Assembly: GCA_030141605.1 (NCBI GenBank)
Contig: JAQGDQ010000536.1
Location: forward strand, 1 to 55,839
Length of the DNA: 55,839 bases
Reading direction: 5' to 3'
Source of the DNA: Tubiluchus corallicola
Taxonomy: Eukaryota; Animalia; Priapulida
In this document: piece by piece, positions 1-55,839 of the stretch
Layout: every line of letters begins with the position of its first letter
How positions within the stretch are numbered: position 1 is the first letter of the stretch
Made by a program: the position numbers and the translations under genes
Notes under the pieces: generated by a model
The model's input: the letters and a program-made list of their open reading frames with translations, nothing else
Told to the model about the DNA's origin: nothing
The model's database searches: none

Positions 1-19
1 CAGGATTAGGATTATTTAT

Positions 20-570
20 TTTTTCCTGTGACTTTTTTATTGCGACTTTTTTTCTGCGATTTTTTTCTGTGAATTTTTTATTGTCACTTTTTTCTGTGAT
101 TTTTTCTGTGACTTTTTTATTGTCACTTTTTTCTGTGATTTTTTTGCTGTGAATTTTTTTCTGTTACTTTTCTATCTGTGACTTTTTTCCTGCGACTTTG
201 CTGTGACTTTTTTCAGTGACTTTTTTGTGACTTTTTTACCTGCAGCCTTTTAACTGTGACTTTTTCTGTTACTATTCTACATGTGGATTTTTTTACTGTG
301 ACTTTTTTCTGTTACCTTTCTACCTGTGACTTTTGATGTGACTTTTTCTGTGACTTTTTTACCTGTGAACTTTTCCTGCGACTTTTTCCTGTGACTCTTT
401 TCCTGTGACTTTTTTCTGTGACCTTTTACCTGTGACTTTTTCACTGTGACCTTTTTCTGTTCTTTTTTACCTGTGACTTTTTCTATTCTTTTTTACCTGT
501 GGCTTTTTCTGTGACTTTTTTACCTGCACTTTTTTCTGTGTTTTTTTTACCTGCGATTTTTCACCTGCAT
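20..570. repeat. Minisatellite of ~13-16 bp units (consensus ~CCTGTGACTTTTTT)
   Basis: Dozens of tandem TGTGACTTTTT(T)-type units. The reverse complement (GGAAAAAGTCACAGG) recurs at 26420-26700 and 27155-27450. Confidence 0.9.
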
Positions 571-834
571 TCGTAGTTACACGTAACGAATACAAAAAAC
601 AAAGATAAAGCAATAACCGACGGCCCGAATAGTGTTCATGCTGCCCTGCCGGCCGGAGTGAAAACCACGGCTGTTATAAGTCATTGGTTCGAATCCATAG
701 CGAGCCATAACAAAACTAAGTGATGCAGCGTTCAAAAGCTGGACAGGTGGGGTGAGAGTTCTGTAGACAGGGGGAGATTGTAGTTCAGGCAGTTTTTATT
801 CCAGAGCGTTTTTCACCTTTTTATAATCTAAAAT

Positions 835-1265
835 ACTGCTATAACTATCAATTAAACTGTAAACATAAGTTCATATCAGAAAAAAATAATTCTCTTGGTC
901 AAAAATGTCATGATAATTGTCAATTCAACTGTATATTTCAATTCATATAAAAAATAATTGTGATAGTCAAAAATGTCATGACAATTGTCAGTTTAACTGT
1001 ATACATGAGTTCATATAAAAATAATTGTGAAAGTCAAAAATGTCATGACAATTGTCAGTTTAACTGTATACATCAGTTCATATAAAATAGTTGTGATAGT
1101 CAAAAATGTCATGACAATTGTCAGTTTAACTGTATACATCAGTTCATATAAAATAGTTGTGATAGTCAAAAATGTCATGATAATTGTCAGTTTAACTGTA
1201 TACATCAGTTCACATAAAAAATAACTGTGATAGTCAAAAATGTGATGATAATTGTCAATTAAACT
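835..1265. repeat. 66-bp tandem repeat, ~6 copies
   Basis: Unit TGATAGTCAAAAATGTCATGACAATTGTCAGTTTAACTGTATACATCAGTTCATATAAAATAGTTG starts at 961, 1028, 1094 and 1160. It explains the 22-aa periodic ORFs at 1011-1224. Confidence 0.92.
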
Positions 1266-1266
1266 T

Positions 1267-1331
<65 letters not shown>
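1267..1331. repeat. (TA)n microsatellite
   Basis: Direct reading. Confidence 0.95.
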
Positions 1332-1334
<3 letters not shown>

Positions 1335-1936
1335 TTCATATCAGAAAAAAATTCTGATATTAATATCATCCTACTGCAAATAAACCAAAACGTCACATTA
1401 CTTCTCGAAAAGTTAATCCTGTTTATTTACTTTAAATAATGTTTACTTGAAAAAGAAAACAAATATAAACAGTTTTTCAACTTACTATGTATTCCAGTGA
1501 TTGTGTTTGTCTTGCTTGTGTTTTCAGGTTTACATAAATCACTTTTCGTCGGCCAACCGTCAATGAGGTGGTGCAGACGGTTGCGTTGCATATATACGTG
1601 CTGGCGATGACGTCATCAGATAAATCACAACCCGTGTAGCACTGCAAGGTGCAATGCATTGATTGGTATCGACAGCAACAACAGGGTTGCATCATTTACT
1701 GACAAAACACAAGGGCTTCAAACAAACACGCGGTAGGTTATAAAGGTTGATGCGAATGTCATTCCGGTGGCGCGATGCTTTTAAGCGTTGCGATTTATGC
1801 AAAATTGATACTTCGAATGTTTGATTTATCAGGTTTTTGTATAGTGGTCTTTTGAGTTCTGCAACCTTTTACTCGAATATGTCTGTAGCCATTGTTAAAT
1901 TAAATTGTAGAAGAAAGTTTGCCGTAGTTTAGAGGG

Positions 1937-1939
<3 letters not shown>

Positions 1940-1970
<31 letters not shown>

Positions 1971-2082
1971 TAAGACGGACTATCGAAGAGGAGAGAGGGG
2001 AAGAGATACGAAGAAAGAGAGAAAGAGAAGAGAGAGAGAGCAACTAAAACGGAATATCGAAGAGAAGAGGGGAAGAGAAACG

Positions 2083-2133
<51 letters not shown>

Positions 2134-2167
2134 GGAACATCGAAGAGAAGAGAGGGGAAGAGATACG

Positions 2168-2239
<72 letters not shown>

Positions 2240-2292
2240 ACGGAACGAAGAGAGAGAGAGAGGGGAAGAGATAAAAAGAGAGAGAGGGAACG

Positions 2293-2323
<31 letters not shown>

Positions 2324-2351
2324 GGAAAGAGAGAGAGAGAGAGAAAGAGAT

Positions 2352-2416
<65 letters not shown>

Positions 2417-2531
2417 AACTAAAACGGAATTTCGAAGAGAAGAGGGGAAGAGATACGAAGAAAGAGAGAAAGAGAAGAGAGAGAGAGCAACTAAGACGGA
2501 ACATCGAAGAGAAGAGAGGGGAAGAGATACG

Positions 2532-2586
<55 letters not shown>

Positions 2587-2625
2587 CGAGCGAGAGAGAG
2601 AGAGTGAGAGAGAGAGAGAGAGAAA
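1940..2625. repeat. (GA)n microsatellite with interspersed higher-order units (GACGGAACATCGAAGAGAAGAGGGGAAGAGATACGAAGAAA)
   Basis: Long GA runs broken by a recurring ~40-bp purine-rich unit. Source of the SL-repeat ORFs. Confidence 0.95.
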
Positions 2626-3354
2626 GAGGTGTAATAACACGAGAAGGATGAAGGAAAATTACGTTTAGTCTACTTTTCTTTTCGTTCACAATTATTGACG
2701 CTGCTTAATGGAGAATCAATGCGCATCTTTTATTTAGAACTTTTGCAAGAAGAAAATGCAAACATAATTTCACAAGGCGCCATTATGGAAAATATTGAGT
2801 AGGCCTACAATTATGTGAGATGCTATTGAGTTCGTTAGTCCACAACTGTCACTCAGTCCAAACCTTAAACAAAGCACCCAGAAACTCTGTGAACAAAAAT
2901 CAATTTTAATTTCATTTCAAAAATTATTTTCTCCAATCTCAACAAGCTGCTGTCATTCGCGGGTTCGATGGAGGTTTTCCTCAAGGTTCTCTTCAACTCT
3001 CAACCTTTAAAAAGACGAACTTCTGGTTGAACTAACCAGAAAACTCTCTCAAGTCGCTCCATTCCAACTTCGCCGCAGGTGTTGACGGAGTTTTTTACTA
3101 GCAGCAGGTAACAGTGGCAACTGTTAAATGTTATATGTGCTTCTGTGCATAATTGAACAGCTTGATCAGGAGCCATTTTTTATAATCTTGGAAGACTTAT
3201 GGCTGATTCTAGTTATTGATTTTCACGTAGTTTTCACTTACTGTTTAAATATTTGGTTCACAGGCTTGAAAATGGTCACTCGATTACCTATAAGTTTTCA
3301 TGAGGCCTAGATACATAGATAGATAATTTAGGTCTAAACAAATAGATATCCTTT

Positions 3355-4286
3355 CAGTTTGTAGACTGGTGATGCATAATCAGCTTTTAAAATGGTGATG
3401 CATAATCAGCTTGTAAACTAGTGATGCATAATCAGCTTGTAAAATGGTGATGCACAATCGGCTTGTAAACTAGTGATGCACAATCGGCTTGTAAACTAGT
3501 GATGCACAATCAGCTTGTAAACTAGTGATGCACAATCAGCTTGTAAACTAGTGACGCGTGATCAGCTTGTAAACTAGTGATGCATAATCAGCTTGTAAAC
3601 TAGTGATGCGCAATCAGCTTGTAAACTGGTGATACACAATCAGCTTGTAAAATAGTGACACATGATCAGCTTGTAAACTAGCGATGCATAATCAGCTTGT
3701 AAACTAGTGATGCGCAATCAGCTTGTAAACTACTGATGCACAATCAGTTTGTAAACTAGTGATGCATAATCAGTTTGTAAACTAGTGATGCACAATCAGC
3801 TTGTAAACTAGTGATGCGCAATCAGCTTGTAAACTAGTGATGCACAATCAGTTTATAAACTAGTGATGCATAAACAGCTTGTAAACTAGTGATGCGCAAT
3901 CAGCTTGTAAACTAGTGATGCACAATCAGTTTGTAAACTAGTGACACGTGATCAGCGTGTAAACTAGTGATGCAGAATCAGCTTGTAAACTAGTGATGCG
4001 CAATCAGCTTGTAAACTAGTGATGCACAATCAGTTTGTAAACTAGTGACACGTGACCAGCGTGTAAACTAGTGATGCACAATCAGCTTGTAAACTAGTGA
4101 TGCGCAATAAGCTTGGAAACTAGTGATGCGCAATAAGCTTGGAAACTAGTGATGCGCAATAAGCTTGGAAACTAGTGATGCGCAATAAGCTTGGAAACTA
4201 GTGATGCACAATCAGCTTGTAAACTAGTGATGCACAATCAGCTTGTAAACTAGTGATGCGCAATAAGCTTGGAAACTAGTGATGTG
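3355..4286. repeat. 26-bp tandem satellite, ~35 copies (CAGCTTGTAAACTAGTGATGCACAAT)
   Basis: Head-to-tail units with no spacers, containing variant sub-blocks. Confidence 0.95.
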
Positions 4287-4634
4287 TGGTAATAATTCTT
4301 GTGTTTGTGTGGCAATAATTCTTTCACGCAAGTCATTTTTGAAAAAAATAGTATGTTTCTTTTCAATATTTTAAATAGTAGATTGTTTTGACCTACAGTT
4401 GAAGATTGGGTTCGGTTTTGCTTTAACTGCGCCCCAAAAAACATTTCATACTAAGTTACATTACTTTGCTTCACGAAACTAGAGAGGAAAATTCCTACTA
4501 ATTAAGGGGTCTGCTTCAACTGGAAAAAAAACGTCACTGACACATCTTCCCAGTGTGCATCACTGATTCACAAAAATATATTATTGATGTTATTGACAAG
4601 ATAAAGTAATTCATACTTCTACTTAGTGAAACGT

Positions 4635-4950
4635 GCTGTGCTGTGCTATGCTATGCCATGCCATGCCATGCCATGCCATGCCATGCCATGCCATATTGTT
4701 TTGTATTGTATTGTATTATATTATATTATATTATATTATATTATATTATATTATATTATATTATATTATATTATATTATATTATATTATATTATATTATA
4801 TTATATTATATTATATTATATTATATTATATATATATTATAATATATATAATATAATATAATATAATATAATATAATATAATATAATATAATATTATATT
4901 ATATTATATTATATTATATTATATTATATTATATTATATTATATTTTATA
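4635..4950. repeat. Compound pentanucleotide microsatellite (CATGC)n then (TATTA)n/(TAATA)n
   Basis: Direct reading. Confidence 0.93.
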
Positions 4951-6359
4951 TTACGAATGCGCTACGAATGCTCTGATTATTTTTCAAGCTTTACGCAAAG
5001 TGATCTAATCTTGTTTCAAACGATTTGCCCTAAAGATGGCTGCGTCAATGGAGGGAAGTTTTATTTCAAATCCTAAGTTTGGATAACTTGGGGACCACAG
5101 CATTGGACGTAGCTGTCTAATTATTTACTACATTGGATATATAAATAGAACGTTCGCCCTAATCATCTTGCGTCTGTGTAAATCAGGTTGCCATCTATAC
5201 TAATTAATGGAGATAAACTGCAGGTATTGGCTTTGTTTGCGTAAAACCGATTTGTTATCACGCTTATGCGTTGTTCAGCTGTTGGCTATCCGAATGCGTC
5301 GTATTTATTTTGCAACTTCGCCGTTGATACCGTGATTAAGTTGTTAATAATTCACAAGCAGGTCTGAGGAAGGAAATGGTAGGAGATTTGCGGGGTTGCA
5401 AGGGTCTGTGATGCAAACAGCAGCCTCACACGCACATTAATAATAATCTTTTAGAGTTTTATTGTGCGCACGCGCAGTTGTTGTAGGTCAAAGGTTAAGT
5501 GTACCCAGCAAGGCATCTTAACTACAACCGTAACGAGACATGTTGGCAAAGCAAAGTCGTCTGCCGCATCAGTTCAGTAACTTCAGTTGTTTTGCGTGGA
5601 CTTTACTTAATTATGCATTAGTCTGTGCATAGAGTGATCTACTAGCAGGAACTTGCTTGGGAACAAGAGAAAATCAACTAGGTAAGGTTCTAGCTAACTG
5701 TCTTAAAAGACTGTTAGTGGTATAATAGCTTGCGCTGCGAGGCGTTGTCAAGTGTACACAAATGTGTTGTCTGATACACTTAACCGTTTATCTTTTCACG
5801 ATCACCATCAATCGATGGAACTGTCAATAGGCTTATTGTGCCGGGTCCACAACAGTAAAGATCGCTGAGGCCAGATTTTGACTGTTGTAATTAAGCATCA
5901 ACAGGCCTGGTGAGTAAATGAATAGGTGATGTACGAAAAACTGCACCTGCGTGGTTTGTCTGTCATGCTTCCCGACTATTTCTCTTGCTGGGGAATAAAC
6001 TCAACGTTGAAGGCACTCCTGTTGATCCAGCGTCTCATTTCAGAGTAGGTGGGCTACAGTTCTGCTACGGCCATCCTCAAAAAGGCAGCATTGGGTTGAG
6101 TGCTGATTCTAGACTTAAATGAGTGCAGAATTGTATGAACGTTTGGTTCCTGCAGTTAAATTTATTTCTACACCAACACGACTGAACAAAATAGCTTGGC
6201 TTACATACAGTAATAAGATGTGATGATGATCAGTCTTTTATTTTAAGATATATGTTTACATAAATGGGCCTCTGACTGTAGTTAAAGTTGAAACTAATTA
6301 TAAGTACACATAAATAAGTTTATTTGATAAAGACAAGTGACGTAATGACATAATACAGT

Positions 6360-6820
6360 ACACTGCAATGCGCTTCAATGCACTGCAATGCAATGCAAAA
6401 CATTGCAACTTCTCGCTTGGGAACAAGAAAAAATGAACTTGGTAAGGTTCTAGCTAGCTGTTAAAACTGTTAGTATTATAGTAGTTTGGGCTGCGAAGCG
6501 TTGTCAAATGTAATACAATGCAATACAAAACATTGCAATGCAATACAAAACATTGCAATGCAATACAATACATTACAATACAACACAACACAACATAACT
6601 CAATGCAGTATACTACAATAGAGTACAACACAATATACTAGGACAATAAACCTAAATGATTGGTTTAGCATCATCATACAATAACATTTTACATAAGTAT
6701 ACTACATATAAAAAAGAATACGTTCGTAAAGAAATAACCACACACACGCACGCACGCACGCACGCACACACACACATATATGTGTTGTATATATATATAT
6801 ATATATAAAACCACATAAAA

Positions 6821-6886
<66 letters not shown>

Positions 6887-6890
6887 CAAT
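6360..6890. repeat. Degenerate (CAATG/CAATA)n, (CA/CACG)n and (TA)n simple repeats
   Basis: Direct reading. Confidence 0.85.
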
Positions 6891-7339
6891 AATAGGTTGA
6901 TACATTATTTATGTTAATGATACAATGTTAAATATATGCTTATTACTATTGTAATGTATAAGTTATATAATAATAATTGTGATTAAAACATAAGTATAAG
7001 AAAAATAGTTACCGGGGGTAAAGAAATTTATATACCTTACGTGTGTGAAGATACTGTGTCTTTGTTTAAAGTACTTTCGTGTCTTAATGCACTGTGTAGT
7101 AGTAACTCGTTACTTTGCGGGTCAACAAGTGGCATTTAATAAATAAATTTAATTAGACCATTTTGCTAATGTTCATTGTTGTGTTATTAAACTGTTATGT
7201 TGAATTAAGACATTAAATTGGTTTAGTTGTGTTTTGCAAACTTAGGTACTTTTGGCAAGAAAGCGTGACTAATCAAACATACTTTAATAAAGTGTATAAT
7301 ACTGTTACAGGGGGTTTCATTCGCAGCTTTTGACTATTG

Positions 7340-7680
7340 TGTGCTGCACTCTATGCGCAACGCTACAAGTTAGATCTTTCAAAATTTTAACAGGATTGCG
7401 TGTTTAGTTAATTTACCGCATCACAGAGGTGACAGAGCGTCACAAAGCTCGACAATATGTTCTTTCACTCAATATTGGCAATTTTTGTTTTAATAATGAC
7501 GTCACGTTTTCTTTTTTATAGCCGAAATTCTGTGATCTGTAAAAGAAAACGAAAAGAATTCAGAAGAACACATTACATTTCATTACAAATTATCTAAATA
7601 TGCGCCCAGCTTGCGTTTTTCACGCCTGTAAATTTAGGTTTAGTATTCACAATAACTATAAGATTATTGGTGAGGTGAAG
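7340..7680 (+). repeat. Dispersed repeat, copy 1 (copy 2 at ~14725-15060)
   Basis: Shared collinear blocks TGTGCTGC...GATCTTTCAAAATTTTAAC..GGATT.CGTGTTT.GTTAATTTAC...ACAAAGCTC.ACAATA...GATCTGTAAAAGAA. Confidence 0.75.
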
Positions 7681-7959
7681 TGAGATTAGGGGGGGGGGCG
7701 TTTGGGCTCGTAGATGGTGATTGTTATGTGCTGCCCTCTACAGTCAGCCTTTAGAATTTTTCGATTTTATTTATTTATTTGGAAAAACAAATATACAATA
7801 CATAGAAACAACGAGAAAAAATACACAGTTAATATTGTTACGGGTGCTAAATGCCATTTGTTTTCCACCCACCCCTCTACAATGTGATGGTCCCATCCAA
7901 ACGAAGGCATTGCATAGTGGCGTTTAATACCAGGTATAAAACCGTCGCTATGGAATTGG

Positions 7960-8095
7960 CTCGTCGTTTCAGTGGGTGAACGGTCGGGTGCGTTTTCCAC
8001 TTCAGCACCTGTCCCGTAATCGCAAACAAGATTTCAGCAATTCAGTATCGAACCCTGAACCTCTTGGCCGCAGTCTTTACGACATTTAATGATTT
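7960..8095 (-). mobile_element. Possible tRNA-derived SINE head
   Basis: Minus strand reads GACTGCGGCCAAGAGGTTCAGGGTTCGATACT, a Pol III B-box-like GGTTCGA. No full cloverleaf. Confidence 0.3.
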
Positions 8096-8159
8096 GATAT
8101 GATAACATGCATAACTAGAAGTGAAAACTAGTGAAGCGTTTGTGTCACTATGAGCAGAT

Positions 8160-8575
8160 CGAATAAATGAGGATTTTAGTAAAAGGAAACAAAGTTATGC
8201 AAAAGAAGGATAGAAGTTGTAAAGAAAGAGCGGAAATGTGAAGAAAAAAAATATAATGAAAGAAATTCCTTGGAGTTGAAAAGTCAAGATCCGAAGATTA
8301 AGATGGGTAGGACATCTTCTAAGATTACCAAACGAAGCACCAGTAAGAATCGCCTTAAAGGAAGCCTTAAAATCTTCCAAAAAACCACCTGGTAAACCTA
8401 AAATAACGTGGATAGCTAAGATAAATAAAGATGTTCAACAACTTCAACCAAATCTATCTTTAGGAGGAGAAGAACTTACGCTGTTAGCTGCACATAGAAG
8501 TGGGTGGAATACTCTAATAAATGTTGATTCCACAATGCCTACAACAAGAGGAATGAGATTTTGAAGGAAGAAGGA
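8160..8575 (+). mobile_element. RTE-type LINE 3' fragment, copy 1
   Basis: Encodes RRLRWVGHLLRLPNEAPVRIALKEALKSSKKPPGKPKITW, typical of the post-RT C-terminus of RTE-like LINEs. Ends in a GAA-type tail and closely resembles 11890-12342. Confidence 0.75.
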
Positions 8576-10754
8576 GACGAGTAGTATGATCTGGAATTGA
8601 GAACTCTGTTGGCCAATGAAGTGCGGCGACACAAACAGCACTTTATTTACGCTGTTGCTATAGGTACCTGTGCCCTTCCTTGGTGTGATTCTGATGAAAC
8701 AGGATGAAACATAATTTTGATAAATTTTGACGAATTTTTTGGTGTCAAAAAGTGCATCAGGGGATTTTACGTATCAGGGGATTCATGGGGATCTTAGTTG
8801 GCTTCATACGTTTAAAGCAATGATTGTAACTATCACCTATATTATTACAGCTGTGCAGTGATTTTAGACCTCTGTTCTAGAGTCTGCTAGCTGAAAAAAA
8901 TGGGGCAAAACGTCAAACACAGACTTAAAAACTCTCAATTTCAATTTCTCAGTAAGAGTATTTCACAAAATTAATGCCGTTGGTTTGTTAGCTGCAGCTA
9001 AAATTGGAAAGGCATTTGTGAGTGACTTGTGAAACACCCATTATTAGATGCGGTAAGGTAATGCATTAAAACCAAGTATTCGTAAGGAATCATATACGAT
9101 AGTTACGATGATGACGATGATTCAGTGTTGAAGTAGTCATACAATTTCATGATATTTATTTATTTATTTGTGTCAAAAATACATGCAAGACTTACGTACA
9201 ATATCAATTTTGAACAATACAAAAAAACAAGACATATATACAATTTCAATTTTGAAATATAGTGACACTATATACAAACAAAACAATTACTAATAAAAGA
9301 AATATTGTTAAATCTTCCAGTTAGTTATATTAGTTATTTAATGAAAAGTTTAATGATTAGTATTTAAAATGAAATAAATTAGGCCTCATTTTCAATGACA
9401 TGATCATTACCTATTACATTGTTCATCATGTCTTAAAAACGCTTTTTTCAACAATAATTAACAAATACCTTAATTACTTCTAAATCATTACTTCCCATTT
9501 ATGATAAATATTTAAATTACTACTTGCCCCATTATTGGACCTATATTATGTAACTGTAAGTTATGTGCAGCATATTTAGCTGTGATTATAGCTGCTGTTC
9601 AGACAAGTTCACAGTCATAAAAAACTTTTTCATCTTCATAAATATTTAATTTTTTCCTTTTTAATGCTTTCATGTATTTCTGCACAGTAACCTAAATTTA
9701 TACTGATGAATCGTTGTAAAGTTTTTGAGAACATATAAGTATATCTAATCAACCTGCTATTATAATTGTTATTGAACCACTCATTCACTCACTCAGATAT
9801 TTATAAAATACATTGATTAACTGAGTGGTTTACTAGATGATGGAATGAATGACTTACTGACCTGATGATAGACTAGACTTGTCATTGAAAATGGCTTTGC
9901 TGGCAACTGACATGGTGACTGACTCACTAATCTATTAAATGTCTTTAGTGTTTAGCTCTCGTACTTTGTCGAATGACTGACTGACTGAATGACAGAATAA
10001 CAATTCGGTCTGAGCCTGATTAAGTTACGGGTCTGTCTAACTGACTGACCGACTAAGTGACTGACACACTGACTAACTGACCGCTCAATTTCGGTGTTCA
10101 ACAGTAAAACTAACGCAGTCTTGGGAAACACACAAAGTAACACAAAGTATTGAGAAATGCTCAAAAACTTTCCTGGTATGTCTAGTATGGTGTCTGCATC
10201 TTGATACAGCTAATCAATTCTTTCTAGTTCTTTTCTTAACTTAGCTGCCGCCACACTGCATTATATCACAATCTACAATGTCACCGTTTTTTCTGACAGT
10301 TATGGCTTTTGTGCATTTAGTTGTTCAATAAGCTGGCAACAAATTGAATCGAAAGTTGCACTGTTGTTGCCCTTTGCAACCCTAAACCTGAAAATAAAAT
10401 GTAACTCCCTCTTGCATAATCAGCAAAATGGTAAGTGGAGTTCTTCTCATGCTAAATAACATTATCGAAAAACATTGAACATGTATGTTTGATTGAGTAT
10501 GTGTTAGGCAGAATAGACGGCCCAATATTGCATGAGCATAAAGCATTCCAAAGGTTGTAAAATAAATATGTTTACACTAAACACAAAGCATTGCCACACT
10601 TTCGTTCTGTTAATAATAGCCAGCCTTGATAAAGGAAAGCACACATCTCATAATGGATTCATTAGACGCACACACCAACGCTTGCAAAACATGTAACATT
10701 AACTAAACAAACGCTGCATTTTCAACATCACACGTACAGTAATTTCTAAATCCC

Positions 10755-11735
10755 ATGGTTTGGGTGCTGCGAAAAACGGAAGTTGGAGTCACCGAAATGA
10801 ATACGACTTTTAGCTACAACAACACTGCGAATCCCAGTAATTTCCAACTCGTTGTTGATGTTTTTTCAGTGATTTTAGGTGTAGCGATCGTCATAGCCAA
10901 TGGCATCGTTATTGCAGTGATTACGAAGACGCCATGCTTACACAAACCGTTATATTACACGCTGGGTAATTTATCTGTAGCTGATTTGCTGTCAGGAATT
11001 TGCCTCATCGTACAAACCATTGTCTTCAACGTCGCCAGTCTGACACAGCAAAATGTCACATTATGCACGTTTCTGTACGTAGTACCTCAAGTTTCTGTGG
11101 GTAATTCGATAATCTGCTATTTCTTGACCACGGCCGAACGATTTGTTAGCATCGTGTATCCTCTTCGCTACCATATTTGGCTGTCTGATCGACGTGTGAA
11201 AAAGATTCTCACCTGTGCTTGGATTTCACAAATTTTCAATTACATCATTTTCTCAATACTGTACTACGTCAGTGGGCAAATTCTGTACAAATGTATTCCA
11301 GCACCTCACGGACTATACGCAACGATACTGTTTTACAGCCTAGTGGTGTCGACACCATGTATGTCAGCATTTTTCTTCTACATGTACATCGTTATTCTAA
11401 AAACTGCTATAAAACAAGCACGTGAAATAAGCAACTGCATGCTAGCCACAGCGAGCAATTCCAACATAACAATGCGAATGACTTCATTTCAAGCAAAACT
11501 CAAACCTCTAAAAACTGTAACAATTATACTAGTTCTGTATTCCATATGCTATACGCCAAGTCTGGTGCCACTTCTGATGTTAAACATTAGAGGTGAAATC
11601 AACATGGTTAACGCAAGCAATTATTACTGGTATTTTCTGCCAGCGTATGTCAATTCATTGGCCAATGTGTTTTTTTACGTAGCAAAATTAGACGAGTTCA
11701 GAAACGAAATAAAAAAGATGGTTACATTTCATTAA
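10755..11735 (+). CDS. Class A (rhodopsin-family) orphan GPCR, single coding exon, OR-like/adenosine-receptor-like lineage
   Basis: 326-aa ORF (alternative start M at 10797) with N-terminal N-glycosylation sequons (NTT, NNT) and seven hydrophobic segments. Motifs: TM1 N, LHKPLYYTLGNLSVADL, TAERFVSIVYPLRY, TM4 W, ICYTP, NSLANVFFY, helix 8 EFRNEIKK. Confidence 0.93.
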   Translation: MVWVLRKTEVGVTEMNTTFSYNNTANPSNFQLVVDVFSVILGVAIVIANGIVIAVITKTPCLHKPLYYTLGNLSVADLLSGICLIVQTIVFNVASLTQQNVTLCTFLYVVPQVSVGNSIICYFLTTAERFVSIVYPLRYHIWLSDRRVKKILTCAWISQIFNYIIFSILYYVSGQILYKCIPAPHGLYATILFYSLVVSTPCMSAFFFYMYIVILKTAIKQAREISNCMLATASNSNITMRMTSFQAKLKPLKTVTIILVLYSICYTPSLVPLLMLNIRGEINMVNASNYYWYFLPAYVNSLANVFFYVAKLDEFRNEIKKMVTFH

Positions 11736-11889
11736 CAAATCAGTTAACCTTGTTCACATAAAAAATTTGAATGATTGATGTTGTAAATTTGCAGGCTGCT
11801 TTTATGTGAACAGAGACGAAAACGTGATAAATACCGCTACGCTAGCGTATTAGTGCATCACAAACGTACCTGCTGATAAACAAAACCTG

Positions 11890-12342
11890 ATTGTTTCTGC
11901 GAATCTTGGGGTTTAACGATTACTCAAGAAAAGCAGATTGACACATTTCATAGAAATCTTCTAAAGAAAGTTTCAAGGATATGACGGCTGTACTTAATCA
12001 GAAATGAAGATTTATACATCAGAACAAAAGAATTCTAATTGAGTTCAAAAGGCAAGATTCGAAGATTAAGATGGCTAGGACATCTTCTTAGATTACCAAA
12101 TGAAGCACCAGTGAGAATCGCCTTGAAGGAAGCCTTAAAATCTTCCAAAAAACCACCTGGTAAACGTAAAACAACTTGGATAGTTAAGATAAATAAAGAT
12201 GTTCAACAACTTCAACCAAATCTATCTTTAGGAGTAGAAGAAGTTACGCTGTAAGCTGCAGATAGAAGTGGGTGGAATGTTCTAATAAATGTTGATTCCT
12301 CAATGCCTACAATAGGTGGAATGAGATTTCGAAGAAGAAGAA
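11890..12342 (+). mobile_element. RTE-type LINE 3' fragment, copy 2
   Basis: ORF 12039-12254 RRLRWLGHLLRLPNEAP...PPGKRKTTW, ending in GAAGAAGAAGAA. Confidence 0.78.
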
Positions 12343-12849
12343 TGTCAGGTTCAGATTCGAATGATAGTCTTTTTTGGCAATGTACCCTGAGGTAAAAGTG
12401 TCAATCATTCGCTATAACGATAATTCAAGGTGAACATCATTATTTGGCGTATTCTCTTTTTTCATTCAAAAGTTCAAGAGTTTATTTCATTTCAAATTTG
12501 TTTTTTGTTTCTGTTTTTGTTTCTCAAATTTGAAATTTGACATTAAACTGGGCAACACCAACACAAGATTTTCTTCCTTTTGCTGTCCAGGGGCATACCA
12601 GTAGCCTCAATAAAAATTATATATTAATGTTTTCTGTGTCAAAATTTGTAAAAATTTGTGTTAACTTAATGCTTTCTGCGTAGATTACCATTGTAAACCT
12701 GTATGCTCATGGTATCTAGATACTAAATTCTAGATAGCAATAAATTCTAGATTCTAAATTCAAATGAATAATATTATTGTCTCTAATAAAATTATATTAT
12801 TATCTCGCAAAGAAAGTTTTTTGCACAATTAACGTTGTCTCTTAATAAC

Positions 12850-13190
12850 AATCAATTAATCTTCTCCTCTTCTGTAACACCATCCCAATTCGTCTCTTCT
12901 CTTTCTTGAGCAATGTATGAACACATGTTTCAATACCATCATTACAAAAACAATCTCTTTGTTTTTCATGAATTTAATGTACAGGATTTTCTCTCAATTC
13001 TAGAGCACCAATTCTCGCTTCAACCAGTAACTCAGATCTCTAAATATCGTCCCTCCAAACTTCATATCGTGGATGAGATTTATTCGTATTACATCTAACC
13101 GATATAAGATACAGCACGATTCGTACTGGCAGAGACCCGAAATTATTTACTGTATTCGTAAAACTTTTTCGTGATGAATTCCTCTTAACA
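12850..13190 (-). mobile_element. Decayed LINE C-terminal fragment (zinc-knuckle region)
   Basis: Minus-strand translation SELLVEARIGALELR...CFCNDGIET(fs)HVFIHC resembles the CxxC..ET..H...C knuckle at the end of LINE ORF2. Stops and frameshifts are present. Confidence 0.4.
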
Positions 13191-13239
13191 TTCTGTAATT
13201 CCTACTAAAATGGGCTAAAGTTGCAGCTTGCTGTGTAAA

Positions 13240-13660
13240 TTACCAAAGTGTAAACCTTAATATAGCTGACTTAGGAACTAATGATCTGTTGAAGTTGTTA
13301 TTATTCGGTAAAGATGAATTTAACCATATTACTAACTGTAAAATATTCCAATGTATACTTGACTTTATATTATGTACTAAACGCTTCCAGTAGTTTCTAT
13401 CTGATATAAAATGCATCAGTCTTAAATATTCCTACATTAATATTTACTAACTGTCATTTTCTACTAATGTCTACTAATACTAATGTATCACTGTAGTAAA
13501 ACTTTAGTATACTAAAGTATACTAAAAACTAAGTATAGTCTATGCTTACTGTAAATGTTCTTGCAAATAGTGAATAAAGTCTGTTGTGGTGAGGATCCTA
13601 AATCATGTTGTACAAACTGTCTGATCCAATCCTATAATAAATTATGTTTAAACTAATTAC
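13240..13660 (+). mobile_element. CR1/L2-group LINE 3' end
   Basis: DLLKLLLFGKDEFNHITNCKIFQCILDFILCTKRFQ* (stop 13391-13393) matches the common LLFG..N..IF...FI..TKRF terminus, followed by a UTR ending in AATAAATT. Confidence 0.6.
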
Positions 13661-14724
13661 CAAAGCTGTGATACAGAGGATTTTGACTATCTGCCATCTG
13701 CATCCTATAATGCTGAATTTTATTTCTTATAAGCTTTATATTTGTATTTCATTTTATTGTACTGATTAACTGCTTAATCTTTGATGTTTAAATCCTGTAA
13801 TTTTAAATAGTATTTTATATTTTGTGTAAATTCCCCTGCAAATAGAGGGGCTTTTATTGTATCTATCTATTTTTGTCAATAAATAATAAATAACCAGTGT
13901 TGAACATAAGATGGCTTTCTGTAAAATTACACCATACTTCTCAGTCAAATTTGTCTGTTAATTTACAAAGATCTTGTTTCGATAAATCTCCAAGCGCTCA
14001 TCTGACCGGATGAATGAGCATGACCCACCCACGTCTCCTGCGTTTTAACTTCCTGGTCCATTTTTCTTTAATGCAAATAATGTATTTCATGCAAATCATC
14101 ATCATCATCATCATATGCCCGTCACGTCTATTGTAGACATTGGGCAGGCAGAATTCTAAATTAAAAGAAATCTGCCTTCAGACAGGCAAACGCAGCAGTA
14201 ATCCAGCAAAAAAACTAGACACTACTACGTCAGTGGCTTGTCAGCACCACTTCCGTTACATGCATGCAAGTGATGTAGCTTTAATCCTACTGACTAACAG
14301 CGCCACCTATTGAATAGCTCAGGAATAAAATCGAACAATCGAACATATCCAGTTTCGTAATTATTTTATTGACTGATTATTGACCGATTTGTGGGAAAAT
14401 CACTCGTTTCAGCTAATATCGTCTGGATTGCACTACAACACATTAATTAATAAGCAAAAATAATTTATAAAAACCATTACATTCTACACATATCGTGATT
14501 ATAATCGAAATTTCTGTTCTCGAAAAAATAAGAAATGCTGCGAAAACGTTTAACAATTTAGATGTTTTTCTGTTTATTACAGTTAATAGAAACAATGAGA
14601 AACTATTAAACTACATTCTGCTGTCTTAGGTTGTTTTGGCACGAAAACATGACTAAACAAATACAGTTTACCAAAGCGTACAGTACCGCAAGTTCGTAGT
14701 TGTTCGCAACTTTTGATTATTATT

Positions 14725-15060
14725 ATGTGCTGCCCTCTTTAAGCAAGGCTACAAACTAGATGATCTTTCAAAATTTTAACCGGATTCCGTGTTTGGTTAA
14801 TTTACAGATTAGAGATCGCATTAGAGACATGATAAAGCGTGACAAAGCTCAACAATAAGTTTTTTCACTCGATAATGGAAATTATAGTTTTAAGGATGAC
14901 GTAACGGATCAAGTTTTCTTCGTTATAGCCGAAGTCCATGATCTGTAAAAGAAGAAAATAAGAAAAATAGAGAAGAGTCATCTCACATTATCAAAATTTA
15001 AGCAAAACTTGCTTTTCAATAAATTTATGTTTAGTGTGTCTACAAATAACTATTATTGTA
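14725..15060 (+). repeat. Dispersed repeat, copy 2 of 7340-7680
   Basis: Collinear similarity by eye. Confidence 0.75.
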
Positions 15061-15099
15061 TTACATACAGCACAAAAGTAGTGAATTTAGGTGAAAATA

Positions 15100-15590
15100 A
15101 ATGTGAGATGAGATGACATAACGCCAGGTAGGTAATGTGACGTACAGACGCATGAAGTAAGGTAAGAGAGTAAGATAACTGATGGTATGATAAACTGGTG
15201 TGAAGTAAGATGAGATGAGGTAAAGAAAGGTGAGGCCAGGTGATATGATGTGAGCTGAGGTAAATTGAGGCGAGGTGACGTCAGTTGAACTGAGGTGAGA
15301 TGAGGTAAAGTGAGGCGACGTGACGTGAGCTGCACTGAGGTGAGGTGAGTTGAGCTGAGATAAGGTCACATGAGATGAGGCGAGGTGACGTGAGTTGAAC
15401 TGAGGTGAGGTAAAGTGAGGTGAGTTGAGCTGAGGTAAGGTCAGATGAGATGAGGTGAGGTGAGGTGAGTTGAGCTGAGGTGAGGTGAGGTGAAGTGAAC
15501 TGAGGTGAGATGAGTTGAGGCGAACTGAGCTGAGTTGAGTTGAGCTGAGACGAGGTGAGTTGAGCTGAAGTCAGATGAAGTAAGGTGAAC
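15100..15590. repeat. Degenerate (TGAGG/TGAGT/TGAGC)n pentanucleotide repeat
   Basis: Direct reading. Confidence 0.9.
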
Positions 15591-15729
15591 TAAGGAGCTA
15601 AGACATTTTTGCAAGAATTCAGCCTATGGGGAAAACAATGTCTCTCTCTGCTGATGGCTGCCTGGTTTTAGAACTGCATTTTGCACAGACTCTCACTGTA
15701 AAACGCTACCCGGTCGGATCTACTCATTA

Positions 15730-15980
15730 ACATTCATCATTATTGCCATCATCATCATCATCGTCACTGCCACTGTCATTGTCGCCGTCGCCGTCACCAT
15801 CATCATCGTCATCGTCATCATCATTATTATTATCATCATCGTCATCATCATTGTCGTCATCATCATCATCATCATCATTGTCATCATCATCATCATCATC
15901 ATCTGCTTATCATACTGTATATTTCTATTATAGACATTGAACAGGCAGAATTCAAAAAGAAATCTGTCCTCAAGACAGAT
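15730..15980 (-). repeat. (CAT)n tract plus flank shared with 14098-14185, probably a retroelement 3' tail
   Basis: Both sites read (CAT)n...TAGACATTG..CAGGCAGAATTC...AAGAAATCTG. Confidence 0.6.
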
Positions 15981-16329
15981 CTGTGAACTAATGGTCAACT
16001 AAATTTTCGTACCTTATTCTAACCTACGTTTATCGTAGACGACCTGTACCTGACTGTTTTCTGTGATGAACTCTGCATCTACAGATCATTTTTTGCTGCT
16101 TTGAATAATTATGAATAATAATTATTATAATTATGAATTCAGATCGCCTGTTATTTAAGTTGTTTTAAATAATCGAAAACAAAATTTATTTGGCAAATGT
16201 AATGAATAAACCGTTCATTTTCCAAGGAATTTTAAATTATGAATGGATTCCACAGCAACACAGACATATATACAAATTGTTATTACAATGAAAAAAATTA
16301 TAAACTAAACGAGTTATGGTGAGGAGGAG

Positions 16330-16800
16330 GAAGGATTGAGCTTTCGAGTCCTCCTCCAGATAAGTGGAACAATTGACAATTAACATTACATAGTATTTTC
16401 ATCAGTTATAACGTACATTAGAACAAAATAAGTTTTGTTAGTAACTTAAGATCAGGATGAGTAAAATTGTGAGTTAATTATACCGTTGTAGTAAGTAATT
16501 CTTTCATGCTTTTTTTAAATTGATAAAGACTAAGAGTTTCCATTTCACGCGGAATTGATGACCATATTTTAATAGCATTCTATTATGATGACTGTTTCAA
16601 TTGGGGAAAAAAATCATTACATACATGCGTTTTAATAAAGTTAAAGACAGAAAATAGCCATAGCTAAGTTGCCAATTTGTAAATTTTCAAGTATTCTTTA
16701 AACATATTATTTTATTATATTTATAGTAGCCTCTGTTAAATGTCTTTTCTCAAACATACAACTAGTTTCCTTTACGCCAATGACCGTTTTTTGGAATTCA
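16330..16800 (-). mobile_element. CR1/L2-group LINE 3' fragment
   Basis: Minus-strand NAIKIWSSIPREMETLSLYQFKKSMKELL* matches the KLWNSLP..IK..SL..FK..LK terminus of this group. Confidence 0.55.
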
Positions 16801-17083
16801 GAAACTACAGAAAATGTTCACGAATTTAGTTCACGAATTTAGTGCTCTAAATGTAATAATTATTGTTCGATCAGCATGGTGACGGTTTACGAAAATTTTC
16901 AACAGAAGGTCGTGGTCAATTTTACTTAACAACGATGAGCATTGATGTAATACTATTATACAAATATCAACAGTAATTCAATTTAATCAATACAAATTAA
17001 GCATTTAACAAAACAGTTAGTTTATATGTTATTTCTTTAAAATCATTTTCTTCGCCTTCATCAAGTTAACTAAAAAGTATCGC

Positions 17084-20000
17084 CTACACCTGTTTTGGCT
17101 TCTTCCTGCGAAGACGTTTCTTTCTGTTTTTAACTTTTGTTTTAATCATTGAATCGTTCGCGTTATTGTTAGACTCTAAATCTGGAGACTTTTCTACACT
17201 CGACGAAGTGCCAGGCTTCCGAGATACTTTCTTTACGATGACCTCCTCCGTTCTGCTGTGTGACTGTTCCTCATTTGTTTGCTTGCTGGCTTTCTTTGAA
17301 CTTGACTGCCGTCTAGTTGAATTCTTTCTCATTGTAGGGGAGCTGGATTGAAAAACCGACTGAGCGCTGGTGTCTTGAGTCACCGTGTCTTTAGTCTGTC
17401 CCGATTGCTGACGTAGCACGGCCTCTTTTTTCTGTTTCTGTATTAATTTCAGTAGATTGCTGGGAGGGTTTCCAAAAAATTGCAAGCTTTTCCGCCCGTA
17501 TGATGATGGCAAGCTGCCAGTCAATGTCAGTTCGTAAGGACTTGTAAACATTGTGCTTTCTGAGTGTGTGAACAAAGACTTCAGTTGAGGTGGCTCTTTT
17601 TGTTTTCCAAATCTGGTTTGTGGGTATGCAGAATAAACAAATGCAGACATATTTGGTTTTAGGTTATATGGTAAAATGTCCATTTCAGACGTTGACTTGC
17701 TTGTATTAGAAGAAATCGGTTGATAAGTCATCTCCTTTTCAACTTTATAATTCTTGGCCTCTCTTTTTTGAGCAGATCCACCAGTTGTTGATTGGTCAAC
17801 CTTTTTCAAAGGACTGTTTTGCAAACTAGGTAAAATATCTTCACTGCTCTTTTTACGTTGTTTCATGCACGTTAGAATAATATTTTTGAACTTGTTTCGT
17901 GTTGTTTTAACTTTTGTGCTAACTTTCTTCCGAGGTTTTGCTTGAATGCTAAGGTCACTAAAAATATGGGCATTTAACATGTCACGAGCAGACCTTTCAA
18001 TTCGACAACTAAGATCATTTGCAGATTTAGATTTGTTGCACGAACAGCTACTAGGCATTGTCTTTGTTTGTTGCTCTGCCAATTTTTTCATTTTCTCTTG
18101 TTTAGATTTTCGTCTTTTCTTTTTGTTCTGCGCGGATCTTTCCAACATTTCTTCACCGTATGTTAGCAATTCGTCCAACTCAGAGCTCTCAGAATCACTA
18201 TCATCACTAGACGTGTCAAAGAGTTCGGGAAGCTCATCTTTGAATAAGTCAGTTGTGGAGTCATCAGTCAAGCTTTCGGGATCTTCTTTGTTCACCTGGT
18301 TGCGCAGAGTTGTGACACAAGAGCTGATTTCTTCCTGAGACATGGCATTGAACTGAGAAAGTGCCTTGCAGAAGTCTTCCCCAATTCGTTGATAATCCTC
18401 TGTGGAAAAATGGTATCCACGCTTCTCTCCTATTGTTGGTCCACATACGCTAGCTTCCAGCGTGAAACTGTTCACTATTCCAAGTTTCATAATCGTAACT
18501 CTCCCCGTCCCCAGTTTGTGTTTCTGCACTTTGAATCGACAACTTTCAAACGAGAACAAATTTGGCGACTGTCTGGAAAGAACGTGTGGGAAAACAACAC
18601 TCTTCTTCTCACATCCGTAGATAAACATGTTCTGCTTTCTACCATGTCCGTGAAAATCACAGTATAAGAGAACATCTCTCTCGCCCATCAAACGTTTGAT
18701 GAGCATTTTTGCGTGCCATACGGATGGATACGAATCCCGAAGGATAGACCTGTAACTGCGGTTGAGATCTCTGCCAGCAAGTGAACATCTATGATTACCC
18801 ACAATTACGCCATCTGGATTCAGCATAGGTAAAATCTTAAAAACGAATCTTTTACGAAGTTCTTTTGCATCAAGACTGTCTCCCAATAAGTAGTCCAACA
18901 GACCCTTCATCATCCAACTACTGCACGTTTCACCAGGGTGAACTCTCGCAGTGAGAACGACACCCTTTCTTTTTTCAATTGGAATTTCTTCACTTGATGG
19001 TGAAGTTATAGTTAATATGTACACTAGATTTCCAGCAAGTGAGCGGCATAACACACGCTGGCGACAGGACAAGCTCTTTTTTGCATCAGTGTAGATCGTT
19101 TGCAGATAATGTTGCAAGTCTGAGTAAGTGTACGGATAGCTGTAAGCAAAATAGCAGGTGTCATAACTCTTGGGAAATGTACAGCTCCAAGTTAAAGAGT
19201 AAGAAGGGCGTCCATCATTACTTGTCATACCATTCCTGTAATATCTTATATCGTTCCCAATTCTTATCCATCCGATTCCCTTTGATCGTGCATTGTGTTC
19301 AGAATACATTAACGGTTTCATACCTTGGCTGTACAAACTGTCAGACTTCATCAAATTTGTGATCGTGAATTTATATTTCTGATTGGCTCTTACATTTTTT
19401 ACTTGGAAGTAGAACCATTGTCGGTGACCTTTTGTGTACAGGTCGCTTCGCAGAGACAACTCATAGTCGAACTTACCCACCTTGACTGCCCTTTCAAGAT
19501 TACCGCTTTCAAATCTTGCCTCAAATTTCAGTGTGGTGTCCCATGCATTTTTCATCTTATCAGCATCATTCTGGCAAGCATATTTACATCCTCCAACCCG
19601 CGACTGCTGGAAGTATCCTGTTGATCTGGGCGGGACGTATTCATACACTACTTGATCAGGTGTAACATCCACTGTAACATCTACTCCCGAGATATCAGAA
19701 AACAATAGACTATTAGCTACTTTATGTAAAGGCTCAGGCGTAGGCTTGGTTTCTATATGTTTTATTGTAATAGGCATTACTTGGATCTCAGACGGCCATC
19801 TTACAGCTTGCTGGGCACTATAATCAGTGGTAAACGAATATAAATTTCTTGGTTCCACTAAGCGAGGCACAAGACGCCCTTCTTCAAAGTTGTATTCTAC
19901 TTGCTTGGAAATGCACAGTTTTCTATCATGTAATCTGATAGCCTTGGTCACGAGTTCGTCTACGGATAGGCAGTTTTTCTGTTTGTTCCACGCCTGTTTT

Positions 20001-20218
20001 GTTTGCGATGCGTTTTTGTAGCCGACGCCGCGTACAGAGAGAATGTGAGATGACGGTACACTGATGCTGCTGTCAGTCATAGTCTCTGACCACTTGTGGT
20101 CAGTATTTCGCATGTACTTATACAATGCACACTGGTTACGGCCGGTGTAATATCCATAGTAACTTAGGTAGTTCGACATAAAATTGTCGTAAGCATTTTG
20201 TTCAAAACTACTCGACAT
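17084..20218 (-). CDS. AGBL2: Cytosolic carboxypeptidase 2/3-like (M14D tubulin deglutamylase), intronless, 1044 aa
   Basis: FEARFESGNL, QWFYF, FAYSYPYTYSDL, zinc ligands RVHPGE and DFHGH, PMLNPDGVIVGNHRCSLAGRDLNR, catalytic Glu in SFTLEAS. The N-terminal WP...I.HIE..P.PEP block is typical of CCP2/3, and the C-tail is basic and low-complexity. AGBL2 vs AGBL3 cannot be separated in an invertebrate. Confidence 0.95.
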   Translation of the reverse strand: MSSSFEQNAYDNFMSNYLSYYGYYTGRNQCALYKYMRNTDHKWSETMTDSSISVPSSHILSVRGVGYKNASQTKQAWNKQKNCLSVDELVTKAIRLHDRKLCISKQVEYNFEEGRLVPRLVEPRNLYSFTTDYSAQQAVRWPSEIQVMPITIKHIETKPTPEPLHKVANSLLFSDISGVDVTVDVTPDQVVYEYVPPRSTGYFQQSRVGGCKYACQNDADKMKNAWDTTLKFEARFESGNLERAVKVGKFDYELSLRSDLYTKGHRQWFYFQVKNVRANQKYKFTITNLMKSDSLYSQGMKPLMYSEHNARSKGIGWIRIGNDIRYYRNGMTSNDGRPSYSLTWSCTFPKSYDTCYFAYSYPYTYSDLQHYLQTIYTDAKKSLSCRQRVLCRSLAGNLVYILTITSPSSEEIPIEKRKGVVLTARVHPGETCSSWMMKGLLDYLLGDSLDAKELRKRFVFKILPMLNPDGVIVGNHRCSLAGRDLNRSYRSILRDSYPSVWHAKMLIKRLMGERDVLLYCDFHGHGRKQNMFIYGCEKKSVVFPHVLSRQSPNLFSFESCRFKVQKHKLGTGRVTIMKLGIVNSFTLEASVCGPTIGEKRGYHFSTEDYQRIGEDFCKALSQFNAMSQEEISSCVTTLRNQVNKEDPESLTDDSTTDLFKDELPELFDTSSDDSDSESSELDELLTYGEEMLERSAQNKKKRRKSKQEKMKKLAEQQTKTMPSSCSCNKSKSANDLSCRIERSARDMLNAHIFSDLSIQAKPRKKVSTKVKTTRNKFKNIILTCMKQRKKSSEDILPSLQNSPLKKVDQSTTGGSAQKREAKNYKVEKEMTYQPISSNTSKSTSEMDILPYNLKPNMSAFVYSAYPQTRFGKQKEPPQLKSLFTHSESTMFTSPYELTLTGSLPSSYGRKSLQFFGNPPSNLLKLIQKQKKEAVLRQQSGQTKDTVTQDTSAQSVFQSSSPTMRKNSTRRQSSSKKASKQTNEEQSHSRTEEVIVKKVSRKPGTSSSVEKSPDLESNNNANDSMIKTKVKNRKKRLRRKKPKQV

Positions 20219-20342
20219 TATTCACCAAACATTGTATCACCGCTGACACTGCAGTTCTGCAAAGCTGAAGTATGAGTTCTGAAACAGCTTACATAGAAAC
20301 ATTTACCGTCAGGAAACTTTAACGTATATTCATAATAACACC

Positions 20343-20355
20343 GTTGCTTAGAAAC
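20343..20355 (-). promoter_or_regulatory. RFX X-box upstream of the CCP gene
   Basis: GTTTCTAAGCAAC on the minus strand, ~125 bp upstream of the ATG, fits the X-box consensus. GTGACGTG and TGTTTGT (forkhead-like) lie within the next 35 bp. Confidence 0.6.
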
Positions 20356-20801
20356 CAGGAGTGAGAGTGACGTGTGGGCGTGTTTGTGTGTCATTATAGC
20401 TGTGAACCTTATGATGACTCAACATAATGTAGTAGAGATATACGTACGAGAATTCTGCACCCACTTCTTCGGCTGACGTTGTTTGACGCCCCAGCTAAAA
20501 GTGTTTTTACACTTCCCTTCTCAATGGTCAACCAGTTCCCCCACGGTCCCCACCATGCTCCAAATATTGAATTTTCTTTATTTAATATTACTAACAATAA
20601 ACAATAATAAATAATTTAATTGTAATAGTTCTAGTGTTTTAAGCTTATGCAAGTATTATAGTGTAGTAAGTAAATGTAATTAGTTACGTATCTACAGCTT
20701 GTGTATGCTAAATGAATTTGAAATTGAATTTATGACACTATTGTACTCAATATATGTCTCGCCGGTTTTTTTACCTTTCGTCTCTGTACTTTGCCCTGAA
20801 G

Positions 20802-21070
20802 ACTCCCGAGATATCAGAAAACAGTAGACTATTAGCTATTTCATGTAAAGGCTCAGGCGTAGGCTTGGTTTCTATATGTTTTATTGTAATAGGCATTACT
20901 TGGATCTCAGACGGCCATCTTACAGCTTGCTGGGCACTATAATCAGTGGTAAACGAATATAAATTTCTTGGTTCCACTAAGCGAGGCACAAGACGCCCTT
21001 CTTCAAAGTTGTATTCTACTTGCTTGGAAATGCACAGTTTTCTATCATGTAATCTGATAGCCTTGGTCAC
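20802..21070 (-). pseudogene. 269-bp direct duplicate of CCP coding sequence 19683-19951
   Basis: Identical except for 3 substitutions by my alignment. Abuts a (TA)n tract at 21071-21227. Confidence 0.92.
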
Positions 21071-21112
21071 AATATATAAGTAATAATATATATATATATA
21101 TATATATTATTA

Positions 21113-21230
<118 letters not shown>

Positions 21231-21887
21231 TCTTTATTTGTCATTAAAAATGGCTCACTCATTACAATAAAATTGAGTAATCCTCAGCGTAATGTTAAAA
21301 ACATCACTGTTCAAGACAAATGCGTCCAGTGCAGACTAAAAAAACTAAAGTGTAAAACTAAGGCCTAATTATATACAATAAATGAACATATTTACAAACA
21401 CAATATTAAAATATTTTTACAAAACAATATTACAAAAAAAACATTAAATTTTACAAGACATATTTTACACTATATAATTTTTTTTTTATACATTTAACAT
21501 GACACAATTAACAGAAACGTGTTTTACATTTACCGTTAAAAAATTGATATCCATAAGCGTAAAAGCACATAAGAACATCGCAGCATGTGAATAAAATTCA
21601 CACAACTGTTAAAGGCAAATGCGTTCAGTGCAAACTAAAAACTACTGTGCCAAAAATTTACAACAAAAATATGTTACACGCAAATTATAATATAGACTAC
21701 GTACAATATATACATACAATTTCAATTCTTGTAAGTTTATCTACCACAGTTAGATAAATGCTATTGTAAGATTTTCTTATTAACAGAAGGGTCATCTTAT
21801 AAGCACTTACATGTACATAGAAAGCGGGACAAAAGCAGGGAAACGGGTCAGTAATGCCTGCATGAAATGACAAAATCTTAGGAAACC

Positions 21888-22321
21888 AGATAAAGCAAAA
21901 ATAGAGAGTGTTTTGCTACGGTAAGACACTTGCTGGAATCGACGTATTTCGACAAAAAAATAACGCAATAAGTTCGTTTCATTTAATTAGTGTGGATATA
22001 TTTTAGGACACGTCCACTGAGAGGAGTGCCGACGAGTTAATTAGAGGTTCTATTTTCGGCAATTTTCGCTTAGAAAACTGCTGACGCAAAGCCATTGTTC
22101 TGACGTCATCCATTGTACTCTGTCTATAACCTTATAGCTTTAATTCAGCAAAAAGCTGCTGCTGCTGGCTTTGCGTGATAAAAACGAGCACTAGGTAGAA
22201 TGTTCGCATATTATTGATTCTACGTGTATTTATATGCAAATTTTTTTGCGGGGCCTTTGCTGGCATCGATGTATTTCGACAGGAAAATAACGCAATAAGT
22301 TCGTTTCATTTAATTAGTGTG
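21888..22321 (+). repeat. ~70-bp direct repeat pair (21928-21993 and 22256-22321)
   Basis: TTGCTGG.ATCGA.GTATTTCGACA..AAAATAACGCAATAAGTTCGTTTCATTTAATTAGTGTG occurs twice. Confidence 0.75.
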
Positions 22322-23554
22322 ATGCACTTAAGAATTTACAAAAACACTATGCTATTACTGAACTTAAAAACCAAAGATTCAATTGCCTAGTGCTACTTCA
22401 CGTGCTACTAGGTGGCTAGAATGGCAGAAAGATTTTAGCAGAAGTTAATATCGTCGAATAATTTAATGTAATACAATTTAGCACAAAAACGTCAAATACG
22501 TGTGGATTAATTTGACTACTTTACATCACAGGTAGAAAGCAGACAGGTATCTGAATGGAAAGCTGGCGTGAAGAGCTTAGTTTACGTCAATGCCGCAGAT
22601 GGCGCGACATGCATGAAATTTATAGTTCTAAATTAAAATTTAAAAGACTGCAGTAGGGCTGCTAAGTTTTCGAAAGTTCGCTAAATTCAGTTCTACAGCC
22701 ACCTTCTAAGCAAACTAATTAATTACTCATTAACAAATTGGTTAAACAATTAACCACAATTTGAATTCGAGAAAAATAAGATGCTGGAACGTGGTACAGC
22801 CGCTATGAGATGGTGATTAGTGGCCGTATTTGATGGACTGGTGGATAACCACACCTGGTGAGACCATCGTAGTGGTGGAAGTCGGCCTCGGAGTCATTAG
22901 AGTGCTTGAGAGGATTCCCATACGAGTCAGCCATTAATGACGCTTGGAGTTCCCAGGACCAATGGTGGGAGTACGCTGGTGGTGAGCGACAGATACCAGT
23001 CGTCAGGAGCTCCTTTCTTGCTCTTTGTGGTGAACAGGACTTGTTGAGAAACCTGCCGGCCAACCGGACGTCTGTGCATTATTTCCCCCAATACGTGGCG
23101 CCACGGTATGAGTATTTAGCTAGAGCACTAATATTAATGAGATAGCCATACGTCATGTACATTTTACGTGTTTGCGTTGTATTACAACCAAGCGTTGTAT
23201 GTTAAATTGTCATGTCAAAATATATCGTTAAACCTAAGCTTAACTCTTTTGCTGTTTAAAGCACAAGAAAACCCTTCATGAACACAAAGCTTGAAAAATT
23301 CGTTTTGAAATTTTATATCGCTTACATACTGCCTTTTTGCAAGCAGGACTTCAATCGGCAGTAGCGCTGTATAAAACGTGTAAATTTAAAGTCCGGCGAT
23401 GACCGCTAGACGCAGCCATTTTCACGACAGGTCATTTGAATCAAGTTTAGATAACATTTTGTAAAGTTTGAAAAAACAATCAGAGCATTCGTAACGCACA
23501 AGTCACTAACTAAATAAAATTTAAAATAACTGTATCTTGTCAATAAGATTAAAA

Positions 23555-23922
23555 ATACGTTTTTTGGTTAGTGAGTGGTGCACCCTGAAGGGTGAGTCAG
23601 TGACATTTTAAATAATTAATAATTTTCTTTTCTAGTTACACAAATCTCTCTAGCAGGTAAGCGAAAATCTAAGTAATATAGATTTGCACGAAAGTCTTTT
23701 GAGATATAATTTAGCCTTTTCTTGCCTTCATTTACATCTGGTACATGACGTCATGTAATGGCGACTTCGGAACAGGATTGCGGGAGATTTAAAATGAAAA
23801 CAAACTAAAATTCCTTTTAGTACGAGTACGATATACGCATGAAATTGCTATAAAGTAATATAATTTTGTAAGGCGATTTTTCTGAAGCCTACTTCAGGTA
23901 CCCCTTTTCTTGTCCTTTAAGT
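23555..23922 (-). mobile_element. Non-autonomous DNA-transposon-like dispersed repeat (inverted copy at 48348-48733), possibly Kolobok-type
   Basis: Long collinear inverted similarity (CAGGTAAGCGAAAA.CTAAGTAAT.TAGATTTGCAC; ATTGCGGGAGATTTAAAATG; CCTACTTCAGGT.CCCC). One end reads TTAA-AGGACA on the minus strand. Confidence 0.6.
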
Positions 23923-24296
23923 ATAAAGACGTAATCGGTGCCTCATGACTAAATGAGAAACACCGTGAGAACCAACCGCAGCTGTAAGCACTTATCACAC
24001 TCGGCTAGTAGTTAGGTCTCAGGTACTGCCTCACCCCAAGAACCGACCCTATTACGCTGTAACACTATTATTATATCATGATACAGTGCAGAGTTTCGTC
24101 CTGCGAATTGAGATCTTGCATGTATATATGTATATATTGTGCAAATAAAGACTTTTCATCATAATATGTACTCATAAAACGTAAATTGCCCATGGAATCG
24201 TAAAACAAATATTTATTTTGCTCTCAACTAGTTTTAAATCTATTTACTTATAAACTCACTTGCTTATCAAGGCAATGTATGTCCAAGCGAAAAATG

Positions 24297-24548
24297 TCAC
24301 TTTCGACCGATGATTATCATGTCGCACTCACAAAGATTTCCTCCCAAGCCTTGAGGACACAAAACCTTGCACCATTTCTCCACGTTGTTGTTGTCGTAAT
24401 TGTCACCTTTCCTTTCATTCAAATTCTGAGCTCGTATTGCCAGTGATCTCTTAAACGTGTCAAGAAACTTTTCCTTTGTCCCACACGACGAATCCAGAAA
24501 CAGAGAGATGCAAACCACGGCCAGCAGCAGCTTAACAGTAAGACTCAT
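24297..24548 (-). CDS. Secreted peptide (neuropeptide/toxin-like) precursor, 83 aa, with Cx3C-x8-CxC core and C-terminal amidation signal
   Basis: Signal peptide MSLTVKLLLAVVCISLFLDSSCG, dibasic KR and RK sites, WCKVLCPQGLGGNLCECDMIII followed by GRK-stop. AATAAA on the minus strand at 24212-24217. Confidence 0.8.
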   Translation of the reverse strand: MSLTVKLLLAVVCISLFLDSSCGTKEKFLDTFKRSLAIRAQNLNERKGDNYDNNNVEKWCKVLCPQGLGGNLCECDMIIIGRK

Positions 24549-25664
24549 ATTGAAAGAGTTGCTCAGCTGCCAAATAACGAAGGATTATCAGCTTGAAACC
24601 CGAATTATATCACAATCAATTGATGCAGCCTGTGAGCTTACAAGTAAATCACGGAAGTGACTGACTTAACAAGGCAAAGCTGTGAACGCCCAATAATCAA
24701 TATTCCACCATAAGTTCATGTAAGTTTTGGCATAAGATAGTGTAGAACGTTAATTTTACCAATTGCTAAAGAAAAATAACAAAAAATTTTCTGTACATAG
24801 TATCCTGAGTTGATTACCTTGAATATGTGACTTTCACTATCTTTTAATAATTCACACAAGTTAAACAAAAAGAAAAATGGACGACACGAGGACAGAGATC
24901 ATTTATAATATATTGGGCTAATGTCGGCCACATTGAGATTTCTTCAATGATCTTGTATTATCACTATTGTTTTATGTACAGCCTTAAGAGGCACATCGTT
25001 GGATTTGTCTACTTTACAGGAATGCAAATAAATGGTTTGTGTCACTCAGTTTAGCGTAATTTTGGTCATGTTACTTGTGCCCTCTGTGTAGTCAAAATCA
25101 GGGCAATGTTGGCCAGTTGAAGGTAATTTTGGCCACCAGATGGGGTAGTGTCGGTCAGTACTGAAACACACTAGTACACAGGTATACTGTATGAAATATT
25201 GCAGTACGTTTATTAAAATTCGTTAATAACCATCTAACTCATTGTTTGAAATAGACTTTAACATCCTCAGTATAGATGATTATTCATTATAGTAGTTACT
25301 AAAAATATCGTAAAACACTAAGGTAACTATGAAATATTGTAGTAAATCACCCAACTCTTCTCAAAATTTGTTGCTGATGCTGGTGATAGACAATTAGAAC
25401 AAGGGACACAAATCTAGCTTGACAATTCTGGCTCTGCTGATTGGTTCAGCACACTATATAACCCAAATTAGATCACGTGACATTTTTTGGGTGCATATAA
25501 ACTCGGTTAGCCGATGACAGACATTACCGCAATATACCCTATATGCAGAAAACGCGAGACAGCAGATAATAAGCAACAATTCCGTATCATTTTGCCAAAA
25601 CTTGTATGGTACTAATGTTCACACATTTTATTAGTTTTACCAATGTTGAAGGAACTTTTGACAA

Positions 25665-25860
25665 ATGGCGTGTTCACACTTGCCAAGTAACTCGCAAGCG
25701 TGTTCACAAAACTTGCTGGCAATTACTCTATGACACTCAGTGCGAGCTAACACGCCGAGGCGTTCAGAAACTCAACTCTCAGCAACTGTCGGAGAGTTTG
25801 CAATAACTTGCGAACAGTTACTAGAAAAGTAGTTCACACTTGCGAGTTTGCTGTCAGAAA
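25665..25860 (+). mobile_element. Possible end of a non-autonomous DNA transposon with repeated GCGTGTTCACA(CTTGC) subterminal motifs
   Basis: Motif seen at about 25668, 25698, 25760 and 25832. No partner inverted end was found. Confidence 0.3.
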
Positions 25861-26419
25861 GAAATCTCGAGACAAAAATTGCTTAGAAATTGATCTTTTG
25901 TTATTCTACCGAGGGTCCATTGTTAAAACTTGTATTTGCAACATGCCACAATTTTATTTGCACCATCTCTGCACGATATGTAGTTCAAGACAATTTTTAG
26001 TGCAAAAATAGCCAGATTATCATTTACCAAATTAAAGGGCAGCTGAAATAAAAGCGAATAATTAATTAAAAAGAATAATCCTCATTGCCAGGCATGGATA
26101 TCTACATCTGTTGAAATAATTGAAATAACTTACCACCCCAGCCCTTCTTGATACTAAGTCCTGATGAGCCTGCAGTTTACATTCTCTACTAAATGACAAT
26201 GTTGTCAAATTACCCGCTGATTGTGAAATACATAGATGCGTACCCGTATAGCACAGCTCAAGTGTCTTGCTTTGATTATTAATAAACTAAAGCAAATATA
26301 CTCGGCATTAATCATCCCGCTATTAGGTTGCCAAGTGAAAACTGTTTGTGTCGGATTTCCACTCATACCATGTGAAATGATATGACTAAACAAACACGGT
26401 GACCGGTATTAAAGTAAAA

Positions 26420-27450
26420 GGAAAAATGTCACGGAAAAAGTCACAATGTTGGTTAGGAAAATGTCATGTAAACCAGTTATAATTTTGGTTAGGAAAAACA
26501 TCGCGGAAAAGAGTCACAATTTTGGCTGGAAAAATGTCACAGGAAAAAAGTCACTGAAAAGAGTCACAATTTTGGTTGGAAAAATGTCACAGGAAAAAAG
26601 TCACTGAAAAGAGTCATAATTTTGGTTGGAAAAATGTCACAGGAAAACAGTCACTGAAAAGAGTCACAATTTTGGTTGGAAAAATGTCACGGGAAAGAAC
26701 GCAAAAAAATGGTAGAGAAGTTTTATGAAATGGACAATCATTATTGTATTTAGTGATTTGTTCTTTTTAAATGGCGTACCTGTTATGTTTAGATGCTTTC
26801 TAAAATCTTTCTCGTTATACAGCCAAGTTTCCGGCTCTGTTCTCCTTTTCAAGCGCCAAAACGCTAACTTCCTGCAACTCAAGCGAGGCTCTTGCTTGCA
26901 AATAATTTCATTTTCAAAAATCATAGATTTCATAAAATCATAAAACTTGTGCATGCAGCCTAGCGACACAGTCATAAACCATAAACGACAATTATGCAAA
27001 CAGTCACAGGCAAATCGGAACTTTGTGAAAGTTTTATTGGATGGCGCAAGAACGTGTTACTGCGTTACACGCTTATCAAGTTGCATCCCGTCGTAAAGTC
27101 GTTGATAAACCAATCCATCCATTTCTTACAAAAATAATAATGTCACTAACAATTTTAGCTGGAAAAATGTCACAAGAAAAAATTCACTGAAATGAGTCAC
27201 TATTTTGGTTGGAAAAATGTCACAGGAAAAAAAACTTACGGAAAGGTGTCACTATTTTGGTTGGAAAAATGTCACAGGAAAAAAAACTTACGGAAAGGAG
27301 TCACAGTTTTGGGTAGGGTAAAGTCACGGAAAAGAGCCACAATTTTGACTGGAAAAATTTCACAGGAAAAAACTTACGGAAAGGAGTCACTATTTTGGTT
27401 GGAAAAATGTCACAGGAAAAAAAACTTACGGAAAGGAGTCACAATTTTAG
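26420..27450. repeat. Two arrays (26420-26700, 27155-27450) of GGAAAAATGTCACAGGAAAAAAGTCAC...AATTTTGGTT minisatellite around a unique core
   Basis: Direct reading. Same family as 20-570 in the opposite orientation. Confidence 0.88.
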
Positions 27451-28224
27451 AACCAAGATGTTCCAACAGTGGAATTATTATGCTATCATATGTTTGTTTA
27501 TCAAACCGCTATTACATATTAAATTGCAATCTTATAAGAAATATTTAATCAAAAGTGAAAGAAACATTGACTAGAGACAAAATCACCTTGCAAAGGAATG
27601 TTGTGACTGAAGCGAACACAACAAATTAGCAATTAATGCACGCAAGTATTAAAAATAGTTATCACAGCAATGTTACGTATCGTAGTATTAATAACTCTTT
27701 ACACAAATGTATGAAGATTTTATTTAGAAAATAACTGTTATTTAGAAAATAATCCTAGTCTAAAAGGCTGATTTCGGGAAAGGCTGCAACAACCTTTCAT
27801 GATTCGATACCTTGCCAATCATTATAATAACAAATTTAACATCAGAAAATACGGTGAACAAGCTAACAACGGCAGTACATAAAGTTCTAAAGATGTGGTT
27901 CTAAAGGCACAGAAACCGTAATTGTTAAAAAAATATCTAGTTTTACGTTGTAGCTAGGGTTCATTTTTGGAGCACTTTTACCTCAAAGAATATCAGCGTG
28001 TTCACATTGTACTGATTTTTCGAACACCCTGTGTGATCAATACAAAGTTAGTACTTACTGCTGTGTACAACTAGCATCGCGTTCTAGATTCCTAGTTTCT
28101 TACACTAACATACTCGCTTGTACAGCCAACTGGAACTATCCCCACCAATGACAGCAAACTGAGTTTCACAATGGAACTTGTTATCCTGCAACAAATAGAA
28201 CTAACGTGACTGATGAAACCCTGC

Positions 28225-28500
28225 TGCTGCTGCTCATGATGATGATGATGAGATGATAATGATGCTGTTGACGAGATGACGATGATAAAATGGCGATGAC
28301 GATGGTGACGATGATGATGATAGCGATGATGATTATGACGATGATAAAGTGATGATCATGACACTGGTGACGACGAAGTTAGTGATGATGATGATGAGAT
28401 AATGATGATGATGGCGATGACGATAATAATGATGATGATGACACTGGTCACTACCAAGGTTGTGATGGTAATGATGACGATGATGATGACAATGGTGACC
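28225..28500. repeat. Degenerate (GAT)n repeat
   Basis: Direct reading. Confidence 0.85.
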
Positions 28501-29117
28501 ATAAGACAGTGTTAGTTTAAACAATATTTTTATTTGATAAAGAGCACTACAATCATAAATACCGTTATGATAAAAACAATGGGTAATTAATCAAATGCTG
28601 ATCAAATGGCTAGCAGGTATGACCTAACTAAAAGCCTTTCAGTGAGTAAATACGTCATTTATAAGTTAGGCACAGGATTATAAGAACTGTTAGTTATGCA
28701 TTAAGTACAGCGAGATTGAGAAAGATGTGTAACTTGTTTTTGAATAGCGATGGGCGAGCGGGTGGGACAAGTTGGTTACGATGTGTTTGATGTTGATGTT
28801 AAGCTACAAAAATACAATGAGTGATAATGAAACTAATGAAAGACGAAAGTGTTGGGTTCACAGGAATGCAAGAATATAAATAGTTTGTCCTGTAAGGTAG
28901 AATTAAGTGATTATTAATGTATTATAGATTTAGTTTTATTGATTAAAGCGCCCACTTTGTATAATAAATGAAATGACAGCAGATACTATAGCATTGTTAG
29001 AATCAGGAGACAGTGAGATATCGCCATATAGTAGTATTTGTAAGACAGTGTTGATGACGATGATGATGTGATGACGATGATGATGTTGATGGCGATGTTG
29101 ATGACGATGATGGAGGT

Positions 29118-29540
29118 ACAGCGATAAGGACGATTATATATTCTACTGTAGGCTAAACACGTTGCATATTTTATGTAAAAACCGCGCAGCTGTGATGCTC
29201 CATTTTCCCACTTCGAATGGAATGTGAATCTCATTAACGACCTAAATTACCATGACAACTAATTTCAAAGGCAACAGGTTCAAGTCATAAATAGTAAACT
29301 GTTTTCAATTTAATGCAACAGCTAGAGATAATGTAATCTGCTACAGTGATTGTTGAAGGTCCACTATGTTAAATTTGTATCAAAAACTTCTGATATTAGA
29401 GGCACTCTTGAAGTGAGAAGGCAGTTGTCGTAAGTTTGACTTGGTGTCTTTCCTGTAGAGCATGTAAGTCTACGTGAGTAATTCTGGTAGTAGCTAAATT
29501 GTTCCACTTTCAGTAGAATTGAATATTGAAAAGTAAGTAA
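29118..29540 (+). promoter_or_regulatory. Putative promoter and non-coding first exon of sulfotransferase copy 1
   Basis: Closely matches 51706-52150 ahead of copy 3 and more weakly 38885-39135 and 48008-48262. Ends in a strong donor AAA|GTAAGT at 29533, and an acceptor TTTGTAG lies 5 nt before the ATG. Confidence 0.55.
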
Positions 29541-29867
29541 AGTTTTTTTAAATAAAATTGGGTAATTTGGTTCAATTATACTGTTTACTAGGTTGTTTTT
29601 TGTGCTTTACTGCAGAAGGAGCAAAAACAATTATATGTCAGACAATTCATTTAAAATATTCTCAATCGTAAACAAAGTCTGAAAATAATAAAATATCAAA
29701 CACATGCGATTAAATAAAGCCTATGAACAGATTACAGATTACAGATTATTAAAATGAGTGTACAACAATCAGCAAACACATTATATTATATATATATATA
29801 ATACACAACTACACTACATCTGAGGTCTATTCAAAAGTTAGACGAATTATCATTGTTTGTAGGTAAA

Positions 29868-35255
<5,388 letters not shown>

Positions 35256-36410
35256 AACAAACCTCCATCAAGTTGAAGATCTTTTGCCTATTTGCCAGTT
35301 TTTACATATAAAGCATTAAGTAAATTAGAATAGTATTATTAAATAGACATTTGCTACCTGTGATTAAGGCTTAACTAGTTCGTTAATTAACAGAAAAATT
35401 AGGCTACACAGTACTGATTCGTAATTACTAATAATACTGAATAATATTCAGTAATAATAAATCACAATAATTAGATGATTTACCATTAATTATTTAGTGA
35501 AGCAGTTTAAATTGAAACTTTATTGCGTTCATTTTGCACCTAATCATAATAAGCCTTTCTATAACCACGTAATACCGTATTATATAATCACATTATATAT
35601 GTGCATACATAGCTTCATGTCTTCATGACAACATAGCTTCAGGTCAACATGGCTTCATGTCATAGGCAGGCAAAAGCAGGTGTCAAAATACAGGAAGATC
35701 TAAAATCTGCAAGGTTAAGATTTAATGAAATGAAAAAATGTACTTAAGCTAGGCTGACATAAACTGGCATGCTAATTTTACATGTTAGTTGTTATTGTGA
35801 CTAGGATTTTACTGTTGCAAGGCGTGAAAATGTAATTGAACTTGTGATAATTTAGCAGATAGATATTTCATTTTAGTTTAGCTATATGTATACTAGCTTT
35901 ATATCTTTATGTTGCTAATGCTTGTTTAGTTGATCCTGGTAAAAAATGACAAAAAAATAAAGGAATATATGCACTTTCTGTATTGATTTGAATTACTGTT
36001 TTAGTGAAAATTGGCTTTCACCCTTCCACCCTGTCTTATTCAACTCCTTCCTAGCTCCTGCCAACCAGTTTGATTCCACTCCATTCCAGTGCTGTTTCGT
36101 CCCATCCAACATCCGTGCTGTAGAAAGTATTCCTAGTATACTTGCCGTTGAAACGGCTATCTAATCATTGCCTGCACTGCCCCGGCCCAATCCCGTTCTC
36201 CAGAAATAAGAGGTGTAAATTTTGCAATTTTTTACGAACAACGGTCAAAAAAAGGCTATTGTGGGAGATTTTCCGCGCTTTGTTCATCCAGGTGAGTGCA
36301 ATTCGTAAAATAAACCTCCAATGGGACCACACTAAATCAAGACCTTTCTTTTGATTTATAGATCGAAATGGTGCTGTGATTGAAGCTGTAGCCGCGAATC
36401 TTATATATCG

Positions 36411-36412
<2 letters not shown>

Positions 36413-36493
<81 letters not shown>

Positions 36494-37070
36494 CCAGTCT
36501 TTTTGGCCTGTCTATTTTTCGCAAGTCTACTTTTTCCTGTCTATTTTTCGCAAGTCTACTTTTTGGCCAGTCTATTTTTCGCAAGTTTACTTTTTTACCA
36601 GTCAATTCCTCGCAAGTCTACGTTTTAGCCAGTCTATTTTTCGCAAGTCTACTTTTTGGCCAGTCTATTTTTCGCAAGTCTGCTTTTTGACCAGTCTATT
36701 TTTCGCAAGTTTACTTTTTGACCAGTCGATTCCTCACAAGTCTACGTTTTAGCCAGTCTATTTTTCGCAAGTCTACTTTTTGGCCAGTCTATCTTTTCGC
36801 CAGTGTAATCACGTCTAACAATGAAAATGTGCCTTTGTAAGACTTACGTCTTCCGATCACAAAGAGTTTAAATGAAACCATGTCGATACCTAGTATGTTA
36901 ATGGTAACTTCCATATATGTATATATATAAGTAAGTTAAGTCTTCACGGTTAGTCATTATTACACTGGCGAAAACATAGAATGGCGAAAAAGTAGTTTGG
37001 TAGAAATGTAGACTGGTGAAAATGTAGACTGGTGAAAAGGTAGACTGGTGAAAAGATAACTGGCGGAACA
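36413..37070. mobile_element. (CT)n(TA)n tract followed by a foldback/MITE-like element with inverted arrays of ~15-bp subrepeats
   Basis: Left arm (CCAGTCTATTTTTCG/CAAGTCTACTTTTTG)n ends TTTTCGCCAGTGTAAT (~36809). Right arm begins with the exact reverse complement ATTACACTGGCGAAAA (~36958) and continues with GACTGGTGAAAA repeats. Confidence 0.65.
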
Positions 37071-37115
37071 ACATACAATCAAATTTTAATTGCAGAAACT
37101 TTTTGGCTGGAGAAA

Positions 37116-37261
<146 letters not shown>

Positions 37262-38579
37262 TAGACAAACCACGCAAAAATCTTGCGCATAAATCCACAA
37301 AGATAAACAAAACCACACTGCACCAAACCCACCACTACAAATGGTGATTATGATATGATAGCGACGACAACAGCACAACGTCATATCAAAACATTTGCTG
37401 CACAAATTTAAAATCGGGCGTAACGACAAACGCTATTAAACCCCATCCGCCAATGTCTCAAACTCAAAGACAATCGGTATTAAAAATAGCATGCAACACT
37501 GGCGGGTTAAAAAAAAACTTTGAAATGCACTCCTCCCATTTCATCTAGTTGACATAATCCCAGTGAAACCTTCCTGCCTTGCAGACCGTTTCATCTTTTT
37601 TCCGCGAGTTTGTCCGTTTTTCCCAAGCCACCACACCACCAATACCACATCACCCACACAATGCAGCTTTGTAAGCAAGGATTCACAAGTTGGAGCGTAC
37701 AACTATTCCATTCTATCCCATTGCTTCTGAGTGATCCACCTCATCATATAGTTCAATTCCTTTTCTTTCCAAGAAGCCGTAGAATTTCCTGCAAGAACTC
37801 TATCAATTACTGATGGGCTGTTATTTTCTGCAACAGTGCTGATAATGCCTGGGAGAGTGCTCACCTTTTCCACTGCTTGCAACTTGCTACATCTAATGCA
37901 ATCTACAAAATATGCATTTAGATTTAGGCATGTTTAATGTTTACCCCTTACGGTTCACATGCACAAACAATTAGAATTTTCAGTGTTTTTTCGTTGATTT
38001 TAAAGGCAAAGAACAGCATCTATCTCAGTAACCCCCAAGAGATTAATTATCTGTCGCGTAGAACAGTGACCATAGCACTTTATTCTTAACGTAGCACACC
38101 CTGTGAAATTATGCAAGACCAGTTGCCATTTTCGGTGAATAGCTTACTTCAGCCAGCAATACAGGTTTCAATAGCTAATTAAAAAAAATTGGACTACAGC
38201 AAAAAAAGTAAAAGAGCATATATGCGCACTTTGCATTGATATGTGTGTTCAAGCTTTTGTTTTCTGATCGTCTAGTAATTCTCATATTACACATAAATAG
38301 AATTATCAACTCTTAGTTTCTCATTTTATATTGACTTGGCCTTTAATTCACTATTCTGTCCTGTCTTATGCATCCAAGTTTCTACCGTCCTATTTCACAT
38401 AATTCCATCCAATCAGCCCATACCATTCAGTTGCAGTGTAATTAATTTATATGAATAGCCAAATCCTTGAGAACTGCTCAGGACCTGGACAACAGAGGTG
38501 CTCACCTATGACTATAAAATAACTCTTTGAGATACTAGGCTAATGAAATTCCCCCAAATTGGAGGCACGCTCTAAGTGA

Positions 38580-38760
38580 CCCCCACGCGTCTTGAAAATG
38601 TGTTACTCGTGGTATATTTTAACGATATTTACATAGCGTGAAGTATACTTAATGCAAATTCTTTAAATAACCTAGAATAGGTATTTATTTGTCAATAAAA
38701 CATTCTTTAAAAAAATACCATTAGTTTACTATTTGCAAACCAAATTAGCTCACATTTCAA
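38580..38760 (-). repeat. Dispersed repeat, inverted relative to the copies in intron 1 of each sulfotransferase (e.g. 30195-30350)
   Basis: ACTCGTGGTATATTTTA...ATTTACATAGC...TGCAAATTCTTTAAAT...TTGTCAATAAAACATTC...TTGCAAACCAAA is the reverse complement of intron-1 sequence. Confidence 0.65.
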
Positions 38761-39824
38761 CACGACCGTAGAGAAAAATAGACGTTTTGCCAAATGTTAA
38801 CAAAGCTTGCAGGACAGTTGCTATACTTTCCCAAAGGAAAATCTGGCCTTCAGTCAATTGCCCAAATACGTCTAGATTCACGTGCTCATAAATTACCATG
38901 AAAAACAATTTCAGAGAAAACTAGTTAATTATAACACAAAGCTCAGTGTCAATAACACTATAAGGTCGAACGTCTGCTTCAGTGATTGTTGAAGGACCGC
39001 AAAGTGAAAGCCCCTTATATCAGAGAAACACGGTAGTTGTTAAATGTTGAAGTTGTTTAAAGCCGTGCGCTGAAGTAATCCTGATAAACTGACAGCTTCA
39101 ATTTCAGCTATTGTGAATATTGCAAAGTAAGTAAGTTATTTTTAAAGTTGATTAACATTAATTAATAAGATAATAATTAATTTTCTGTCAGAAAAGCATA
39201 AGAAAGATTGATGCGTAGGTGAATAATTAAAATCAGACATGTCTCCAAAAATGGTTTATTCTGTTGCTGTATCATCGAAATTCGTGCTGGACAAAATGGA
39301 GCAGGACCATAATAAATAACGAGCTCATTTTCTTCTGAACAATAGGCAAAATTTATCGATGAACTTATTTGCTAAATTAGTGAACAATAGTGATACAACT
39401 CGCTATTATATTCCACCAATAATTTTTCATCAGCACGGATTATTTTTCATCAATAATATTTCATCAGCACGAATTATTTTTCATCAATAATTTTTCATCA
39501 GCACGAATTATATTTCATCAATAATTTCCAAAAAAACTTAATAATTTATTCTATAGGAATTTGTATTCCAATAATAATTTAATAATTTATCAGCCTCAAA
39601 TCCATAAAACGCTCCACAGTCAATAACAGATGAAAAGATTATGCCATTAATAATTTAATTGTTTCACTTTCTGTAACATTTTAATTTTTTTTCTTTTCGT
39701 CGTGTCTGTTCGATGCAAATGTTTGTCTTCTGTACATCTGTATTATTTTTAAGAATATATTTTATTTTCTGCGCACAAAACCTGTCTTTCAAAAGGATTA
39801 CTCCTTAAGTAAATGAATGAGTAG

Positions 39825-40226
39825 ATAAATGATGATTATGACAATGACAATGACGATGATGATGACGATGATGATGATAATGAAGTCAACGATGACGATG
39901 TTGGCAACGATGACGATAGTGATGATGACTATTATTATGGTAACTATGTTGATGATGATGATGATGACGACGACGACGACGATGATGTCGGCGATGATGA
40001 TAATAGTGATGATGACGATTATTATGGTGATGATGTTGATTATGATGATGATGATGATGATAATGAAGATGACGATGACGATGTCGGTGATGACGATGAT
40101 AGTGATGATAACGATTATTATGGTGATGATGTTGATGATGATGATGATGATGATGACGACGACGACGATGATGATGAAGATAACGATGGCGATGTTGGTG
40201 ATGATGATGATGATGATGATGATGAT

Positions 40227-40258
<32 letters not shown>

Positions 40259-40655
40259 TGATGATAATGATAATGAAGAAAACGATGACGATGTCGGCGA
40301 TGATGATGATAGTGATGACGACGATTATTATGATGATGATGAAGATGATGATGACGATGTCGGTGATGATGATGATAGTGATGATAACGATTATTATGGT
40401 GATGATGTTGATGATGATGATGATGATGATGACGACGACGACGACGACGATGATGATGAAGATAACGATGGCGATGTTGGTGATGATGATGATAGTGATG
40501 ACGACGATTATTATGGTGATGAAGATGATGATGATGATGATGACGACGACGACGAAGACGACGCCGACGCCGATGATGATGATGAAGATAACGATGACGA
40601 TGTCAGTGATGTTGATGATGATGACGAAGAGCGACGACGATTGCGATGATGATGG
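39825..40655. repeat. Long degenerate (GAT/GAC)n tract with higher-order periodicity
   Basis: Recurring block GATAGTGATGA.(A/G)ACGATTATTATGGTGATGATGTTGATG. Confidence 0.9.
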
Positions 40656-41316
40656 CAACGGTAACCAATGAAATTTTATTAATATAATGGCAACTTGCCA
40701 TCCATGATATCTTTTTTAAGAATATAAATTTTAAAATTCCGTAATTGGAAAAATAGTTACTTGTCTAACTTAACGTGAATGTACAACTGAGCGTTTCGAA
40801 ACCTTTGTACTTAATCTACGTTCTGTAAGTTTGGGTTACAGTGTTTCGCGGAATGCAAAAGTGATGTAATTTGTGACGATTTGAATGAATCAGAAACAAA
40901 ATTTTTTATATCCTTCGGTAACACGTTTTCCTTTTCAATGGCCACAAAATTGATGCCTTAAATAATGAAAATGTGAGGTAAAAGATTTTTTTAAACATGT
41001 TTGATTAATTGGTTTGTTTTATTTCTGTTTCTCAGAAATTCCTGCTACACAAAATTGGCTCTAATTGTGTAATAGGTAAATTTCGTAAATTTCAATAACT
41101 GTTGCCTATTTGTACTTGCTTGAAAAACCTATTTCTTCTGATTTGACTTCTTATGTATTAAAGGACTGTGTGTATGTGTGTGTGGGGGGTGTGTGTGTGG
41201 GGGGTGTATGGGTGTGTTGTATCCATGCTTAAATTGCCTAATTATATGTCACTCTCTCTGAGATCACTTTACCTAATAAAACATTAGGCAAGCTATTATT
41301 GTTGTCTGTAGATAAA

Positions 41317-47160
<5,844 letters not shown>

Positions 47161-48347
47161 AACAAACCACCATCAAGTTGAAGATCTTTTGCCTATTTGC
47201 CAGTTTTACATATAAAGCATTAAGTAAATTAGAATAGTATTATTAAATAGACGTTTGCTACCTGTGATTAAGGCTTAACTAGTTCGTTAATTAACAAAAA
47301 AATTAGGCTACACAGTACTGATTCGTAATTACTAATAATACTGAATAATATTCAGTAATAATAAATCACAATAAATAGCTGATTTACCATTAATTATTTA
47401 GTGAAGCAGTTTAAATTGAAACTTTATTGCATTCATTTTGCACCTAATCATAATAAGCCTTTCTATAACCACGTAATATCGTATTATATAATCACATTAT
47501 ATATTTGCATACATAGCTTCATGTCTTCATGACAACATAGCTACAGGTCAACATGGCTTCATGTCATAGGCAGGCAAAAGCAGGTGTCAAAATACAGAAA
47601 GACCTAAAATCTGCAAGGTAAGGATTTAGTGAATTGAAAAAATGTACTTAAGCTAGACTGACATAAACTGGCATGCTAATTTTACATGTCAGTTGTTATT
47701 GTGACTAGGCTTTTACTGTTGCAAGGCGTGAAAATGTAATCGAACTAGTGATAATTTAGCAGATAGATATTTCATTTTAGTTTAGCTATATGTATACTAG
47801 CTTTATATCTTTATGTTGCTAATGCTTGGTTAGTTGATCCTGGTCAAAAATTACAAAAAATAAAGGAATATGTGCACTTTCTGTATTGATTTGAATTACT
47901 GTTTTAGTGAAAACTGGCTTTTGCTCTTTATTCTTTCATTCATTAAGTTTCCCAAGTAGTGAACACTTTTGAACAAACTCTTTGGGAGACAAAATGGTTC
48001 AAGACACGCTCGTTAATTATAACACAATGCTCAGAGTCAATAACAGTGAAAGGTCGAACAGCTGCTTCTGCTATTGTTGAAAGTCCACGGTTAGATAAGA
48101 ACGAAAGCTTCTCATATAAAAAAAACGTTATTAAAAAGAGAAAGAATTGTCGTTATAAGTTTGGAGGTCGTTTGTCTAGAGCCAGTTGTGCCTATGAGAG
48201 TAATCCCGGTAATATACTGGTTCCATTTTCAAGAATGAATTATTACTGAGTTAAGTAAACTACATTTGAAGTCAGTTTTAGTACAATAATTTTGATTTTA
48301 CTTCTTACTGAAATTGTCGAAGTTGCTTGGAAGTTTGTTTATAGAAA

Positions 48348-48733
48348 GTACTTAATGGACAAAAAAAGGGGCACCTGAAGTAGGTTTCAGAAAAATTACC
48401 CCAAAAAAATCATACTACTTTAAGCCAATTTTATTCACATATGGCATTCGCGTTGAAAGGAATTTTTGTTTGTTTCCATTTTAAATCTCCCGCAATACTG
48501 TTCCGACGGCATCATTACATGACGTCACTACGCCATGTAAATCAGGGGAAGAAAAGGAAATGTTAAATTACGACCCAAAAATGTTCGGTGCAAATCTACA
48601 TTACTTAGCTTTTCGCTTACCTGCTGGAAAAACTTATGTAACTAGACTAATAATTTAAAATGTTTGTGCCAATTGGTAAAATGTGGCAGACTCACCTTCC
48701 AGGGTGCGCCACTAACTAGCCAAAACGCATTTT
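48348..48733 (+). mobile_element. Dispersed DNA-transposon-like repeat, inverted copy of 23555-23922
   Basis: See 23555-23922. Confidence 0.6.
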
Positions 48734-48734
48734 G

Positions 48735-48995
48735 TCTATGTCTACGATCAGATCATCCCATTCCATGGTTTTGCCACTCAGGGGAAACGTTTCAATGGAT
48801 CTTTTTATGCTTCCATTGAATCGCTCACACAAGCCTTAAGATTGAATATCATATGGAGTAGATGTAATCCCTTTGATGTGGAAAGCTTCTTCTAGTTGCC
48901 GTATGAGATTAGAGCAAAATTGGGTGCCTTGGTCGGACTGGATTGACTCTGGTCATCCATGCCTACTAATAAATTGAAGTAAACACTTGGCTATA
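48735..48995 (-). mobile_element. Ty3/Gypsy-type integrase core fragment (pseudogenised)
   Basis: IAKCLLQFISRHG*PESIQSDQGTQFCSNL...ITSTPYDIQS*GLCERFNGSIKR...WDD contains the second D and the E of the DDE triad with the Gypsy-style STPYHPQ..G..ERFN motif. Two in-frame stops. Confidence 0.85.
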
Positions 48996-49261
48996 ATGAG
49001 CTTAGGAGTCTTAATGAGCCAGTAATATTCGACGGTAGATAGAGTACCAAACCAACTATTAAGCTGTATATAACAAAATTTAATGATTACTACTTTAACC
49101 AGGAGAAAAGAAATAGTTAACAAAAAATATCAATGACAGTGCAGCAAATAAGCAAATATATTCTCTAGTCTAACGATAGAGAGGGGAGGTGTTAGTGGGG
49201 TAGCACGTGCACGTCCATGGCCTTTAATATCTCTTCACAACCAATCATCAAGTCAGAAAAT

Positions 49262-51122
49262 TACCTGAGTTTCTCTTTTGCATTATTCTTTATGATTGCA
49301 AACTCATTTATTTTAGCCAACCACGGTTGCGTTACAAATAAAGGGTGACCCGAAACATTCAATAAGTATTTGCCTAGCACGGCTGTATGCAATCTGTGGG
49401 TCCATATAACTGCAACTTTTGACGACCCGTTTTGCTTCGCCCGTACAAAATTGTAAAAGCCTGGTATATCTCTTCCCGTCATCATGTGTATAATTTTCTA
49501 CCGAAGTCTCGAACCGACGAATAAAGCGCCAGAGATTCATAATATTTCCGTCATATTTCTCTAGCTCCACATTTGGCAGTTGCATCGCACAATACATATT
49601 TAAATGCTGCTGCTGACCTTCCAAAATGAGATCCATTAATTGCTTATTGTCGCCAAAATTATTTGTGGGAGGCGAGCCTGAGAGGGTGTTTCCGCAAAGT
49701 GTATTGTGTGAAGCTTGTTGAGGTAAGGAAGCCTGTTGAACACTGCTCCTGTCATGTATGTGAGTGGCAAATTCAAGTGCATCAGGACTGAGTTTAGTTC
49801 GGGTAGGAATGTGCTGCTGAACATTAGCTTTATTTATTTGTTCTATTTCATGAGGCCAGTTCGGTTCCACCTCATGAATGTAAAGTGACCCGCAAATATT
49901 TAACACTTCAGATTCAAAGTCTGTTTCACCTGTAGATGGCGCCACGTGCTTGTGATAAATGCTGCGTATACTGTCCCAGGGCTTACTGCTAGCCATGAAA
50001 TGAGCAACCTTGACACTTTCTCGAAACTGCTTCACAGCTGATAACTGTTGCATTATAAATGTATGGCAATCGTTTATCAAACGCTGTATTCCAGGCGTTA
50101 AAATACAGATTTAGTAGACCTTGATCTCCACCGTCGAATGTGCTTGAATCTGATTGAGCGAATGACCGTAATTCACTGTACGTGGCAAGATTAGGTTCAA
50201 AAATGAAAAGCTCGCTATTAAAACAATCAGGCCAGCCTATATCTGCAACTGCTGACAGTTCGTTCCAGCTAAATAAATCGTCTACGTTTTGCAGCACAAT
50301 CACATCAGAATTAAAAAATACACATTTTGAGAACCGAGTTAGCCTCCAACAATGCAGTTTTGTAAAAGTCACCTTTAATTCGGGCCGCCCTAGTAATTGT
50401 AGACTTTCTACATCTGAATTATCAATAGCTACCGCAAGCTCCACATGGTCAAAGGCGGCGCTTATCTGCGTCATTATGGGTTTAGAAATTCCAGTTGTAA
50501 TTAATATCGCTAAACTACGTGTAATACTAACATTACGTAGCGATGAAGCCAATACTAAAGCACCTATGGAGTGTTTATCATTGGTAGCCATAGTAACGTA
50601 AGCTTCGGGTTTGATGAGCCCGTCAGGTGACGTGACTAGTGCGACTTCTTTGTGTGACATTTCAATCCGCACATTGTCATTTTCTGCACTTCATATTTCT
50701 TTGGCTACAGGCGAAACCACATCTGAACTAGCAAACCCTTGAGTAGCCTTTTGCATGCGCAAATGTTTGATTTTCAAGGCTTGTAATTTTGGTTTCTGTT
50801 CTTTAATTTTCAAAGCATGCAAATCAAGCCTGCTTAAGTTTGTTGCAGAAGTTTTTAGACTGCTGGACGTGGTTTTGTCTTTTCTGCGTTACTCCCCCTC
50901 GCCTGATTGGTCACAAGCTGTTTTAACACTCTCATTCTTTGAAGTAGGCGTGGTTACCTCTATAGTAATTTCGCTCTCCTATACTCGTTGAACTAATTCG
51001 GCTTTGCTTCCAGCGACTTGTAATCCCTTATCCCGTAGCAACTGTCTTAACTCTTGTACCGTTTTTTGCTGTAGCTGTTCTTCATTTAGTCTCAACAAAT
51101 CTTGTCTTTGCCCGGAAGCCAT
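49262..51122 (-). mobile_element. Decayed Bel/Pao-type LTR-retrotransposon gag ORF: SAP domain, coiled coil, glycogenin domain, PAM2-like motif, DUF1759-type core
   Basis: ATG at 51122 opens MASGQRQDLLRLNEEQLQQKTVQELRQLLRDKGLQVAGSKAELVQRV (SAP), 150 codons upstream of and in frame with ORF 50672, with stops at 50981, 50891 and 50693. After a frameshift near 50043 come KLSPDALEF and LPNVELEKYDGNIMNLWRFIRRFETSV...RLLQFCTGEAKRVVKSC...YSRARQILIECFGSP. After a second frameshift, WLAKINEFAIIKNNAKEKLR. Confidence 0.82.
49855..50610 (-). pseudogene. GYG1: Intronless glycogenin catalytic (GT8) domain embedded in the gag frame, frameshifted
   Basis: EAYVTMATND, GALVLASSLR, LLGRPELKVTFTKLHCWRLTRFSKCVF, NVDDLF..ELSAVADIGWPDCFNS, FDGGDQGLLN.YF, LPYIYN, then in the shifted frame AVKQF..SVKVAHF....KPW. 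The DAD motif reads NSD and the YSY acceptor segment is missing. Confidence 0.92.
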
Positions 51123-51705
51123 GCTGTACTAGCCTTATCCAGGTGTTCTATTCTCGAAAGCAATATGGCCGTCTCACTTAGGTACACGCACTGAGATATA
51201 AAACTGTGTGCTGCATGCGCTAAATACAAGTCCAACAGTCTTTTAGATGTAATTGATGTTTTTTTATTGCCCAAAATGGGCAATCATCGTCTCATCCCAA
51301 AATCACTATCACATCACGACATATTTGACTGACCGACTGACTGACTGACATATTATGTGCGATTCGACTTCGTTTTATCTGAAGCAAATAAAAACATTTT
51401 CTGCTAATCCAATGTCAAAAAGGTAATTAACTGCTATAATGAAAATGCATAATATTATTATGAAATATGAAGAAATCAAACTTACATCTTTGCCGCATCT
51501 TACTAACTTGCTAAAGAGAACTCGACTGACAAAATTTTGTTATAAAACGTCACGACGTACCGAACAAGAATGACTTCTTTCCTATCCAGTGTCCAAAGTG
51601 AGGCCAATGGCCTATTTCCTGTCCTAGCTCACCTGTCTATCAACAGCCTAATTTTGCAAAAACAAACACAAGGAGGCACCACGTGCTTATATCCAAAACA
51701 AGGTG

Positions 51706-52150
51706 ACAGCGATAATGACGATTATATATTCTACTGTAGGCTAAACACGTTACGTTTTTTATGTAGAAAACCGCGCAGTTGTGAAAAGATGTTGCTGGTC
51801 CATTTTCCCACTTCGGATGGAATGTGAATCTCATTAACGACCTAAATTACCATGACAACTAATTTCAAAAACAACAGGTTCAAGTAATAATTAGTAAACT
51901 GTGTTTAATTTAATGCAAAAGCTAGAACTAATGTGATCGAGCAGATCTCCTTCAGTGATTGTTGAAGGTCCACTATGTTAAATTTGTATCAAAAACTTCT
52001 TATGTTAGAGGCACTCTTGAAGTGAGAAGGCAGTTGTCATAAGCTGGAGGTGGTGTCTTTCCTGTAGTGCATGTAAGTCTACGTGAGTAATTCTGGTAAT
52101 AGCTAAACTGTTCCACTTTCAGTAGAATTGAATATTGAAAAGTAAGTAAA
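51706..52150 (+). promoter_or_regulatory. Putative promoter and non-coding first exon of sulfotransferase copy 3
   Basis: Paralogous to 29118-29540; donor GTAAGT at 52142. Confidence 0.55.
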
Positions 52151-52477
52151 GTTTTTCTTATAAAATTGGGTAATTTGGTTCGATTATGCTGTTTACTAGG
52201 TTGTTTTTGTGCTTTTCTGCAAAAGGAGCAAAAACAATTATATATCAGACAATTCATTTAAAGTATTCTCAATTGTAAACAAAGTCTGAAAATAATAAAA
52301 TATCAAATACATGCAATTAGATAAAGCCTATGAGCAGATTACAGATTATTAAAATGAGTATACAACAATCAGTAAACACATTATATTATATATATATATA
52401 TATATATATAATACACAATTATACTACATTGGAGGTCTCTTCAAAAGTTAGACGAATTATCATTGTTTATAGGTAAA

Positions 52478-55220
52478 ATGGAGTGGCCAAAAATGTACGA
52501 AGACAGAAAACATGAACTGGAAAGAGGAGGCGATGGTGTTATCAGACTTAAGGACGTTTACGATCACTTACTACCCGCTTTAAAAAGAGGTGACATGGTT
52601 ATTAAGCCTGACGATGTCTTCGCAGTTTCGTATTACAGAGCGGGTTTGTATCGTTTTAATTTTTCTAATGTAGCAGCAATTAGTAGAGCATGAAGGCACT
52701 ACTAAACAAACTTCATCAGTCAATCTTTAATGGCTCATAATGCCCAAGCTTGATGGACCCCGAAAAAGATTTTCAATATTTGAAAAAAAATGTGTGGAAA
52801 TATCCGTTAGTTTGGTTTGCAGTAAACAGTAAAATAGTACATTTTCTTTGAGAATGTTTTATTGACACGCACAAAGATAGGTTTATTTAAAGACTTTGCA
52901 ATAAATTTACTTTAAGCTATGTAAATGTCCCTAAAATATACAACGAGTTCTAAAAATATCCAAGGTTGGTGCAGGCGAGTTCCTTGCTCCCCCATCTGTG
53001 TTGGTGGTGGATCCCATAATTTCTGTAGCCTATGGGCCCCAAAAGGTCGTAATCCGGCCCTGCTTATAATGCAGCACAACTAATATGATGGGAATGTAGT
53101 GCAATGTAACATAGAGTAACGTACTGTAATGTAACAATCAAATATGATTTAAGATACTTTGTCAATTCTCAAAATGATATGAGCAGTTCCAGAAATTTGT
53201 AATCATGATATACACCGTTTCACTTGCTAAAATAAGTGTGATCTGTTTTACTTTTTGACAAATTTGTTGATCTATTTTTGCATGTAATTTTTTCCACTTA
53301 GATTTACACTTAATAAACAATATGCATGTTCATGTTCAAGAACATTTCTACGTATTAGTTTTTTTAATGAGAGGCAAAACATGGCAATTAAAACATCATA
53401 GACTTAAATTTGCATGCTGTCTTGCGAATGGCTGCATATCAGGTGGCCGACATATTGATTTGTCTGTTAATAAATCATCAATGAAGCCATTTAGGTATTT
53501 CAGTATGTTTCAAGGTTAAACAGATATTCAAATTAACAATAGCTTCGATTTTTAATTGTGAAATGGAATTTTATGAAGGAATTGAAGAAATTAAAGCTAT
53601 TTCAATCAAGGAAACACGTGGAAATTAATGATTTATATATAGTAACTTATTATACTTCATAATATTCAAAAAATGAAAGCAGTAAAATCTCCGTTTTGCT
53701 TTGATGAAACTGTAAATCTATAAATCTATTAAATTTTTGTGACTTTACTGTTATAATTGTGTGCAACAATCGTGTTTATGTTTTTAATATATTAATTTTC
53801 CAGGATGTCGTTGTTTTTGGGATATTGCTGCAAACGTGTTGTCTCGTGGTGAAAAGGAACGTGCAATAGAATATCGTACTCATTTGAAAGCCATAGAAGT
53901 AGCGATTACCACACCGGAACAGCACATAGACAAACTTAATCATGAGCCGTTCAGCGGCAGGAGAATTTTTGCCTCAAGCCTGGTTCCAGAACATTTACCA
54001 CAAGAGATCTTTACAAAACAATGCAAGGTGAGAAAGTATGTTAAAGTTACAGTTGCTAGAATTTGACATTGATCTAAACATGGAAATTGAGCACCCGTCT
54101 TAACTTTTGTGTTTTCACTGCATCTATTGCTATATTTGAATTGCCATGAATAGGTTATTTTGTGAAAATTTCATTTAATGTATTTGATTTGATGCATTTT
54201 TCTACGAACACACAGCCTATTGTAAAACACATATGTTGTAGAACAGCACATAGGCGAACTTAATCATGAGCCGTTCAGAGTCAGGAGAATTTTTGCCTCT
54301 TTTGTAACTCCAGAACGGCTGCCACAAGAGATTTTTGCAAAGAATTGTAAGGTCAGAGAAAAAACAATAGACCAGTTCTTTCTGAACTTGAAGTTAAGAA
54401 CTGAAAAATTGTCACTTATTTTTTTGGTACATTTGTCACTAAATTTTACATTTCTAAAAGTTGCTTATAAATGGAGGTACACACAGAGAAGCAGTATTGT
54501 TCTGATATCAGTTTGGTATTGGTTTTGGTGAATATCAAATGATCGGCATCAGTTCAAATCGGTTTATTGGGATCGGAACAACACTGACGTGTAGATGTTC
54601 TTCAAGGAAATTTAAACTGAAGATGTACAACTGCCTTCAGTCAAAGTCTGGTAACGTAAAAACTGCTGAACCAAAATACTTCATAATAATTTGGAGCGTT
54701 AGCAATTTGTAATACAGACGCTTTTGGTTTTATTGATTTTTTGCACACAGGTTATTTATGTGTTGAGAAATCCTAAAGATGTTGCGGTGTCTTGCTATGA
54801 GATGCACAAAATGACCAAGCATCTTGGCCAAGTGAAGGACATGCCATTTAGTGACTTTCTTCCATACTTTCTTGATGGCAATGGTAAGATGTTACAAAAA
54901 ACACTGCCTGTACATGATCGACAAAGGCAATTACAGCTTTCTTGATATTAATTTCAAGTTTTTGCCCAGAAATTTTTCTAAATGCACTTGCAGTGTTGGC
55001 ACTTGCTTAAATGAGGACATTTCCCAAAGTTTTAGTTTTCAAGGTACGTTCTATTTGTGTATGTTTACTCTATTATTGCTTTCTTATTTCTCGTTTATGT
55101 TAAATTGTTATTATATCTGTTACAGTTGCGGGTGGTTCCTGGTTTGAAAATACAATGAAATGGCGGAAGCTCAAGGATAAACGTAATGTTCTGTACATCA
55201 GATTCGAGGATTTTCTAAAG
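52478..55220 (+). CDS. Cytosolic sulfotransferase-like protein, copy 3 (first four coding exons, runs off the window; His replaced by Ser)
   Basis: join(52478-52643,53804-54027,54751-54883,55126-55220...). Open frame, GT-AG, and intron 4 is still collinear with copies 1 and 2 at the window end. Confidence 0.9.
54242..54351 (+). other. Intact 110-nt intronic duplicate of the 3' half of exon 2 in copy 3 (candidate alternative exon)
   Basis: TTGTAG|AACAGCAC...TGTAAG|GTCAGA; open frame (E)QHIGELNHEPFRVRRIFASFVTPERLPQEIFAKNCK; phase 1 in, phase 0 out. Confidence 0.75.
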
Positions 55221-55839
55221 GTTAGTCTGTAACATGCATTTTAACATCTTAGCCACTTAAAAAATGAAGAATACAATATCAAGAAATGTGCTTTTAAAAT
55301 TTACCATATCAGAACTAGTGTTAACCAAGTAGTGCTGACGTATGATATCACATGTGTAATGGAACAACAAAACTTAGCAGAAATGGCAAAACTTATGTGA
55401 TGGCCCCATGGTATACAGCGACCACCGAAAACTTGTATTAGCCATCGAGTGCCAACCACAGAAAAAGTGCCGTTATGCTTCATAACATTACACAGAAATA
55501 GGTTATGGTAACATCTACATTTCTAACAAATAATGAACTTTTTCAATTAGCAAGCGTGTGATAATTAAGATGGAAAATGAAGAAAATTTATCAATTGGAA
55601 CTTTTGCCGCTCACAAAAATAAATTGCAGTTAGTGCCAGTTTTGTTTTTACTAATTCCATTTAATAGTTAATAAATCGTGACGATCTGATGGAGAGCTCT
55701 GTTAGATCCATTCATGCAAACTGGAAATAACTAATAGCTCGGCTTGTGTTAAGCTAGTCTAATGCAAAGGGATGGCCATAAATTGTCATTTTTCCTAAAC
55801 TCATCCAATGTGCTGGCTTATTTCATAACTCACCAATCA

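Follow-up and report, generated by a model that had tools for sequence, protein, structure and literature searches.

A decayed Bel/Pao-type gag remnant with a glycogenin domain in register

The question raised by this locus is how a glycogenin catalytic domain came to lie inside a retrotransposon gag, and whether it has ever served the element that carries it. On the minus strand of the window (the whole stretch of 55,839 nucleotides that was analysed), a gag remnant begins with a SAP domain and a linker rich in serine; these are followed by a glycogenin domain of the GT8 type without introns, a PAM2-like motif and a gag core of the Bel/Pao DUF1759 type, all in register. We lean, with somewhat better than even confidence, towards the reading that a Bel/Pao element has decayed here to its 5′ part, and that its GT8 domain was captured by LTR-mediated template switching and was carried as an in-frame passenger, not as a working enzyme. 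The features, in the order in which the element would be read, are:

51207-51700, minus strand: high-copy repeat directly upstream of the gag, a candidate 5′ LTR or an unrelated inserted repeat (contig depth)
50982-51122, minus strand: ATG and SAP domain, the gag N-terminus (Pfam PF02037, E 5.8e-10; frame from the ATG at 51122)
50610-50981, minus strand: gag linker, a Ser-rich, coil-like stretch with stops at 50981, 50891 and 50693 (translation)
50042-50609, minus strand: glycogenin GT8, N-terminal three quarters, intronless, with N-S-D for DxD at 50304-50312 (PDB, HMM and Pfam matches)
49855-50041, minus strand: C-terminal part of GT8, read in a second frame and preceded by a short deletion where the acceptor tyrosine would lie; the synthase-binding tail is missing
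49652-49854, minus strand: gag linker including a PAM2-like motif at 49769-49792 (motif pattern)
49216-49651, minus strand: Bel/Pao gag core (DUF1759 region) with a frameshift at about 49336 and a stop at 49262, ending before the zinc knuckle (tblastn)

The domain order SAP-linker-GT8-PAM2-like motif-gag core is real. In the SAP frame, the GT8 region matches glycogenin-1 in PDB (E 1.6e-59), and positions 3-193 of a host-glycogenin HMM, made from 119 of the 120 listed glycogenin matches (one was dropped as a partial duplicate match), align at E 2e-84. Positions 188-264 align in the second frame (E 1e-10) with no intron-sized gap between the frames, in agreement with the description of the domain as intronless in an earlier note on this DNA. 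Over 189 core columns, identity to 32 animal glycogenins is 51-57%. The second frame then runs on from GT8 through the PAM2-like motif into the gag core. The motif was called with a PAM2-like pattern of our own, which was found in 9 of 150 gag relatives versus 1 of 120 glycogenins. The earlier note had placed a Ser-rich, coiled-coil stretch and GT8 in one frame from the ATG at 51122; SAP and GT8 do share this frame and the linker is Ser-rich, but three in-frame stops interrupt it, and the coiled-coil stretch, compared with a profile of the relatives' coils, does not score above shuffled sequence (46 of 200 shuffles score as high).

The gag can be assigned to the Bel/Pao type (Belpaoviridae) by homology. 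The gag core has 1472 relatives at E ≤ 1e-3 among 1.84 billion representatives. Thirty of them, picked as top or long matches from the best 150 of the 1472, were scanned for domains, and DUF1759 occurs in 19, the Pao peptidase (Peptidase_A17) in 8 and an N-terminal SAP in 2. The core is thus DUF1759-like through its relatives, as the earlier note had it, but the gag piece of the window itself receives no DUF1759 call from Pfam. By tblastn, four full-length Bel/Pao polyproteins align to the window only at 49216-49651 (E 1e-17 to 1e-25), in their gag only; no Bel/Pao pol (protease, RT, RNase H or integrase) was found with them anywhere in the window, and the element there is therefore a truncated remnant. 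The repeat at 51207-51700 may be its 5′ LTR. This repeat starts with TG, carries AATAAA and has ACA near its end, and its length of about 0.45-0.5 kb compares with 0.2-1.2 kb for Bel/Pao LTRs; it has a boundary at 51701, and its lower end is uncertain (51207-51250). Alternatively, it may be a separate element, since it has no partner in the window and its contig depth, hundreds of times the flank depth, is far greater than that of the internal sequence. The repeat has no Rfam match, and no terminal inverted repeat was found in it. By eye, TGG is absent after both candidate LTR ends, the position of which is uncertain (the Bel/Pao primer-binding site is that of tRNA-Arg or tRNA-Gly).

The window copy of the element is dead, because it has three stops, a frameshift at the acceptor tyrosine, an NxD motif and a gag cut short, with neither a Bel/Pao pol nor a second LTR in the window. 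The first aspartate of DxD is gone (N-S-D); in human glycogenin-1, Asp102His abolishes autoglucosylation, according to a section of PMC5203857. In the HMM alignment, the frameshift at about 50041 coincides with the acceptor-tyrosine position of the host glycogenins, which in the human protein is Tyr195 (PMC7046021, in part). A single frameshift followed by the glycogenin end, the PAM2-like motif and the gag core had been described; the order stands, but a second frameshift, at about 49336, comes before the stop at 49262, and beyond 49216 there is no further gag homology. This second frameshift is present in none of the aligned contigs and may be an assembly error. The glycogen-synthase-binding tail, whose motif occurs in 107 of 120 host proteins, is indeed omitted: a search of the window with its profile, across all six frames, gave no match.

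How, then, was the domain acquired? GT8 is sense-oriented and both of its junctions, SAP-linker-GT8 and GT8-gag, are in register, as the earlier note had noticed; simple arithmetic gives this about a 1 in 18 chance. Near the 3′ junction there is no run of at least 5 A, and the longest direct repeat flanking GT8, as a candidate target-site duplication, is 7 nt (50604 and 49798), a length at which chance alone would give about two. The GT8 span is interrupted by introns in animal glycogenin, since human GYG1 Asp102 lies in exon 3 (PMC5203857). Here, an intronless partial glycogenin is flanked on both sides by LTR-element sequence, on the upstream side as judged from SAP and the register. In the relevant sections of Tan et al. 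2016 (PMC5131818), LTR elements in animals, including a Pao element, are described to template-switch onto host mRNA, and the resulting retrocopies to be partial, intronless, without poly(A) or target-site duplication, and open to further copying. The absence of introns, the sense orientation, the register and the lack of poly(A) and of a target-site duplication above chance all fit RNA-level capture, as had been proposed.

In such a capture, reverse transcriptase would switch onto a co-packaged glycogenin mRNA and then back, leaving about 250 glycogenin codons in the linker, a part of variable length that separates the gag N-terminus from the capsid core. With GT8 taken out, this linker measures 180 codons; in the relatives, where 20 of 150 were measurable, the interquartile range is 138-180 and the maximum 504, a spread which suggests that the gag linker tolerates length change. 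Three Bel/Pao gags (P0242, P0259 and P0260) have very long linkers, their DUF1759-type core starting at residues 420-540, and these linkers contain no recognised domain above the cut-off. In Bel/Pao elements, gag and pol may make up a single continuous gene (PMC8742986) and be translated as one frame, so an in-register insert would keep the gag-pol frame open and permit the chimera to go on replicating. The frame would presumably be maintained while the enzyme residues drifted freely, and a few copies, made by transposition (in cis or in trans) and/or tandem duplication, would then have decayed separately.

The presence of such copies was addressed by aligning public contigs of sequencing samples or runs (X1, X2, X4 and X5) to the window. 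Contigs of three samples hold other versions of the element, 82-95% identical to the window. In X2, the best-matching sample, 27 of the 50 contigs aligned on 49500-50960 are under 99% alike, and one contig of the linker, showing 20 differences over 217 bases, stands at depth 718 compared with 199 for a window-identical contig, although contig depth is not copy number and the pieces listed are 19 of 76. The 3′ junction is bridged by X2 record 3 and X4 record 11, the 5′ junction marginally, by X4 record 14 alone, with about 30 bases on the GT8 side. Most breaks of the window copy are not shared, and several are private to it: the stop at 50693 and the frameshift at about 50041 are not common to all versions, and at the acceptor-tyrosine site one X2 contig lacks the break in a nucleotide alignment. 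Since other versions occur in three samples and most breaks are unshared, the GT8-carrying element is probably not single-copy. Between SAP and the coil, the commonest variant (X2 depth about 500 of 720; X4 record 22) does not keep the reading frame of the window, which speaks for copying after inactivation. Within GT8, one X4 contig carries a frameshift of its own. Unique flanks in X4 differ from the window by 4-5%, and the single-depth X4 pieces may therefore be alleles of the window locus. The X5 sample has next to no words in common with the window and nothing on the unique flanks; it contributes two gap-free but unjoined pieces, one of the linker (82%) and one of the GT8 C-terminal part (84%), at depth 3.5-5.3. 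No host-glycogenin exon-like pieces were noticed among the contigs at 80% likeness, a gap that in such data proves nothing. No contig of X6, possibly an RNA run, aligned to the window, a result that has no bearing on expression.

A 5.9-kb contig of X1 and a 6.6-kb contig of X2 align at the SAP region alone (50969-51171) at about 84%, and may represent a sister family without GT8 or with a far more diverged one.

The surroundings of the element bear on how these versions arose. The element sits in the spacer between two of the tandem, intron-containing sulfotransferase units of the window (29114-36018, 41295-47921 and 51701-55839; 88-96% alike by blastn), which carry Sulfotransfer_1 (Pfam PF00685). 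It is conceivable, if quite improbable, that a one-off glycogenin retrocopy arose in a gag that never moved again, and that the other versions reflect allelic variation and tandem duplication of the sulfotransferase array. The units have diverged from each other by 4-8% in substitutions, a range similar to that of the element versions; the flank at 47954-48261, outside the element and with no paralog in the window, is also at two to three times single depth; and the commonest variant shares a frame break. Segmental duplication in the array could indeed explain part of the copy signal. A one-off event would, however, leave the sense orientation and in-register junctions to chance, and the marks of such a retrocopy, poly(A) and a target-site duplication, are absent. 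Furthermore, X4 record 22 is unlike the window beyond 51207, the X5 pieces are 16-18% diverged from it, and the other sulfotransferase units in the window lack the element; an empty-site comparison with a paralogous unit shows just the common boundary at 51701, where the paralogous segment starts. The earlier note had named a single-copy fusion with poly(A) or a target-site duplication around the glycogenin part as the case against its view; here other versions are seen and neither mark is present. Its proposal of an active family carrying the fusion is plausible, but neither pol nor an LTR pair nor a copy free of interruptions came to light, which counts against the passenger reading too.

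Whether GT8 was selected within the element was addressed from its substitutions. Of 82 near-invariant host columns, GT8 in the window retains 67 (82%, versus 98% in hosts), and at variable columns its identity reaches 0.33, compared with 0.43 from host to host (32 hosts); the loss is thus about a fifth to a quarter in either class, which is what unselected decay would produce. The codon comparison between versions used 52 listed differences (38 of the 40 shown from 140 in all, two at stop codons being dropped, and 14 others). Synonymous codons make up 9 of 27 in GT8 (neutral expectation 0.23-0.29, P 0.25), 7 of 14 in the gag core (P 0.03) and 0 of 7 in the linker. Together, the two tests, of invariant versus variable columns and of synonymous share, give no sign of purifying selection on GT8; resting on one decayed copy and 52 differences, they mostly register decay after insertion and are compatible with earlier selection. 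Indels in the listed X2 and X4 pieces number 3, versus 11.7 expected from the window's duplicated segments, and 0 versus 5.6 in X5. This hints weakly that the reading frame was kept, though nothing indicates that catalysis was, given that 49 of 189 control windows (228 bases, at least 15 substitutions) are also gap-free and comparable ones are so in about a quarter to a half of cases. In a tree with host glycogenins, the window GT8 has a branch of 2.52 versus a median of 0.3 and is unplaced, with no starred clade.

These data weigh on a further reading, possible but on balance unlikely, in which selection acted on a Gag-glycogenin fusion in an autonomous Bel/Pao family, the GT8 dimerising or self-glucosylating on the particle or tying it to germ-cell glycogen, and the copy in the window is old and dead. 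The capture spans the whole catalytic domain and leaves out the synthase-binding tail, several breaks are found in the window copy alone, and the gap-free X5 pieces have no counterpart on the unique flanks. At the differing non-synonymous GT8 codons, other versions are closer to the host glycogenins 8 times, but the window is closer 7 times and neither 3 times, so the other versions have decayed too. Nor do the invariant sites show excess conservation or GT8 a synonymous excess, and the X5 pieces are unjoined and of low depth. A profile scan found GT8 in none of the 150 gag relatives (best E 0.12), and none of the 120 listed longer glycogenin matches resembles the SAP, linker or gag parts. A working glucosyltransferase role, as the earlier note had suggested, thus finds no backing: the first DxD aspartate is lost, the acceptor-tyrosine site is broken and the two selection tests are negative. 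We give very little credence to the idea that the SAP-GT8-gag chimera was domesticated as a host gene with the window holding its pseudogene. LTR-made chimeras can become genes, maize Bs1 being an example in the sections of PMC5131818 on such chimeras, but no matching protein was found in protein searches, and every version seen in enough detail has breaks or changes at conserved sites.

The in-frame passenger that we favour resembles the LTR-mediated retrocopies treated in parts of Tan et al. 2016 (PMC5131818), among them a Pao BATUMI chimera, in its partial intronless host coding sequence, in the lack of poly(A) and of a target-site duplication, and in the possibility of further copies. In those cases, however, the cargo replaces part of an ORF and the element is non-autonomous, whereas here little or no gag was apparently lost and gag continues in register on either side of the insert. 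Another LTR element with captured gene parts, maize Bs1 as discussed there, has one to five copies sharing switch points, but it is a plant element with pieces of three parental genes, compared with one animal enzyme domain in a Bel/Pao gag. Bel/Pao elements with SAP and DUF1759 (P0156 and P0172; Belpaoviridae, PMC8742986) likewise begin with SAP and continue through a Ser-rich linker into a DUF1759-type core; they differ in that no gag relative carries GT8, and in that the window copy is without pol and without an LTR pair. From animal glycogenin-1, with which it shares 51-57% identity and the 67 near-invariant positions, the window domain differs in its NxD, the break at the acceptor tyrosine, the missing synthase-binding tail, the absence of introns and its long branch.

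Searches for a similar architecture were negative within their scope. Searches for longer proteins with the second-frame piece and with the stretch from SAP to the start of GT8 gave no match, which is weak evidence; two metagenome scans returned no relatives, and the exact window proteins are absent from the protein collection searched. No glycogenin-retrotransposon fusion was found in listings of the literature, and 'SAP' and 'glycosyl' do not occur in the main text of PMC3118150; Repbase, Dfam and supplements lay outside this search and could hold such a family. The capture process is known; neither glycogenin as cargo nor its in-frame position in gag appears to have been described. In most described cases, the gene piece captured by an LTR element takes the place of some of the element's own coding sequence; a complete enzyme domain lying in register within gag would demonstrate that the linker of Bel/Pao gags accepts about 250 foreign residues, a route of domain shuffling. 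If GT8 was under selection, a retroelement would have used a host glycosyltransferase as a particle component, and, if the fusion itself was selected, a host metabolic enzyme would be a permanent part of the Gag polyprotein, through which a virus-like particle dimerised or with which it glucosylated itself, and the particle would have been directed to germ-cell cytoplasm rich in glycogen. As it stands, the locus is an unusual fossil whose GT8 was never seen to serve the element.

Other repeats lie in the window. High-copy repeats at 48350-48730 and 49000-49210 are nested beside the cut end of gag, the former resembling 23552-23923 in inverted orientation. An integrase scrap at 48722-48952 was considered as the element's pol and rejected, being unmatched by Bel/Pao polyproteins. 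It is an integrase core on the minus strand with stops (Pfam rve, E 2e-4), presumably Gypsy-like by its motifs, and a 2-kb X5 contig aligns to it gap-free. Elsewhere, a tandem array of 26-bp period and long trinucleotide microsatellites (3354-4288, 39800-40700 and 46500-46950) give rise to spurious low-complexity ORFs.
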